NCBI GenBank assembly: GCA_963662615.2
Contig: CAXXSR010000002.1
Coordinates: 320,001-384,000 of the forward strand
Origin: Dehalococcoidia bacterium
Lineage (GTDB): Bacteria > Chloroflexota > Dehalococcoidia > Bin125
Length of the DNA: 64,000 nt
Direction of reading: 5' to 3'
The notes below the pieces were generated by a model. That model searched no databases and had not been told where the DNA came from. It worked only from the letters and a program-made list of their open reading frames with translations. Made by a program: the position numbers and the translations under genes. Positions 1 through 64,000 of the stretch are shown piece after piece (the stretch's first letter is position 1; every line of letters begins with the position of its first letter).

Positions 1-643
1 CTGCCGCACCCCGGCCAATGCGCACCACTTGACCCACTGTACGACGCACTTGCTGTGGCAGAAAGCTCTGGGCCCGCAAATGGAAGCGGAAGGTGGGCGC
101 GCTGGCATGGAGCCGCGCCTCGTCCACGGTCCGCACGGTGCCGGAGGGCGGCGACCGGGAGGCAAAGGAGGCGAAGTCGTGCTCTCCTTCGAGCGGCGCG
201 AGAGCCGCCTCCATACGCGAGACGTCCAGCGGCGCGGTCAGGACCCAGGCACGCGATTCCCAAAGCGGCTGCCGGACGGGGCTGACCCGAAGGTGGTAGG
301 CATACGTGCGGGCCGTCGCCCAGCGGCGGGGGTTGAATTCCAACGGCACCTCTCGCGCGGCCTGCACGGCAACGGCGGGAGGGAGGAAATGGTTCAGGCC
401 GCCCACCCAGCGGGTGAGCGCCAAGGTGGAGGTGGTGGTAACAGCAGCGACCTGCCCGGTGGCATGCACGCCCGCGTCGGTGCGGCTGGCGAAGTCCGCC
501 CGATGCGGCGCGCCGCTGAGCGCCAGACAGGCGTCTTCCAGGGCCGCCTGGACCGTGGGGCGCCCGCGCTGCAGCTGAGAGCCGGCGAAAGCGGCGCCGT
601 CATACTGCAGGCGCAGCGCGATCCGGCGCGGGGACGGGGGCAC
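1..643 (-). CDS. truA: tRNA pseudouridine(38-40) synthase TruA, 3'-truncated by window edge
   Basis: Manual translation from GTG at 643: RRIALRLQYDGAAFAGSQLQ...ASRTDAGVHATGQV...EGEHDFASF...AQSFLPQQVRRTVG; canonical position after rplQ. Not in the ORF track. Confidence 0.93.
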   Translation of the reverse strand, partial: MPPSPRRIALRLQYDGAAFAGSQLQRGRPTVQAALEDACLALSGAPHRADFASRTDAGVHATGQVAAVTTTSTLALTRWVGGLNHFLPPAVAVQAAREVPLEFNPRRWATARTYAYHLRVSPVRQPLWESRAWVLTAPLDVSRMEAALAPLEGEHDFASFASRSPPSGTVRTVDEARLHASAPTFRFHLRAQSFLPQQVRRTVGQVVRIGRGAA

Positions 644-649
644 AGTGGG

Positions 650-1084
650 CTAGTCGTTCCGCTCGGCGTCGTCGGCGCCAGCCGAGTCGGCGGGGGCCGC
701 GGCGCTCTCCAAGATGGCCCCGGCGGGCGCATCCTGCACCAGTTCAATCTGCGCCATGCGGGCGCCGTCACCCAGCCGGGGGCCCAGCTTGATAATGCGG
801 GTGTAGCCGCCCGGCCGCTCACGGAAGCGAGGCGCGATTTCGCTGAAGAGGTGACGCAGGACCGCGCGATCGGTCAGAGCCGCTGAGGCCAGACGCCGGG
901 CATGGAGGTCGCCGCGTTTGCCCAGCGTGATCACTTTCTCCGCGGCGGGGCGGATCTCCTTGGCCTTGGCCTCGGTGGTGACGAGCCGACCGTGCCGCAG
1001 CAACTCCGTCACCTGATTGCGAATGAGGGCCTTGCGATGGGAGGAGGTGCGCCCCAGCGCGCGGCCGGCAATTCGGTGTCGCAT
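650..1084 (-). CDS. rplQ: 50S ribosomal protein L17
   Basis: [20 protein letters not shown]...[19 protein letters not shown]; short acidic tail. Confidence 0.98.
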
Positions 1085-1096
1085 GACGCGCTCCGC

Positions 1097-2215
1097 TTAG
1101 CGGGGCTCCTCCGGTTCCTCGCCCGCTTCCCGCAGCGCCTCCAAAAGCGCCGTCCCCAGCGAACTGATCTCCTCGTCGGCTTCTTCCAAGGAAAACTCAT
1201 CGGGTCGCGGCGCGGGCGGCGTCGGCGCCGGCTCGGCGGCCAGTTCGACGATTTTGCCCTCTGCGCCGCGGCGGCCGCGGGGGTCGTCGTCATCAAGGAA
1301 GCCCATCTCGCGGAGCCGGTCGATCAACTCGTAGTAGGACTTCTCGCCGAAGTTCCGCAGCCCGAGCAGCTCCTCTTCACTCTTTTCAAGAATCTGCCCC
1401 AAGGTCATCAGCCCGCTGCGCTTGAGGCAGTTATAGGCGCGGACGGAGAGGGAGAGGTCCTCAATGGACGTGTTATAGCGCTCCGGGGTGAGGCCCAGGG
1501 CCTCCCCCGGCTGGGGCTCCGCGGACGGCGGCGGCGTGCCCAGGTGGACGAAGAGGCTCAGCTCTCGTTGGAGGATCTCCGCCGCGGCGCGAATGGCGCT
1601 GGTGCCGTCGATGGTGCCATCCGTCCAGACTTCCAAGATCAAGCGGTCCAGGTCGCTTTCTCGTCCGACACGGGTCGGCTGCACGGAGTAATTGACCTTG
1701 CGGACGGGGGTGAAGATCGCGTCTAGGGGGATGACGCCAATGGGCATGCCGTCTGTCTGGGAGGCGGGTGTGTAGCCGCGGCCCCATTCGACGTCGAGCG
1801 TGGCGGTCAGCCGGGCCTCGGAGGAATCCAAGGTGGCGAGGTGCAGATCGTGGTTGACGATGGAGTAATCGCCGGGGACCTCCAGATCCGCGGCGGTCAC
1901 GACGCGTTCTCCGGACACGTCCAAGAAGAGCTTGGCCGGCCGATCCGAGAGGCCGCGCAGACGGATCCCCCGCATGTTGAGGAGGATCTCGGTGGTGTCC
2001 TCCTTGACGTGGGGGATGGCGGAGAACTCGTGCTGGACCTGATCGATGCGCACGGAGACGACGGCGGCGCCGGGCAGGGCGCTGAGCAAGACGCGTCGCA
2101 GCGCGTTGCCAATAGTGGTCCCGAAGCCCTGCGCGAGCGGCTCCACCACCGCCCGAGCGTAGCTCTCGGTGTTGTCCTCAATCTCCAGGTGCGGGAGTTC
2201 TTGCTCCGTGATCAC
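1097..2215 (-). CDS. rpoA: RNA polymerase alpha subunit
   Basis: EPLAQGFGTTIGNALRRVLLS, HEFSAIPHVKED, alpha-CTD LSVRAYNCLKR; start reassigned to GTG 2215. Confidence 0.98.
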   Translation of the reverse strand: MITEQELPHLEIEDNTESYARAVVEPLAQGFGTTIGNALRRVLLSALPGAAVVSVRIDQVQHEFSAIPHVKEDTTEILLNMRGIRLRGLSDRPAKLFLDVSGERVVTAADLEVPGDYSIVNHDLHLATLDSSEARLTATLDVEWGRGYTPASQTDGMPIGVIPLDAIFTPVRKVNYSVQPTRVGRESDLDRLILEVWTDGTIDGTSAIRAAAEILQRELSLFVHLGTPPPSAEPQPGEALGLTPERYNTSIEDLSLSVRAYNCLKRSGLMTLGQILEKSEEELLGLRNFGEKSYYELIDRLREMGFLDDDDPRGRRGAEGKIVELAAEPAPTPPAPRPDEFSLEEADEEISSLGTALLEALREAGEEPEEPR

Positions 2216-2255
2216 GTGGCTGCGTTCCTCCCAGGAAGCAGTGCGACAGTGCCGT

Positions 2256-2882
2256 CTAGCGCGAGTAATACTCGACGATGGCCTTTTCGTCGAAACGCAC
2301 GTCAATGTCAATGCGGACGGGGAGCGCGGTCACCTCCCCCTCTAAGGTGGCGGGCTCCACCCGCAGCCAGCCCGGCACCTCACGGCCCCCCTGCCACTCT
2401 CGCACCATCTTGAAAAACGTGCTGCGGCGACCGCGCTCCGACCACCCGATCTTATCGCCCACCCGCAGTTCAATGGAGGGGATGGCTGATTTGCGGCTGT
2501 TGAGGAGGATGTGGCCGTGCAGGACGATCTGGCGCGCCTGGGCGCGGGATTCCGCCAGGCCGAGCCGGTAGACGATGTTATCCAGGCGCAGTTCCAGGAG
2601 CTGGAGGAGGACCTCTCCGGTGGCGCCGGGGCGGCGGATCGCTTCTTTATAGAGGCGGCGGAATTGCCGCTCCAGCACGCCGTAGGACTGCCGCGCCTTC
2701 TGCTTTTCGCGCAGCTGCAGGCCGCGGTCGGAGATTTTGCGCCGGCGCTGCGGCCGCGGGCCCGGTGGGGTGGGGCGGCGCTCCACGGCGCACTTGGGAG
2801 TGAAACAGCGGTCGCCCTTGAGGAAGAGCTTTTCGCCGTTGCGCCGGCAGAGCCGACAGACCGGACCGACGTATCGCGCCAT
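2256..2882 (-). CDS. rpsD: 30S ribosomal protein S4 (zinc-ribbon form)
   Basis: MARYVGPVCRLCRR...KGDRC...KC; LELRLDNIVYRLG. Confidence 0.98.
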   Translation of the reverse strand: MARYVGPVCRLCRRNGEKLFLKGDRCFTPKCAVERRPTPPGPRPQRRRKISDRGLQLREKQKARQSYGVLERQFRRLYKEAIRRPGATGEVLLQLLELRLDNIVYRLGLAESRAQARQIVLHGHILLNSRKSAIPSIELRVGDKIGWSERGRRSTFFKMVREWQGGREVPGWLRVEPATLEGEVTALPVRIDIDVRFDEKAIVEYYSR

Positions 2883-2893
2883 GTCGCTACTTT

Positions 2894-3286
2894 CTAGACC
2901 CGACGCCGCTTGCGCGGGCGGCAGCCGTTATGCGGAATTGGGGTCAGATCGCGGATGCTGAGCAGGGTGAGTCCCGAGGCCTGGAGGGCGCGCACCGCCG
3001 CTTCGCGGCCACTTCCGGGCCCCTTCACGTAGACGTCCACCTCCCGCATGCCGTGATCCATGGCCCGGCGAGCGGCCGTCTCTCCGGCGATCTGCGCCGC
3101 GTAGGGGGTGCTCTTGCGGGATCCCTTCACGCCGGTGGAGCCGCCGCTGCTCCAGGCCACGGTGTTTCCTTGCGAATCCGTGAGCGTGATGATGGTGTTA
3201 TTGAAGGTGGACTGAATGTAGGCGCGACCGCGGGGGACATTCTTGCGCTCTCGTCTGCGGCCTCGTCTGGGTTCTTGCGTGACCAT
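2894..3286 (-). CDS. rpsK: 30S ribosomal protein S11
   Basis: [34 protein letters not shown]. Confidence 0.98.
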
Positions 3287-3298
3287 GGGCGCCGTTCC

Positions 3299-3679
3299 TT
3301 ACTTTCTCACGGCGCGGCGCCGACCCGCCACCGTCTTGCGCGCGCCCCGGCGGGTGCGGGCGTTGGTACGGGTTCGCTGGCCGCGGAGCGGGAGGTTGCG
3401 TCGGTGGCGCTGCCCGCGGTAGCTGTTGATGTCGATCAAGCGCTGAATGCTCTGCCGAACCTCTCGGCGCAGGTCGCCCTCTACTAGGTAGTCGCGCTCA
3501 ATGATCTCGCGCACCCGCGTGATCTCGGATTCCGACAGTTCCCGCACGCGCCGCTCGGGGTCGATCTGGGACTTACGGACGATCTCCCGCGCGCGTGTGC
3601 CGCCCACCCCGTAGACGTAGCGCAGGGCGAAGGGCAGTTTCTTGTTGTCGGGGATGTCCACGCCGGCGATGCGCGCCAT
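3299..3679 (-). CDS. rpsM: 30S ribosomal protein S13
   Basis: MARIAGVDIP...RGQRTRTNARTR; start at ATG 3679. Confidence 0.98.
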   Translation of the reverse strand: MARIAGVDIPDNKKLPFALRYVYGVGGTRAREIVRKSQIDPERRVRELSESEITRVREIIERDYLVEGDLRREVRQSIQRLIDINSYRGQRHRRNLPLRGQRTRTNARTRRGARKTVAGRRRAVRK

Positions 3680-3689
3680 GCGGCTCTCC

Positions 3690-3965
3690 TTAGTTCTTGA
3701 AGCGGTAGGTAATGCGGCCGCGGGTGAGGTCGTATTCGCTGAGTTCAACCAGGACGCGGTCGCCCAAGAGGATCTTAATGTAATGCATTCGCATCTTGCC
3801 GGAGGTGTGGGCCAGCACCTCGTGCTCGTTGGCCAGCCCTACGCGGAACACGGCGTTGGGCAGCGATTCTTTGACCACGCCTTCGACTTCAATCTTATCC
3901 GTCTTGGGCCCGGGCTGGCCCCGCGCCGGCGCGCGTCTGCTGCGACTGTACGATCGTCGAGCCAA
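3690..3965 (-). CDS. infA: Translation initiation factor IF-1 with Arg-rich N-terminal extension
   Basis: [18 protein letters not shown]...[17 protein letters not shown]; TTG 3965 preceded by GGAGG. Confidence 0.95.
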
Positions 3966-3978
3966 GCGTACCTCCCAA

Positions 3979-4752
3979 TCAATCGCAGCGGGTGAGCACG
4001 TCAGCCGGCTGCGCCAGCCGCAGGGCCATGGTGTGCTCGAAGTGGGCTGCGAGTGTGCCATCTTTCGTGACCACCGTCCAGCCATCGCCGAGCTGCGTCG
4101 TCTCCGCGCTCCCGATGGTGGCCATGGGCTCGAGGGCGACGACCATGCCCTTGCGCATGATCATGCCACTGCCCCGCTTGCCGAAGTTGGGCATGCTGGG
4201 AGGCTCGTGCATCTCACGTCCGACGCCGTGTCCGACGTATTCGCGCACGACGCCGTAGCCCGCCCCTTCCAGCACCGCCTGAATGGCCGCGCCGATGTCC
4301 CCTTTGCGGACGCCCACGCGGGCGGTGTCAATCCCCACCTCCAGGGCCTCACGGGTGGCGTCCAGAAGGCGCTGGGCCTCAGGACTGACCCGGCCCACGC
4401 CCACGGTCACGGCGGCGTCGGCGACCCAGCCGTCGACGGTGGCGCCGAGGTCGATGGAGAACAGGTCGCCCTCCTCCAGGATACGATCGGTGGGGAATCC
4501 GTGGACGATCTGTTCGTTCACGGAGGCGCAGATGGTGTAGGGATAGCCCTGGTAGCCCTTGAAGGTGGGGACCACGCCCAAGCGCTCGTACTTCTGCTGC
4601 ACGTGCTGATCCAGCTCGGCGAGGCGGCGACCGGGGCGCACCATAGCCACCAGCTCCTGGAGCGTCTGGGCGACGAGGCGCCCGGAAACGCGCATCAGCT
4701 CCACTTGCGCGTCCGTCTTGAGGATAATCTGGCCGGCCCGGCTCTCTAGCAC
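3979..4752 (-). CDS. map: Methionine aminopeptidase type I
   Basis: [26 protein letters not shown]. Confidence 0.97.
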
Positions 4753-5405
4753 GAGGGCTGCACCCTCTCTACGGCCGCCAGCAGGTCCCGCCGGACCCGC
4801 TGGGGCGGCAGCGCGCCGTTGATGCGGACCAGCTTGCCGGCCTGGTCGTAGTAGCGGATGAGCGGCGCCGTCTGCTCCTCGTAGACCTGCAGGCGCCGGA
4901 TGATCGCCTGGGGCTGGTCATCCTCCCGCTGGACCAGGCGGTCGCCACAGCGATCGCAGCGGCCGGGCGCCCGCGGTGGATCGTTTTTCTCGTGGTAGAT
5001 GGAGCCGTCCCGCGGGCAGCTCCAGCGCCCGCCCAGACGCGCCTGCAGTGCCTCCAGGGGCACTTCCAGAAGCAGGACCGCGTCCACCTGCTGTGATCGC
5101 CGCGCGAGGGCGCGGTCCAGCGCTCGAGCCTGCTTCAGCGTGCGCGGGAAGCCGTCCAGCGTGGCGCCAGCGGCCGCATCCGGCCGATCCAGGCGTTCCA
5201 GGAGCATGCGGATGGCCACGTCGTCGGGGACCAATTCGCCTTCGTTGAGGGACTGTTTGATCAGCGTGCCCAGGTCTGTCTCGTCTCGCACGTGTTCGCG
5301 GAAGAACTCTCCGGTCGAAATCAGAGCAAGCCCCTTCGCCTTCGCGAGATGCGCGGCCTGCGTGCCTTTGCCGGCACCGGGCGGGCCGAGCAGGATCAGG
5401 TGCAT
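4746..5405 (-). CDS. adk: Adenylate kinase
   Basis: GPPGAGKGTQA, LDGFPRT, QREDD. Confidence 0.98.
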   Translation of the reverse strand: MHLILLGPPGAGKGTQAAHLAKAKGLALISTGEFFREHVRDETDLGTLIKQSLNEGELVPDDVAIRMLLERLDRPDAAAGATLDGFPRTLKQARALDRALARRSQQVDAVLLLEVPLEALQARLGGRWSCPRDGSIYHEKNDPPRAPGRCDRCGDRLVQREDDQPQAIIRRLQVYEEQTAPLIRYYDQAGKLVRINGALPPQRVRRDLLAAVERVQPSC

Positions 5406-5408
5406 AGC

Positions 5409-7163
5409 TTAACGGATGAATCCCTCATAGTGCCGCATGAGCAGCTGCGCCTCCACCTGCTTCATAGTGTCCAGCGCGACGCCCACCACGATCAATAAGC
5501 CCACGCTGGAGAGGGTCAACGAGCGGCTGTCCGGGATGAACTCCGTGGTCAGAAACGGGACGATGGCGACGAAGCCCAGGAACAGGGCGCCGGCGAAGGT
5601 AATACGGAAGAGGACGCGGTTGATGTAGTCCTGCGTGGGCCGCCCCGGCCGGATGCCGGGGACGAACCCGCCCTGCTTCTGCAGATTCTCCGCCAGATTC
5701 TGCTGCTGGAAGGTGATCAGCGTGTAGAAGAAGGTGAAGATCACGACCAGGAGGAAGGAGAGCGCCCAGTAGAGCGGGCGGCCGGGCGAAAAGTTGGTCT
5801 GCACCCAGTTCGCGGCGCGGGCGATCCAGGCCGGCCGCTCGCCCACTGTTTGTCCTTCCACTTCGGGCGTGAAGGCGCTGTCGGGCTCATCGAGATGGGT
5901 AGGCACCCGGGTGGCGGCGATGAAGGTCCCCTCAAGATCTTCGAGCTGGATGAGCTTCGATCCGAGATCGTTGTTCTCCACGGTCCAGGTGGGGAGGAAT
6001 TCGCCGGTGGTCGCGTCCAGGCGGGTCTCGACGAACGTCAAGACGTCGGCGTCGCTGTCGCCGTTGATGCGATCGAGCACGTCGCCGAAGGTGTCGTCCG
6101 CGGCGGCATAGCTGATCTCCGCGTCGTTGACGCGGAAGCGGCCCTCCGGGCTGATCGCGGGGAACGCGTCGACGAGGAGGATGTCCTCGGTCTCATCCTC
6201 GGCGAAGGGGACTTCGACCAACGCCTTGGTGCTGGCGTCGTCGCCGCCGGCCACGGCGCCCTCAATATAGCCGGCAATGACGGAGGGGAAGATGATGATG
6301 GAGAAGGCGAATATCAGCGGGATCATACCGGCGCTGTTGACGCGCAAGGGGATATAGCTCTGTCCGCTCTGGCGATACATGCGCCCACCGCGAAAGACAC
6401 TGCGGGCGTACTGGACGGGGATGCGGCGCTGGGCCTCCTGGAAGAAGACGATGAGAGCGATCAAGGCGACGGCGATGAAGAGGACGATGGCCACGCCGCC
6501 GGCGCCGGTGTCGCTGAGGCGAATGGAGTTAAAGAGGGTAGGGAAGCTGGCCAAGATGCCGCCGAAGATGATGAGGGAGATGCCGTTGCCGATCCCCTTC
6601 TCCGTGATCAACTCGCCCAGCCAGATCAAGAACATGGTGCCGGCCGTCAGGGAGATGATGGCGGAAACGGTGGGGAGGGCGTCGGATCCGCTGAAGCCAA
6701 TGCCGGTGATCGCGTTGGCGTTCTCCAGGAGCAGGAGCTGGCCGTATCCCTGCACGACGGCCATGGGGACGGCGGCCCAGTAGGTGTAGAGCTGGATGCG
6801 GTTGCGCCCCTGCTCCCCCTCGCGGGCGAGCGCTTGCAGCCGCGGCACCATGGGCGTGAGCAGCTGCATGACGATGGAGGCGGTGATGTAGGGATAGACG
6901 CCTAGGGCGACGATGCTGAGGTTCTCCAAGCCACCGCCGCTGAAGAGGTTGAGGAAGCCGAGCACCGGGTTGTTGTCCAGGGCGCTGTCCAGCTGCGCCA
7001 ACTGCACGTTGGGTACCGGGATGTGCGCCACGAAGCGAAAGATGATCAGCATGGCCAGGGTGAAGGCGAGCTTGAGCCGGACGTCTGGCTGACGCCAGGC
7101 GTCCACCATCGCTTGGAGCAAGCGTGGTCTAGTGGGACTCTGCGCTGCTTGCGCGCGCTGCAT
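5409..7163 (-). CDS. secY: Preprotein translocase SecY, 584 aa, with ~140-aa inserted domain
   Basis: SIVALGVYPYITASI, GIGNGISLIIF, AGMIPLIFA, FVPGIRPG; ATG 7163 preceded by AAGGAG. Confidence 0.97.
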   Translation of the reverse strand: MQRAQAAQSPTRPRLLQAMVDAWRQPDVRLKLAFTLAMLIIFRFVAHIPVPNVQLAQLDSALDNNPVLGFLNLFSGGGLENLSIVALGVYPYITASIVMQLLTPMVPRLQALAREGEQGRNRIQLYTYWAAVPMAVVQGYGQLLLLENANAITGIGFSGSDALPTVSAIISLTAGTMFLIWLGELITEKGIGNGISLIIFGGILASFPTLFNSIRLSDTGAGGVAIVLFIAVALIALIVFFQEAQRRIPVQYARSVFRGGRMYRQSGQSYIPLRVNSAGMIPLIFAFSIIIFPSVIAGYIEGAVAGGDDASTKALVEVPFAEDETEDILLVDAFPAISPEGRFRVNDAEISYAAADDTFGDVLDRINGDSDADVLTFVETRLDATTGEFLPTWTVENNDLGSKLIQLEDLEGTFIAATRVPTHLDEPDSAFTPEVEGQTVGERPAWIARAANWVQTNFSPGRPLYWALSFLLVVIFTFFYTLITFQQQNLAENLQKQGGFVPGIRPGRPTQDYINRVLFRITFAGALFLGFVAIVPFLTTEFIPDSRSLTLSSVGLLIVVGVALDTMKQVEAQLLMRHYEGFIR

Positions 7164-7614
7164 CCAACTCCTTGACGGAGCCGCCGGCGGCTTCGATCTT
7201 GGCCCGCGCGGCCGCAGAGACCTTGGGCGCCTGCACCGCGAGGGGGTGATCGAGTTCGCCGCCGGCAAGCACTTTGAACGGCTCTTCGGCGCTCTTGAGG
7301 AGGCCGGCCTGCACCAGGGATTCGGCGGTCACCTCAGCACCGGCGGGGAAGCGACGATTGAGCGCGATCAGGTTAATGGGCGTGTACTCCACTCGTCGCG
7401 CGTTGGTGAAGCCGCGCCGGTGCGGCATCTTGCGAATGAGGGGCATTTGGCCCCCCTCGAAGCCCACGCGGAGATCCTTGCCGGAACGCGACTTTTGGCC
7501 CTTGAGGCCACGACCGGAATAGGTCCCGGTGCCGGAGGCGTTGCCGCGCCCGATTCGCTTGCGAGGCCGTTGGGCGCCCGTCGGCGAACGGAGATTGTTC
7601 TGGCGTAGCGGCAT
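7129..7614 (-). CDS. rplO: 50S ribosomal protein L15
   Basis: GRGNASGTG...GFEGGQMPL. Confidence 0.98.
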   Translation of the reverse strand: MPLRQNNLRSPTGAQRPRKRIGRGNASGTGTYSGRGLKGQKSRSGKDLRVGFEGGQMPLIRKMPHRRGFTNARRVEYTPINLIALNRRFPAGAEVTAESLVQAGLLKSAEEPFKVLAGGELDHPLAVQAPKVSAAARAKIEAAGGSVKELDAARASSAESH

Positions 7615-7616
7615 TC

Positions 7617-7802
7617 TCAGTCCTCGATCTCGCTCACCGCCACCAGATGGGAAACCTTGTGGATCATACCACGCACATCGCGAGTGTCGGGCTGCTCCAC
7701 GGTCTGGCCCAGCCGGCGCAAGCCGAGCGATCGCACGGTGTGGCCCTGGTCGGCCTTATAGCCGATCCAGCTCTTGACGTAGGTAATGCGCAGTGTGCCC
7801 AT
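7617..7802 (-). CDS. rpmD: 50S ribosomal protein L30
   Basis: [11 protein letters not shown]...LGLRRL...[11 protein letters not shown]. Confidence 0.96.
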
Positions 7803-7837
7803 TGGGTCGCGCCTCTCCATTGCGCGGGCGGCTCAGG

Positions 7838-8527
7838 CTAGGCAGGCGAGTTCGGCCCCGTGTCCGCCACGGCCTGCTGGGCGGGCGCCGTCTCCGCAGC
7901 GGGTGCGGGCGGGGCGCTCTCCGCGGGGGGCGGGGCGCCTTCCCCCGCGGCGCCGGCGGTCGCCGCTGCCGTGGGGGTCTGCTCCGGGGCCGCAGGGGGT
8001 GGTGCCGGCAGGCGACCGGCGAGGCGCAGCCGTTCCAGCCGCGCCTCTCGTGGGTCGCGCATTTGACTCAGCCCCACCATGGTGGCCTGCACCACGTTGA
8101 TGACGTTGTTCGAGCCCAGGGATTTGGTGAGCACGTTGCGGACGCCGGCGGCCTCCAGGATGGCGCGCACGCCCCCGCCGGCGATGACCCCGGTGCCGGG
8201 CGCGGCCGGCTTCAGGAGGACGCGCGCGGCCCCGAAGTCCGCGGTGAGGACGTGCGGGATGGTGCCATTGCGCATGGGGACGCGGATCATGTTGCGTCTG
8301 GCGATGGTGGAGCCTTTGCGGATGGCTTCCGGCACTTCGTTGGCGCGGCCCAGGCCCACGCCGACCTGCCCTTTGCCGTCTCCGACGACAACCACGGCCG
8401 TGAAGGAGAAGCGGCGGCCGCCCTTGACCACCTTGGCCACCCGGTTGATGGCGACCACTTTCTCGGTCATGTCGTCGCGCGGGCGATCATCTCGCCCCGG
8501 GCGACCTCGGTCGTACCCTCTGACCAC
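7838..8527 (-). CDS. rpsE: 30S ribosomal protein S5 with Ala/Pro-rich C-tail
   Basis: [25 protein letters not shown]. Confidence 0.98.
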
Positions 8528-8539
8528 AGTTGCCCCTCC

Positions 8540-8914
8540 CTAGAAGGTGAGCCCGCCCTTACGGGCCGCCTCAGCGAGCGCCTTGACGCGGCCATGGTAG
8601 CGGTAGCCGCCGCGGTCAAAGACGACTTGGTTTACGCCCAGCGCCAACGCTCGCTGCGCGACGCGGGCGCCCACGCTGTCGGCGCGCGCGGTCTTGCCGC
8701 CGTTTTGCGCGGGCCGCAGGTCGGCTTCCGCGTCGGAGGCCGCGGCCAGCGTGCTCTGCGCGTCGTCATCGACGAGTTGGCAGTAGATGTGGTTGTGGGA
8801 GCGAAAGACGGTGAGGCGGGGCCGCGCGGCGGTGCCGCGGACTTTCTTGGCCACGCGCGCATGCCGGCGCAGGCGCGCCGCCCGAGGGGTCCGCCGTCGG
8901 CGGCGAGTGCCCAT
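8540..8914 (-). CDS. rplR: 50S ribosomal protein L18
   Basis: [30 protein letters not shown]. Confidence 0.98.
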
Positions 8915-8927
8915 GGGCCGCTCCTCT

Positions 8928-9464
8928 CTAGACCACGCCGCCCTTGCCGGTCTTGCGGCGCACCCACTCGCCCTGGTAGCGAATGCCCTTGCCCTTGTAC
9001 GGCTCCGGGGGGCGGACGCGGCGGATCTCGGCGGCCTGCTGGCCGACGGCCTGCTTGTCGATCCCGCGGACGTGAACCAGGTTCCCCTCCACGGCGAGTT
9101 CAACGCCTGGGTTCGGTTCAATGGGAACCGGGTGCGAGAAGCCGACGCGTAAAACGAGCGTGCTGCCGTTCATCTCGGCGCGATAGCCGGTCCCCTGCAT
9201 CTCCAAGGTCTTGGAAAATCCTTCCGAGACGCCCTGCACCATGTTGTTGATGAGGGCGCGGGTGAGGCCGTGCTGGGCGCGATGCGCGCGCCGATCGCTG
9301 GGGCGGGTCACCAGGACGGTGGCATCCGCCACGGTCACGCGCAGATCCGGCGGATGCTCCCACGCCAGCTCGCCCTTGGGCCCGTGAACGTGCACCGCGG
9401 CGCCCTCAACGGAGACGCTGACGCCGCTGGGGAGCGGAATGGGGAGGCGGCCAATGCGGCTCAT
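8928..9464 (-). CDS. rplF: 50S ribosomal protein L6
   Basis: MSRIGRLPI...[13 protein letters not shown]. Confidence 0.98.
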
Positions 9465-9468
9465 GGTG

Positions 9469-9873
9469 TCACCAGACGTAGCACAGGACCTCGCCGCCCA
9501 CATTTTCGCTGCGGGCGCGATGGCCCGTCATGACGCCCCGCGGCGTGGAGAGGATGGCGACCCCCAGCCCCCCAAAGACGCGGGGGATCTCGCGTCGCTG
9601 CACGTAGACGCGCAGCCCCGGACGGCTGACGCGTTGAATCCCGGTCAAGATGGAGCCGCCCGCCTCACGGTAGAGCAGCTCAATGTCGATCTCCGGCAGC
9701 GGTTCGGCGCCGCTTTCTCGGACTTCATAGTCACGGATGAAGCCCTCCGTGGCCAGCACGTCCGCTATGGCGATCTTGAGCTTGGAGGCGGGAATGCGCA
9801 CGCGCTCGTGGCGCGCGGCGACGGCGTTGCGAATGCGCGTGAGCATGTCCGCGACGGGATCGGTGACGGGCAT
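9469..9873 (-). CDS. rpsH: 30S ribosomal protein S8
   Basis: [13 protein letters not shown]...GGEVLCYVW. Confidence 0.98.
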
Positions 9874-9888
9874 ACGGCGCTCCCTCTT

Positions 9889-10440
9889 CTAATTGGTCCG
9901 TGCGAACGGCATGCCCAGGAGCTCCAGGAGCCGCCGGCCCTCTTCGTCCGTGGCCGCGGTGGTGACGATATTGACTTGGAGCCCGCGAATGCGGTCCACG
10001 CTGCCGTAATCGATCTCGGGGAAGACGATCTGCTCGCGCAGGCCCAGGCTGAAGTTGCCTCGGCCGTCGAAGGCGGTGCGCGAGACGCCGTGGAAGTCAC
10101 GGATGCGGGGGAGGGTGGCGTTGATGGTACGGTCGAGGAACTCCCACATGCGGATGCCGCGAATAGTGCAGGTCAAGCCGATGGCGTTGCCGGCGCGGAG
10201 CTTGAAGTTGGCGACGGATTTCGTGGCCCGGGTGACGACCGGGCGCTGGCCCGTGATGGCCGCGAAGTCGGTGGCGGCAGTGTCCAGGGCGCGGGCGTTG
10301 GTGAGCGCCTCGCCGATGCCGGCGTTCACGACCACCTTGGTGACCGTAGGCACCTCCATGGTGTTGCCGTAGCGGAATTCGGTGCGCAGCTGCGGCACCA
10401 CCTCATCGCGATAGCGTTGCTGCAGGCGGGGGGCGTCCAT
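9889..10440 (-). CDS. rplE: 50S ribosomal protein L5
   Basis: LPRIRDFHG, FDGRGNFSLG, IVFPEIDY. Confidence 0.98.
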   Translation of the reverse strand: MDAPRLQQRYRDEVVPQLRTEFRYGNTMEVPTVTKVVVNAGIGEALTNARALDTAATDFAAITGQRPVVTRATKSVANFKLRAGNAIGLTCTIRGIRMWEFLDRTINATLPRIRDFHGVSRTAFDGRGNFSLGLREQIVFPEIDYGSVDRIRGLQVNIVTTAATDEEGRRLLELLGMPFARTN

Positions 10441-10754
10441 CAGTCCAGGTCCTCTTCGCAGCGCCGGCAATAGCGCACCTTCTGGCCGTTGGGGCGGAAG
10501 CGAAAGCCCATCCGGATGGCGCGGTCGCAGTCCGGGCAGACCACGGCCACGTTGCTCCAGTGCAGGGGCGCTTCGATCTCAATGATGCCCGCCTGGGTGC
10601 CCATGGCGCGGGCCTTCATGTGTTTTTTGACCAGGTTCACCCCCTGCACCCGCACCCGCTCTTGGCGCGGCAAGACCTCGCGGACCTGGCCCCGTTTGCC
10701 ACGATCCTTGCCGCTGAGCACTTCCACGAGGTCATCCTGGCGAATCCGACGCAC
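10440..10754 (-). CDS. rplX: 50S ribosomal protein L24
   Basis: VEVLSGKDRGKRG, EAPLHWSNV, CPDC...CRRC. Confidence 0.97.
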   Translation of the reverse strand: MRRIRQDDLVEVLSGKDRGKRGQVREVLPRQERVRVQGVNLVKKHMKARAMGTQAGIIEIEAPLHWSNVAVVCPDCDRAIRMGFRFRPNGQKVRYCRRCEEDLD

Positions 10755-10756
10755 GG

Positions 10757-11125
10757 CTACACCACCTCCGGCGCCAGCGACACGATCTTCATGTAGTTCT
10801 TCTCGCGCAGCTCGCGGGCGACGGGGCCGAAGATGCGCGTGCCGCGCGGGTTATAGGAGTCCGAGAGCAGGACGGCGGCGTTGTCGTCGAAGCGAATGTA
10901 GGAGCCGTCGTCTCGGCGGAACTGCTTGGCCGTCCGCACGATCACGGCACGCACCACATCGCCCTTTTTGACCTCACGGCCGGGATCCGCTTGCTTGACC
11001 GTGGCCACGATGACGTCCCCCACGCCGGCATAGCGGCGGCCCGTGCCGCCGAGCACGCGGATGCACTTGATCACACGGGCGCCGGAGTTGTCCGCCACGC
11101 GCATGGCGCTCTCTTGCTGGATCAT
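10757..11125 (-). CDS. rplN: 50S ribosomal protein L14
   Basis: [27 protein letters not shown]. Confidence 0.98.
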
Positions 11126-11523
11126 GGCTGGTCCTCCGCGGCGGCGGGGGGCTCCTCCGCGGGGCCAGCGGACGCAGGCGTGGGGACGGGCGCGGCCGCC
11201 GCGGGTTCGGACGGCTGGTCGGCGGGTGGCTCCTCCTCCAGGCTGGGTGCGGCGATCTCGCGTGGTTGCACGTCCGCCACTTCATGGCGTTCCAGGATTC
11301 GCACCACGCGCCAGTGCTTGCGCTTGGAGAGGGGGCGGCACTCCTCAATCAGGACCGTATCCCCTCTGAGGCAGTCGTTACGCTCGTCGTGCGCCTGGTA
11401 GCGCTTGCGGCGACGCAGCACTTTCCGGTAGAGCGGATGCGAAACGGTCCGCTCCACCAGGATCACCACGGTCTTATCCATCTTGTCGCTGACGACCACC
11501 CCGGTGCGACGTTTGCGGACCAC
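11122..11523 (-). CDS. rpsQ: 30S ribosomal protein S17 with acidic C-tail
   Basis: [24 protein letters not shown]. Confidence 0.97.
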
Positions 11524-11526
11524 CGT

Positions 11527-12078
11527 TTACTCCCTCCGTTCCTGCTCAGCCGCAGCCTCGTTGCTGGGCTCGTCGTCAGGGCCGGACTCGTCGGCAGGGG
11601 CCGGCTTATCTTTGGGCTCGTCCACGTCTTCGCCTGCCACGGCGGCCGGCGCCGCCTCCGGGGCCATGTCGTCGTCTGCTTCGTCCGCGGCCTCCGGCGC
11701 AACGGGCTCCGCGGCGGCCTCGTCGGTGGCGGCCTCGTCGGTGGCGGCCTCGTCGGTGGCGGCCTCGTCGGTGGCGGCCTGCTCTCGGGCCGCCCGCTCC
11801 TCCTGGGCCCTCCGTTTCTGCGGCGAGAGCACCGCTGCGGGCGGCTCGGCCAGCGGGGCAATGGGCGCGCCCGCCACGGCAGCGATCTGCCGTTCCCGCT
11901 GTATGGTCCGCAGCCGAGCGGTCTGGCGGCGGGCGCGGCGGATCGTCGTGGGATCCTGGAGTTGGCGCGTGCCCTTCTGAAACTGCAGGTTGAAGAGTTC
12001 GCGGTAGGCCTCGTTGACGGCCTGCGCCAGTTCGTGGTCGCTAAGCGCCCGGGCTTCGTCGGCGGCGGGGTGCGACAC
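11527..12078 (-). CDS. rpmC: 50S ribosomal protein L29 with ~115-aa acidic C-terminal extension
   Basis: RELFNLQFQKGTRQLQDPTTIRRARRQTARLRTIQRER; lies between rplP and rpsQ; GTG 12078. Confidence 0.93.
   Translation of the reverse strand: MSHPAADEARALSDHELAQAVNEAYRELFNLQFQKGTRQLQDPTTIRRARRQTARLRTIQRERQIAAVAGAPIAPLAEPPAAVLSPQKRRAQEERAAREQAATDEAATDEAATDEAATDEAAAEPVAPEAADEADDDMAPEAAPAAVAGEDVDEPKDKPAPADESGPDDEPSNEAAAEQERRE
11713..11780. repeat. 15-bp tandem repeat, about 4.5 copies, encoding (DEAAT)n in the L29 tail
   Basis: ggcggcctcgtcggt exact at 11713, 11728, 11743 and 11758, then a partial copy. Confidence 0.95.
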
Positions 12079-12080
12079 GG

Positions 12081-12500
12081 TCAGCCTACCTCGCTCTCGC
12101 GCTGCACGAAGCGGGTGTGCAACGGCAGCTTGTGGGAGGCAAGGCGCAAGGCGGCGCGGGCGTCGACCTCCGTCACCCCAGCGATCTCGAAGATGACGCG
12201 GCCGGGCTTGACCACGGCGACCCACTTCTCGGGCGCGCCCTTGCCCTTGCCCATCCGCGTCTCGGCCGGCTTTTGGGTCACGGATTTGTCCGGGAAGACG
12301 CGAATCCAGACCTTTCCGCCACGGCGCACGTAGTGGGTGATGGCGCGCCGGGCCGCTTCGATCTGACGCCCGTCGACCCAGGCGGCGTCCAGCGCCTGCA
12401 GCCCGAAGTCACCGAAGGCGACGGAGTTGCCGGACATGGCGAGGCCGCGGCGGTGGCCGCGGTGGTGCTTCCTCCATTTGACCCGGCGCGGTTGCAGCAT
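12081..12500 (-). CDS. rplP: 50S ribosomal protein L16
   Basis: [18 protein letters not shown]. Confidence 0.98.
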
Positions 12501-13238
12501 CTATGCCGACTCGCCTCCGGCCTCCACAGGCTGGGCCAAGGGGGAGGAGGCCGGGGGCGGGACCGCGCGGGCAGGCCCGGTCACCTCCTCCTCCGTCGCT
12601 TTGGCCTGCGCCTGCGGCAGGATTTCGCCTTTGTAGATCCAGACTTTCACGCCGATCTGCCCAAAGAGCGTGCGCGCCTCCACGAAGCCGTAGTCAATGT
12701 CGGCGCGCAGGGTGTGCAGGGGCACGCGCCCGTCCATCTCCCCGGCCCGACGCGACATCTCGGTGCCTCCCAAGCGCCCGCTGATGATGATCTTGGCGCC
12801 CTCCGCCCCTCGCTGACGTGTGCGCTGCACGGCCTGCTTGATGGCGCGCCGGAAAGCCACGCGGCGCTGGAGTTGCTCCGCCACGTTGCGGGCCACGAGA
12901 TACGCGTCCAATTCGGGCACGCGAATCTCCTGAATGTTGACGCGAATGCGCCGCCCGGTCAGCTGCTCGAGCTGGGCGCGCATCTCATCAACCTTCTGCC
13001 CGCCCCGACCGATCACGATGCCGGGCTTGGCCGTATGGATGGTCACTGAGGCCTGATTGGCGTTGCGTTCAATTTCGACGCGGGAGACGCCGGCCTCCTG
13101 CAAGCTCTGCTCAATGGTCCGGCGGATCTTGAGGTCCTCCTGAAGGAGGTCACGGTAGCCTTTGTCGGCGTACCATTGGCTGCCCCAGGTGTAGATGATG
13201 CCAATGCGAAAGCTGGTGGGGTGGACTTTATGCCCCAT
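12501..13238 (-). CDS. rpsC: 30S ribosomal protein S3
   Basis: [29 protein letters not shown]. Confidence 0.98.
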
Positions 13239-13241
13239 TCG

Positions 13242-13580
13242 CTACTCCTTCTGATCCGAGACCACCACCGTGAGGTGGCAGGTGCGTCTGGCGATGGGAT
13301 GGGCGCGGCCACGCGCGACCGGGCGGAAGCGGCGCAAGATGCGGGCGTCGCCGGCGTAGATGGATTCAATGTGCAACATCTGGCGGGCCAGGTTGAAATT
13401 ATTCTCCGCGTTCGCCGCGGCCGACTCCACGACTTTGGCTACGGCTTTGGCCCCCGGCCTGGGGGTGAAGCGCAGGATGGTGAGGGCGTCGTCCACGGAC
13501 TTGCCGCGCAGTCCTTGGAGGATCATCCGCGCTTTGCGGGGGGAGAGATGGAGATAGCGGCTGGTCGCTTGCACACGCAT
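13242..13580 (-). CDS. rplV: 50S ribosomal protein L22
   Basis: SPRKAR, SAAANAENN, PVARGRA. Confidence 0.97.
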   Translation of the reverse strand: MRVQATSRYLHLSPRKARMILQGLRGKSVDDALTILRFTPRPGAKAVAKVVESAAANAENNFNLARQMLHIESIYAGDARILRRFRPVARGRAHPIARRTCHLTVVVSDQKE

Positions 13581-13582
13581 AG

Positions 13583-13867
13583 CTATTGGACTCGGGTGCT
13601 CCTGTCGGATCGGCCTACGTGCCCGCGGAAGGTGCGGGTGGCGGAGAACTCACCAAGCTTGTGGCCCACCATATTTTCGGTGATAAAGACCGGCACGTGG
13701 CGGCGGCCGTCGTGGACCCCGATGGTAAGGCCGACCATCTCCGGCACGATCGTGCAGGCGCGAGACCAGGTCCGGATGACGGTGCGCTGGCCGGATGCGC
13801 GCACCAGCTGCACCTTTTTGAGCAGCTTGTGGTCCACGTACGGGCCTTTCTTTGTGGATCGCGACAT
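13583..13867 (-). CDS. rpsS: 30S ribosomal protein S19
   Basis: [23 protein letters not shown]. Confidence 0.98.
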
Positions 13868-13884
13868 TGTTCCCTGCTCCCGCC

Positions 13885-14724
13885 CTAGGCGCGCTTGCGG
13901 CCGCGGCGCCGGACGACGTATTTATCCGAGGGCTTTTTGCCACGCGTGCGGTAGCCGAGCGCCGGTTTGCCCCACGGTGTCTTGGGGCCGGGAAGGCCAA
14001 CGGGCGCCTTGCCCTCCCCACCGCCGTGCGGATGGTCCACCGGGTTCATGGCGGCCCCGCGCACGGTAGGGCGTCGGCCGCGATGCCGCGAGCGACCCGC
14101 CTTGCCGAGCTTGATCGTGCCATGCTCCAGGTTGCCAACTTGGCCAATAGTAGCGAAACAGAGTTCCCGCACCTGGCGCATTTCGCCGGATGGCAGGCGG
14201 AGAAGGCAATAGCCGCGCTCTTTGGCCATGATCTGGGCGGCGGCGCCGGCGCTGCGCACCATTTGCGCGCCGCGTCCCTCAATGAGCTCCACGCAGTGGA
14301 CCATGGTGCCGTTGGGGATCTTCTGGAGCGGTAAGGCGTTGCCCACGTGCAGCGGCGCCTCCGGGCCGGCGGCAATGCGGTCCCCAACGCTCAGGCTCTG
14401 CGGCGCCAGGATGTAGCGCTTCTCGCCGTCCGCGTAGGCCACCAGCGCGATCCGCGCCGTGCGGTTGGGGTCGTACTCGATCGCCGTCACTTTTCCTTCC
14501 TGGCCAACGCGGTCGCGGCGCTTCCAATCGATTATGCGGTAGCGGCGCTTGTGACCCCCGCCTCGATGGCGCACGGTCACCCGTCCCTGGTTGTTGCGAC
14601 CGCCCTTTTTCCGCAACGGCGCCAGCAGGCTCTTTTCGGGCTTCTTCTTGGTGATCTCCTCGAAAGTGGAGCCGGAGGCACCGCGGCGGCCGGGCGAGGT
14701 GGGCTTGAACTGCTTGACGGGCAC
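13885..14724 (-). CDS. rplB: 50S ribosomal protein L2
   Basis: [26 protein letters not shown]. Confidence 0.98.
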
Positions 14725-14725
14725 G

Positions 14726-15022
14726 CTAGACCCCCTCGAAGAGCTTGATCTCGTAGCCTTCGGCCAGGGTGACCACGGCTTTCTTCCAGTTCCGCTCACG
14801 GCCCACGTTGCGCCCGAAGCGACGCATCTTGCCGTGCACCGTCATGACATTCACCTTACGCACCACCACGTTGAACGCGATCTCCACCGCTTCTCTGATC
14901 TGCAGCTTGTTGGCGCGCGGATTCACCTCGAAGACGTACTTGTGGATTTCGGAGAGTTCCGTGCTCTTCTCGGTGAGGATGGGCTGGCGCAGCACCGCGT
15001 AGGGGTGGATCTCTTTCGGCAT
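14726..15022 (-). CDS. rplW: 50S ribosomal protein L23
   Basis: [15 protein letters not shown]. Confidence 0.97.
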
Positions 15023-15024
15023 GG

Positions 15025-15693
15025 CTAGGCGCCTTCGGGCGCGGGCACGGGCGCACGCCGGTGGAGGGCACGCGCGCCACCCCAGAGCGCCTCGGCTCGG
15101 CGCAGGGCTGGTTCGGTCATGATCAGGTGATCGTGGTCCAAGAGCGCGCGGACGTTGAGCGTGTCCGTTGGGCAGGCGTGCATGTGCGGCAAGTTGCGGA
15201 TCCCGCGGCGGAGGTGCGCGTCCGGTTCCGCCGTCACCAGGAGGCCGCTGCGGCTCACGCCGAGCGCGACGAGGAGATCCCGGACCGCTTTGGTGCGAGG
15301 CTCAAGATCGGCGGTAGCGAGGACGATCAGTCCGCCCTCCGCCGCCCGCTGCGAGAGCATGGAACGGATCGCCAGCCGGCGCATGCGCTTGGGCAGGGCC
15401 TGGCGGTAGGAGCGTGGATGCGGCCCATGGGCGACGGCGCCGCCGCGCCGCACCGGGGAGGAGGCGCCGCCGAGGCGGGCCCGGCCGGTGCCTTTCTGGC
15501 GACGGGTCTTGGCGCCGCCCGCCGAATGCGCGGAGCGGGTGAGAGTGGAGGCGGTGCCGCGCCGACGGTTGGCGAGCTGCGCCAGGAGGGCCTGGTGCAC
15601 CACGGCGAGATTCGGCTCGATGCCGAAGACGGCGTCGTCCACTTCGATCCGGCGCACCTCTGCGCCCTCAGCATCGACGACAGGCAAGTTCAC
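15025..15693 (-). CDS. rplD: 50S ribosomal protein L4
   Basis: RQKGTGRARLG, GGAVAHGPHPRSY. Confidence 0.97.
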   Translation of the reverse strand: MNLPVVDAEGAEVRRIEVDDAVFGIEPNLAVVHQALLAQLANRRRGTASTLTRSAHSAGGAKTRRQKGTGRARLGGASSPVRRGGAVAHGPHPRSYRQALPKRMRRLAIRSMLSQRAAEGGLIVLATADLEPRTKAVRDLLVALGVSRSGLLVTAEPDAHLRRGIRNLPHMHACPTDTLNVRALLDHDHLIMTEPALRRAEALWGGARALHRRAPVPAPEGA

Positions 15694-15709
15694 GCCAGTC
15701 CTCTCCCGC

Positions 15710-16351
15710 TTACCCACGCCTCTTGGTTTGGCGAATCTTGACGATGCCGTTGGTGGCCCCTGGAACGGAGCCATTGACGAAGAGCAGCCCGCGCTCCGGC
15801 TGGATCTTCATGATCTCCAAATTGAGTGAGGAGGCGGTCTTGCCCCCCATGCGGCCGGCCATGCGCGTTCCCTTGAGGACGCGCCCGGGGGTCGTCCCGG
15901 CGCCCACCGAACCGGGGGCGCGGTGGCGGTCGCTCTGGCCGTGGGTGCGAGGGCCGCCGTGAAAGTGGTGGCGCTTGACGGTGCCCGCGAAGCCCTTACC
16001 TTTGCCCACGCCCCGCACGTCCACGCGGTCGCCGACCTGGAACGTTTCGGAGGCGGTGATCGTTTGTCCCACCGCCAGGGATTCGTAGTCGCCTTCGTCA
16101 GCGTCGAACTCCAGGAGGTGCCGGAGGGGACCGTTGTTGCCGGTATGCCCTCGTTCCGGCTGCGTCACCTTCCGCTCCGGGACGCGCTCAAAGCCCAACT
16201 GCACGGCCTGATAGCCGTCCCGTTCGGCCGTCTTGATCTGGGTGACGGCGCAGGGGCCCGCTTCCAGGACCGTGCAGCCGGCCACGCGGCCGTCCTCTTG
16301 GATAAGTTGGACCATGCCGAGCTTCTTGCCAATGAGACCTTGGACTGCCAC
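15710..16351 (-). CDS. rplC: 50S ribosomal protein L3
   Basis: [22 protein letters not shown]. Confidence 0.98.
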
Positions 16352-16385
16352 CGCTCCTCCGCGCTTCCGGGCGCGTGCCCCGTCC

Positions 16386-16694
<309 letters not shown>

Positions 16695-16702
16695 GGCCGG
16701 GC

Positions 16703-17902
<1,200 letters not shown>

Positions 17903-17944
17903 GGCTCCTCCGCCTCTTGCAACGGGTTGCCCGTCGCTCAGCGA

Positions 17945-20008
<2,064 letters not shown>

Positions 20009-20077
20009 CCGCTACCCGATCTCTCTTCTCGTGCCGTCCGGCCGGCCGCCGTCAGCGAGCGTCGCTCGCGGGGGGGG

Positions 20078-20548
20078 CTACCAGCGATAGTGAACGAAGG
20101 CGCGGTTCGCCTCCGCCATGCGATGGGTGTCTTCGCGTCGCTTGACGGCGGCGCCGGTGTTCTGGAACGCGTCCGCCAGCTCCGCGGCCAGCCGTTCCGC
20201 CATGGATCGGCCGCTGCGAGAACGGGCGGCGCGCAGCATCCAACGGACGGCAAGGGCGTTGCGGCGAGCGGGCTGGACTTCCACGGGCACCTGATACGTA
20301 GCCCCGCCCACACGCCGTGGCCGCACCTCCATCTGGGGCATGACGTTGCGGAGGGCCTGCTGGAAGACGTCCACGGGGTCCTGCCTCGTCCGCTCAGCTA
20401 CCTGGTCCAGCGCGCCATACATGGTGCGCTCTGCCACGCCCCTCTTGCCGCCCATCATGATCTTGTTGATGAACTGCTGGACGGCAATGCTGTTGTAGCG
20501 CGGATCCGGCTTGGTGACGCGCCGTTCCGGTCGGTTGCGCCGTGGCAT
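20078..20548 (-). CDS. rpsG: 30S ribosomal protein S7
   Basis: MPRR..., [22 protein letters not shown]. Confidence 0.98.
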
Positions 20549-20670
20549 CGGCTGGTTCTCCTGATCCGCCTGCTCGCCGCCAAACCGGCACGGCGCCGCG
20601 GGCGCCGCTGCGGTCGGGTTCACGGTTCGCGGAAGCTCGTCTCCGGAGCGCGCCCGGCGGCGCGCTCGCG

Positions 20671-21108
20671 CTACGCTGTCGTGGCGGCCTGCGTCGCGCC
20701 GGATTTGCGCGTGCCGTACTTCGAGCGGCTCCGCTTCCGATCCCCTACCCCTTGTGCGTCCAGCGCGCCACGGATGACGTGATAGCGCACTCCCGGGAGG
20801 TCCTTCACGCGACCACCGCGAATCAGGACCACCGAATGCTCCTGCAGGGTGTGGCCTTCGCCGGGGATATAGGCGGTGACCTCAATCCCGTTCGTCAGCC
20901 GGACCCGGCAGACCTTGCGCAAGGCGGAGTTGGGCTTCTTGGGTGTGATTGTCCGGACCGACGTACAGACGCCGCGCTTCTGCGGCGAGCCCGGGCCCTG
21001 GCGCGTGCGGTTGGTCAGCGAGTTGTGAATAAATCGCAGCGCCGGCGCCTTGGTCTTCTTCGTCACCGGCCGGCGGCGTTTACGGACGAGTTGGTTGATC
21101 GTTGGCAC
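20671..21108 (-). CDS. rpsL: 30S ribosomal protein S12
   Basis: [30 protein letters not shown]. Confidence 0.99.
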
Positions 21109-21265
21109 GGTGCTCCCTCGCCCTACATTCCGGCGGTCGCGCGCCACAGCAAAGAAGGTCAAAGCCGCCCGCGGAACCGCTCCGATACGCCACGTATCGG
21201 CGGTGGTCCACGAGTGTCGGCTTCGACCTACACGAGGGCACGCAAACGCGCGCGGACAGGGATTC

Positions 21266-21295
21266 AGGTTAGGGACGCGGCGAAGCCAGTGTCAA
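21266..21295 (-). promoter_or_regulatory. sigma70-type promoter of the ribosomal superoperon
   Basis: TTGACA-N18-TAACCT on the minus strand, about 160 bp upstream of rpsL. Confidence 0.75.
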
Positions 21296-21354
21296 GCGAC
21301 GACGAGAAGGCGCCCGAAGGCCGTGCCGGCCCCCCCGGACGATCGATCGCCGGG

Positions 21355-22287
21355 CTAGACACCCGCGTAAGAGTGGAGCCCGCTGACCCAGAGGTTCACG
21401 CCCAAGTACGTAAAGAGGACGGCGAGAAATCCGAGGACGACGACCCACGAGCCGCGTGCGCCTCTGAGCTGGCGGACCCCGCGCGTGTGGAGGTAGACGG
21501 CGAAGATGAGCCAAGTCACCAGCGCCGCCGTCTCCTTTGGATCCCACCCCCAATAGCGTCCCCAGGCATCATTGGCCCAGAGCGCACCCAGGGCGACACC
21601 CCCCGCCAAGATGGGGAAGCCCACGAGCACGGCGCGGTACGTCAACTCGTCGCAGCGCTGGGCGGGCGGAAGCCATGTGTGGCGGCGGCCCGCGTTGCCC
21701 TGGACGAGGTGCATGACGGCGGCGCCGAACGCCACGGCGAGCGCCCCATAGGCCAGGATCATGGTGGCCACGTGGATGGAGAGCAGCGTGGGGTTTTGGA
21801 GAGCGGGCACCAGCACCTGTTGCCCGTCGCTGGGGAAGGCGAGGGCGCTGGCGTAGAGGCCGAACGAGACCGGCATCACGAACGCGCCCAGCACCTTGGC
21901 GCGGGTCCGCAGCTCGAAGAGGACGTAGACGAGGGCGATGGAGAATCCGAAGGCCATGGAGAACTCAAAGAGGTTGCTGAAGGGGGCATGATCCAGCGCC
22001 ACGGTGCGAAAGATCAGCCCGAGCCCGCCGAAGGCGACCGAACTCCAGGCGGCGAGACTCGCGGCGCCGCCCAACGTTGGCGAGCGCCGGGCGGGCCGGG
22101 GCTGCCCCGTCCCGGCGGCGATGGTGAGCGTGTCAGCGGAGGCGCTGGCCCCAGTTGCGGCCATCCGGATCGGCCGTAGAGCCAAGAAGGCAAAGCGTGG
22201 CTGGAGCAGGTAGGCGCCATAGCCGACACTGGCGACCCCGGCCGCCACGAACCCCGACCAGAGGAAGTAGAGGGCCAGCTCTTCCAT
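21355..22287 (-). CDS. ccsA: Cytochrome c biogenesis protein CcsA/ResC (system II)
   Basis: WWD motif WGRYWGWDPKET, conserved His (IHV, GLHSY), multiple TM helices. Confidence 0.93.
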   Translation of the reverse strand: MEELALYFLWSGFVAAGVASVGYGAYLLQPRFAFLALRPIRMAATGASASADTLTIAAGTGQPRPARRSPTLGGAASLAAWSSVAFGGLGLIFRTVALDHAPFSNLFEFSMAFGFSIALVYVLFELRTRAKVLGAFVMPVSFGLYASALAFPSDGQQVLVPALQNPTLLSIHVATMILAYGALAVAFGAAVMHLVQGNAGRRHTWLPPAQRCDELTYRAVLVGFPILAGGVALGALWANDAWGRYWGWDPKETAALVTWLIFAVYLHTRGVRQLRGARGSWVVVLGFLAVLFTYLGVNLWVSGLHSYAGV

Positions 22288-23091
22288 CTACGTCGCTGTC
22301 TCCCGGGCGGCCAGGAGGGCGGTCCGCCGTGGCGCCGACTGCTGCCCGAAGAAGAGCCGCCGGAACCCTTCCGCCCACGGGACTCGTCCCTTTGTGATAG
22401 CGTCCGCCGCCCTGCGCTGGAGCCGCTGCGCCAATTCGTCGCGGGTGGTGGCCTTCACCTGACTCACGTGACAGCGCAGGGCGTCGATGCGGCGGTCCAG
22501 TTGGCGGCTCACGTCCACAAAATAGTCAGGCTCGCGGCTGCCCGCCAGCCAGACCGTGTTGACGCGATGGGGCTCCAGGCCCCGCGCAGCCTGCTCTGGA
22601 AAATAGTGGGGACTGCGGGCCAGCGGGTAGGCCGCATCCAGCGCGGCGATGCCGACCGCGCGGTGGTCGCGATGGTTGAAGCCGCGGTAGCCGTCCCACG
22701 TGATCAGGAGCGACGGGCGCTCCTGTCGGATCACGCCAACGAGGGTTTCGCGCAGCTCCGCGCTCTCCTCCACGAAGCCGTCGGGCCAGCGCAAGAAGAG
22801 GCAACGCGCCACGCCCAGCAGCGCCGCCGCCGCTCCCTGCTCGGCCTCCCGGAGCGCGGCCAGATTCGCCGGGGCGACGCGCACATCCTTGCCCCCTTTG
22901 TCGCCGCTGGTCACCAGGCAGAAGCTGACCTCCCAGCCGTCGTCGGTTAGTTTGGCCACAGAGCCGCCGCAGCTGAACTCAATATCGTCAGGGTGCGCCA
23001 TGATGACGAGCGCTCGCATGGGCTCGGGGGAGGGAGAGGGTGCTGCCGTCTGATCCGGGGCGTCCCGGCTGGATATCCTATCCCCAGTCAC
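22288..23091 (-). CDS. PIG-L family deacetylase (MshB/BshB-like)
   Basis: AHPDDIE, TSGDKG, REAEQ, HRDH; alternative start ATG 23019. Confidence 0.88.
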   Translation of the reverse strand: MTGDRISSRDAPDQTAAPSPSPEPMRALVIMAHPDDIEFSCGGSVAKLTDDGWEVSFCLVTSGDKGGKDVRVAPANLAALREAEQGAAAALLGVARCLFLRWPDGFVEESAELRETLVGVIRQERPSLLITWDGYRGFNHRDHRAVGIAALDAAYPLARSPHYFPEQAARGLEPHRVNTVWLAGSREPDYFVDVSRQLDRRIDALRCHVSQVKATTRDELAQRLQRRAADAITKGRVPWAEGFRRLFFGQQSAPRRTALLAARETAT

Positions 23092-23140
23092 ATCGCGTCC
23101 CCAGTCACAGTGCGTCCCCAGTCACAGCGCGTCCCCAATC
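23081..23140. repeat. 17-bp tandem repeat, about 3.5 copies
   Basis: tccccagtcaca(t/g)(c/t)gcg at 23081, 23098 and 23115, partial at 23132. Confidence 0.9.
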
Positions 23141-23149
23141 TAGCGAAGG

Positions 23150-24400
23150 CTAGCTGGCGTGACAGCCGGCGCCGACACCGGCCGCGTGACGTTGGAGCAG
23201 CTCCTCGTAGACGCCGGCGATCCGGCCGGCCACGGTCGCCCAGGCGTAGGGGAGAGCCGAGTCACGGGCGGCGCGGCCGAAGCGGGCACGGAGGTCGGCG
23301 CTCTCGAGGAGGGTCTCGATCCGCTCGGCGAACGGTTCCGGACAGCGCCAGGAGATGAGGTACCCGGTCTGCCCGTCGCGGACGGTGTGCTGGAGGCCGC
23401 CCACGCGGGTGGCGATCACGGGCGTGCCCGTCGCCAGCGCCTCTACAGCGACCAGGCCAAAGCTCTCATAAAACGAGGGCACGACACAGACATCGGCGGC
23501 CTGGTAGTAGCGGGGCAGCTGGCGGCGGTTGACCGCGTCGCGGAACTGCACACGCGGGGCAATGTCCAACTCCGCGCTCAACTTGCGCAGGGAGTCCCGC
23601 AAAGGGCCGTCCTGGCCGTCCCCGCCAACCACGAGGACGTAGAGCGGCTGCGCCAGGTCGGCCGCGGCCGCCGCCCGAATGAGGATATCCACGCCCTTGA
23701 GCGGCAGCAGTCGCCCCACGAACAGCGCCAGGGGTCCGTTGGGCAGGCCCAGCCCGCGCCGAGCGGCCGCGCGGTCGCCGGGGCGGAAGTGCTCCAGGTC
23801 CACACCGCCGGGGACCACGCTGACGCATTCCGGATGGGCGCCGTAGAGCTGCACAAGAAAGTCGCGCTCGTGCGGGGTGGCGCAGATGAGACGGTCGGCG
23901 CGGCGGACGATGGTCCGTTCCGCCTCAATGCGGACGGAGGGCTCGCGCTCGGCGCGGGGCGCGCGGTTTTTCACCTCTCCCAGGGTGTGAAACATGACCA
24001 CGTGGGGACAGCGCCACTCGTCCGCCAAGGCCAGGCCGGTCAGCGCCGAGAGCCAGTAGTGGGAGTGGATCAGGTCGTAGCGGCGGCCGTGGTCTCGCGC
24101 CCAGGCCCTGACGCGGTCCGTGAATTCGGGCAGGATCGGGCGCACCTGCAGGGGAGCGAGGCGCCGTGGCGGCCCAGCGGGGATGTGGACCACACGAACG
24201 TTTGGCGACAGCTCCACGGATTCCGGGAGATCGGGGTGGTCGCGGCGCGTAAAGATATCGACGGTGCGGCCCAACCGCCCCAACTGCCGCGTCAACTCAG
24301 CGATGTAGACGTTCATTCCCCCCGCCTTGGTCGTGCCGGGCTGGGCCAGCGGGGACGAGTGCGCGCTGATGAAGGCGAGGCTGTGGAGATGGTGTGACAT
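23150..24400 (-). CDS. GT4 glycosyltransferase, MshA-like
   Basis: HSSPLAQPG..AGGMNVY, HSHYWLS, ESFGLVAVEA: MshA signature motifs. Confidence 0.9.
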   Translation of the reverse strand: MSHHLHSLAFISAHSSPLAQPGTTKAGGMNVYIAELTRQLGRLGRTVDIFTRRDHPDLPESVELSPNVRVVHIPAGPPRRLAPLQVRPILPEFTDRVRAWARDHGRRYDLIHSHYWLSALTGLALADEWRCPHVVMFHTLGEVKNRAPRAEREPSVRIEAERTIVRRADRLICATPHERDFLVQLYGAHPECVSVVPGGVDLEHFRPGDRAAARRGLGLPNGPLALFVGRLLPLKGVDILIRAAAAADLAQPLYVLVVGGDGQDGPLRDSLRKLSAELDIAPRVQFRDAVNRRQLPRYYQAADVCVVPSFYESFGLVAVEALATGTPVIATRVGGLQHTVRDGQTGYLISWRCPEPFAERIETLLESADLRARFGRAARDSALPYAWATVAGRIAGVYEELLQRHAAGVGAGCHAS

Positions 24401-24409
24401 GGCGGGGCC

Positions 24410-25393
24410 CTAGCGGCTCAAGAGCAGACGAGTGACCGCCGAGGGCCGGGCGCCCAGCTGAAATTTGTACTCTTCGGCGCCGCGGAGGAAGTTGAGGGAG
24501 GACAGCCCTCGCTCAATGGAGTCACGCACCAGGAAGACCTTGGAGGCGATGCCGACGGCAAGGCTGCGGTAGGCGGGGTCGTAGCCGCTGTTGTAGAGGA
24601 GTACGGCGCCGTCCTGGAGCAAGCCCAAGTCCGCGGCCACACGCTTGCCGTCGATCTGCAGGAAATAGAGCCGCAGCAGCCGCTCCGGGGCCAAGCGACT
24701 GACGAGTTTGCGGAAGAAGGTGTCCATCTGCTCCGTCATGAAGGCGGCCTTGTCGCCGCGGGAGTCCGTCATGAGGCGGACGAAGTCGGGGAGCCGCTCC
24801 AGGAGTTCAGAGGGCTCCTCCACTACCTCCAGGGCGATGGTGGCGCCGCCGTCGAGCAGATTCCGCAGCTTGCGCCGGACCTCATGCCGGTACTTCGTGC
24901 GCAGGCGATCCAAGTAGCTGTCCCAGTCCGCAGCCAGCGGCACCACGGGGCAGATCGCTTCCTGCTCCGCCTGAACGGTCCAGCCGCGCGTCCGTGCGGC
25001 CGGCGGCAACACGGTGAGCGTGGGCGACCCTTCCGGCAGGCCGCGCAGATCCGCGCGCCGGGCGCCGCTCTCCTCCAGATGCTCCAGGAAGGCCCCGATA
25101 ACATCGTCCACACGTCCAGGCGCGGCCACGAGATCCATGTAGTCGCAGATCTCCGGGTCGCCGATGAAGGCCACGTCGCCGTCGCGACGCGCCAAGGGCA
25201 GGACGCCGATGAACTCGCCTTCGTCGCGGACCGCGTGGAGGTCGAGCTCCAGACCGGCGCCAAAGACATCCCACCAGGTGGACTGGAACTGCGGAGAGAC
25301 GAAGGGACCGGCCGCCGGGCGGCTGTGGCGCAGGAGCGCGGTCCAGGGCCGCGTCAACGTCTGCCAGTCCTCACGCTGGAGTTGGGCCGTCAT
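24410..25393 (-). CDS. GNAT-fold protein (CelD/BcsL, Acetyltransf_6-like)
   Basis: CDYMD, WDSYL..L..K.RHEVRRK.R, YNSGYDP, NFLRGAEEYK; ATG overlaps the folE stop. Confidence 0.82.
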   Translation of the reverse strand: MTAQLQREDWQTLTRPWTALLRHSRPAAGPFVSPQFQSTWWDVFGAGLELDLHAVRDEGEFIGVLPLARRDGDVAFIGDPEICDYMDLVAAPGRVDDVIGAFLEHLEESGARRADLRGLPEGSPTLTVLPPAARTRGWTVQAEQEAICPVVPLAADWDSYLDRLRTKYRHEVRRKLRNLLDGGATIALEVVEEPSELLERLPDFVRLMTDSRGDKAAFMTEQMDTFFRKLVSRLAPERLLRLYFLQIDGKRVAADLGLLQDGAVLLYNSGYDPAYRSLAVGIASKVFLVRDSIERGLSSLNFLRGAEEYKFQLGARPSAVTRLLLSR

Positions 25394-25983
25394 CGGCGCT
25401 CGGGCCGGACGAGCGCGAGGAACTCCGCGCGCGTCTCCTGTTGGGACTGGAAGGTGCCACGCATGGCGGAACTGACCATGCGGCTGCCGGGCTTCTTGAT
25501 GCCGCGCATGGTCATGCAGAGATGCTCGGCCTCTACCATCACGCCCACGCCGTCCGGCTCCAGCGCCTCCGAGAGGGTGTCGGCGATGTCGGCTGTGAGA
25601 CGCTCTTGCATCTGGGGTCGCCGTGCGACGGCCTCCACGAGGCGGGCGATCTTGCTGATCCCCACCACGCGCCCGCGGGGCACGTAGGCGACATGCGCCA
25701 GGCCGTGAAACGGAAGGAGGTGGTGCTCGCACATGGAGAAGAAAGGGATGTCGCGCAGGACCACCATCTCATCGTGGCCCTCCTCAAACTCCACCCGCAG
25801 CAGCGCCTCGGGCTCAATGGCAAGGCCGCTGAACACCTCCGCATAGGCGTCGGCGACGCGGCGGGGGGTGGCGCGCAGCCCTTCGCGGTCCGGGTTCTCG
25901 CCAATCGCCAGGAGGATCTCGCGCACGGCGGCCTCGATCCGGGCCTTGTCCACGGTGGCGGCCGCATTGGCGTTGGCGATCAT
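25390..25983 (-). CDS. folE: GTP cyclohydrolase I
   Basis: REGLRATPRRV, SMCEHHLLPF, GISKIAR, HLCMTMRG. Confidence 0.97.
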   Translation of the reverse strand: MIANANAAATVDKARIEAAVREILLAIGENPDREGLRATPRRVADAYAEVFSGLAIEPEALLRVEFEEGHDEMVVLRDIPFFSMCEHHLLPFHGLAHVAYVPRGRVVGISKIARLVEAVARRPQMQERLTADIADTLSEALEPDGVGVMVEAEHLCMTMRGIKKPGSRMVSSAMRGTFQSQQETRAEFLALVRPERR

Positions 25984-26897
25984 TCCAGGCGTACCTCCTT
26001 CGCCAGGACCGAGAGCGCTCCGGCGCTCACCCAGAACTCAGCCGGAGTCTCGCTGACATATTCACCGTCGAGCGCCACCGGCTGCGCCGGCACGGGCTCC
26101 ACCCGCAGCCGCTTGGTCGTACCGTAGCGCACGCCTCGCTGGTGGATGTGCGACCCGCGATATACGCGGAGCAACGGGTTGAGCAGGCGCCATCGGCTCT
26201 GGTCCAGCGTGATCAGCGCTTCCAGCCGTCCATCTTGGGGGTTCGCGCCCGGCGCCAGGTACATGCCGCCACCTGCCCAGGGCACGTTCAGCACCTGCAG
26301 GTCGACGATGGAGAGGCGCTCGGTTGCACCGTCCAGCGTGGCGACCGTCTGCACCCCCTGGGCCGACCACCACTCCGTCAGCGCTACTAGGAAGTACGTG
26401 AGGGAGCGTCCCAGCGGCTTCCAGCCCGCGGCGCGGCGGACAACGCGAGCGCTGAGGCCGACGCAGCCGATGATGAGGAACGCTCTGCGCTCGCGACCTT
26501 CGGGCCCCTGATACTCGAACCAGCCAACGTCGAGGGAGAGCGGGAAAGCTTGGGCCAGCAATCGGGCCTGCGCCGCGACGCCGCGGGGCAGCTGGAGCAC
26601 GCGTGACAGGTCGCTGCCGGTCCCGGTCTGGATCAGCCCCAAGGGTGGCGGCTGCGGTTGCCGCAGGAGTCCGTTGGCGACTTCGTGGGCGGTGCCGTCG
26701 CCGCCCACGGCGACGACGAGATCAACGCCGTCCCGCGCCGCTTCCTGGGCCAGCGCCGTGGCCTGAGAGGGACGCTCGGTGAGGACGAAATCTGGGTCCA
26801 GCCCCGCTTCGCGGAGCGCCACGATGGCGTCCGGCCAGGCGTGGGCGCTGCGGCCCGAGCCGGCGGCAGGGTTGATGATCACACGTGCCCGACGCAT
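25980..26897 (-). CDS. Diacylglycerol/lipid kinase family (YegS/DagK-like)
   Basis: INPAAGSG, GGDGTAHEVANG, GTGSDL, GGGM, LDGE. Confidence 0.9.
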   Translation of the reverse strand: MRRARVIINPAAGSGRSAHAWPDAIVALREAGLDPDFVLTERPSQATALAQEAARDGVDLVVAVGGDGTAHEVANGLLRQPQPPPLGLIQTGTGSDLSRVLQLPRGVAAQARLLAQAFPLSLDVGWFEYQGPEGRERRAFLIIGCVGLSARVVRRAAGWKPLGRSLTYFLVALTEWWSAQGVQTVATLDGATERLSIVDLQVLNVPWAGGGMYLAPGANPQDGRLEALITLDQSRWRLLNPLLRVYRGSHIHQRGVRYGTTKRLRVEPVPAQPVALDGEYVSETPAEFWVSAGALSVLAKEVRLE

Positions 26898-26899
26898 GG

Positions 26900-27976
26900 C
26901 TAGGTCAGCGCCGCCTCCACCGCGGCGAGGTCGTTGGGGACTTCCCTGCGGTCGGCCTCGATTGTGCCGGCGGTCTCAGGATCCTTGAGGCCGCAGCCGG
27001 TGATCACGCAGACGACGGATTGCCCGCTGAAGTCCCTGCCATTCTGGGCGAGGGCGAGGAGGCCGGCCACGGAAGCCGCGGAGGCGGGCTCGCAAAAGAC
27101 GCCCTCGCGCTGAGCGAGGTGCGTATAGGCGGCCAGGATGTGCTCGTCCGTGACCGCCTCAATGGCGCCGTGCGACTCATCGCGCGCGGCGATGGCGCCC
27201 TGCCACGAGGCCGGATTGCCGATGCGGATGGCGGTCGCGACGGTCTCGGGATGCGGCACCGGTTCGCCGCGGACCAGCGGCGCCGCCCCGGCCGCCTGGA
27301 AGCCGAACATTCGCGGCAGCCTGTGGGCGCGCCCGTCGCGCAGATACTCGTTATACCCCTGCCAGTACGCCGTGATGTTTCCTGCGTTTCCCACGGGGAT
27401 GCAGTGGATGTCCGGTGCGTCTCCCAACTCGTCGACGATCTCCATGGCCGCCGTCTTCTGCCCCGCGATGCGGTGGGGGTTGACGGAATTAACCAGGGCG
27501 ATGGGGTGGCGATCGGTCACCGCCCGGGCCAGCCGCAGCGCGTCGTCGAAGGAGCCATCGACGGCGAGGATGCGGGCGCCGTGGACCATGGCCTGCGCCA
27601 GCTTCCCGTGGGCGACGGAGCCGCGAGGAACCAAGACCACGACGCGCAGGCCGTGTCGGACGGCGTAGGCCGCGGCGGAGGCGCTGGTGTTGCCGGTGGA
27701 GGCGCACAACACGGTGGTGTGGCCGGCCTCCATGGCTTTGGCCACAGCCACCACCATGCCGCGGTCCTTGAATGAGCCTGTGGGATTGCACATTTCCAGC
27801 TTGAGGTAGACCGCGGCCGCCCCGGTCATGGCCTCCAGCGACGGCGCTCGCACCAGGGGGGTGTCGCCTTCGCCCAGGGTGATGCGCGGCGTCGCCTCGG
27901 TCAGCGGCAGGTAGGCCGCGTAGCGAGCCAGCACGCCGCCGCCGGGGGCATGCTGGGTGGAAGAGCGGCTAGGCAT
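26900..27976 (-). CDS. thrC: Threonine synthase
   Basis: [10 protein letters not shown] (PLP Lys), [17 protein letters not shown]. Confidence 0.96.
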
Positions 27977-28982
27977 GAGACTGCTGCCGGCCCTGCCCCT
28001 TGATCTCGCGGATTTCCTGCTCTAGATCGGCGATCTGGCGGCGGCGCATCTTCTCCTGGAAGGAGAGGAGCCGCTCATTGTCGCGGGTGATTTGGTCGCG
28101 CGCGTCGGCGAGCGCCGAGCGTAGTTCCGCCATCGCGCGGTCCTGCTGGGTGGCGCGCGTGCGCCCCCGTTCCAGGCCGCGCTCCAGTTCGGTCAGGCGG
28201 CCCTCCAGCGCTTCGCGATCGCGCTCCATGGTGCCAGCCCGCTCGCCCATCTCCGCGGTCGCCTGGCGCATCGTGTCCGCGCCTTCACGAATGGCCTCGA
28301 ACTCCGCCTCCATCTCCTCAGAGCGGCGGACGTTCTCCTCAAGACTGCGCTGCGTTTCTTGGAGGCGATCGAGCCGCTCACCGAGGTCGCCGAGGGCGCG
28401 GTCGTGCCGATCGATTTCGGCGGCGGTGTTGCGCCCGTCGGAGTGGGCTCGGCGGATGGACTCGGCGTTGGCGGCGATGCGCGACTCGATCCCGGCCATG
28501 TTGATCTCGAACTGCTCCGAGCGCTGCTGTTGGAGGGCGAGATCATCGCCGACGCGCCGGGTGACCTCTTCGGTCCCAGCCAGCTTTTCCTGCGCGCTCA
28601 GGGCGGCTTGCTCGGAGAACTCGGTGCGGCGGCGCAACTCACCGCGCTCGTCTCGCTCGGCCTGCATCTCGGCGCGCAGCTGCCGGCTGATCAGCTCCAT
28701 TTGCTCCTGATCCCGGCCGAGCATGCCCTGGAAGCGCTCCAGGCGCTCGCGCAGGGTGCGCACGTCGTCCGCCAAGCCGCTGAGGACGTTGATCTGCGCC
28801 GCCATGTTGGAGGCCCCAGCATCCGCGCGCTGCACTTGGTCGATCACGTCCCAGACCTGGGTGCGGGCCTGCTGGACCTCTTCGGCGTGATCAGCGACCT
28901 GCGCCTTGACCTGCCGCAGCTCGCCCTCCAGCCAGTCGAGCATGCTCTGGAAGGTCCCGGGTTCGTTGCGAGGGGCGGTCAC
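27969..28982 (-). CDS. Hypothetical long coiled-coil protein
   Basis: 337 aa rich in E/R/Q/L/A with heptad character and almost no Pro; overlaps the hom stop and thrC start. Confidence 0.8.
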
Positions 28983-30295
28983 GACAGCGGGGTCTCCATG
29001 CGAATACGAATGCCGACCTCAAGCACGGACTCTAGGCGCTCCGCGCCGTCAAGAAAGCAGTCCAGGTCCGCCTCACGGGCCTCATGGGTGGTGATGACGA
29101 TCTCGGCGGTGTTCGCCACTGCGTCCGCTTCGACCTGTAGCAAGGAAGCAACGCTGATCTGATTTTCCGCGAACAGCTGTCCCAATTCCGCCAGGACCCC
29201 CGCCCGATCGCGAACCAGGATACGCAGATAGTAACGCATGCGGAGATCGCCCATGGGCCGGACGCGGGGCTGCGGATCGGCCGGGGGGAGGGGTCGCGGC
29301 GGCCGGGCGGCGGAGAGTTGGTGGACGACATCAAGAAGATCGGCGATGACGGCGCTGGTGGTGGGCCGCGGGCCGGCGCCCTCGCCTTGGAAGAGGGCGC
29401 GGCCGAGCAGATCGCCTTCCACGGTGACGGCGTTGAGCACGCCGTCAACGCGCGCGAGAGGGTCGCCGGACGGCAGCAAGGTGGGGTGGACGCGGACGTC
29501 GAGGCCAGTGTCGCTGCGGCGCGCCGAAGCGACCAGACGGATCACGTAGCCCAGGTCAGCGGCGTACTTGAAGTCGCGGTCCTGCAGGGCGGTGATGCCT
29601 TCGCGGTAGATGTCATCCGGATGCACGATGGTGTGAAAGGCGAGGCTCGCCAGGATGGCGAGCTTGTAGGCGGCGTCCACGCTCTCGACGTCGTTGGTGG
29701 GGTCCGCTTCCGCGTAGCCGCGCCGCTGCGCCTCCGCCAGAGCGGCCTGGTACGACATGCGATCCCGCGCCATGGCGGTGAGGATGAAGTTCGTGGTGCC
29801 GTTAATGATCGCCTGGAGACGCTGGATCTCGTTGGCCTGCAAATCCCGTTTGAGGGGAGCGATGATGGGGATGCCGCCCCCCACGCTGGCCTCGTAGAGG
29901 AGCTGCAGGCCGCGTTCCTGGGCGAGGGCGAGCAGCGCCGGGCCGTGCTTCGCCATGACCTCCTTGTTGGCGGTGACGACATGCTTGCCGGCGTGAAGCG
30001 CGGCACGGATGGAGGCGGTCGCGGGCTCTTCGCCGCCCATCACCTCCACCACGACGGCGACATTGTCCGCTGTGGCGGCGGCGATCGGGTCGTTGCTCAG
30101 GAGGGCGCGATCAACGGCGAGGGAGCGGGGCCGATGGGGGTCCCGCACGGCGATGCGCCGGACTTCCAGGCGTCGCCCGCTGCGCCGCGCGTACGTGTCG
30201 GCGCCGGCCAGGAGCGCTTGGTGGACCCCGGCGCCGACGACGCCGAGCCCCAACAAGGCAACGCCGATCGCCGGCGCAGCGCTCCGCTCTGCCAT
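28979..30295 (-). CDS. hom: Homoserine dehydrogenase with ACT domain
   Basis: GLGVVG, VVTANK, EASVGGGIP, NGTTNFIL, GYAEADP. Confidence 0.97.
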   Translation of the reverse strand: MAERSAAPAIGVALLGLGVVGAGVHQALLAGADTYARRSGRRLEVRRIAVRDPHRPRSLAVDRALLSNDPIAAATADNVAVVVEVMGGEEPATASIRAALHAGKHVVTANKEVMAKHGPALLALAQERGLQLLYEASVGGGIPIIAPLKRDLQANEIQRLQAIINGTTNFILTAMARDRMSYQAALAEAQRRGYAEADPTNDVESVDAAYKLAILASLAFHTIVHPDDIYREGITALQDRDFKYAADLGYVIRLVASARRSDTGLDVRVHPTLLPSGDPLARVDGVLNAVTVEGDLLGRALFQGEGAGPRPTTSAVIADLLDVVHQLSAARPPRPLPPADPQPRVRPMGDLRMRYYLRILVRDRAGVLAELGQLFAENQISVASLLQVEADAVANTAEIVITTHEAREADLDCFLDGAERLESVLEVGIRIRMETPLS

Positions 30296-30298
30296 TGG

Positions 30299-31348
30299 CT
30301 AGGGAGGGCTCTCCTTGGGCTCCACGTCCGCCGCACCGTCCGGCTCGACCGCCGCTTCCGCAGTGGACGCGGTCGCAGCTTCGGGGCCGGAGGCGTCGTC
30401 GCCGTTGGAGGCTGCAACTGCCTCGTCTGGCACATCACCGGCGTCGCCTTGGTCCTCGACTCCCGGATCGGCTGGGGCCATCGCCGGCGTCTCGGCGACC
30501 GGCGCCTCCTCTCGGATTTCGGCGCCGTTGATGGGCGCTTCAGGGGAGAGAGCGGCTTCGGCTTCGGGGGCGGCTTCGGCTTCGGGGGCGGCTTCGGGAG
30601 CGCGATCGGGCCCTTCCGCAAGCGGCGTGGAGGCGGCCGCCACGTCCGCCGGCTCCGGCGCTTGCGCCGGCGTGGGCACCGCGGTCACTTTATCCTCCTG
30701 AGGGGCAGGAGCCGGCGCAGCGGGAGGCGGCGCTTCCCGTGCACGAGCGGCCGCCCGCGCGGCCTGACGGTATTCGCTCGTGGCGCGCATGTGCGCAGCC
30801 GTATGAGGGAGCAGCGCGACATGCCGCGCCCGTTTGATCTCGCGGGCGAGCTTGCGCTGGTCCTTCGCCAACAGGCCGGTCTTGCGACGGGGCTCCATCT
30901 TGCCACGGTCCGAAAGTAGGCGACGCAGCCTATCCACATCCTTGTAGTCGATCCGCTCGACCTCCTGCGGAGTGAAGAGCGGCGGGCGACGGCCGCCGCG
31001 GCGACGGCCGCGCGGCCGCCCGCGGGCGCCGGCCGCCGCGGCGCCTCTGTCGCGCTCGGGAGCTGCGGGGGCCGTGCGTCCTTCGGCCACCGGCGCTGGC
31101 GCAGTCTCGGGAGCTGCGGGGGCCGTGCGTCCTTCGTCCACCGGCGCTGGCGCAGTCTCGGGAGCTGCGGGGACCGCGCGTTCTTCGGCCACTGGCGCTG
31201 GCGCAGTCTCGGGAGCTGCGGGGACCGCGCGTTCTTCGGCCACCGGCGCTGGTGGCGTCTCGGGAGCTGCGGGGGCAGGCTCCTCGCCGGCCGGCGGCGG
31301 CTCTGGAGGCGGTGAAGGGATCTGCGCTGCGTCGGCGTCGGCGGTCAT
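30299..31348 (-). CDS. rpsR: 30S ribosomal protein S18 (Cys-free core) with very long N- and C-terminal extensions, 349 aa
   Basis: [26 protein letters not shown]...[11 protein letters not shown]; rpsF-ssb-rpsR synteny. Confidence 0.92.
31055..31275. repeat. 51-bp tandem repeat, about 4.3 copies (17 aa, [17 protein letters not shown]-like), in the S18 N-extension
   Basis: ctcgggagctgcgggg recurs at 31055, 31106, 31157, 31208 and 31259. Confidence 0.93.
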
Positions 31349-31400
31349 GTGGCGACTTTCTCCGGTGGCATCGGACGGCTCCTGGGCTTTTCTTGCGCCG

Positions 31401-31814
31401 CTATTCGAAGGGCAGATCGTCGGGATCGACGTCGCCACCTTCAGCCCGCGCGGCCGTGGGCTGCTCTTCGAAGGGGACGCTCTCGGCGCGATCGAGGAAC
31501 TGCACGTCTTGGGCAACGACTTCGGTGGTGTAGCGGCGTTGCCCTTCTTTATCATCCCACTGCCGTGTCTGCAAACGCCCCTCCACATAGACCTGCCGGC
31601 CCTTCGTCAGGTACTGGCTGACAAGCTCCGCCAGGCGCGCCCATGCAACCACGCGAACCCACTCCGTCTCTTCGTGGCGCTCACCGTCTTGGGTGGTATA
31701 GCGCCGGTTGACCGCTACGTTGAAGGTGCTCACCGCACGGCCGTTCGCCGTGAATCGCATCTCTGGGTCTTGCCCCAGGTTGCCGATGATCTGGACTTTG
31801 TTGAGGCTGGCCAT
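31401..31814 (-). CDS. ssb: Single-stranded DNA-binding protein
   Basis: [23 protein letters not shown]-terminal DDLPFE. Confidence 0.98.
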
Positions 31815-31826
31815 GCTGGCCTCCGT

Positions 31827-32120
31827 CTAGGCGTCGCGACGCACGATCAGATGGCGAAGCACGGACTCATCAATGTTCAGAGCCCGCTCCACTTCGTGAT
31901 TGCCTTCGCCAATGGCCGAGGTAAAGTGCGTGATGACGTAATGCCCCTCAAACTGCTGCTTGATGGGATACGCGAGGCGGCGGCGGCCCCAATCCGTGAC
32001 GTCCGTCACCGCACCGCCGTGGGCGGTCACCAACCCGCGTAGCGCCTCCATCCGCGCTGGAACCTGGTCAGGCTCAACGTCCGGACGGAGGACCACCATG
32101 AGTTCGTATTCGCGTGCCAC
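31827..32120 (-). CDS. rpsF: 30S ribosomal protein S6
   Basis: REYELMVVLRP, WGRRRLAYPI, ESVLRHLIVR. Confidence 0.97.
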   Translation of the reverse strand: MAREYELMVVLRPDVEPDQVPARMEALRGLVTAHGGAVTDVTDWGRRRLAYPIKQQFEGHYVITHFTSAIGEGNHEVERALNIDESVLRHLIVRRDA

Positions 32121-32228
32121 GCTCCCCCTTCGGCGATCGGAACTTCGCGCCCTACGCTCCCTGAGCGCAGGCGTGGACCAGTATAGCCCAGGTGTTCGCG
32201 CCGGCGACCGGGTGGCAAGACCGGGCGG

Positions 32229-33491
<1,263 letters not shown>

Positions 33492-33565
33492 GGCCACCTT
33501 TGCGCTGGGGCAGACGCCCGGCGAACGCCGGTCCAGCAGGCGAGCCTGCAGCGGCGGGTGCGGCC

Positions 33566-33595
33566 AGTCTATGAGCGGCGAAAAGGCCGGGTCAA
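33566..33595 (-). promoter_or_regulatory. Putative sigma70 promoter of glyA
   Basis: TTGACC-N18-TAGACT on the minus strand. Confidence 0.55.
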
Positions 33596-34731
33596 CGCGA
33601 GTCGGGAGGGCGGCGTTCGCCCCTTGCCTCCCAGCGGGACCAGGCGATGTCGATGGCCGCCAGCAGCCCCCCGCTCACGAGGGCGTGGCCGCCCAGCACG
33701 ATGGGCACGCGCGCTTCCGCGACGGCGTGGCTGAACGTCCGCAAGTGGGGCTGCGTGATGGTGTCCCAGCGCGCGAGATCGGCGCGGAAGCGATCAGCGC
33801 GGGACGCGTCCCAGCCGACGTGACGGAGGAACGGTCGCGTGTCCATGAAGACGGCGTCAGCCAGTTCGCACAGCGCGTCCACGAGCGCCCCCGGCCCAGC
33901 GGCGTCCGCATGAAATCCTAGGATGCTGCGCGCCTCTCGGCTCAAGGCCGTCCGCATGCCCCGCTCCTCGGAGATGACGCGGACGCGCGCCGCCGTCTCC
34001 TGCTCCAGCGCCTGCCAGACGCCGCTCCCGACACGCCCCACCACGAGCACTTGCGTCTCCCGCTCCGTCAAGCGGTCCAGCGCGTCCGCCAGACGGCGGT
34101 TGTCGAGCAGGGCCTGGTGAGGCGCTGCCTGGAGGACGGCGCGCAGGGCCGGACCGATGTGCAAGCTCGCCAGCTCGGTCCCCAGGGAGAGGATAAGCAG
34201 CTCCGCCGGCGTATCAATGTCGAGCAGCGTGGCGGCGCTACGCGGCAGAACGTCAACGGTAAGAGCGGCCGAGTCCCGCAAGAAGAGCGCCATGCCGTTA
34301 TCAGGGGTGCCGGGTGGCAACGCGGCCAGCGCCTCGACGGCGGTGGTGGCGAGCACGTCCGAGGAGTAGAGGTTGTTGGTCACTGTCGCCTCGCCGCTTC
34401 GCAAGCGGTCCAAGATGCCGGCCCAGTGGTCAGCGGTCATCGCGGGCATGCCGGCGCCCGCGTAGCAGATGGCGGCGGGCCGCCGACGGGCGACGATGGC
34501 GTGGAGCCGGCCGGCGAAGTCGCCGCCGGCCGGCGCCGCCTCAATCTGGACGCCGGGGAGGCGGCTGAAGCGATCTGGCGATGAGGTGACAAGAACGACG
34601 TCCCGGAAGCCCGCTTCTTGCGCGCGCGCGGCCGTGTCGCAGAGCGCGGCGGCGCGGGCGGCGTCGACCAAGCGCTCGACGTCGCTGTCGCCGTGGGGGT
34701 CAAAGAAGAGAAGAAACTGTGTCGCACCCAT
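33592..34731 (-). CDS. Hypothetical protein, N-terminal half resembling nucleotidyltransferase/GT-A (CofC-like) fold
   Basis: VVLVT..., [17 protein letters not shown] (DxD.P.DL-like) motif; 379-aa ORF in operon context. Confidence 0.55.
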
Positions 34732-34783
34732 GAGGCGTCAGGGTACTGGAGCATCGAGGTAGGGTGGCGACGCCTGACCGGCG

Positions 34784-35509
34784 CTAGTCCTCGCGGGCCA
34801 GCGCCCAAGCGTCCACGGAGGCGGCGCCCGCTTCCAGCAGGGCGTCAGCGCACGCATCCAAGGTGGCGCCGGAAGTTGTCACATCGTCCACCACCAGAAT
34901 GCGCCGCCCGCGCGCGCGGCGGCCGTCGGCCGCGAAGGCGGCGCGCACGTTGGCCCAGCGCGCCGGCAGGTCCGGTTGCTTGGCCTGCTGTGAGGTGGAG
35001 CGGACGCGGCGCAGCGCGCGCGCATGGAAGGGGAGGCGGAGCCGATTGGCCAGCGCCCGCCCGATCACCTCTGCCTGGTTGTGGCCGCGCCGCCGTCGCC
35101 GCCAGCCGCCCATCGGCACCGGCACCACCGCGTCGATCCCCGCCGGCAGCGCCGACAGGTCCGCCAGCAGTACGAGCGGGGCAGCGATGGCGGTGTGGCC
35201 GTCGTACTTGATGGCGTGAACGGCCTGCCGCAGGGGCCCGGCGAAAACGAAGGCGGCGCGCAACGTGTCGTAGGTGGGTGGCGCGCTCTGACAACGGCCG
35301 CAGGAGGCAGCGGCGGCGGGCGCCCAGCAGCGCGGACACCGTTGCCCTCCCGCCGGCTGGAACGCGGCGACGCACGAATCGCAGAGGAGCGCACCGGCGC
35401 GGCCGCAGGCGGCGCACCGGGGTGGGAAGAGAAAATCCAGCGCGGCGGCGCGGAGCCGGCCGGCCAGCGTCACGTCCGAAGGGCGGTCCGACAGTTGAGA
35501 TGAAGACAC
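34784..35509 (-). CDS. comF: ComF family protein (double zinc ribbon plus PRTase domain)
   Basis: LFPPRCAAC...CDSC...CPRC...CGRC; RGHNQA; LVVDDVTTSGATL. Confidence 0.92.
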   Translation of the reverse strand: MSSSQLSDRPSDVTLAGRLRAAALDFLFPPRCAACGRAGALLCDSCVAAFQPAGGQRCPRCWAPAAAASCGRCQSAPPTYDTLRAAFVFAGPLRQAVHAIKYDGHTAIAAPLVLLADLSALPAGIDAVVPVPMGGWRRRRRGHNQAEVIGRALANRLRLPFHARALRRVRSTSQQAKQPDLPARWANVRAAFAADGRRARGRRILVVDDVTTSGATLDACADALLEAGAASVDAWALARED

Positions 35510-35550
35510 GTCGTCTCGCCTCGCGGCACGAGCGCCTGCACCCCACGGTC

Positions 35551-35595
35551 GCCCGTGGGGCAGTGGCCCGTGGGGCAGTGGCCCGTGGGGCAGTG
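35551..35595. repeat. Three exact 15-bp tandem repeats in the comF/moaDE divergent intergenic region
   Basis: gcccgtggggcagtg at 35551, 35566 and 35581. Confidence 0.95.
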
Positions 35596-35616
35596 GCAGC
35601 AGGATACACTGACGCT

Positions 35617-36342
35617 ATGAACGTCTGGGTCCAGCTCTATGCGAGCCTGGCGGAGGCGGCGGGAACCCGTCGGGTGAGCCTGAGCGATCTGCCCGAGCCG
35701 GCTACCGCGGGTGATCTCGGCGAGGCCATTTTCCGACTGTACCCGCAACTCCGCGCGTTGCGAGAGTCGATCATCTACGCGGTCAATGCGGAGTATGTGG
35801 AATCCGACTATCCCGTGGGGGCCGGCGACGAAGTGGCGCTGATCCCTCCCGTCAGCGGCGGCGAAGGCGACCCGCATTTCCGCATCAGCGCGGATCCGCT
35901 CAACGTTCAGGCCCTGCACGATCTCGTGCTGCGTCCCCAGGCGGGCGCCGTCTCCCTCTTCGTGGGCGTCGTGCGCAACAACAACCTGGGGCGCGACGTG
36001 GACCACCTGGAGTACGACGCCTATCCGGCGATGGCGGGCAAGGTGATGCAACAGATCGCGGAGGAAGTGCGGAGGCGCTGGGACGTCACCGAGGTGGCCA
36101 TGCATCACCGCACCGGCCGACTGGAGATCGGTGAGGCGAGCGTGGCCATCGCCGTCTCGTCGCCGCATCGCGCGCAAGCGATCGACGCCTGCCACTACGC
36201 CATCGACCGGCTCAAGCAGATCGTCCCGATCTGGAAGAAGGAAGTCTGGTCGGACGGCGAGCACTGGATCGAAGGCAGGGTGACGCCGGCGACGGAGGCG
36301 AAGCCGGCGCCCGAGTCGGCCGCGGTGCAGGACGGTGACTAG
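35617..36342 (+). CDS. MoaD-MoaE fusion molybdopterin synthase (MoaX-like)
   Basis: MoaD ending DEVALIPPVSGG (residues 81-82) fused to MoaE (GAVSLFVGVVR, HRTGRLEIGE, SSPHR, VPIWKKE). Confidence 0.93.
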   Translation: MNVWVQLYASLAEAAGTRRVSLSDLPEPATAGDLGEAIFRLYPQLRALRESIIYAVNAEYVESDYPVGAGDEVALIPPVSGGEGDPHFRISADPLNVQALHDLVLRPQAGAVSLFVGVVRNNNLGRDVDHLEYDAYPAMAGKVMQQIAEEVRRRWDVTEVAMHHRTGRLEIGEASVAIAVSSPHRAQAIDACHYAIDRLKQIVPIWKKEVWSDGEHWIEGRVTPATEAKPAPESAAVQDGD

Positions 36343-36430
36343 CCCGATCGAGGTCGGCGGGGCTTGACGGCATCCACAGCGACCGGCGGGGAAGACGTGC
36401 AGGCGATCGTGCGTGCGGCCCGCGCCCGTC

Positions 36431-37855
36431 TCACCAGCGCGGCTTGTCCCAAGCGCTGGGGCGACGGCGATTGGCGGGGCGATCCTGGCCGGCGCGCCCC
36501 TGGCCGGAGCGCGAAGATAATCCCGTGCGGTGATCGGGCGCGATGAATCGATACACCTGATGATGCAGCATCCGCGACGTCAGCCGCGGATCCAGGTCTT
36601 CAGGATTTTCGTTGGTCGTGATGACTGTGGGTAGGCTCTGGAGGTAGCGATGCGAGAAGAGCTGGTAGAGCTTCTCTCGCGCCCAGGGAGTGGTGGCGTG
36701 GGCTCCCAGGTCATCCAGGATGAGCAGCTCCGCCTCCCGCACGGTTGCGAAGACCTCGTCATAGGTCTGGTCGTTGTCAGGGCTGTAGGCGCGCCGAAGA
36801 TGGTCCAGGAGATCGGGCACCACGACGAAGAAGACGCTGTCGCCCCCGCCCAGACGTTCGATCGCGACGGCGGCGGCGAGGTGCGACTTGCCGGTCCCGG
36901 TTGGTCCAACGAACGTCATCCAGCCTTGAGGCGCCCGTGACCAATCCCGCGCCACGTTCCGCAGCAGCTCCAGGTTGCCCGCCTCTTCTTGCGTGAGGTG
37001 GTTGCCCTCCACGCGAAACCGTTCGAAGCTGTACCGCTCCAGCCGCTCCACGGTCATCCCGCCGATCTGCTGGTAGCGCTCAGTCTCATCAGGTGCGGCC
37101 GCAGAGGGCAGCAGGCAGACCTGGCGGGCGTCCGCCAGGCGAGCGAGAAAGCCGCCGCTGGTGCCCGGGAGGGCGGCGGGCGCCTTGCCCGAGAGCACGG
37201 CCGTGGGCAGCCCGCCGTTCTCACGGTGGTTGAGAAGCTGGAAGAGCTTCTCGTCGGCCCAGGGCGTGAGGTTGCTTGCATGCACGTCGTCAAGGATCAG
37301 GAAGGGCGCGCTGCGGACCTGCTCGAAAAGCTGGGGGTAGGGCACGACGGCGTCAGCTTGATAGGCGGCGCGCAGACGATCGAGCAGATCCGGCACGACC
37401 ACGTAGAGGGCCGCTGCGCCCCGCTGGATGCGGTCGTTGGCCATGGCCGCGCCGAGCGACGTCTTGCCGCTGCCGCTCTCGCCCCAGAGCAGGAGCCAGC
37501 GCGTCCGTGGTTGCTCGCCGCGCGCGAAGCCCATGGCGGCGGCGAAGGCGCGGCGAAACGCAGGCGAGTCTTCCCCCTCCAGGGTCTCGAAGCGGATCCG
37601 GGTCAGCGGCCCCAGATTGCTGTAACGCTGCAGCCGCTCCTGGCGTTTCTCCTCCGACTCCCGCGTGGCACAGTCGCAGGGAACCGCCCGACCGAATTCG
37701 GGATGGCCGGGATCCCGCCGCAGCCGGACGAAGCCCGCGTCGTTGCAGAGAGCACAAGCGGGATGAGCCGGCGGAAGCGCCGCCGCTTCAGTGGCGGATG
37801 AGATGTTCGAAGCGAGAATCCCGCCGCCAGCGAGAATGTCGCTCAATCGCCTCAT
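36431..37855 (-). CDS. DnaC/IstB-like helicase loader ATPase with two AAA+ modules
   Basis: Zn finger CALC...CDC; Walker A GESGSGKT and GPTGTGKS; two Walker B LILDD motifs. Confidence 0.88.
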   Translation of the reverse strand: MRRLSDILAGGGILASNISSATEAAALPPAHPACALCNDAGFVRLRRDPGHPEFGRAVPCDCATRESEEKRQERLQRYSNLGPLTRIRFETLEGEDSPAFRRAFAAAMGFARGEQPRTRWLLLWGESGSGKTSLGAAMANDRIQRGAAALYVVVPDLLDRLRAAYQADAVVPYPQLFEQVRSAPFLILDDVHASNLTPWADEKLFQLLNHRENGGLPTAVLSGKAPAALPGTSGGFLARLADARQVCLLPSAAAPDETERYQQIGGMTVERLERYSFERFRVEGNHLTQEEAGNLELLRNVARDWSRAPQGWMTFVGPTGTGKSHLAAAVAIERLGGGDSVFFVVVPDLLDHLRRAYSPDNDQTYDEVFATVREAELLILDDLGAHATTPWAREKLYQLFSHRYLQSLPTVITTNENPEDLDPRLTSRMLHHQVYRFIAPDHRTGLSSRSGQGRAGQDRPANRRRPSAWDKPRW

Positions 37856-38540
37856 CGTCGCGCCCTTCGTTGTGCCATCGTTCCAGGATCCGTTTCACGT
37901 AGCGCCAACTGCGCTTGTTCAGTTCCGCCGCCTCGCGGAATGCGTCCTCGATCCACGCCAGGGGATAGAGCCCTTCCGCTTCCGTCAGCTCCTCAGCGAT
38001 CTGGGGCGTGACAGGCCCCACGGTGCTCTCGTAGAGCGCGTACACGTTGGGGGCGCCGCGCGGCTGCGGGCTGCCCGCCGTCGCAGCGCGGGCCGGGGCC
38101 GGCAAGCCCGATGCCGCGCCCAGCCGCAATCGCTCCACCGCCCGTCGGTCGGCGGGCGTATTGAGCGTCACGAAGTCGCGGCCGCGGCCGCCGTCACGGA
38201 CCTCCACTCGCAGCAGGGCGCCGCGCTCCACGCTCGCCGCCAGCCCGCGCGAGAACGTCGCGTCCACCTCCTCGGTGGGCAGCAAGCGAGCGAGCGTCTC
38301 GATGAGCGGCCGCTCCGATCGCAGGGCGTCCACCTCCAGCAAGCGGGGAAAGCGACGCAGCCGCTGCACCGCCGCCGCCGCGTACATGGTGACGACAAGC
38401 TCGGCGACGTCGTCCATCGCCGGGATGAGCGTGGTGAAGATGGCGGCCGGGAGTGGCACCGCTTGGGCGCCGGCGGGAAAGCCCGCAAAGGGCGACGACT
38501 GGAGCCGACCGCGTTGGGCGGGCCGATCAGCGGTTGGCAT
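37788..38540 (-). CDS. DnaD-domain protein
   Basis: NVYALYESTVG...WIEDAFREAA...SWRYVKRILERW motif; follows dnaB. Confidence 0.85.
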   Translation of the reverse strand: MPTADRPAQRGRLQSSPFAGFPAGAQAVPLPAAIFTTLIPAMDDVAELVVTMYAAAAVQRLRRFPRLLEVDALRSERPLIETLARLLPTEEVDATFSRGLAASVERGALLRVEVRDGGRGRDFVTLNTPADRRAVERLRLGAASGLPAPARAATAGSPQPRGAPNVYALYESTVGPVTPQIAEELTEAEGLYPLAWIEDAFREAAELNKRSWRYVKRILERWHNEGRDDEAIERHSRWRRDSRFEHLIRH

Positions 38541-39957
38541 AGGCGTTGAGATCCCACTCCGCCTCGGCCACCGGGGCGGGCGCTTCCGCGTCGTCGCGCG
38601 GGAGCAAGTCCTCGAACTTGGCGATGTTCTTGCGGAAGCGGAGATGGACGGCGCCGGTGGGGCCGTTGCGATGCTTGGCCACAATGAGCTGGGCCACGCC
38701 CGACGGATACGACTGCGGAGTATCGGGGTGAAGCGTGTCCCAATCTTCCCGCTGCACGTACATGTCCTCCCGGTAGATGAAGAGGACTACGTCCGCGTCC
38801 TGCTCAATGGAGCCGCTCTCTCGCAGGTCGCTCAACAGGGGGACGTGGGGCTGCCGCGATTCCACGGCGCGCGAGAGTTGTGAGAGCGCCAGCACCGGCA
38901 CCTGCAGCTCGCGCGCCAGCTCCTTCAGCGAGCGGGAGATGTGGCTCATCTCCGCCACCCGATTGCCGTCGCTGCTAGTGTCGGCGCCGGCGTGGACGAG
39001 CTGCATGTGATCCACCACGATGAGGTCCAGGCCAACCTCGTGCGCCAGCCGGCGCGCCTTGGCCCGCAACTCCGCGATGGTGGCGCCGGGCGTGTCGTCG
39101 ATGTAGATCTCGGCCCGCGAGAGGTTGCCGATCGCGCGGCTGATCTGACCCTCCTCGGCTTCCGTGTGGTGGCCCCAGGGCAGCCGCTGCGAGGGAACCT
39201 CCGCGTCCGCGGCGATGAGCCGTCCGGCCACCTGGTCGGCGGCCATTTCCAGGCTGAAGAAGGCCACCTTGCCGCTCTGACCGAGGGCGAGGTTGCGGGC
39301 GATCGACAGCGCCAGCGCCGATTTACCGACGGCCGGGCGCGCCGCCAGGACCGCCATGTCGGAGCGCTTGAGGCCGGTCAGCAGCGCATCGAGGTCGGCG
39401 AAGCCGGTGCGGGCGACGTCCGTGAGGCGGCGGCTCTCTTCCTCGGAGGGCGGGCCCAGGAATCCCTCCAGGAGGTCGCGGAGGGGGACGAAGTCGCGCA
39501 GGCGCTCGCCGCCGCGCAGCGCCAGAAGGAGGGCTTCGGAGCGACCGAGTGCCTCCTGCAGATGCGGCCCGCCCTCGTAGCCGATGCGGGCCATGGCGCC
39601 GGCCGCTTCAATCAGGCGACGGTAGATCGCGTCGCGCTGGACGATCTTGGCGGAATACTCCACCCCCACTGATGTGGGCAGCTCCGCCAGGATCTGGCTC
39701 AGGTAGGCGTGTCCGCCAACGTTCTCCAGCCGAGACTGGCGGACCAGCTCATGGGCCAGCGTGACCTGGTTGATCGCCTCGTTGCGCTCCCACAGCGCCA
39801 GGGCAGACCCGTACATCCAGGCGTGCCGCTCTTGGAAGAAGTCCGCGGGCTGAAGGAAGGCAGCAACGCGCGAGATCGCCTCCGGATCGACCAGGATGGA
39901 GGCGAGGATCGTGGCTTCGGCTTCCGGATTGCTGGGGGGCGCCTGATCCAGAACCAC
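38527..39957 (-). CDS. dnaB: Replicative DNA helicase
   Basis: AARPAVGKS, FSLEM, LSQLSR, DLRESGSIEQDAD, KHRNGPTG; no intein. Confidence 0.97.
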   Translation of the reverse strand: MVLDQAPPSNPEAEATILASILVDPEAISRVAAFLQPADFFQERHAWMYGSALALWERNEAINQVTLAHELVRQSRLENVGGHAYLSQILAELPTSVGVEYSAKIVQRDAIYRRLIEAAGAMARIGYEGGPHLQEALGRSEALLLALRGGERLRDFVPLRDLLEGFLGPPSEEESRRLTDVARTGFADLDALLTGLKRSDMAVLAARPAVGKSALALSIARNLALGQSGKVAFFSLEMAADQVAGRLIAADAEVPSQRLPWGHHTEAEEGQISRAIGNLSRAEIYIDDTPGATIAELRAKARRLAHEVGLDLIVVDHMQLVHAGADTSSDGNRVAEMSHISRSLKELARELQVPVLALSQLSRAVESRQPHVPLLSDLRESGSIEQDADVVLFIYREDMYVQREDWDTLHPDTPQSYPSGVAQLIVAKHRNGPTGAVHLRFRKNIAKFEDLLPRDDAEAPAPVAEAEWDLNAYANR

Positions 39958-40002
39958 CGCTTCCTCCCCCGAGGAGTGCGGCGGTCTCGCGCGCACTCCC
40001 CG

Positions 40003-40572
40003 CTACGTGTCCGTCTCAGCGTCCCCGTCGGGAGAGGGGGCGTCGGGTGCGTCCCCTCCCTCCTCCGTTTCGGCGGCCTCAGCCGCGGCGACGGCTTCCT
40101 CGATCGTGGGCTCAGCGGCCTCGCCCTCTTCGGCCTGCACCTCCACCGTCACATGGGCGGAGACATTACGGGTGAGACGTACTTGCACGGCGTGCGTGCC
40201 GATGGTCCGAATCGACTGGCCCAACAGCACCTGCCGGTGTTCCACCGCAGCGCCCGCCAGCTCCGAGAGCTGCCCGGCGATGTCAGCGGCCGTGACGGAG
40301 CCGAAGAGCCGCCCCTGCTGCCCCACGCGCGCCCGCAGCGTGACGGTGGCGCCGTCAATCCGCTCAGCGATGGACTGCGCGCCGGCGTCGAGGTGGTCCT
40401 GCTTGATCGTATCGGCCTTCGCCAGTCGCTCGGCACGCCGGAGATTTTCCTTCGTGGCTGGGAGTGCCAGCTCGCGCGGCAGGAGGTAATTGCGGGCGTA
40501 GCCGTTGCGGACCTCCTTGACCTCACCAACGCTGGCAGACCCTTCAACCTCTTGGACGAAAACGACTTTCAT
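40003..40572 (-). CDS. rplI: 50S ribosomal protein L9 with acidic tail
   Basis: VKEVRNGYARNYLLPR, GRLFGSVT. Confidence 0.97.
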   Translation of the reverse strand: MKVVFVQEVEGSASVGEVKEVRNGYARNYLLPRELALPATKENLRRAERLAKADTIKQDHLDAGAQSIAERIDGATVTLRARVGQQGRLFGSVTAADIAGQLSELAGAAVEHRQVLLGQSIRTIGTHAVQVRLTRNVSAHVTVEVQAEEGEAAEPTIEEAVAAAEAAETEEGGDAPDAPSPDGDAETDT

Positions 40573-40810
40573 CGCGACCCTCCGTCGGCGGATGCTGTCG
40601 CACCCTTGTTATGCCGCATCCGCCCCGTTGCGCCAAGCAGGGGACGGTGGACTACTGCGTTTATGCTGGCGGCCGTCCCCACAGTTCACAGCCAACCAAC
40701 ACGATAACGGCCGGCGTCACGCGATGAGGTCGCTTCTGTCACGGGCCGCCGCCCCGAATGCCGCGCGAAGGGCCGCCCACTCCCCCGTCCGCCACCGACT
40801 CGGCCGGACC

Positions 40811-40845
40811 ATAACACATATGTTCTGTATAGACGATTGTGTTAT
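40811..40845. promoter_or_regulatory. AT-rich inverted repeat / LexA-like operator upstream of the rplI-dnaB operon
   Basis: ATAACACA-N19-TGTGTTAT; minus strand contains AGAAC-ATAT-GTGTT. Confidence 0.4.
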
Positions 40846-40876
40846 CTGCGCGGGCGGCCGGCCTGGGAGAAGGTGG

Positions 40877-43111
<2,235 letters not shown>

Positions 43112-43113
43112 CG

Positions 43114-43803
43114 TCAGCCCCATCGGTCAATCATGGAGCGCCAGATCAGCAGGCCGTCCTCCCCGCCCAGCAGCGCTTCGCTGGCGCGCTCGGGGTGCGG
43201 CATCATGCCCATGACCGTGCCGGCGGCGTTCATAACGCCGGCAATGTTGTTGCGGGAGCCGTTGGGGTTGCTCTCGGGAGTGACCCGACCGGCCGCATCG
43301 CAGTAGCGGAAGAGGACGCGTCCCTCTTTTTCCAGCAGGGCCAGCGTCTCGTCGTCGGCGGAGTAGTTGCCCTGGCCGTGGGAGATCGGCAGCAGCAGCG
43401 CCTGCTGCTCCCGGCAGGCGCTCGTGAAACCCGTGTCCTGGCGCTCGACGCGGACGTGCTGCGGCTGGCAGCGGAACTGCAAGCTGTCGTTCCGCAGCAG
43501 GGCGCCCGGCAGCAGACCGGCCTCGCAGAGGATCTGGAGGCCGTTGCAGGAGCCAATGACGGGGCGACCCGCTTGCGCGTGCCGCCGCACGGCGGCCATC
43601 ACGGGCGCGAAGCGGGCGATTGCGCCGCAGCGCAGGTAGTCGCCGTAGGAGAAGCCGCCGGGCACGACCACGGCGTCGTAGCCGTCCAAGTCGGTCTGGC
43701 GGTGCCAGACGAGATCGGCTTGGTGGCCCAGACGATCGCGCAGAACGTACTGGCAGTCGCGGTCGCTCCAGGTACCGGGGAAGACGAGAACGGCGAAGCG
43801 CAC
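43114..43803 (-). CDS. purQ: FGAM synthase glutaminase subunit PurQ
   Basis: PGGFSYGDYLR, GSCNG, NPNGS, MMPHPER. Confidence 0.98.
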   Translation of the reverse strand: MRFAVLVFPGTWSDRDCQYVLRDRLGHQADLVWHRQTDLDGYDAVVVPGGFSYGDYLRCGAIARFAPVMAAVRRHAQAGRPVIGSCNGLQILCEAGLLPGALLRNDSLQFRCQPQHVRVERQDTGFTSACREQQALLLPISHGQGNYSADDETLALLEKEGRVLFRYCDAAGRVTPESNPNGSRNNIAGVMNAAGTVMGMMPHPERASEALLGGEDGLLIWRSMIDRWG

Positions 43804-43933
43804 CGATGCTCCTCAGGCGCATGCTAGCAGCGGCGCTCCGCAAGCACTGCGTCCGCCACGGCGGAAGGGAGGGAACGAGAACGAGGCCGTTCCGCGCTGG
43901 GCCGCGCCTCCGCTCCAGGTCCGACGCCGACGG

Positions 43934-46162
43934 CTATTCGCGGGATTGGGAGAGGGCCGGCGGCGAGCTCCCGTCGACCGGGGCATCACCCACCGGCTCG
44001 GGGGCCGCCCCCACGCCCTGGGGAGGCGCGGCGGCGGCGAGACGCTCCTGCTCGGCGGCCGTGGGCGCGGGATATTCAATCCGCGGGTGATACACGCCGC
44101 GGAGGGTGACTTTGAACGATTCGGCGATGGTGCGGATCTCGCGCAGCGTCAAATCACAGTCGTCGAACTGCTGCTCGTTGACGCGCTCGTTGATAACGGC
44201 GTCAATGAGGCGGTCAATGGTGTCCATGTCGCGCTGCCTGCTGGAGCGGACGACGGCCTCGCAGGAGTCGGCCATCATGACGATGGCCGTCTCGCGGCTC
44301 TGGGGGCGAGGGCCCGCGTAGGTGAAGAGCGCCGGATCCACGTCGGGATCGATGCGGGCGGCCTTGCGGTAGAAGTAGGTGACGAGCCGGGTCCCGTGAT
44401 GCTCCGGGATAAACGCTCGCACGGGCGGGGCCAACCGTTGCTGTCGGCCCAACTCCATGCCCCAGCGGACGTGATCCTGAATGACGCGGGCACTCTCCAG
44501 CGGATCGAGATCATCGTGGGGGTTTTCGCCGTCGGCCTGGTTTTCGATGTACATGTGTGGCTTCGAGAGCTTGCCGATGTCGTGGTAGTAGGCGCCCACG
44601 CGGACGAGGAGGGCGTCCGCGCCGATCTCCGCCGCCGCTCGCTGCGCCATGGTGGCGACGAGCAGCGAGTGGTGAAAGGTCCCCGGCGTCTCCTCCTGCA
44701 GACGTCGCAGCAGTGGCTGTGTGAGCTGCGCCAGTTCCAGCAGCTGCAGCCGCGTGGTGACGCCGAAGGCGAGGCCGAGGAACCAGGACGCGCCGATGGT
44801 GAGCACACCCGTACTGACGAACACGATCGCGGCCACCAGCGCCAGCCAGCCGAGATCCGCTGAGGCCCGGGAGGGATTCAACAGCCAGAAGGCCAAGCCC
44901 ACCAAGAAGAGGGACGCCCCCACGGCGCCGCCTGTGACGCCGTACTGCGTCAGCCGCTCGGCTCGCTGCATGGCGAACACGCCGGCGACGCCGGAGAACA
45001 GGAAGACCGCGAGGGGCCGCAACGCCTGGGCGGCTTCGGGCGCCTCGCCAACGGCGTAGTCCGGGTGGATCAAGGCCGCCGCCCCGGCCAGGACGGCGAT
45101 CACCATGGCGACTAACAGCGCCAGTGTCCGTTCCAGCAGGGCGGCCACGAGCACCGGGGCGACGGCCAGCGGCAACACCAAGTCCAGCGCCTTGTCGCGC
45201 TCATCCGGGAGGACCACGGGGAGAAACCAACGCGAGGCCGCCACCATCCCGACCACGAGGACGGCGACGAGGAGCAGCCGGCGGTCGCTGGCGGCGGATT
45301 GTGGGGCCGCCAAGACGAAGTACGCGCCCAGCGTCAGCGATCCGGCCAGGGCGAGGATCAGCACCGCGACGAGATCGTCGATGGGGATGCCGCCGCCCTT
45401 CTGGGGCAAGGGGAGGCGCAGCAAGACCTCCTCCGCCAGGTCATCCACCGGCTCGCCGGTGGGAACGATGAGGTCGCCTTTTTCAAACTCCTGGATCACC
45501 GGCGCCACGCTCTCCCGCACGGCAGTCCGAGCCGCCTCCGTGGCAGCCACATCTTCGCGGACGTTTGCGACGATCCGTGGTGCAACGAGGGCATCGACGA
45601 TCTCTGTCTGATCTGGGGAGAAGCCCGGGCCGACTCGGGCGGAGAGGCCAGCGCGGGTCGCCGCGACTTCGCCGTCCGTGATGCTGCCACCCATGATCTC
45701 GCGGAGGAGCGTGATCGCACGCGCCCTCACCCCCCTCGCCCCCTGCCACTGGAGATCATTGAGGCCCAGAATGAGAACTTGCGCACGCGGGCTCAACTGG
45801 GCGCCGGGGACGAGGCCCAGCTCTCGTGCGCGTTCCTCCGGCGTCAGCTCGGGGTCATCGCGAATCCGGTCGACCTCGCTGAGGAAGTCGGTCAGGGCGG
45901 CGTTCTGGTCGTTGCCGATGCCCGTGTCGAAGGTGACGCTGGCGACGACGCCGGCGGCGGCTGCGTCCTGCGCCCGTTGCGTCAGGATCTCGCTCTCGAA
46001 GGAGAGATCGGCGGTGGCCGCGACCGGCTCCGCGGCCGACTGACCCCGCGCGGGAAAGCCGCGCTCCGGCTGAATGGGCAGCAGCGCGATCGTGAGGGCG
46101 GCCGCCAGGGCGACGGCAAAGATTTCGACGCGAACGGGCGAGTAGAATCGCGCGGCAGCCAC
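43934..46162 (-). CDS. 7TM-HD (HDIG) phosphohydrolase, PgpH-like cyclic-di-AMP phosphodiesterase
   Basis: Extracellular domain plus 7 TM plus PGTFHHS...YYHDIGK...EHHGT...ADSCEA. Confidence 0.88.
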   Translation of the reverse strand: MAAARFYSPVRVEIFAVALAAALTIALLPIQPERGFPARGQSAAEPVAATADLSFESEILTQRAQDAAAAGVVASVTFDTGIGNDQNAALTDFLSEVDRIRDDPELTPEERARELGLVPGAQLSPRAQVLILGLNDLQWQGARGVRARAITLLREIMGGSITDGEVAATRAGLSARVGPGFSPDQTEIVDALVAPRIVANVREDVAATEAARTAVRESVAPVIQEFEKGDLIVPTGEPVDDLAEEVLLRLPLPQKGGGIPIDDLVAVLILALAGSLTLGAYFVLAAPQSAASDRRLLLVAVLVVGMVAASRWFLPVVLPDERDKALDLVLPLAVAPVLVAALLERTLALLVAMVIAVLAGAAALIHPDYAVGEAPEAAQALRPLAVFLFSGVAGVFAMQRAERLTQYGVTGGAVGASLFLVGLAFWLLNPSRASADLGWLALVAAIVFVSTGVLTIGASWFLGLAFGVTTRLQLLELAQLTQPLLRRLQEETPGTFHHSLLVATMAQRAAAEIGADALLVRVGAYYHDIGKLSKPHMYIENQADGENPHDDLDPLESARVIQDHVRWGMELGRQQRLAPPVRAFIPEHHGTRLVTYFYRKAARIDPDVDPALFTYAGPRPQSRETAIVMMADSCEAVVRSSRQRDMDTIDRLIDAVINERVNEQQFDDCDLTLREIRTIAESFKVTLRGVYHPRIEYPAPTAAEQERLAAAAPPQGVGAAPEPVGDAPVDGSSPPALSQSRE

Positions 46163-46234
46163 CAGCCCATCCGATCAGATGCGACCGCGGCGCCGCGGTC
46201 GCCATCCGCTGTCATCATAGGGGCCGCCCGCGGG

Positions 46235-46684
46235 CTAGCCGCCGAGCAGTTCCGTCACAACCTCGTTGACCAGGCGCCCGTCGGCCTTGCCGCGCAACTC
46301 CCCCATAAGCGGGCCCATGACCTTGCCCTTATCTTGGGGCCCGCTCGCTCCGGCTGCGGCGATGGCCCGCTGCACGGCAGCGACGATCTCGTCGCGGCTC
46401 ATCAGCGCGGGGAGGTACTCTTCCAAGACCGCGATCTCCGCGCGCTCCTTGTCCACCAGGTCCTGGCGGCCCCCCTGCTGGAAGAGTTCCACCGACTCCT
46501 GCCGCTGTTTCAGCTGCTTGCGGATGACCGCAATCACCTCAGCGTCTTCCAGCGGGCGCCGCCGCTCGATCTCAGCGTTCTTGATCGCCGCCTCCACCAA
46601 GCGGATGGTCCCCCGCCGCACGGGCTCTTTGGCTCGCATTGCCTCGTGCAGGTCCCGGCGCAACTGATCGCGCAGTTCCGTCAT
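46235..46684 (-). CDS. GatB/YqeY domain protein
   Basis: KQRQESVELF..GGR.DL..KE.AE...YLP, GKVMG, ADG; SD AGGAGG. Confidence 0.93.
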   Translation of the reverse strand: MTELRDQLRRDLHEAMRAKEPVRRGTIRLVEAAIKNAEIERRRPLEDAEVIAVIRKQLKQRQESVELFQQGGRQDLVDKERAEIAVLEEYLPALMSRDEIVAAVQRAIAAAGASGPQDKGKVMGPLMGELRGKADGRLVNEVVTELLGG

Positions 46685-46722
46685 GGAATCCCTCCTCACG
46701 CAGCGGCAAGCATGCCGACGGC

Positions 46723-46753
46723 AAGGAAAAGGCCGCCGGTCTCGCCGACGGCC
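46723..46753 (-). terminator. Putative intrinsic terminator after the miniprotein pair
   Basis: Minus strand GGCCGTCGG-CGAGA-CCGGCGGCC followed by TTTTCCTT. Confidence 0.6.
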
Positions 46754-46802
46754 CCAGGTGTAACGGTGTTGACGCCCTCGGGGGAGCGCGAACAGCGCTG
46801 GG

Positions 46803-46946
46803 TTAATCCGCGGATGGTAACACCTTGGGCTGCATCAATTCCAGGTTGCGTTCGTCCGCCTTCAGATCGCAGTCCCCCGGCTTAATGCAGAGAACCTCCA
46901 CACCGCTTTTTTCGTCCTTGTAGCGCTTGCCCAGTTGCACCGCCAC
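46803..46946 (-). CDS. Unannotated 47-aa desulforedoxin-like miniprotein lacking CxxC
   Basis: Manual translation MAVQLGKRYKDEKSGVEVLCIKPGDCDLKADERNLELMQPKVLPSAD; SD GGAGG; paralogous to the neighbour. Confidence 0.78.
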   Translation of the reverse strand: MAVQLGKRYKDEKSGVEVLCIKPGDCDLKADERNLELMQPKVLPSAD

Positions 46947-46958
46947 GCGGCCCCTCCG

Positions 46959-47081
46959 CTACTTCTTTTCCTGCAGGGGACTGTCACCGCAGCGCAACTC
47001 CGCGGCGCCGCCGCGGGTGACGATGAACTCGGAACTACATTTGGGGCAGATGTACCGCTTGCCCGTCTGAGCCGGGGGCAT
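46959..47081 (-). CDS. 40-aa desulforedoxin-like zinc-ribbon miniprotein
   Basis: MPPAQTGKRYICPKCSSEFIVTRGGAAELRCGDSPLQEKK; purine-rich SD upstream. Confidence 0.8.
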   Translation of the reverse strand: MPPAQTGKRYICPKCSSEFIVTRGGAAELRCGDSPLQEKK

Positions 47082-47236
47082 CAGCCGTTTCCTCTCCTGG
47101 AATTGGCGGAGCGAAGGACAGTTTATCGCAGGGCCGCGCGCACGGTCAAAGGACGCCGGCAGGTAGTGGGCCGATTTGATCGGGGCAGGTCGGGCTACGT
47201 CTAGCGCTCCTCGGCCCGCGCCTTCATATTGCGAGC

Positions 47237-47626
47237 ATGGCCGAGAACACAAACAGCGGTGAGGAGCAACAAGCCGTCGGGGCGCTCTTCCAAAAGTTGT
47301 TGCAGTCGCCCCTCCAGACGTTCCCACGCCCTGGGGAGAAACTTGACGCGCCGCGTGCTAAAGGCGTCTACGTGATCCACAGCCCCCGAGGGAATGTCCT
47401 TCACGTTGGGAGAACGCCGCGGGCCAAGAACGGCATACACCAGCGATTGCACAACCATCTGCACGGGCGGTCCTCATTCACCAACCAATATCTCAAGAAG
47501 GACGGTTCCAAACTCAGGGATGGCTATCAATTTCGTTGCCTGGTCGTTACGAGCCGACGTCGACGCGCTCTCCTGGAGGCATATGCAATTGGCTACCTCT
47601 GTCCCGCTCACATTGGTCTTGGGTGA
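47237..47626 (+). CDS. GIY-YIG-like nuclease family protein
   Basis: KGVYVI...VLHVGRT...QRLHNH...LLE pattern; visibly lower GC than flanks. Confidence 0.65.
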   Translation: MAENTNSGEEQQAVGALFQKLLQSPLQTFPRPGEKLDAPRAKGVYVIHSPRGNVLHVGRTPRAKNGIHQRLHNHLHGRSSFTNQYLKKDGSKLRDGYQFRCLVVTSRRRRALLEAYAIGYLCPAHIGLG

Positions 47627-47712
47627 CAGGATTCTGCGGCTGCAATCAGACTGGCCCACTTCCGGCCGGCGAAACCGCTGCGATCGCGGACGCGGCGCGC
47701 GTCCCCGTCGCA

Positions 47713-48267
47713 CTAGGTCACGGTGAACTCAACGACCATCCCCAGGATGTAGTGCCCGGGCTCATTGCAGATCAGGAGGTACCGGCCGGGAGCCAAGGCG
47801 AGCGTGATCCGTCGCGTCTCGTCCGGCGCAAACGTCGGGATCTCGCCCTGCAATATGACGCCTTCGCCGTTCACGTCCGCCTGCGTTTCGCCCTCCGCCA
47901 GCGGCAGCGCCTCCGCCGCAAGATCCGTGCGCAGCACGTCGAAGCTGTGCGCCGACGAGCCCCGGTTCTCAACGACAAAGGTGACCTCCCCGGCGGGGAC
48001 CGAGGCAACTTGGAGTTCAATCACGAAGTCGCGCAGCCCCACGTTCACCGTCGTCTGGGTTGGCGCCGGCGCAGGCGCGGGCGCAGGCGCGGCCGGCTCG
48101 CCCACGGCGTCCCGCTCCTGTCCGCCGAACGCCTCGGCGGCGCGCTGCCCCCGATCCGCGGGAGCCCCGGCGAAATCGTCCTCGCTGCAGGCGGCGACCA
48201 ACCAAGCCAGGCCGACGAGTGAGACCGTCAGCAGAACGGGCCAGGTGTGGCGGATGCGGCGGGTCAT
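47713..48267 (-). CDS. Cupredoxin (auracyanin/sulfocyanin-like) lipoprotein
   Basis: Lipobox LVAAC; HSF...CNEPGHYILGM type-1 Cu ligands. Confidence 0.88.
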   Translation of the reverse strand: MTRRIRHTWPVLLTVSLVGLAWLVAACSEDDFAGAPADRGQRAAEAFGGQERDAVGEPAAPAPAPAPAPTQTTVNVGLRDFVIELQVASVPAGEVTFVVENRGSSAHSFDVLRTDLAAEALPLAEGETQADVNGEGVILQGEIPTFAPDETRRITLALAPGRYLLICNEPGHYILGMVVEFTVT

Positions 48268-48274
48268 GGGGCCG

Positions 48275-49564
48275 TTACTGGTCCGGCCCCAGCGACTTGA
48301 GCCAGCTCCAGATGTTGAAGACGTCCTCATCCTCAATGCGATCCGCGGGGAATGCGGGCATGGCTTCGCGCGGGCTGCGGTATTGCTGCAACTCCTGCGA
48401 GAAGGCCAGTTGCGTCCCGGCGATCATGGGGCCGATGCCGCCCTCGCCGAGATCGCCGTGGCAGACGTTGCAGCCGTTGGAGAAGAAAAGCTCCTCGCCC
48501 CGGCCGAGATCCGCGCTGAAGCCGCTGGTGTCGACTTCCGGGGCGGCGGCCGCCGGGGTGGCGGTCGCGGTGCTGCGCTGGCCACAGGTGCTCTGCGTCA
48601 CTGACACGGCGGGCGTGGCGACGGGAAGGCCGTCAGCAACGCGCGCTTGCGCCGCCTGAAGTTGCTGGTCCGCGTCGGTCAGGGCATTCGAGGCCACCGC
48701 GCTGCGGACCACCCACAGAGCGGCGAGCGGGTCACCGCCGACTTGGGCCAGGGCGTCGTCCACGGCGGCACCGAGCGCTTCAGCCTCCGCCGCGGTCATC
48801 ACCGCCGCCACAGCCTCAAGGGCGGCCTCATCCCCGGATTCCTCGGCCGCGGCCAGCTCCTGTCCAAATTGTTCGTCCACCGCCGCGACGATCTCAACGC
48901 GGCGCAGCAACGTCAGGGCGTTCTGCAGCGCGACGAGCACGTCCCCGTTAGCCGCCTCGACCTGGGCCTCTCGGGCCGCCGCCACGCCGAGGTCGGTCGC
49001 GCCGGCTTCCGCGGCGTTCAGCGCGTCCTCCAGACCGGCCAAAGCAACCTCGTCCTCCTCATGGGCGAGTTCCAGCGCCTCCGCCCAGGCATCGCCAGCA
49101 TTGGTGGTAATGAGCGCAACCAGCGATTCAATATGGGAGAAATTCAGCGACCCGCCCTGTTCCACCAACCAAGGCGGCATGGGCGTGCCGTTGCGGCCGC
49201 AGGCGATGGTGCTGGAGAAGCGAAGCTGCCGCTCGTCCAATTTGCTCCGGGCGGCATCTCGATCGGCGGCTTCCAGAGAGTTGTCGTTCGCCAGGCGCCA
49301 AGCCAGCGTGTTGGCCGGTTGGTTGAGGGCGGGGCCGATCACGGTGGCGTTGCCGTCCCGCCCCAGGCCGTTGTTGCCGTGGCAGACCCGGCAATTTCGC
49401 GCGAAGATCCGCGCTCCGCGCTCAGCCGCGTCCACCGCCTGCTCCTCTTCCGCCTCCGGCCGCCGGCCCTCGTCGAACCAGACGTATGCGCCCAAGCCAA
49501 TGACACCGAGAAACATCAGCGCCACCATGGCGAGGATCTGCTTGCGGGTGTTCTGGCGGCTCAT
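48275..49564 (-). CDS. Membrane-anchored diheme cytochrome c
   Basis: N-terminal TM; CRVCH and CNVCH; Met ligands MPPW and MPAF. Confidence 0.9.
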   Translation of the reverse strand: MSRQNTRKQILAMVALMFLGVIGLGAYVWFDEGRRPEAEEEQAVDAAERGARIFARNCRVCHGNNGLGRDGNATVIGPALNQPANTLAWRLANDNSLEAADRDAARSKLDERQLRFSSTIACGRNGTPMPPWLVEQGGSLNFSHIESLVALITTNAGDAWAEALELAHEEDEVALAGLEDALNAAEAGATDLGVAAAREAQVEAANGDVLVALQNALTLLRRVEIVAAVDEQFGQELAAAEESGDEAALEAVAAVMTAAEAEALGAAVDDALAQVGGDPLAALWVVRSAVASNALTDADQQLQAAQARVADGLPVATPAVSVTQSTCGQRSTATATPAAAAPEVDTSGFSADLGRGEELFFSNGCNVCHGDLGEGGIGPMIAGTQLAFSQELQQYRSPREAMPAFPADRIEDEDVFNIWSWLKSLGPDQ

Positions 49565-49612
49565 CCGCTCCGGCTCTTCCTTCAATTCCTCTGGCGCCGC
49601 CCCGGCGCCGGG

Positions 49613-50434
49613 TTAGATGGGGTAGGGCTTCGCCCGTGTGGGATTATCGGCGCCGCCTTTGGTGATGACGCCCGTGTTGACGCTGAGGCTGCCGTCCTCG
49701 TTGACCGTGACGTCCATGGTGTCCATGGGCCGGGGGGCGGGGCCAAAGACGCGAACGCCCGCCTTGGTGTAGGTGGAGCCGTGGCAGGGACAGCGGAACC
49801 ACCCGGAAATGGCGTCGAAGGCGAAGTCGGAGCGCCAGGGCACGGTACAGCCCAGATGCGGGCACTTCCACCACAGAGCGAGCAGGCCGCCGCCACCCTC
49901 TTCGCCGAAGCCGGCGTGGGTGCCTTCGTCCGGGCGCAGATTGGAGAGCCAGAACTTGCCCACGGTGATGCGGGCGGGATCGTCACCGGGCTCGGGCACC
50001 AGGTCGGCGGCCACGGCGATCTTGCCGCCGAATCCCGTGAGGCCTCGCGGCCAGAAGAAGGCCAAGAAGGCCGAGACCGAGCCGGTGAGGCCAAGGAAGA
50101 ACACCCCCCAGAAGGACGTTTGGAGCAGCTGCCGCCGGGTCAGCTCCATGCGCCGCTGGCGGCGGCGCTGCGCCCGCGTGACGATGGCCCGCTCGCGTCC
50201 CGGCTCCTCCGTGATCGCCGCGCGCTCAGCGCCCGGCAAGAACGGAGCGCGCTGCGGCCGCGCCGCCCCCGAGGGCGTAGGCGGGACGGGGACGAGCTGC
50301 TGAGGGCCACCCTCGCCGGTGCCGGCGGGGGGCGCGGCTTCCGCCGGACCGGTAGTTGCCGGGACCTGGGGAGCTTCCCCGCCGCCGCCTGCCTCTGGCT
50401 CTTGGGCGGGCGGCTCTCGCTCGTCTGGACTCAT
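49613..50434 (-). CDS. Rieske iron-sulfur subunit
   Basis: Tat-like TRRQLL plus TM; CPHLGC and CPCHGS. Confidence 0.95.
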   Translation of the reverse strand: MSPDEREPPAQEPEAGGGGEAPQVPATTGPAEAAPPAGTGEGGPQQLVPVPPTPSGAARPQRAPFLPGAERAAITEEPGRERAIVTRAQRRRQRRMELTRRQLLQTSFWGVFFLGLTGSVSAFLAFFWPRGLTGFGGKIAVAADLVPEPGDDPARITVGKFWLSNLRPDEGTHAGFGEEGGGGLLALWWKCPHLGCTVPWRSDFAFDAISGWFRCPCHGSTYTKAGVRVFGPAPRPMDTMDVTVNEDGSLSVNTGVITKGGADNPTRAKPYPI

Positions 50435-50503
50435 GATGCCTGGCAGCTCGCTCTCACTTCGCTGACGGAGCGCGTCTGGGCCAGAGGCCGGCCCCGGTCC
50501 GGC

Positions 50504-51406
50504 CTACTCCTGGACCACTACGATATCCCATGGCGGCCGCAACTCCTGCCCTTGGCCGCGGAAGGCCACGCCGACGGTTATGAGCACGATGTAGACCGAG
50601 ATGAAGCCGGTGAAGATCAAGATGGCGATGTCGCGCCGTGTCTTGATCCAGCCCAGCTTCTTCTTCGTGAACCAGACCAGGGCCAAGGGCCCGCCCACCA
50701 TCGTCGCTACCGGCACGATCTGCTGGGAGAGGAAGCTGGGGAAGTTCAGGTTCAAGAGCCAGGGACTCTCCCTGGTGCCCGGGATGCCAATGGGGATCGC
50801 ACGCCAGTCCTGGAACAGCTTAAAATCGCCGACGTTGAAGCTGAGGGCGTCCCAATTGATGCCCACGTCCAGGCCGCGGAGGTTGCGCGCCCAGTCCAGC
50901 GCGGCCGGCCAGACGAAGTCTCTGTTGAGGCCGCTGCCGCGGATGAACGCCTCCGTCCACTCCACGTGCTTGGAGGCGTCGTAGAGGATGAGCCAGATGG
51001 TGATCAGCCCCGCGGCGCAGAAGCCCCAGACCGTCAGCCGCACCGAGTACTTGCTGCCGAACCAGAGGCCTTGGTTCTCCGTGGAGCGATCCCAGTAGGG
51101 GATGGCCGCCAGGAGGATCAGCGCGATGGTCGGCACGATCACCCCCGCCCAAGCCGGCTCCATGTGCAGCAACAGCTCCTGCAGGTTGAGGAAGTACCAG
51201 GGCGCCTTGGACGGATTGGGCGTGGTGTCCGGGTCGGCGCGGTCGAGCAGGGGCGCATTCAGGAACGAGGAGAGGACCAACAGACTGATGGTGAAGAGGA
51301 CGGCGGCGATGAACTCGACGAAGACGAGGTCCGGCCAAACCAGGACCTCTTCTTCCCGGGCGCGCCGTGGGCGCGCCCGCACGGCTGTCGCAACGCGCGT
51401 CGCCAT
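50504..51406 (-). CDS. Cytochrome b subunit IV (PetD-like)
   Basis: VWPDLV..E, APL...ADP..TPNPSKAPWYFL (PEWY-position motif). Confidence 0.88.
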   Translation of the reverse strand: MATRVATAVRARPRRAREEEVLVWPDLVFVEFIAAVLFTISLLVLSSFLNAPLLDRADPDTTPNPSKAPWYFLNLQELLLHMEPAWAGVIVPTIALILLAAIPYWDRSTENQGLWFGSKYSVRLTVWGFCAAGLITIWLILYDASKHVEWTEAFIRGSGLNRDFVWPAALDWARNLRGLDVGINWDALSFNVGDFKLFQDWRAIPIGIPGTRESPWLLNLNFPSFLSQQIVPVATMVGGPLALVWFTKKKLGWIKTRRDIAILIFTGFISVYIVLITVGVAFRGQGQELRPPWDIVVVQE

Positions 51407-51468
51407 GCCCCCTACTTTCGCGGCCCGATCCGGTACACGCTTTCCGTGCTACACCAGCGCCGCCGCCC

Positions 51469-52224
51469 CTAGAGCGGACGCGCCATGCCCCCGTCTCGAC
51501 GGATGCGCCAGAAATGAACCGATACGAAGATCGCAAAGATGAGCGGCAGCCCAATGACGTGCAGCGTGTAGAAGCGGATCAGCGCGTTGGGACCCACCTC
51601 AAAGTCGCCCAGCAGCAGGAACTTGCTTTCATCACCCAGGACGGGCGCCGAGCCGATCATGGTGGTGCCCACGGTGATGGCCCAGAACGCCAGTTGGTCC
51701 CAGGGCAGCAGGTAGCCGGTGAAGGAGAGGAGCAGCGTGACGACGAAGAGGATCACGCCCACCATCCAGTTGAACTCGCGGGGGGGCTTGTACGCGCCCG
51801 TGTAGAAGACCCGCATCATGTGCAGCAAGACCAGGATGATCATTGCGTGCGCCATCCAGCGGTGGAGGTTGCGCAGCAGCAGGCCGAAGCGCACGTTCGT
51901 CTCCAGCGCCTGGATGTCCGCGTAGGCCCGTTCCACGGACGGCACGTAGTAGAACATCAGCAGGACGCCTGTGACGGTGAGGCCCAGGAACATGAAGAAC
52001 GACAGGCCACCCAGGCAGTAGGTGTGCGTGATCTTGACGTGGGTGCGGTGGATGCGAGTGGGGTGGAGGTGCAGGAAGACGCTGGTGGCCACCACGAGCA
52101 TCTGATTGCGAGGGGTATTGGGATAGCCGGAACGGAAGATGGACTGCCAGACGTAGTTACGGAAGATCAGACCGTAGAGCTGGTCGTTGATGCCGCGGCG
52201 CGGCGGGCGCTCTACGCGGGCCAT
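51469..52224 (-). CDS. Cytochrome b6-like N-terminal subunit
   Basis: YCLGG (heme ci Cys), LHRW.AH...[29 protein letters not shown]. Confidence 0.95.
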
Positions 52225-52236
52225 TGCGCCTCCCGG

Positions 52237-52356
52237 CTACCTCTCCCACCACCAGCCCAGGACCACCATGGCGCCCAGGCTGAACAGCACCGTCAGGACT
52301 ACTAACGGCAGCTCCATGATCTCGGAATCGAAGGGGATCTGGAGCAGGGGATCCAC
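52237..52356 (-). CDS. Unannotated 39-aa single-TM protein, first gene of the Rieske/cyt b operon
   Basis: Manual translation MDPLLQIPFDSEIMELPLVVLTVLFSLGAMVVLGWWWER; GGAG SD; stop 12 bp before cyt b start. Confidence 0.65.
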   Translation of the reverse strand: MDPLLQIPFDSEIMELPLVVLTVLFSLGAMVVLGWWWER

Positions 52357-52448
52357 CGTAGCCGCTCCACGCCCGGCCGGGCTCAAGCCCGGCCCCCGTC
52401 GCCCTCTGCGTTATGCGGGCAGGCTCCCAGGAGACCCGCTCTTCGCGT

Positions 52449-52500
52449 TCGTGAATAATCGTGCAATCGGCAATTTACGCCCGGCCTTCCTGAGTGTCAA
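52449..52500 (-). promoter_or_regulatory. sigma70 promoter of the cyt b operon with a Rex-like operator downstream
   Basis: TTGACA-N17-TAAATT (52500-52472); TTGCACG-ATTA-TTCACGA at 52466-52449. Confidence 0.7.
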
Positions 52501-52532
52501 GGAAAATCACTGCCCATGGTGGTGGCGGCGCC

Positions 52533-53609
52533 TCAGGGCCGTTCTCCTTCGATCTGGACTTCCGGCTCCCCCGCGTGGGGCCGAATCTCGCCAATGACCG
52601 ACCCTTCAGGCAACAGCCCGAGCGTGGCGTCCACGTCGGCGGCCGCGACCACCACGATCAGCCCGACGCCCATGTTGAAAACGTGAAACATCTCCTCTTC
52701 GCCAATCTCGCCGCGACGCTGGATCAGTGCGAAGATCGGCGGCTCCCGCCAGCTCCCCCGTCGCACCAGCGCCGCGACGCCCGGCGGGAGCACCCGCGCC
52801 AGGTTGCCGGGGATGCCGCCGCCGGTGATATGCGCGATCCCCTTGCACAGCGGCAGCGCCCGCTCCAGCTGCGGCCAGTAGGCGCGATGGGGCCGTAGCA
52901 GCGCCGCGCCCAGCGGCTCCCCCAAGACGGGCTCGTCCGCGAGGAGCCACGTAACCGCCCCCGGCTGCGCGTCCTCGTGGAGGCCGAAGACCGACCGCGC
53001 CAGCGAGTAGCCGTTGGTGTGGAGGCCGTTGCTCGGCAGCGCCACCAGGGCGTCGCCCGGCGCGATCGCCGCGCCGTCGATCTGGCGCCCTTTCGTCACC
53101 ACCCCTACGACGGTGCCGGCGAGGTCGAAGTCGCCGGGCCGGTAGAGGCCGGCCATGTCAGCGGTCTCGCCGCCCAGCAGCGCCACGTCCGCCTGGCGGC
53201 AGGCGCGGGCGACACCGCGCACGATCGCCACCTTCTGATCGTCGCTGAGCTCGTTGTTCGCCAGGTAGTCGAGAAAGAAGAGCGGCCGCGCGCCGGCGGT
53301 GAGCACGTCATTGATGCAGTGATTGACCAGGTCCTCGCCCACGGTGTCGTAGCGACCGAGCATGCGCGCGATCAGCACTTTCGTGCCAACACCGTCGGTG
53401 GAGGCGACGAGCACCGGGTCGGGGCAGGCGCTCAGATCGAAGAGGCCGCTGAACGGGCCAACGGCGCTGAGCACCTCGGGGCGTGTCGCCTCAGCCGCCA
53501 GCGCCTGGAGGCGGGGGATTACACGCTCGTTCGCGTCGAGGTCGACGCCGGCGGCGGCATAGCGAGGGGCGGGCGGCGGCGTGGCCGGGCTGCGGGCGTC
53601 AGCGGCCAC
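52533..53609 (-). CDS. purM: Phosphoribosylaminoimidazole synthetase
   Basis: YAAAGVD, TDGVGTK, GGETA, SNGLHTNGYSL, HITGGG, FNMGVG. Confidence 0.97.
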   Translation of the reverse strand: MAADARSPATPPPAPRYAAAGVDLDANERVIPRLQALAAEATRPEVLSAVGPFSGLFDLSACPDPVLVASTDGVGTKVLIARMLGRYDTVGEDLVNHCINDVLTAGARPLFFLDYLANNELSDDQKVAIVRGVARACRQADVALLGGETADMAGLYRPGDFDLAGTVVGVVTKGRQIDGAAIAPGDALVALPSNGLHTNGYSLARSVFGLHEDAQPGAVTWLLADEPVLGEPLGAALLRPHRAYWPQLERALPLCKGIAHITGGGIPGNLARVLPPGVAALVRRGSWREPPIFALIQRRGEIGEEEMFHVFNMGVGLIVVVAAADVDATLGLLPEGSVIGEIRPHAGEPEVQIEGERP

Positions 53610-55083
53610 GCAACTCCTCGTCCGCGTCCGGTGCGCTGTAGACAGAGGCGTTGGCAACCAAGTGCGGGGAGTCGCCGTCGATCGCTTCTTCGTCGCCCTC
53701 GAGCGCCAGCTTGTCCATGTCCAGCTGCACGGGCACCGGATAGTCGCCCGTGAAGCAAGCGAGGCAGTGTCGGTCCTCTCCCAGGCCGATCGACTCGATC
53801 AGCCCAGCGACGCTGAGGTAGCGGAGGCTGTCGGCGCCAATGTGCTCGCCTACCGCCTCGACGCTGCGGCCGGAGGCAATGAGTTCACCGCGCGTGGCCA
53901 TATCCACGCCGAAGAAGCAGGCGTGGCGGATGGGCGGCGCGCAGATCCGCATGTGCACCTCAGTGGCGCCGGCGGAACGGAGGATCTGGATGATGCGGGG
54001 CGTGGTGGTGCCGCGCACAATGGAATCGTCCACCACCACCAAGCGCTTTCCCGCAATGACCTCTGAGAGCGGGTTGAACTTGAGGCTGACGCCCAGTTCG
54101 CGCAGACGCTGGTCGGGCTGAATGAAGGTGCGGCCCACGTAGCGGTTCTTGATCAGCCCCTCGGCGTAGGGAATCCCAGCGGCACCGGCGTAGCCCACGG
54201 CGGCGGCGGTGGCCGAGTCCGGCACGCCGATCACGAGATCAGCGTCGGCGGGGGCCTCGGCGGCCAGTTGAGCGCCCATCGCCAGGCGGCTGGAGTAGAC
54301 GAGCTTGCCGTCCAGCTTTGAGTCCGGGCGGGCGAAGTAGATATGCTCGAAGACGCATCCGGCGCGGTCCGGCGCCACCGCGACCTGCTCCGACCTCACC
54401 CCGTTCGCGTCGATGGTGACCAATTCGCCCGGCTGCACGGACCGCGCGAAGCGCGCGCCGATGTGGTCGAGGGCGCACGTCTCCGACGCCACCACGTAGC
54501 CCCCATCCAGCGCGCCCAGACACAAAGGGCGAACGCCCAACGGGTCGCGGGCCGCCATCAGACTGGTGGGAGTCAGCACCACCAACGAATAGGCGCCCTG
54601 GAACACGGTCATGACCTTGGCGAACCGCTCGGCCCAGGAGCCGTCGACGCTGAGCAGGTACTCGCCGATGATCTCGGAATCCGTGGAGGTCTTGAAGCGG
54701 TGGCCCCGGCGCTCCATGTCCTCCCGGACCTGCGCCGCGTTGACGACGTTGCCGTTGTGCCCCAGCGCCAGCTTGCCTTCCGGGCCTTGCAAGAGCAGGG
54801 GTTGGGCGTTTTCGATGCGGCTGGAGCCGGTGGTGGAATAGCGCGTGTGGCCAATGGCCGCCGTGCCCTGGAGGGGCGCCAGGGTGTCCTCGTCGAACAC
54901 CTGCGAGACGAGCCCCATGCCCGTCCACAGCCGCAGCCGGCTGCCGTCGCTGGTGCAGATGCCGGCGCTCTCCTGGCCGCGGTGCTGGAGCGCGTAGAGG
55001 CCGTAAAAGGTTAAACGTGCTACGTCGAGATCGGGGGCGTAGATACCGAAGATACCGCAGGCTTCCCGCAGCTGATCGCCCAC
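53599..55083 (-). CDS. purF: Amidophosphoribosyltransferase
   Basis: EACGIFG, LQHRGQESAG, GHTRYSTTG, VDDSIVRGTT; GTG 55083 with GGAGG. Confidence 0.97.
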   Translation of the reverse strand: MGDQLREACGIFGIYAPDLDVARLTFYGLYALQHRGQESAGICTSDGSRLRLWTGMGLVSQVFDEDTLAPLQGTAAIGHTRYSTTGSSRIENAQPLLLQGPEGKLALGHNGNVVNAAQVREDMERRGHRFKTSTDSEIIGEYLLSVDGSWAERFAKVMTVFQGAYSLVVLTPTSLMAARDPLGVRPLCLGALDGGYVVASETCALDHIGARFARSVQPGELVTIDANGVRSEQVAVAPDRAGCVFEHIYFARPDSKLDGKLVYSSRLAMGAQLAAEAPADADLVIGVPDSATAAAVGYAGAAGIPYAEGLIKNRYVGRTFIQPDQRLRELGVSLKFNPLSEVIAGKRLVVVDDSIVRGTTTPRIIQILRSAGATEVHMRICAPPIRHACFFGVDMATRGELIASGRSVEAVGEHIGADSLRYLSVAGLIESIGLGEDRHCLACFTGDYPVPVQLDMDKLALEGDEEAIDGDSPHLVANASVYSAPDADEELRGR

Positions 55084-55195
55084 GGTTGCCTCCCGCACTG
55101 CCGGCGTCGCCGTTGGCACGCCGGACTCCCGGGCCGCATTCGCGGCGAGTGTAGCACGCCCCATATTGAGCCGATAGGCGGCGCCCGCGACGCCA

Positions 55196-55303
55196 GGGAA
55201 GGTGGCGATAGAGCCGACGACGCAGCCGTACCGGATGCGCGAGTTCGAGTTGCAGGACCCCAACGGCTACCGGGTCGTCGTCGCCACCGAGGCCGGATCC
55301 TAG
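55196..55303 (+). pseudogene. C-terminal remnant of a VOC/glyoxalase-bleomycin resistance family gene
   Basis: GKVAIEPTTQPYRMREFELQDPNGYRVVVATEAGS*; in-frame TAG at 55175 upstream and no N-terminal half. Confidence 0.7.
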
Positions 55304-55358
55304 AGGCGCCACCTGACGTCGCGGTGGAAGAGCGCGCTTCCAATCGGGAGCGTCCGCG

Positions 55359-56069
55359 TTACCAAATCGGGCCGCGCAACGGCGCGCCGGACAGGGCGGT
55401 GAACGCCTCCGCGACTTCCATCACCGCGTCTAGGCCCTCCTCTTCGCGGTTGCGGGCGACTGCATAGCCGCCCACGCGGATTCGCTTGCCGCTCTTTTTC
55501 ACCAAGACCAGATCCCACTGCGCGATCTCGTGGGCGGGCTCGTCGCCGTCCGGGTGGAGCCGGGCGCGACCAACCTCCTCCACCAGGAATTCGCGGATCT
55601 TCCAGAACGGCACCATCTCCGTGGTGCCGACTCCCAGCCCCAGGAACCGCTGTTTGACGGAGACGTTGCGCCCGGCCTTATCCGCTACCACGGCCGCCCC
55701 CACGGCCGCATAGACCAGCGTCATCCCAGACAGCGGCAAGACGACCACCGCGATCAGCAGAATGAGCGGCAGCAGCCAGAACGGCAGCGAGTCCGTCCAC
55801 AGAATCAGGGCGGCCAGCAGCAGCGACGTCAGCGCGATGCCGATGATCGGCAGCACGAAGGTGGATCGGGGCGGGCGCACCTCGATCCGCTCCGGCGTAA
55901 TGGCGACCACGCGCCGGTGCAGCAGCAGCTGGCGGCGCGCCAGCGGATCACGGTCCTCCAGCGGCTCGCCGTCGCCACGTTCGACCGCGCGCTCGGCCTC
56001 GCCGGCGCCGACCGGCGCTTCCTGTCCCGCCTCCGTGCGGTCAACGGCCCGATTAGACTGCGCAGCCAT
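55359..56069 (-). CDS. Hypothetical membrane protein (2 TM plus beta-rich C-domain)
   Basis: Two hydrophobic helices, coding-like codon usage. Confidence 0.7.
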   Translation of the reverse strand: MAAQSNRAVDRTEAGQEAPVGAGEAERAVERGDGEPLEDRDPLARRQLLLHRRVVAITPERIEVRPPRSTFVLPIIGIALTSLLLAALILWTDSLPFWLLPLILLIAVVVLPLSGMTLVYAAVGAAVVADKAGRNVSVKQRFLGLGVGTTEMVPFWKIREFLVEEVGRARLHPDGDEPAHEIAQWDLVLVKKSGKRIRVGGYAVARNREEEGLDAVMEVAEAFTALSGAPLRGPIW

Positions 56070-56131
56070 GGCGAGATTGAGTATATCGACGTGGTGGCCT
56101 GAGACGGTCAGCGTGGCGGTTCGTTGTCGCA

Positions 56132-56398
56132 GTGGACGTTCGATCGGACGCCTCGTATCCTCCCGTGGTGGATCGCACACGGCTCACCGGCGCGCTGCTG
56201 ATGGCCCTCATGGTCATGCAGGCACTGCTGTTCCTCGCGGGGGCGCTGCGTCGCAGCTACGCGGCACTGGCGCTGCCCGTGGGGGTCATTGTGGCGGTCA
56301 CGTCCGTGCTCGGCTTCTGGGTGGGCTGGACCCTCCTCTCCATGGAAGACGATCTCACCGGCCTGGAGTTCGAGGCCGAACCCCTGGACCAGGAGTAG
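56132..56398 (+). CDS. Small hypothetical membrane protein (2 TM)
   Basis: LTGALLMALMVMQALLFLAG...ALALPVGVIVAVTSVLGFWVGW; start may be a downstream GTG. Confidence 0.65.
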   Translation: MDVRSDASYPPVVDRTRLTGALLMALMVMQALLFLAGALRRSYAALALPVGVIVAVTSVLGFWVGWTLLSMEDDLTGLEFEAEPLDQE

Positions 56399-56918
56399 GG
56401 CCTTCCTGAGACGGCACCGGTCCCTGGCTGAGCCACTCAGGTCCGGCGAGGCGGCGCAGGCCGCCCGTGTCAACCTTGGCTAGCGCCGCCCGCACGGTTT
56501 CACGCCCGCCCGGCAGCACACGCTCTCCGTCCAGGTCCGCCAGCGGCTGCAAGACGAAGGCGCGCTCGCGCAGGCGCGGGTGGGGGATCGTCAGCTGCTC
56601 GCTCTCCAGGCGCAGGGCGTCGTAGAGGAGGATGTCAAGGTCAAGGGGGCGCGGGCCCCAGCGCGGTCCCGGCCGCCGCCCCAGGTCGCGCTCAACCCGC
56701 TTGAGCTTCTCCAAAAGGTCGATGGGAGCGAGCGCCGTCTCACCGCGCAGGACAGCGTTCAGGAAGGGCGGCTGGTCGGTCACGCCCACGGGGTCCGATT
56801 CGTACAGCGGCGAGACGGCGAGCACGTGCAACTCCGGCGCCAGCAGCGCGACGCCGCGCCGCAGGCTCGCGCGCCGGTCGCCCATGTTGGAGCCCAGTGC
56901 GATCACCGCTTCCGCCAT
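56355..56918 (-). CDS. folK: 6-hydroxymethyl-7,8-dihydropterin pyrophosphokinase
   Basis: IALGSNMGDR, QPPFLNAV, WGPRPLDLDIL, IPHPRLRERAFVL. Confidence 0.96.
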   Translation of the reverse strand: MAEAVIALGSNMGDRRASLRRGVALLAPELHVLAVSPLYESDPVGVTDQPPFLNAVLRGETALAPIDLLEKLKRVERDLGRRPGPRWGPRPLDLDILLYDALRLESEQLTIPHPRLRERAFVLQPLADLDGERVLPGGRETVRAALAKVDTGGLRRLAGPEWLSQGPVPSQEGPTPGPGVRPRTPGR

Positions 56919-56970
56919 TGGTCCCACCTAGCACCGACTCCGGCGCGCCTGCAATTTCACGGGCGCGGCC

Positions 56971-57858
56971 CTACGACGTCGCGCCGTCTGGGGCCCCCGG
57001 CGCCCCCTCCTCAGCCCGCGGCCAGCCGCGCACGACAGCATCGGTCATGCGGGCGACCCGCACCATGGCGCGCACGTCGTGGACGCGAACGATGTCGGCC
57101 CCATTGGCGATGGACAGCGCCACCGTCGCGGCGGTTCCCTCCAGCCTCTCGTGGACCGGCAGGTCGAGCACATGGCCAATCGCGCTCTTCCGGGAGGTGC
57201 CGATCAGGATCGGGCGGCCCAGGCTGCGCAGCTCCCCCAGGCGGCGCAACATCTCCAGATTCTGCTCCGGCCGCCAGCCGAAGCCGAAGCCGGGATCAAC
57301 GAGCAGGCGTTCGCGGGGGATGCCCGCGGCCTCGGCCGTGGCCATCGCTGCCAGCAAGCCGTCACGGATGTCGCCCACGACGTCGAGGTACGGCCGGTTG
57401 CGCTGGTTGTGCATGGCCACGACGACCGCGCCCGCCTCCGCGACGGCGCGGACGATCTCCGCATCGGCACGGAGGCCGTTGACGTCATTGACGATCGTGG
57501 CGCCCGCCTCCAGAGCGGCGCGCGCTACGACCCCTTTCGTGGTGTCCACGCTGAGCGGCACCGCCCGCTGCCGCTGCAGTTTCGTCGCCAGGCGTTCGAT
57601 CACGGGCACCACGCGCGCCAGCTCCACCTCCGCGAGCACGGGCTTGAAGCCGGGCCGGGTCGATTCGGCGCCCACGTCCAGGATGTCGGCGCCCTCCTCG
57701 ACCATCTGGAGGCCGCGTTGCACGGCGGCCTCAACATCGTCGCCCAGGCCGTCAGCGGCGAAGGAGTCCGGGGTGCAGTTGATGATCCCCATCACGAACG
57801 TTCGCGTCCCCCAAGCGAAGAGGCGACCGGCGACGGAGAGGGGGGCGCGCGCATCCAT
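56971..57858 (-). CDS. folP: Dihydropteroate synthase
   Basis: MGIINCTPDSF, DVGAESTRPG, DPGFGF, GTSRKS, VRVHDV. Confidence 0.97.
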   Translation of the reverse strand: MDARAPLSVAGRLFAWGTRTFVMGIINCTPDSFAADGLGDDVEAAVQRGLQMVEEGADILDVGAESTRPGFKPVLAEVELARVVPVIERLATKLQRQRAVPLSVDTTKGVVARAALEAGATIVNDVNGLRADAEIVRAVAEAGAVVVAMHNQRNRPYLDVVGDIRDGLLAAMATAEAAGIPRERLLVDPGFGFGWRPEQNLEMLRRLGELRSLGRPILIGTSRKSAIGHVLDLPVHERLEGTAATVALSIANGADIVRVHDVRAMVRVARMTDAVVRGWPRAEEGAPGAPDGATS

Positions 57859-57877
57859 AACGAACCTGACGGCTTCG

Positions 57878-58465
57878 TCAGTCGACGAGGGGAACCTCCT
57901 CGACGGTAGGGCGAAGCCGAACGCGACCGCTGCCCGGCGGCTCGGGACCCGGGCGCAGGTCGATCTCGGTGGGCTTGACGGCGCCGTCGATGCCGGTGCT
58001 CTCGATGCGCCAGGCGCGGACCGGCGGTGGTTCCTCCGCAAGAGAGACCAGCACCCAGTACGGCCACGGGTCTGAGCCCAAGAGCCGGGCGGCGATCCCC
58101 AGATCGGTTGGCGATGGCCGGGCTTCCGTCATGGTGTGCGAGTGGTAGATCACCAGCATGTCCCCGCCCTCGCCTTCAATGGCGCGGTACAGATGGATGA
58201 GTTCATGTCCGGGGATGGAGAAGCGGTAGCGACTCGTCTCACCGGTAACGGGTTCACTGTCGCGACCGCGGAACCGGATATCCATCTCCCCGCCCCGGGA
58301 CAGCAAAGCGTCCACAGTCCGATAGACGTTTGACGCCCGATAGAGCTTGAGGGAACCGTCCGGAAAGCGGCCAATCAGGCCGCAACATTCGCTGGGATTG
58401 TCCTCCCGAGCGTGTTTGATCATCTCGTCGATGAACGACTGCGGCAGCGTCAGCGCCTCGTCCAT
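57878..58465 (-). CDS. JAMM/MPN+ (M67, Mec-like) metalloprotease
   Basis: P.ECCGL and HSHTMTEARPSPTD JAMM motif; YWVLVSL. Confidence 0.92.
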   Translation of the reverse strand: MDEALTLPQSFIDEMIKHAREDNPSECCGLIGRFPDGSLKLYRASNVYRTVDALLSRGGEMDIRFRGRDSEPVTGETSRYRFSIPGHELIHLYRAIEGEGGDMLVIYHSHTMTEARPSPTDLGIAARLLGSDPWPYWVLVSLAEEPPPVRAWRIESTGIDGAVKPTEIDLRPGPEPPGSGRVRLRPTVEEVPLVD

Positions 58466-58567
58466 CCGATCGCCCCTGACCCTCTCCCCATGCGGCGCGG
58501 CGATCAGGGACCGCGCCCGCCCAACCGAGGGGCAGGGTATCGCACGCCACTGGGGAGCGTCCGCCGC

Positions 58568-58960
58568 TTACTCGTCCTCCGGCGGCGGGCGCCATTCGCG
58601 GATGGGCCCATCGTCGTGGCAGGACGAGGGGTTGCGCTGCATCTCCAGCAAGGACCGGCTCAGCGGCGGCATGAGGAGGTGATCGAGCCAGTGGTCGCGC
58701 TCATCCTCCGCGACGAGCTGCACGAGATCGTCGAAGCGCAGGTGGATGACGCGATCGTCTTCCACGAGGCCGAAGTCCAGAATGGGACGGCCGGGCCGTA
58801 GCAGCCGGCCCACGGTATCGCTGCGCAGGATCTTGGCGCCGGGCGCTTGCAGATAGCGGTGCAGCACGGCGGCTCGGAAGTGCAGCGGCAAAGCGCCGGC
58901 TTGACCGGCCCGCAAGGCGCCTTCCAGCGATCGACGAAAGACCGGATCGCTTCTCTGCAC
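58568..58960 (-). CDS. Hypothetical protein, 130 aa
   Basis: Co-oriented ORF with SD AAGGAG between rhodanese and JAMM genes; no recognised motif. Confidence 0.75.
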   Translation of the reverse strand: MQRSDPVFRRSLEGALRAGQAGALPLHFRAAVLHRYLQAPGAKILRSDTVGRLLRPGRPILDFGLVEDDRVIHLRFDDLVQLVAEDERDHWLDHLLMPPLSRSLLEMQRNPSSCHDDGPIREWRPPPEDE

Positions 58961-59000
58961 GCGCTCCTTGGGGCGCTCCGCGCCGCTCTTGCCCTGCCGC

Positions 59001-59849
59001 CTACGTGGCCGATGGGTTCTCGATCGGCGTCCCCGCCATCCTGCCCCACTCAGTCCAGGAGCCGTCGTAGTTGCGGACGTCCTGGTAGCCGAGGAGATGC
59101 TTGAGCGCGAGTCAGCTGTGCGAGGAGCGCTCGCCGATTCGGCAATACGCGATGATCGGTTTCGAGCCGTCTATGCCCCTGCCGCCATAGACTGCCCGCA
59201 GCTCATCAGCGCTCTTGAAGGTGCCATCTTCCGCAACCGCCTGGACCCAGGGAATGTTGTCGGCGCCGGGAATATGCCCCTTGCGCTGCGCCGTCTCCGC
59301 CAGGCCTGGTGGCGCCATGATCACGCCGTTGTATTCGTCGGGCGAGCGGACGTCGACCAGCGGGTTGCCGCTGTTGACGTGGCTGAGCACGTCCGGCGCC
59401 AGGGCGCGGATCGACTCGTCCCGCGCACCAACGGTGATGTTGCCGGCAGCGGAGCTGGAGGCATCGGTGGTGGTGGGGCGGCCCTCATCCAGCCACTTCT
59501 TGCGGCCCCCGTTCATCAGCTTGGTGTTCGTGACGCCGTACATCTCCAGCATCCAGAGGGCGTAGGCCGCAAACCAGTTGTTGTTGTCCCCGTAGAGGAT
59601 GATCGTGCTGTCCGCTTTCGCGCCGGCGCCGCGAAGGAGCCTCTGGACTGTCGCGCTGTCGGCCACGTCACGGCGGATCTGGTCCTGGAGCTGCGACGTC
59701 CAGTTCCAGGCCACGGCGCCGGGCGGGTGCCCCTCGTCGTAGACGCTGGTATCCACGTCCACTTCAATCAGCCGGACTTTGGGGTCGTCCAGGTGGTCGG
59801 CGACCCAGTCTGTGCTCACGAGGATGTCGGCGTTCGCGTATTCCGCCAT
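59001..59849 (-). CDS. Tandem-domain rhodanese/thiosulfate sulfurtransferase (SseA/CysA-like) with in-frame TGA at 59112-59114
   Basis: [49 protein letters not shown]...[11 protein letters not shown]; 282 aa if read through. Confidence 0.9.
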
Positions 59850-59914
59850 TTCCCGTCTCCCCTATCCGTCAATCCGATGTGGTCTGGCTCGCGGCTCCGC
59901 AGCAGTGGGCGCAT

Positions 59915-59943
59915 AGGATAAGCAAGGGGTCTAACGATCGCAA
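59915..59943 (-). promoter_or_regulatory. Putative internal promoter for rhodanese-hypothetical-JAMM
   Basis: TTGCGA-N17-TATCCT on the minus strand in a 149-bp gap. Confidence 0.45.
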
Positions 59944-59998
59944 GCGCGCGGCGAAGGCGAAGGCGCCGGGGTGAGAGGCGCGGTGTCCCCCGGCCTCG

Positions 59999-60973
59999 CT
60001 ACCACCAGAGCTGCCCTTCGATCTCCTCGTCCCCCTCAATGTCCTCATAGTCACGTCCCCACAGGCCGGTGGAGACGTACTTCCAGCCGCCGTCGGCCAA
60101 GAGGACGACGACGTCGCCACTGTCGATGCGCTCGGCCACGCGCTGGGCAGTGCGCAACGCCGCGCCGGCCGAGATGCCCGCGAAGACACCCTCTTGCTCC
60201 AGCAGCCGCTTGGTGAGAGCAAACGACGTGCGGCTGTCAACGACGATGCGCGCGTCCAGCACCGATTCATCCAGCACGGGCGGCACGTAGCCCTCTTCCA
60301 GGCTGCGCAGCCCCTGCACGAGATCGCCAGGGTGCGGCGTGGCGGCCACGATCTTCACGTCCGCTTTGGCGCCCTTGTGCGTTTTGGCACCCTTGAAAAA
60401 GTGGCCCACGCCGGTCAAGGTGCCGCCCGTCCCCAGCCCGGCCACAAAGTGCGTGACATCAGGACAGTCGCGCAGGATCTCCGGGCCGGTGGTAGCGAAA
60501 TGGGCGGCGGGGTTGTGGGGATTTTCGTACTGCATGGGCATGAACAGGGACGGCTCTTCCCGTTGCAGCTCTTTCGCCATCTTGACGGAGCCGTTGGTCC
60601 CCAACTCGCCGGGCGAGAGGATCACCTCCGCGCCGTAGAACTGGAGGAGCGACCGACGCTCCACGCTGACACTCTCCGGCAGCACGCACCTGAGGGGATG
60701 GCCGTAGAGTCGCGCCACCATCCCCAGCGCGATGCCGGTGTTGCCGCTGGTGGGCTCCAGGATGGTTTGCCCCGGCTTCAGCGACCCGTCGGCGCGGGCC
60801 GCGTCGATCATCGCGCGGGCGATGCGATCCTTGACCGAGCCGGTGGGGTTCTGGCCTTCCAGCTTCGCCCAGATGCGCACGGACTCCTTCGGCGACGAAT
60901 GCCGCAAGAGCAGCAACGGCGTATTGCCGATCAGGTCAAGGACGGATTCGTAGCGCGTCGCAGGTGGCGCCAC
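59999..60973 (-). CDS. cysM: Cysteine synthase CysM-type (sulfur-carrier dependent)
   Basis: LEGQNPTGSVKDR, EPTSGNTG, GLGTGGT, ADGGWKY..TG, C-terminal GQLWW like actinobacterial CysM. Confidence 0.85.
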   Translation of the reverse strand: MAPPATRYESVLDLIGNTPLLLLRHSSPKESVRIWAKLEGQNPTGSVKDRIARAMIDAARADGSLKPGQTILEPTSGNTGIALGMVARLYGHPLRCVLPESVSVERRSLLQFYGAEVILSPGELGTNGSVKMAKELQREEPSLFMPMQYENPHNPAAHFATTGPEILRDCPDVTHFVAGLGTGGTLTGVGHFFKGAKTHKGAKADVKIVAATPHPGDLVQGLRSLEEGYVPPVLDESVLDARIVVDSRTSFALTKRLLEQEGVFAGISAGAALRTAQRVAERIDSGDVVVLLADGGWKYVSTGLWGRDYEDIEGDEEIEGQLWW

Positions 60974-60981
60974 TACGACGG

Positions 60982-61254
60982 TCAGCCTCCCGCCAGCGCG
61001 GGCAGGATGGACACGACGTCCCCGTCCCGCAGAGGGGTGTCGATCTGCCCGAGGAAGCGGATGTCCTCATCGTTGAGGAAGATGTTGACGAAGCGTCGCA
61101 GCGCGCCGTCCTCCATGATCTGATCGCGGAAGCCAGGGAAGTCGGTGTCGATGTTCCCCAGCAGGATGGCGACGGTGTCGCCTTCGTAGAGCAGAATCTT
61201 CTGGCCCTCCGTGTACTTTTGCAGGATCGAGGGAACGCGTACTTCTACGGACAT
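60982..61254 (-). CDS. Ubiquitin-like sulfur carrier (CysO/MoaD/SAMP-like)
   Basis: LRRFVNIFLNDEDIRF...VSILPALAGG-stop; free C-terminal GG. Confidence 0.93.
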   Translation of the reverse strand: MSVEVRVPSILQKYTEGQKILLYEGDTVAILLGNIDTDFPGFRDQIMEDGALRRFVNIFLNDEDIRFLGQIDTPLRDGDVVSILPALAGG

Positions 61255-61258
61255 GCTC

Positions 61259-62368
61259 TCAGCCTTGCGACACCGGCTGCGCCACGGCTCCTTCGTGGAA
61301 GGGCGAGCCACAGAACTCTTCGTAATCGATCAGCTCGGTCACGGTGGGCGCGTCGCCGCAGAGCGGGCAGTGCGGGTCGTGACGGATCTTGACGATGCGG
61401 AACTCCATCGCCAGCGCGTCGTAGAGCAACAGCCGGTTCTTGAGCGGCTCACCGATCTCCAGCAGCAGCTTCAGGGCCTCCGTCGCCTGAACGCCGCCCA
61501 CTGTGCCCGGCAAGGCGCCCAGGACTCCGGCTTCCGCGCAGGACGGCACCATGCCGGGCGGCGGCGGACTGGGGTAGAGGCAGCGGTAGCAGCCCTGGCC
61601 GGGAAGGAAGGTTGTGATTTGGCCCTCGAAGAGGAAGATGCTCCCGTCGACGAGGGGCTTTTCCAGCAAGTAGCAAGCGTCGTTGACGAGATAGCGCGTG
61701 GCGAAGTTGTCGGCGCCGTTCACCACGATGTCGTATTGGGAGATGATGGCGAAGGCGTTCTCCGAGGTGAGCGGCTCCTCGTGCTTCACCACGGTCACGT
61801 TGGGATTGACGTCCGCGAGGCGATCGGCTGCCGATTCAACCTTGGGCCGCCCCACGTCACTGGTGCCGTGAATGATCTGCCGCTGCAGGTTGCTCAGATC
61901 CACTTGGTCGAAGTCGACGATGCCGAGCGTCCCCACCCCGGCCGCGGCCAGATAGAGGAGCACTGGCGAGCCGAGGCCGCCCGCGCCCACGACCAACACT
62001 TTGCCGTTCATCAATTTCCGCTGCCCCACCGGGCCGACCTGATCCATGATCAGATGGCGGGCGTAGCGGTCCACCTGCTCCGGCGTCAGCGCCGCCCCTC
62101 CGGCAATGGCGGGAATGACCGAAACCTCGTCACCTTCCGCGACGGGCGTGTCGGACCCGCGCAGGGTTGAGATCTCCTGGTTGTTCACGTAGACGTTGAC
62201 GTCTTCGAGAATCTTGCGATCGGCGTCGAAGACCATCTCGCCGAAGCCGGGGAAGCGCCGTTCCAAGTCGCGCAGCACGCCGGCAACGTCGGAGCCGTCG
62301 GCGTCGACGAAGGTGCGGTTGCCCGCCAAGCGCCGAAAGGGCGTGGGGATATAGACCCGGACCGTCAT
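61259..62368 (-). CDS. Ubl (MoaD-like)-MoeB/ThiF E1 adenylyltransferase fusion
   Basis: Residues 1-91 Ubl ending PAIAGG, then RYARH, GAGGLGS, DLSNLQRQ, CYRC, SCAEAGV, CPLC; no C-terminal rhodanese. Confidence 0.93.
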   Translation of the reverse strand: MTVRVYIPTPFRRLAGNRTFVDADGSDVAGVLRDLERRFPGFGEMVFDADRKILEDVNVYVNNQEISTLRGSDTPVAEGDEVSVIPAIAGGAALTPEQVDRYARHLIMDQVGPVGQRKLMNGKVLVVGAGGLGSPVLLYLAAAGVGTLGIVDFDQVDLSNLQRQIIHGTSDVGRPKVESAADRLADVNPNVTVVKHEEPLTSENAFAIISQYDIVVNGADNFATRYLVNDACYLLEKPLVDGSIFLFEGQITTFLPGQGCYRCLYPSPPPPGMVPSCAEAGVLGALPGTVGGVQATEALKLLLEIGEPLKNRLLLYDALAMEFRIVKIRHDPHCPLCGDAPTVTELIDYEEFCGSPFHEGAVAQPVSQG

Positions 62369-62379
62369 GCCTGCCCTCC

Positions 62380-63357
62380 CTACGAGGCCGGCGCCCGCTC
62401 GCGCCGGTGAGCGCCCGCGCGGGCTGTGGTCGCCGGTTCAAGGTTCACGCTCAAGTATCGCTCGCCGGTGTCGCAGATGACTGTGACGACGCGCTTACCC
62501 GCCCCCAGGTCCTGCGCGACCCGGCAGGCGGCCGCGACGTTGGCGCCGGACGAGATCCCGGCCAAGATCCCTTCCTCCCGCGTGAGGCGGGCCGTCATGG
62601 CGTAGGCGTCCTCGTCGCGGATGCCCATGACCTCGTCGTAGATATCGCGGTTGAGGACGCAGGGGACGAAGGAGGCGCCGATCCCCTGGATGCCGTGCAC
62701 GCCAAAGCGTCCCCCTTGCAGGACGGGCGAGCGCTCCGGCTCCACCGCCACAATGAGGAGATCCGCCCGGTGTTGCCGCAACACCTCGCCCACGCCGGTA
62801 ATGGTCCCGCCGGTGCCCACGCCCGCCACGAAGGCGTCAATGCGCCCGCCCGTCGCCTCCCAGATCTCCTCCGCCGTCGTGCGGCGGTGCACCTCGGGGT
62901 TGGCCGGGTTCAGGAACTGCTGGGGCAAGAAGTGGCCCGGGCGCTCCGCGATCTCCTCGGCGGCGAACACGGCCCCGGTCATCCCCTCAATGGCGGGGGT
63001 GAGGACCAGCTCCGCGCCGTAGCGCTCGAAGAGTCGCCGCCGCTCCTGGCTCATGTCCTCCGGCATAGTGAGGATGAGGTGATACCCCTTCACGGCCGCG
63101 ACCATGGCCAGGCCCACGCCCGTGTTGCCGCTGGTGGGCTCAACGAGGGTGTCGCCCGGCCTGATCCGCCCCGACCGCTCGGCCTCTTCGATCATCGCCT
63201 TGGCGATGCGATCCTTCACGGAGCCAGCCGGGTTGAGCGTCTCCATCTTGCCCAGCACCTCGGCGGCGCCTTCCGGCACCACGCGGCGCAGGCGGACCAA
63301 TGGGGTCTCGCCCACCAGGTCCACAACGGAATCAACAATGCCGCGACGACTGTTCAT
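62380..63357 (-). CDS. cysK: Cysteine synthase A
   Basis: NPAGSVKDR, EPTSGNTG, QQFLNPAN, GVGTGGT, HGIQGIG, DTGERYLS. Confidence 0.93.
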   Translation of the reverse strand: MNSRRGIVDSVVDLVGETPLVRLRRVVPEGAAEVLGKMETLNPAGSVKDRIAKAMIEEAERSGRIRPGDTLVEPTSGNTGVGLAMVAAVKGYHLILTMPEDMSQERRRLFERYGAELVLTPAIEGMTGAVFAAEEIAERPGHFLPQQFLNPANPEVHRRTTAEEIWEATGGRIDAFVAGVGTGGTITGVGEVLRQHRADLLIVAVEPERSPVLQGGRFGVHGIQGIGASFVPCVLNRDIYDEVMGIRDEDAYAMTARLTREEGILAGISSGANVAAACRVAQDLGAGKRVVTVICDTGERYLSVNLEPATTARAGAHRRERAPAS

Positions 63358-63412
63358 GACTCCCTGCTGTGGCGTCCTCTCAAACCGGACTGCCCGCGCC
63401 AGTCACGGCCCC

Positions 63413-63844
63413 TTAGATAGAGTACCGACCGCCGCCGACCGCCGCCTCCTCTTTGGCGAGATCGGCGAGTGTGCGGCTGCGTAGGACTCGTCGGGTGGAC
63501 TCCCGGACCTCCTCCCACATCCGAAGTTGCGCAACCGAACCGGAACAAGCGAGGTCGGGGTCGTCCAGACAGGCGCCCGGGCTAATGGGCCCCTCCAGAT
63601 TCTCGACCACGTCCTCCATCACGATGGCCTCCGGATCGCGGGCCAGCTCGTGTCCTCCCTGTGCGCCGCGGACCGAGCGGACCAAGCCCGCGAGCCGCAG
63701 CGCCCCCAGCACCTGCCCCACCAGGGATTCTGGGATCCCTTGGCGGCTGGAGATCTCGCTGCTGGGGATGGGACCACGGCCCCGGTTCTGCGCCAAGTCC
63801 ACGAGAGCGCGGATCCCGTAATCCCCTTTGCTTGTGAGTCTCAT
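63413..63844 (-). CDS. Rrf2 family transcriptional regulator (CymR/IscR-like)
   Basis: MRLTSKGDYG.RAL, GLVRSVRGAQGG..LAR, LEGP; only two Cys. Confidence 0.93.
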   Translation of the reverse strand: MRLTSKGDYGIRALVDLAQNRGRGPIPSSEISSRQGIPESLVGQVLGALRLAGLVRSVRGAQGGHELARDPEAIVMEDVVENLEGPISPGACLDDPDLACSGSVAQLRMWEEVRESTRRVLRSRTLADLAKEEAAVGGGRYSI

Positions 63845-63889
63845 CCCGACCTCATGACGCTGATGGGACAAGCGACGGTAATCTGTACT

Positions 63890-63905
63890 GAAATGGTATC
63901 ATTTC
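63890..63905. promoter_or_regulatory. Palindromic operator candidate upstream of Rrf2
   Basis: GAAATG-GTAT-CATTTC in an AT-rich patch. Confidence 0.5.
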
Positions 63906-64000
63906 TCACGTATGGGTGGCTGGTTGCGCCCGGCGCCAATGTTGCCCAGTTAAACCAGGCTGGACAAGAGGCGAACCCGCCGACCCCAAGGCCGGGAGCC

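Follow-up and report, generated by a model that had tools for sequence, protein, structure and literature searches.

A FliD-type module in the TM7-TM8 loop of SecY in one uncultured family of Dehalococcoidia

The minus strand of the window, by which we mean the whole 64,000-nucleotide stretch of DNA that was analysed, carries a secY gene whose product is interrupted by a long insert. The gene and the parts of its product relevant here are the following:

5409..7163, minus strand, secY, 584 codons plus stop (Pfam SecY, E 4.9e-98)
6249..6335, minus strand, TM7 (residues 277-305), a lateral-gate helix whose end marks the start of the insert (helix H277-305 of the full-length AF2 model)
5835..6254, minus strand, whole insert, residues 304-443 (140 aa), missing from the SecY of 16 sister families
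6234..6254, minus strand, N-linker, residues 304-310 (low model confidence)
5904..6233, minus strand, predicted folded beta-rich domain, residues 311-420 (six strands and three short helices, pLDDT 84-93)
5901..6152, minus strand, core homologous to the Flagellin_IN-type module of FliD, residues 338-421 (hhalign insert columns 35-118)
5835..5903, minus strand, C-linker, residues 421-443 (pLDDT 56-75 in the full-length model, < 50 in the insert-only model)
5700..5831, minus strand, native loop helix (residues 445-457) and TM8 (residues 463-488) (AF2 helices)

The 584-aa protein begins at the ATG at position 7163, which lies inside an open reading frame spanning 5409..7268 (minus strand) and is the start common to the SecY sequences of the insert-bearing Dehalococcoidia family. 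It is the sole SecY match of the genome, and its score against the SecY profile (PF00344), 328.7 bits with a curated cut-off of 32.2, identifies it as a SecY protein, the match being broken by the insert into two stretches of which the first stops at residue 304. The full-length AF2 model (pLDDT 72.3) contains the ten-helix core, the plug region, the cytoplasmic 6/7 hairpin and the 8/9 loop. The helices of this model were named TM1-10 after known SecY structures and topology, which we take to apply here, and TM7 is preceded in it by a beta-hairpin cytoplasmic loop (residues 248-271). The neighbouring genes resemble those for L15, S5, Adk, Map and IF-1 (translations judged by eye, without profile search). 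The protein thus shares with canonical bacterial SecY the full core, the single copy and, as far as neighbours judged by eye can tell, the usual gene neighbourhood, and its plug region and remaining core are as conserved as those of insert-less relatives. It differs in the 140-aa acidic, apparently folded domain carried by the TM7-TM8 loop, which in the insert-less sister families has approximately 20 to 25 residues. Few proteins in biology are as conserved as SecY, and the model organisms behind all mechanistic work have a SecY with short exterior loops. An insert of this kind is unusual in so strongly conserved a protein, and a literature search, judged from its search results, found no published description of it.

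The limits of the insert follow from the insert-less relatives, which align to residues 1 to approximately 303 and approximately 444 to 584, with both halves adjacent in their genomes. The native loop helix and TM8 are present in these proteins too, their alignment restarting at about residue 444, and the TM7-TM8 loop itself varies among them in length and sequence. The preliminary description of this locus had reported a 584-aa SecY with an insert of approximately 140 aa, and both figures agree with our delimitation (residues 304-443, window 5835-6254). The landmark it gave for the C-terminal side lies about 20 aa past the true end, because the stretch preceding that landmark is native loop. 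In the full-length AF2 model the insert follows TM7 and precedes the native loop helix that leads to TM8. The loop holding it, beside the lateral gate, has the cytoplasmic 6/7 hairpin and 8/9 loop on either side and lies on the extracytoplasmic face. An exterior folded domain in this loop, as proposed earlier, is therefore what the models predict. When the insert was modelled alone, the same elements were obtained as in the full-length model, with pLDDT 77-97 over insert residues 8-122, and about 110 residues are predicted to form a compact beta-rich domain. The N-linker had a pLDDT < 50 in both models (residues 301-308 of the full-length protein and residues 1-7 of the insert alone). No other part of the insert is conserved as well as the C-linker, whose mean majority-residue fraction is 0.86 (residues 421-444) versus 0.73 for the domain (n = 59). 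The alignment of inserts contains 28 invariant columns. The earlier characterization of the insert as acidic and not of low complexity was also borne out, by this predicted fold and by a net charge of -24 over residues 303-456, with values from -18 to -29 in 20 relatives.

The core of the insert shares homology with the Flagellin_IN-type module located between FliD_N and FliD_C of the flagellar cap protein FliD. Comparison of the insert with FliD modules by hhalign gave a probability of 97.7% (E 2.2e-12, 40% identity), and BLASTP aligned it to FliD of a sister family (40% identity over 84 aa, E 7e-10) and to the FliD that the genome itself encodes elsewhere (33% over 78 aa, E 6e-7). All 20 of the weak genomic matches that were fetched were FliD. 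A search of 1.84 billion proteins with the insert profile returned 111 matches at E <= 1e-3, among which FliD proteins had E-values of about 1e-10 to 1e-3. The 10 matches of 445-800 aa that were sampled were all FliD, and Flagellin_IN repeats were found in 4 of 6 sampled top non-SecY matches (five of 1109-2452 aa and one of 958 aa). In the Foldseek search of the PDB, ranks 1-9 were all FliD (probability 0.41-0.99, E 0.012-0.11, TM score (TMq) 0.27-0.38), with no match at E <= 0.001. In the excerpt of PMC9751261 available, a central Ile-Asn pair is the criterion for the Flagellin_IN motif. The insert carries this pair at the centre of the motif, and the two residues (I64 and N65) are invariant in 20 insert sequences and aligned to the FliD pair. 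The resemblance to FliD and flagellin IN segments noted in the preliminary description reflects real homology. A direct match to the Pfam Flagellin_IN model (PF07196) was not obtained at E <= 10 for the insert of the window or for any of 20 family inserts (0/20). Among the aligned FliD modules themselves, 13 of 20 matched this model at E <= 1 (best E 1e-9; member 1, 35.7 bits with a cut-off of 22.7). We consider it very probable that the insert domain is a FliD-derived module in identity and origin.

Other searches with the insert were less informative. Sequence and profile searches of the PDB gave nothing significant with either the insert or the FliD module, the best FliD chain having an E-value of 6.5. 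Foldseek against viral models found no match at E <= 0.001, only weak phage tail-like hits. In the ESM Atlas, the best cluster for residues 306-444 reached 0.89, short of the 0.9 mark and no more than a lead, with Flagellin_IN on 22% of its members, and a word-based protein search returned 3 matches, all of them SecY.

Besides the shared profile homology, the Ile-Asn pair, the predicted beta-rich fold and the best structural matches, there are clear differences between the SecY insert and the central modules of FliD (PF07196). One hairpin of the insert is about 9 residues longer, the Pfam Flagellin_IN model does not recognise the insert, and the protein in which it stands shows neither of the terminal domains FliD_N and FliD_C in Pfam. 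The insert is also far more acidic, the net charge of the FliD modules ranging from -10 to +1, lies on a long separate branch and is retained where FliD is not found. The same module is used outside the flagellum in giant surface proteins with Flagellin_IN repeats, such as P0010, which has a Tad N-terminus, 7 IN repeats and a VWA domain. There the module is a tandem repeat within a secreted or pilus-type protein, whereas SecY carries a single copy within a polytopic channel.

The insert is a genuine genomic feature and no assembly artefact. Both junctions are bridged by exact contigs from three other studies (5715-6308 in runs X3 and X5, and 5658-6308 in run X7), which answers the coverage check proposed earlier. 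The insert is also found in complete single-contig genomes and, always in frame, in 59 distinct SecY sequences. Read "joints" listed at the locus had short sides (20-42 letters) and 90% likeness. Their interpretation as deletion variants was set aside, and we read them as SecY genes of other organisms that align via the conserved flanks. One contig from an RNA library (5802-5973) passes one junction by 33 letters, a weak hint that the insert is expressed, DNA carry-over being possible. One could also propose that the insert is absent from the mature protein, either as the product of a mis-assembly or as an intein or other element removed after synthesis. The contigs of three studies spanning the junctions and the presence of the same insert in complete single-contig genomes contradict this proposal, as do the homology of the insert to an ordinary extracellular module and the lack of any Hint or intein splicing domain when the insert of the window and the family inserts were compared with all Pfam families at E <= 10. 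Nothing in its favour was found, and we regard it as practically excluded.

Among the genomes searched, the insert is confined to one family. Contiguous SecY matches covering residues 1-584 were obtained in 22 family genomes and a match covering residues 168-584 in a 23rd, of 24 genomes, so that every searched family genome yielding a SecY match has the insert, while in 16/16 genomes of other families the match was split (1 to ~303 and ~444 to 584). The survey of Dehalococcoidia suggested in the preliminary description gave the same picture, with a full-length insert match in 18/18 family genomes (that of the window included) versus 0/283 others in a class-wide sample. The insert is present in 51 species genomes, which also agrees with the guess of Dehalococcoidia in the preliminary description, and across the 59 distinct sequences, which come from about 10 genera, it is never lost, truncated or frameshifted. 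Its mean identity is 55% versus 87% for the SecY core, which corresponds to a several-fold faster evolution, and omega in close pairs was 0.18-0.57 for the insert versus 0.02-0.11 for the core. From these sequence comparisons, the insert is under purifying but relaxed selection.

In a tree of 69 modules, which held 9 of 20 SecY copies without that of the window, the SecY copies formed one clade (support 100) whose branch measured 1.86 changes per column. The tree did not fix where this clade attaches, and the FliD of the genome itself is no closer to the insert than the FliD of other families. FliD_C was detected in just 2/25 genomes of the insert-bearing family, and the insert is kept in the 23/25 genomes without detected FliD, indicating that it is no longer connected with the flagellum. 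Altogether, these results show that SecY acquired the module a single time, in the ancestor of an uncultured Dehalococcoidia family, and that the module then turned strongly acidic and stayed in frame under purifying selection. This is a clear case of a domain of a flagellar protein moving into a housekeeping gene, its charge changing later, and outlasting a donor gene that is no longer detected.

We also looked at other components acting with the translocon. SecD_SecF_C was found in 41/41 genomes, and the idea that the insert replaces a lost SecDF was rejected on this ground. The exterior domains of SecD and SecF are likewise enlarged and acidic in the insert-bearing family (L145 and L147 were left out of the SecD alignment), and an extra stretch in SecD with a LysM-like look had no Pfam support. 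Complex prediction of SecD P1 and SecF P4 with the insert as partner, run without controls, gave 0.01 (mark 0.32) and says nothing either way. A parvulin or SurA_N_3 (PrsA/PpiD-like) foldase was found in 0/25 genomes of the insert-bearing family, in which two weak SurA_N_3 matches were trigger factor, whereas among the genomes of other families Rotamase_3 was present in 13/16 and SurA_N_3 in 12/16. That the insert substitutes for a lost PrsA/PpiD-type foldase is only a weak hint, because the parvulin foldase is also absent (0/10) from family f21 and patchy in families f16, f24, f29 and f38, all of them without the insert. Gain of the insert and loss of the foldase within one lineage amount to a single event. 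The lack of a detected parvulin foldase and the enlarged, acidic SecD and SecF exteriors form a context consistent with a role at the channel exit.

Among the roles that can be envisaged for the insert, we tentatively favour, at less than even odds, that of a fixed holdase or docking module at the exit side of the channel. The domain would be a permanent exit-side accessory of the translocon, which the short N-linker and the highly conserved 23-residue C-linker would tether over the channel exit and the lateral-gate side. In this position it would take up unfolded chains as they emerge, as a holdase, as a surface preventing backsliding or as a docking surface, and its negative surface may hold cations. 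For the FliD-derived origin and an exit-side accessory function taken together, the case is plausible, though we lean slightly against the pair. We know of no chaperone activity of a lone Flagellin_IN module, and such modules also build adhesin-like giant proteins, which counts against an exit-side chaperone role. A more specific proposal is that the flagellar-cap module was re-used on SecY as a built-in exit-side chaperone in a lineage without a detected PrsA/PpiD-type foldase, where the domain, much as the FliD head at the tip of the flagellar channel, would meet the unfolded chains leaving SecY and either aid their folding or stop them from sliding back. We think this rather improbable; if true, this SecY would be the first to handle substrates on the trans side with a domain of its own.

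The domain might instead avoid substrates altogether and tie the translocon to an exterior structure, such as the enlarged SecDF exterior domains, an S-layer or other wall polymers, or hold the envelope off the channel, a reading we judge unlikely. Flagellin_IN modules do build exposed structures, such as the central region of FliD and the giant Tad/VWA proteins, the exterior parts of SecD and SecF are enlarged in the same family, and a fixed contact would predict the conservation of the C-linker above that of the domain. A plain spacer leaves the strong acidity unexplained. Regulation of the gate or its seal is more improbable still. According to this explanation, domain and linker would act as a second plug lid or as a brake on TM7, tuning ion leak or gate opening, which fits the direct attachment of the insert to the lateral-gate helix TM7 and the way the conserved C-linker continues into the short helix preceding TM8. 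Since conservation of the plug region and the core is the same as in relatives lacking the insert, an extra seal is apparently not needed.

It is also conceivable that chance placed the FliD module in a loop of an essential gene that tolerates it and that the module adds no function, being retained only since it is rarely lost cleanly and misfolding of the loop would do harm. The relaxed selection relative to the core, the variable TM7-TM8 loop of the insert-less relatives and the long branch separating the insert from the FliD modules are in line with such a passenger. Against it stand the 0/59 distinct sequences from about 10 genera with a lost, truncated or frameshifted insert, omega < 1 in close pairs, the 28 invariant columns, a net charge that always stays between -18 and -29 and the high conservation of the linker, and we hold this explanation to be improbable as well.

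Whatever its role, a family-wide, selected and folded domain on TM7 is a natural experiment on what is possible at the channel exit and on how much decoration the gate tolerates. Other bacteria use separate proteins for exit-side tasks, namely PpiD/YfgM, PrsA and the P1 head of SecDF. If the insert handles substrates, such a helper function on the trans side can be part of the channel protein itself. The resemblance to these proteins is a proposed analogy only, namely an exterior surface that lies by the SecY exit or lateral gate and takes over the chains coming out, and their folds are unrelated to that of the insert. The task proposed for the insert also parallels that of the FliD head where the flagellar export channel opens; in the excerpt of PMC7316729 available, this head is the D2-D3 part of the cap, which is rich in beta structure.

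In Gram-negative YidC, the periplasmic P1 domain is a lineage-specific folded exterior domain located between two helices of a core factor of membrane-protein biogenesis. It provides a precedent for the SecY insert in another protein, with another fold and in another lineage.

The secY gene of the window encodes a protein of 584 codons, starting at an ATG that is common to the full-length SecY sequences of the family of uncultured Dehalococcoidia to which this genome belongs:

5409..7268, minus strand: secY open reading frame, start ATG at 7163, 584 codons

It is the only SecY match in the genome and is flanked, as named by eye, by L15 and S5 upstream and by adenylate kinase, methionine aminopeptidase and IF-1 downstream. 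The Pfam SecY family matched the protein (E 4.9e-98) in two stretches, the first of which ends at residue 304. SecY proteins of other families of the same class (16/16) align to residues 1 to approximately 303 and approximately 444 to 584, the two halves being adjacent in those genomes, and their TM7-TM8 loop of approximately 20 to 25 residues corresponds to residues 444-465 of the window SecY. The split alignment and this short loop thus delimit an insert at residues 304-443 (window 5835-6254, minus strand), which bears out the length of about 140 amino acids in the preliminary description, at nearly the coordinates claimed there. The GC content of the insert (0.63-0.67) is similar to that of the flanking DNA. 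The S5-like frame named by eye (7838..8527, minus strand) ends in an Ala-, Pro-, and Glu-rich tail of approximately 60 residues, over which the local GC rises to 0.75-0.78. Long open frames also lie opposite secY, adk, and map, for example at 5850..6905 on the plus strand (351 aa). The translations have a high content of Gly, Asp, Arg, and Ala, and the frames themselves are most likely not genes but shadow frames opposite GC-rich coding DNA.

The observation of an insert in SecY is confirmed. Exact contigs from three other studies bridge both junctions (5715-6308 in sequencing runs X3 and X5, and 5658-6308 in run X7). A contiguous match to SecY residues 1-584 was obtained in 22 of 24 family genomes (71-79% identity) and one further genome covers residues 168-584; the sole genome without a SecY match is 79% complete and in 450 contigs. 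Across 301 genomes sampled from the whole class, full-length insert matches were found in 18/18 family genomes, including the window's own (E 1e-64 to 6e-77), and in 0/283 genomes outside the family. The insert is carried by 51 species-representative MAGs with a Dehalococcoidia or Chloroflexota label, and de-duplication left 59 distinct insert-bearing SecY sequences, 2 of them partial and all in frame.

To place the insert in the protein, we used an AF2 model of full-length SecY (pLDDT 72.3, pTM 0.58), in which the following elements, whose roles we take to be those of known SecY structures, surround it:

Residues 248-271: cytoplasmic beta-hairpin loop, flanking the TM7/TM8 region together with the 8/9 loop
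Residues 277-305: TM7 helix
Residues 445-457: native loop helix
Residues 463-488: TM8 helix

From the helix order and the flanking cytoplasmic hairpin and 8/9 loop, the insert lies on the extracytoplasmic face and is attached to the lateral-gate helix TM7. When modelled alone, insert residues 8-122 gave block-mean pLDDT values of 77-97 and formed 6 strands and 3 short helices, and the same elements were present in the full-length model (pLDDT 84-93). The folded exterior domain proposed earlier was therefore recovered as a folded core in both models. The first 7 residues of the insert and residues 421-443 were poorly modelled. Yet conservation within the insert is highest in residues 421-443, with a majority-residue fraction of 0.86 (scored over 421-444) against 0.73 in the domain, which suggests that these residues contact something absent from the models.

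The first clue to homology came from a sister-family genome, in which a frame of 784 codons unexpectedly matched residues 297-421 of SecY. The encoded protein is FliD, with FliD_N and FliD_C, and its central part is 40% identical to the insert over 84 residues (E 7e-10). The insert also matched the FliD of its own genome (33% identity over 78 residues, E 6e-7), which is encoded at another locus, L022, approximately 73 kb from the window:

L022:496-2520, plus strand: FliD with two IN-type modules

Outside the family, A1, a profile built from 20 family inserts, gave weak matches only, in 29/283 genomes; 20 of these were retrieved and all 20 were FliD. The module matched is the one adjoining FliD_C, and a second, more N-terminal module aligns in part only. 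Profile-profile comparison of the insert with the FliD modules gave a probability of 97.7% (E 2.2e-12, 75 columns, 40% identity). Pfam Flagellin_IN matched 13/20 of the aligned FliD modules at E <= 1 (best 1e-9) and 0/20 of the inserts themselves. The claimed likeness to FliD/flagellin IN segments thus stands as homology to FliD modules but not as a direct Flagellin_IN match. The Ile-Asn pair that, according to PMC9751261, names the Flagellin_IN motif is invariant among the 20 inserts, which have 28 invariant columns in all. In a Foldseek comparison of the insert model with PDB structures, FliD occupied ranks 1-9 (probability up to 0.99, E 0.012-0.11), but no match reached E <= 0.001, and TM scores were low (0.27-0.38, normalised over a query one quarter of which is unmodelled). 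Solved FliD heads are beta-rich D2-D3 domains, as PMC7316729 describes them. On its structural and evolutionary side, the preliminary interpretation is supported.

Searching 1.84 billion representative proteins with the insert profile returned 111 proteins at E <= 1e-3, among them one full-length SecY and several SecY fragments. Sampled matches of 445-800 aa were FliD in 10/10 cases. Of the top non-SecY matches, six were sampled, five with lengths of 1109-2452 aa and the sixth with 958 aa; 4/6 contain 4-8 Flagellin_IN repeats:

P0010, P0014, P0016, P0019: giant library proteins of 4-8 Flagellin_IN repeats
P0010: 2452 aa, Tad (TadE/G-like) N-terminus and C-terminal VWA domain

The Flagellin_IN module is therefore not confined to flagella but is also part of pilus- or adhesin-like proteins. 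In P0046 (723 aa), a FliD from the same library, the FliD_C region is interrupted by an F5/8 type C domain of the discoidin, sugar-binding type; this is another case of a cap protein with an extra domain.

As for function, we rank first the reading that the insert may act as an accessory on the exit side of the channel, where it would meet chains as they emerge. It may instead contact the envelope or a partner, or it may be a tolerated passenger, and we rank these two readings second and level; that it may regulate the gate comes third. Family-wide retention, maintained charge, the invariant columns, and the conserved linker speak in favour of an active role. Literature listings on SecY in connection with Chloroflexi, Dehalococcoidia, domain insertion, or FliD contained no entry on such a SecY, which is of real interest for translocon researchers.

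We also surveyed foldases and SecDF. SurA_N_3 was above the cut-off in 0/25 family genomes versus 12/16 others, and the parvulin family Rotamase_3 was found in 0/25 versus 13/16; Rotamase_2 was also not found in the window's own genome. Two weak family matches were rejected as foldases, both being trigger factor. Class-wide, in a tally that takes in the unpublished G259, foldases were found in 0/22 family genomes and in 0/10 of another family, f21, and were patchy in four more insert-less families. This foldase pattern is one event in one lineage and is not unique class-wide. A PrsA/PpiD-type foldase is present in most sister families. SecDF was found in 41/41 genomes, and in the window's genome it is encoded on another contig:

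L124:1991-3796, minus strand: SecD frame
L124:759-2315, minus strand: SecF frame

The P1 region of the family SecD (355-363 aa in 19 members) is enlarged and acidic, as is the exterior domain of SecF, which appears doubled by eye. SecD open frames span 571-659 aa in the family, against a span of 432-565 aa for 16 other families; the family's extra stretches sit between Sec_GG, SecD_1st, and the P1 head. These, like the extra exterior stretches of SecF, are covered by no Pfam family.

In a tree with FliD and giant-protein modules, the SecY copies grouped in a single clade; a very long branch leads to this clade, whose attachment point among these modules was not fixed. Their net charge is -18 to -29, versus -10 to +1 in FliD modules. 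The insert evolves faster than the SecY core (mean pairwise identity 55% versus 87%), and omega in close pairs was 0.18-0.57 for the insert versus 0.02-0.11 for the core, so that selection on the insert is purifying but relaxed. FliD_C was found in only 2/25 family genomes, the window's own and G009, and the flagellar cap gene seems to have been lost in most of the family. Because the insert is kept in every family genome with a SecY match, its present role is independent of the flagellum. The window's genome has two flagellin_N matches.

Follow-up and report, generated by a model that had tools for sequence, protein, structure and literature searches.

Introduction

In the sulfur relay described in PMC8584467, the rhodanese TtuD passes persulfide to the ubiquitin-like protein TtuB through the E1-like protein TtuC, and mycobacteria possess a cysteine pathway composed of CysO, CysM, Mec+ and MoeZR (PMC3227635). 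Rhodanese families that contain selenocysteine (Sec) also exist, and for almost every known selenoprotein there are homologues with Cys (PMC13188914). In-frame stops are described as common in bacteria as short-lived polymorphisms; PMC7918605, the source of this statement, argues that some reduce expression without abolishing it and that some are read through. Here we describe a rhodanese gene that is interrupted by an in-frame TGA and lies in a sulfur gene cluster within a 64-kb window, by which we mean the whole stretch of DNA that was analysed. The names borne by homologues of the rhodanese and of the window EF-G indicate Chloroflexota, probably Dehalococcoidia, in line with the Chloroflexota context assumed in an earlier reading of the sequence.

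A rhodanese gene interrupted by an in-frame TGA

The gene (59001..59849, minus strand) encodes a tandem-domain rhodanese/thiosulfate sulfurtransferase of the CRIGER active-site subfamily, as judged from PDB matches and from two PF00581 domains in the read-through protein (X at 246). Its ORF starts at an ATG at 59849 and continues for 245 codons to a TGA at 59112..59114 (minus strand; context AGC-TGA-CTC), beyond which 36 sense codons lead to a TAG at 59001-59003. Read through, the ORF would have 282 codons, and the stop interrupts it at codon 246. The codon for the active-site Cys236 in the YCRIGER loop (TGC, 59142..59144, minus strand) is intact and lies ten codons before the TGA; this Cys falls in the second domain and is presumably catalytic, as expected for the family. 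The read-through protein aligns end to end with its best PDB match, 1UAR (E=7.7e-95), which we take to be TtuD, and it also matches 3AAX/3HWI. In the AlphaFold2 model of a relative, P0002 (pLDDT 97), residue 246 lies inside helix 240-252, and the TGA, at a codon for which homologues have Trp, thus falls mid helix. The post-stop segment (59001..59111, minus strand; 36 sense codons and the TAG, with the changes F247L, S270R and V272A) encodes the remainder of helix 240-252, a strand at 258-261 and a helix at 264-268 (YDGSWTEW). A complete C-terminal domain with YDGSWTEW is absent from the table 11 product and is encoded only past the TGA.

An earlier reading made from the sequence alone (hereafter the sequence-only reading) had described 36 sense codons with GC-rich third positions beyond the stop, and we find the same, with the peptide exactly as that reading quoted it (GC3 is 0.92 downstream of the TGA vs 0.87 upstream). 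It had also placed the TGA ten residues past the Cys at a position where the family usually has Trp, as the best homologues confirm (all 120 have W). The rhodanese gene writes each of its nine Trp residues as TGG. The same reading had dismissed genetic code 4, and we reach the same result for codes 4 and 25, because TGA terminates 13 of the 40 other listed window genes (seven of the 40 end in TGA-C), the ubiquitin-like carrier gene at 60982-61311 ends ...ALAGG-TGA, and Trp is written as TGG, with 166 such codons across 41 window genes. In a codon-score screen for in-frame stops the known site came no higher than rank 19 among 585, so the screen has low power; those of its top hits that could be matched were neighbouring genes in the same frame.

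An RF2-like +1 frameshift was considered and rejected: the bridging peptide is of low complexity, the downstream gene has its own AAGGAG...GTG start, and the AGC in the P site would be unable to re-pair in the +1 frame. That frame is open for 181 codons from the TGA into the downstream hypothetical gene (58568-59113, minus strand), probably by chance in GC-rich DNA.

The surrounding sulfur gene cluster

The rhodanese gene is part of a co-oriented series that runs in the order Rrf2 regulator, CysK, ThiS-ThiF/MoeB fusion, CysO/MoaD-like carrier, CysM-like synthase, rhodanese, hypothetical protein, JAMM peptidase, folP and folK. On the minus strand throughout, it includes an Rrf2-family regulator (63413..63871; CymR/IscR-like, TIGR00738 above cut-off), cysteine synthase A (CysK, 62380..63357; TIGR01139 above cut-off), which is a possible alternative cysteine route, and a fusion of a ThiS/MoaD-like domain with a ThiF/MoeB E1-like enzyme (61259..62368; PF02597 and PF00899, NF004281 above cut-off) in which Pfam detected no C-terminal rhodanese domain (PF00581). 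The CysO/MoaD-like ubiquitin-fold sulfur carrier (60982..61311; PF02597) ends in Gly-Gly followed by TGA, and its true start is probably downstream of the listed GTG. A second cysteine-synthase-family enzyme (59999..60973; TIGR01136, 328 bits against a cut-off of 344) is CysM-like by context. Directly downstream of the rhodanese gene are a 130-aa hypothetical protein (58568..58960; no NCBIfam or Pfam match, and a best Atlas value of 0.84 that is a lead only) and then a JAMM/Mec+-like peptidase (57878..58465; PF14464, with a weak NF041370 match). By analogy, this cluster likely operates in the manner of the mycobacterial CysO/CysM/Mec+ pathway; in it the free rhodanese would probably donate persulfide, as TtuD does for TtuB.

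Several other features of the window were recorded. Ubiquitin-like fusions occur twice, as the ThiS/MoaD-like + ThiF/MoeB gene (61259-62368, minus strand) and as a MoaX-like MoaD + MoaE gene (35617-36342, plus strand). An MshA-like glycosyltransferase adjoins a BshB/MshB-like deacetylase (22288-24400, minus strand; both below cut-off), a pair that by its sequence matches suggests mycothiol- or bacillithiol-type thiol synthesis. A cytochrome c/Rieske/cytochrome b cluster is found at 48275-52224 (minus strand); its cytochrome b scores 291.9 against NF040969 (ExtP, of a selenite/tellurite reduction operon), barely above the threshold of 290, and the match of a neighbouring gene to ExtQ is far below cut-off. 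Among the ribosomal genes, rplE and rpsH follow one another within ~15 nt (9469-10443, minus strand), with no space for rpsN (S14), and infA and rpsM within ~20 nt (3299-3905, minus strand), with no space for rpmJ (L36); in the standard gene order these gaps are the usual places of rpsN and rpmJ. SecY (5409-7124, minus strand) is unusually long, at ~550 residues over a 414-position model, which implies an insertion of ~130-140 aa.

Residue 246 in protein relatives

Trp246 is present in every one of the 120 best homologues (of 8000 scored). The closest listed relative, P0002, has 282 aa, is 99% identical and differs from the window protein by S133P, H244R, X246W and A272V. It represents eight member sequences as a 90% cluster representative, and such representatives may conceal truncated members; the Trp codon behind the P0002 protein is assumed to be TGG. 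The sequence-only reading had named TGG in close relatives as evidence against recoding, and at the protein level Trp246 in this full-length relative is evidence of that kind. Alleles that carry the stop would give shorter proteins with a poorer rank. A second search therefore used the 245-aa form as query, and none of its best 120 homologues, all cluster representatives, ended at the residue 245/246 site.

A more distant set consisted of the 150 best 50%-cluster representatives, of which 124 cover the site in 146 aligned stretches. As printed, these stretches carry W 103, Y 32, F 4, S 2, C 2, T 2, L 1 and E 1 at residue 246; in the 134 that have the catalytic Cys aligned the counts are W 93, Y 31, F 4, S 2, T 2, L 1, E 1 and C 0. 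Both Cys-bearing stretches (2 of 146) are without the catalytic Cys, and one of the S residues and others come from distant multi-domain proteins. The structures 1UAR and 3HWI/3AAX carry W-F at 246-247. As judged from these alignments, column 246 is an aromatic position and not a Cys/Sec site.

Stop codons at codon 246 across GTDB genomes

We scanned 185,579 GTDB genomes with the degenerate pattern C-R-I-[GA]-E-R-S-x3-(TAN or TNA)-x13/14-Y-D-G-S-W-T, which omits TGG and in which TAG serves as a built-in control. The pattern matched the window site once and gave no match in 100 shuffles; the Trp-bearing protein motif matches 120 of 120 close homologues and only 40 of 150 distant representatives. 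Seven loci in unrelated taxa were recovered, with TGA at one, TAG at two, Tyr (TAY) at three and TCA at one. The TGA locus (L006, 410-501) is from an Acidimicrobiia MAG, in a phylum other than that of the window, and the TAG loci are from a Dehalococcoidia MAG (L002, 2880-2971) and an Acidobacteriaceae MAG (L005, 1861-1952). The TCA (Ser) locus belongs to a Streptomyces gene in which the frame is broken upstream. The three stops are independent, and in the Acidobacteriaceae locus the residue after the TAG is Val instead of Phe.

A single transition can turn TGG into either of these stops, TGA or TAG. Conservation of the TGA at this codon across genera, which the sequence-only reading had proposed as a check, is not seen: one GTDB genome has TGA and two have TAG, a small tally from a scan restricted to TAN and TNA codons, in a collection that may or may not include the window species. 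Because the seven loci are scattered, with one TGA against two TAG, TGA is neither conserved nor favoured over TAG, and stops at codon 246 appear from these genomes to be rare, scattered and without a bias to TGA.

Hairpins near the TGA

The sequence-only reading had pointed to a small hairpin about 16 nt downstream of the TGA at a SECIS-like distance. The hairpin is there, and TCCT-CGGCTACC-AGGA (59080..59095, minus strand), with a stem of 4 bp, does begin 16 nt past the TGA; its SECIS-like significance does not survive comparison, as a perfect 4-bp hairpin stands at equal distance from 87 of 148 ordinary TGG sites, which is to say that it is at chance level. As drawn, its energy is -1.9 kcal/mol. 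At 113 of the 148 ordinary TGG sites the next 60 nt are more stable than at the TGA site, and five windows around the TGA show no gain in folding over shuffles (z from +1.26 to -1.19).

We approximated the bSECIS rules published in PMC13188914 as a 3-9 nt loop with a G, a stem of 4-16 bp, a spacing of 16-37 nt and an MFE <= -7.5 kcal/mol. The hairpin at 59080-59095 misses the energy rule. Another, longer hairpin (-12.8 kcal/mol), whose loop is 36 nt past the UGA, passes all four approximate rules, but because 88 of 166 control TGG sites (53%) pass them too, this pass is uninformative. A scan with Rfam gave nothing at gathering threshold in the 64-kb window and only five chance-level matches near the rhodanese gene, and the other TGA locus (L006) is without a hairpin of the 4-bp type.

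Departures from conserved residues cluster in codons 244-272

An alignment of 135 homologues (the 119 close ones and 16 of the 150 distant ones, in which the motif is present and the length is 260-330 aa) has 83 near-invariant columns (>= 95% conserved). The window protein departs at four of the 83 (W246stop, F247L, S270R, V272A) and P0002 at three (H244R, F247L, S270R), and none of the departing residues is present in any of the 135 homologues. The sequence-only reading had called the C-terminus intact. This is true of the frame, which is open; it is not true of the protein, in which F247L, S270R and V272A lie at columns that are 96-100% conserved in the 135 homologues. F247L and S270R are common to the window and P0002, and V272A is private to the window. 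The two shared departures would be lineage changes or shared errors, and since P0002 is full length, bears Trp and has both, they predate the stop or do not need it.

Taking the window and P0002 together, there are five departures in the 17 columns from 244 onward vs none in the 66 columns before (Fisher p=2e-4, with the boundary picked after seeing the data). In the 119 other close homologues, 106 of which have no departures at all, 16 departures fall before this boundary and three after it. The clustering at 244-272 is unexplained; local relaxation, a poor local consensus or an older truncation would fit, and a null state of the whole gene fits less well. On the alignment the post-stop segment is the most altered part of the gene, whereas programmed recoding predicts its selective upkeep. 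Mutagenesis by a diversity-generating retroelement was rejected, since the window has no template repeat: nothing in 59001-59160 recurs elsewhere in it over more than 14 nt. The 64-kb window contains no rhodanese paralogue.

Origin of the TGA

Taking a real allele and a sequencing error jointly, we consider it highly probable that the TGA is not recoded; the stop itself is, in our judgement, an ordinary lesion and not a recoding site. The sequence-only reading had listed last the option that TGG became TGA by a recent mutation or through an error, and it is the one that the Trp-bearing relatives, the scattered stops and the chance-level hairpin support. The leading proposal of that reading, Sec or programmed readthrough, finds no such support, with Trp in 120 of 120 homologues, an unconserved TGA and a hairpin at chance level.

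Probably, the TGA is a real and recent nonsense allele at the strain level that arose by a single TGG>TGA transition at Trp246. One G>A transition would have turned the family TGG into TGA, unprogrammed, and RF2 would terminate translation at residue 245, mid-helix past the catalytic loop. The product would lack the remainder of helix 240-252, the last beta-strand and the helix with YDGSWTEW, and because of these losses the 245-residue sulfurtransferase would probably be unstable or inactive. From the gene context, the intact enzyme most likely supplies the E1/ubiquitin-like carrier encoded nearby with persulfide sulfur, which would feed a cysteine synthesis of the CysO-thiocarboxylate type; loss of the rhodanese may be tolerated because CysK is encoded in the same cluster.

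A sequencing or consensus error, in which the assembly miscalled G as A and the true codon is TGG, giving a full-length enzyme, is less likely but quite possible. One transition suffices for it, the near-identical P0002 has Trp, and three variant sites (codons 244, 246 and 247) lie within ~10 nt, as they would in a poor local consensus; three of the four allele differences fall within 29 of the 282 codons (p ~0.004, post hoc). All three stop-bearing GTDB loci, moreover, are from MAGs, and 41 window genes contain 730 codons that a single transition would turn into a stop, in a window that was chosen by a genome scan. Other observations speak against error. EF-G of the window, used as a control, departs from 297 conserved columns at five, each time together with its 98% relative P0273 and never privately, and the 14 residues that differ between the two lie in variable columns. 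No other split gene was seen by eye among 70 ORFs (63 with an NCBIfam match), all 28 in-frame GC-TGG Trp codons of the window are intact, and F247L and S270R are found again in a second record, P0002. The EF-G control, the lack of another split gene and the intact GC-TGG codons lean us to a real allele over an error. A motif-linked miscall near CAGC/GCTGG was likewise rejected on the 28 intact codons, in a test that is weak in having only two AGC-TGG controls. Against a real null allele, the whole gene should drift, yet the conserved-column lesions are confined to 244-272. This confinement would suit a lineage-level truncation, in which the stop is old, a 245-aa product (the N-terminal and most of the catalytic domain) is selected and the tail decays, as none of the 66 columns before residue 244 is affected. 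Such a truncation is nevertheless improbable: P0002 is full length with Trp and yet has F247L and S270R, no homologue among the best 120 found with the 245-aa query ends at the site, and the cut would take away core secondary structure in the modelled fold.

Readings in which the UGA is decoded are weaker still. A functional readthrough of a leaky UGA-C with Trp, basal or linked to sulfur and giving a small regulated output of full-length enzyme, would restore the family residue, Trp being the usual residue inserted at UGA by readthrough, and in E. coli UGA-C stops translation only weakly; the frame past the stop is open and its GC3 high. We nonetheless regard it as quite improbable, given that TGA-C terminates seven of the 40 other window genes, that the TGA is unconserved in the GTDB scan, that no stable stimulatory RNA structure is seen and that no part of the gene is more degenerate than the segment after the stop. 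Insertion of Sec at the Trp position by a SECIS and SelB we consider extremely improbable. In its favour are the longer hairpin that formally passes the approximate bSECIS rules, the existence of Sec-containing rhodaneses and a cluster that belongs to sulfur metabolism; this genome may well encode Sec machinery, since some Dehalococcoidia genomes have 46-49 selenoprotein genes (PMC13326102). The 64-kb window itself holds no sel genes or tRNA-Sec. Opposed to Sec are the control TGG sites that pass the same rules at 88 of 166, the failure of the 59080-59095 hairpin on energy, an aromatic column with Cys in none of the 134 stretches that have the catalytic Cys aligned, a TAG at the same codon in a Dehalococcoidia MAG (L002) and the lack of the 4-bp-type hairpin at L006, the sole other TGA locus. 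In a broader form, UGA246 might be actively recoded in one Dehalococcoidia-like lineage, as Sec or as Trp under S/Se control, with 244-272 representing a remodelling of the helix adjacent to the active site instead of decay; this is very improbable. Were recoding true, it would give either a selenoprotein without Cys homologues, which breaks the Cys/Sec rule for finding selenoproteins, or a translational switch in sulfur metabolism that senses sulfur and acts within a cysteine pathway.

Comparison with known systems

With the nonsense substitution as the preferred reading, the locus serves as a calibration case: in GC-rich DNA a single transition at a Trp codon yields just this picture, an isolated TGA followed by a readable tail and with a hairpin close by. 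A tally of TGA vs TAG at one codon across genomes is a cheap test of recoding against random nonsense. A small residual interest lies in why the changes of this lineage group in codons 244-272.

The rhodanese-like selenoproteins of forms 1-5 (UxxS, UxxG, CxU/NF041203, TsoB) share with the window gene a rhodanese fold and an in-frame UGA (PMC13188914). Their Sec is found in short redox-type motifs, whereas the window UGA is ten residues past an intact Cys at an aromatic position of a helix; the window rhodanese scores 20 bits against NF041203, for which the cut-off is 115. Compared with the sporadic in-frame nonsense alleles of bacteria (Belinky et al. 2021, PMC7918605), nothing essential differs, and the cluster at 244-272 is a local oddity.

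The closest structural counterparts are the Thermus thermophilus rhodanese 1UAR and the Mycobacterium thiosulfate sulfurtransferases 3AAX/3HWI, which have the same two rhodanese domains, the YCRI[G/A]ERSSH[S/T] loop and the YDGSWTE signature. Where these have W-F, the window allele has stop-Leu (TGA-CTC) at 246-247, and it has S270R and V272A in addition. Unlike the 1UAR/3AAX/3HWI entries, the window rhodanese sits in a CysO/CysM/Mec+-like cluster. Like the mycobacterial pathway, this cluster brings together a ubiquitin-like carrier, a cysteine-synthase-family enzyme, a JAMM peptidase and an E1-like enzyme. It differs from that pathway in that its E1 begins with a ThiS-like domain and lacks a fused rhodanese, in that CysK is in the cluster, and in that the rhodanese is a separate gene, the very one that is interrupted.
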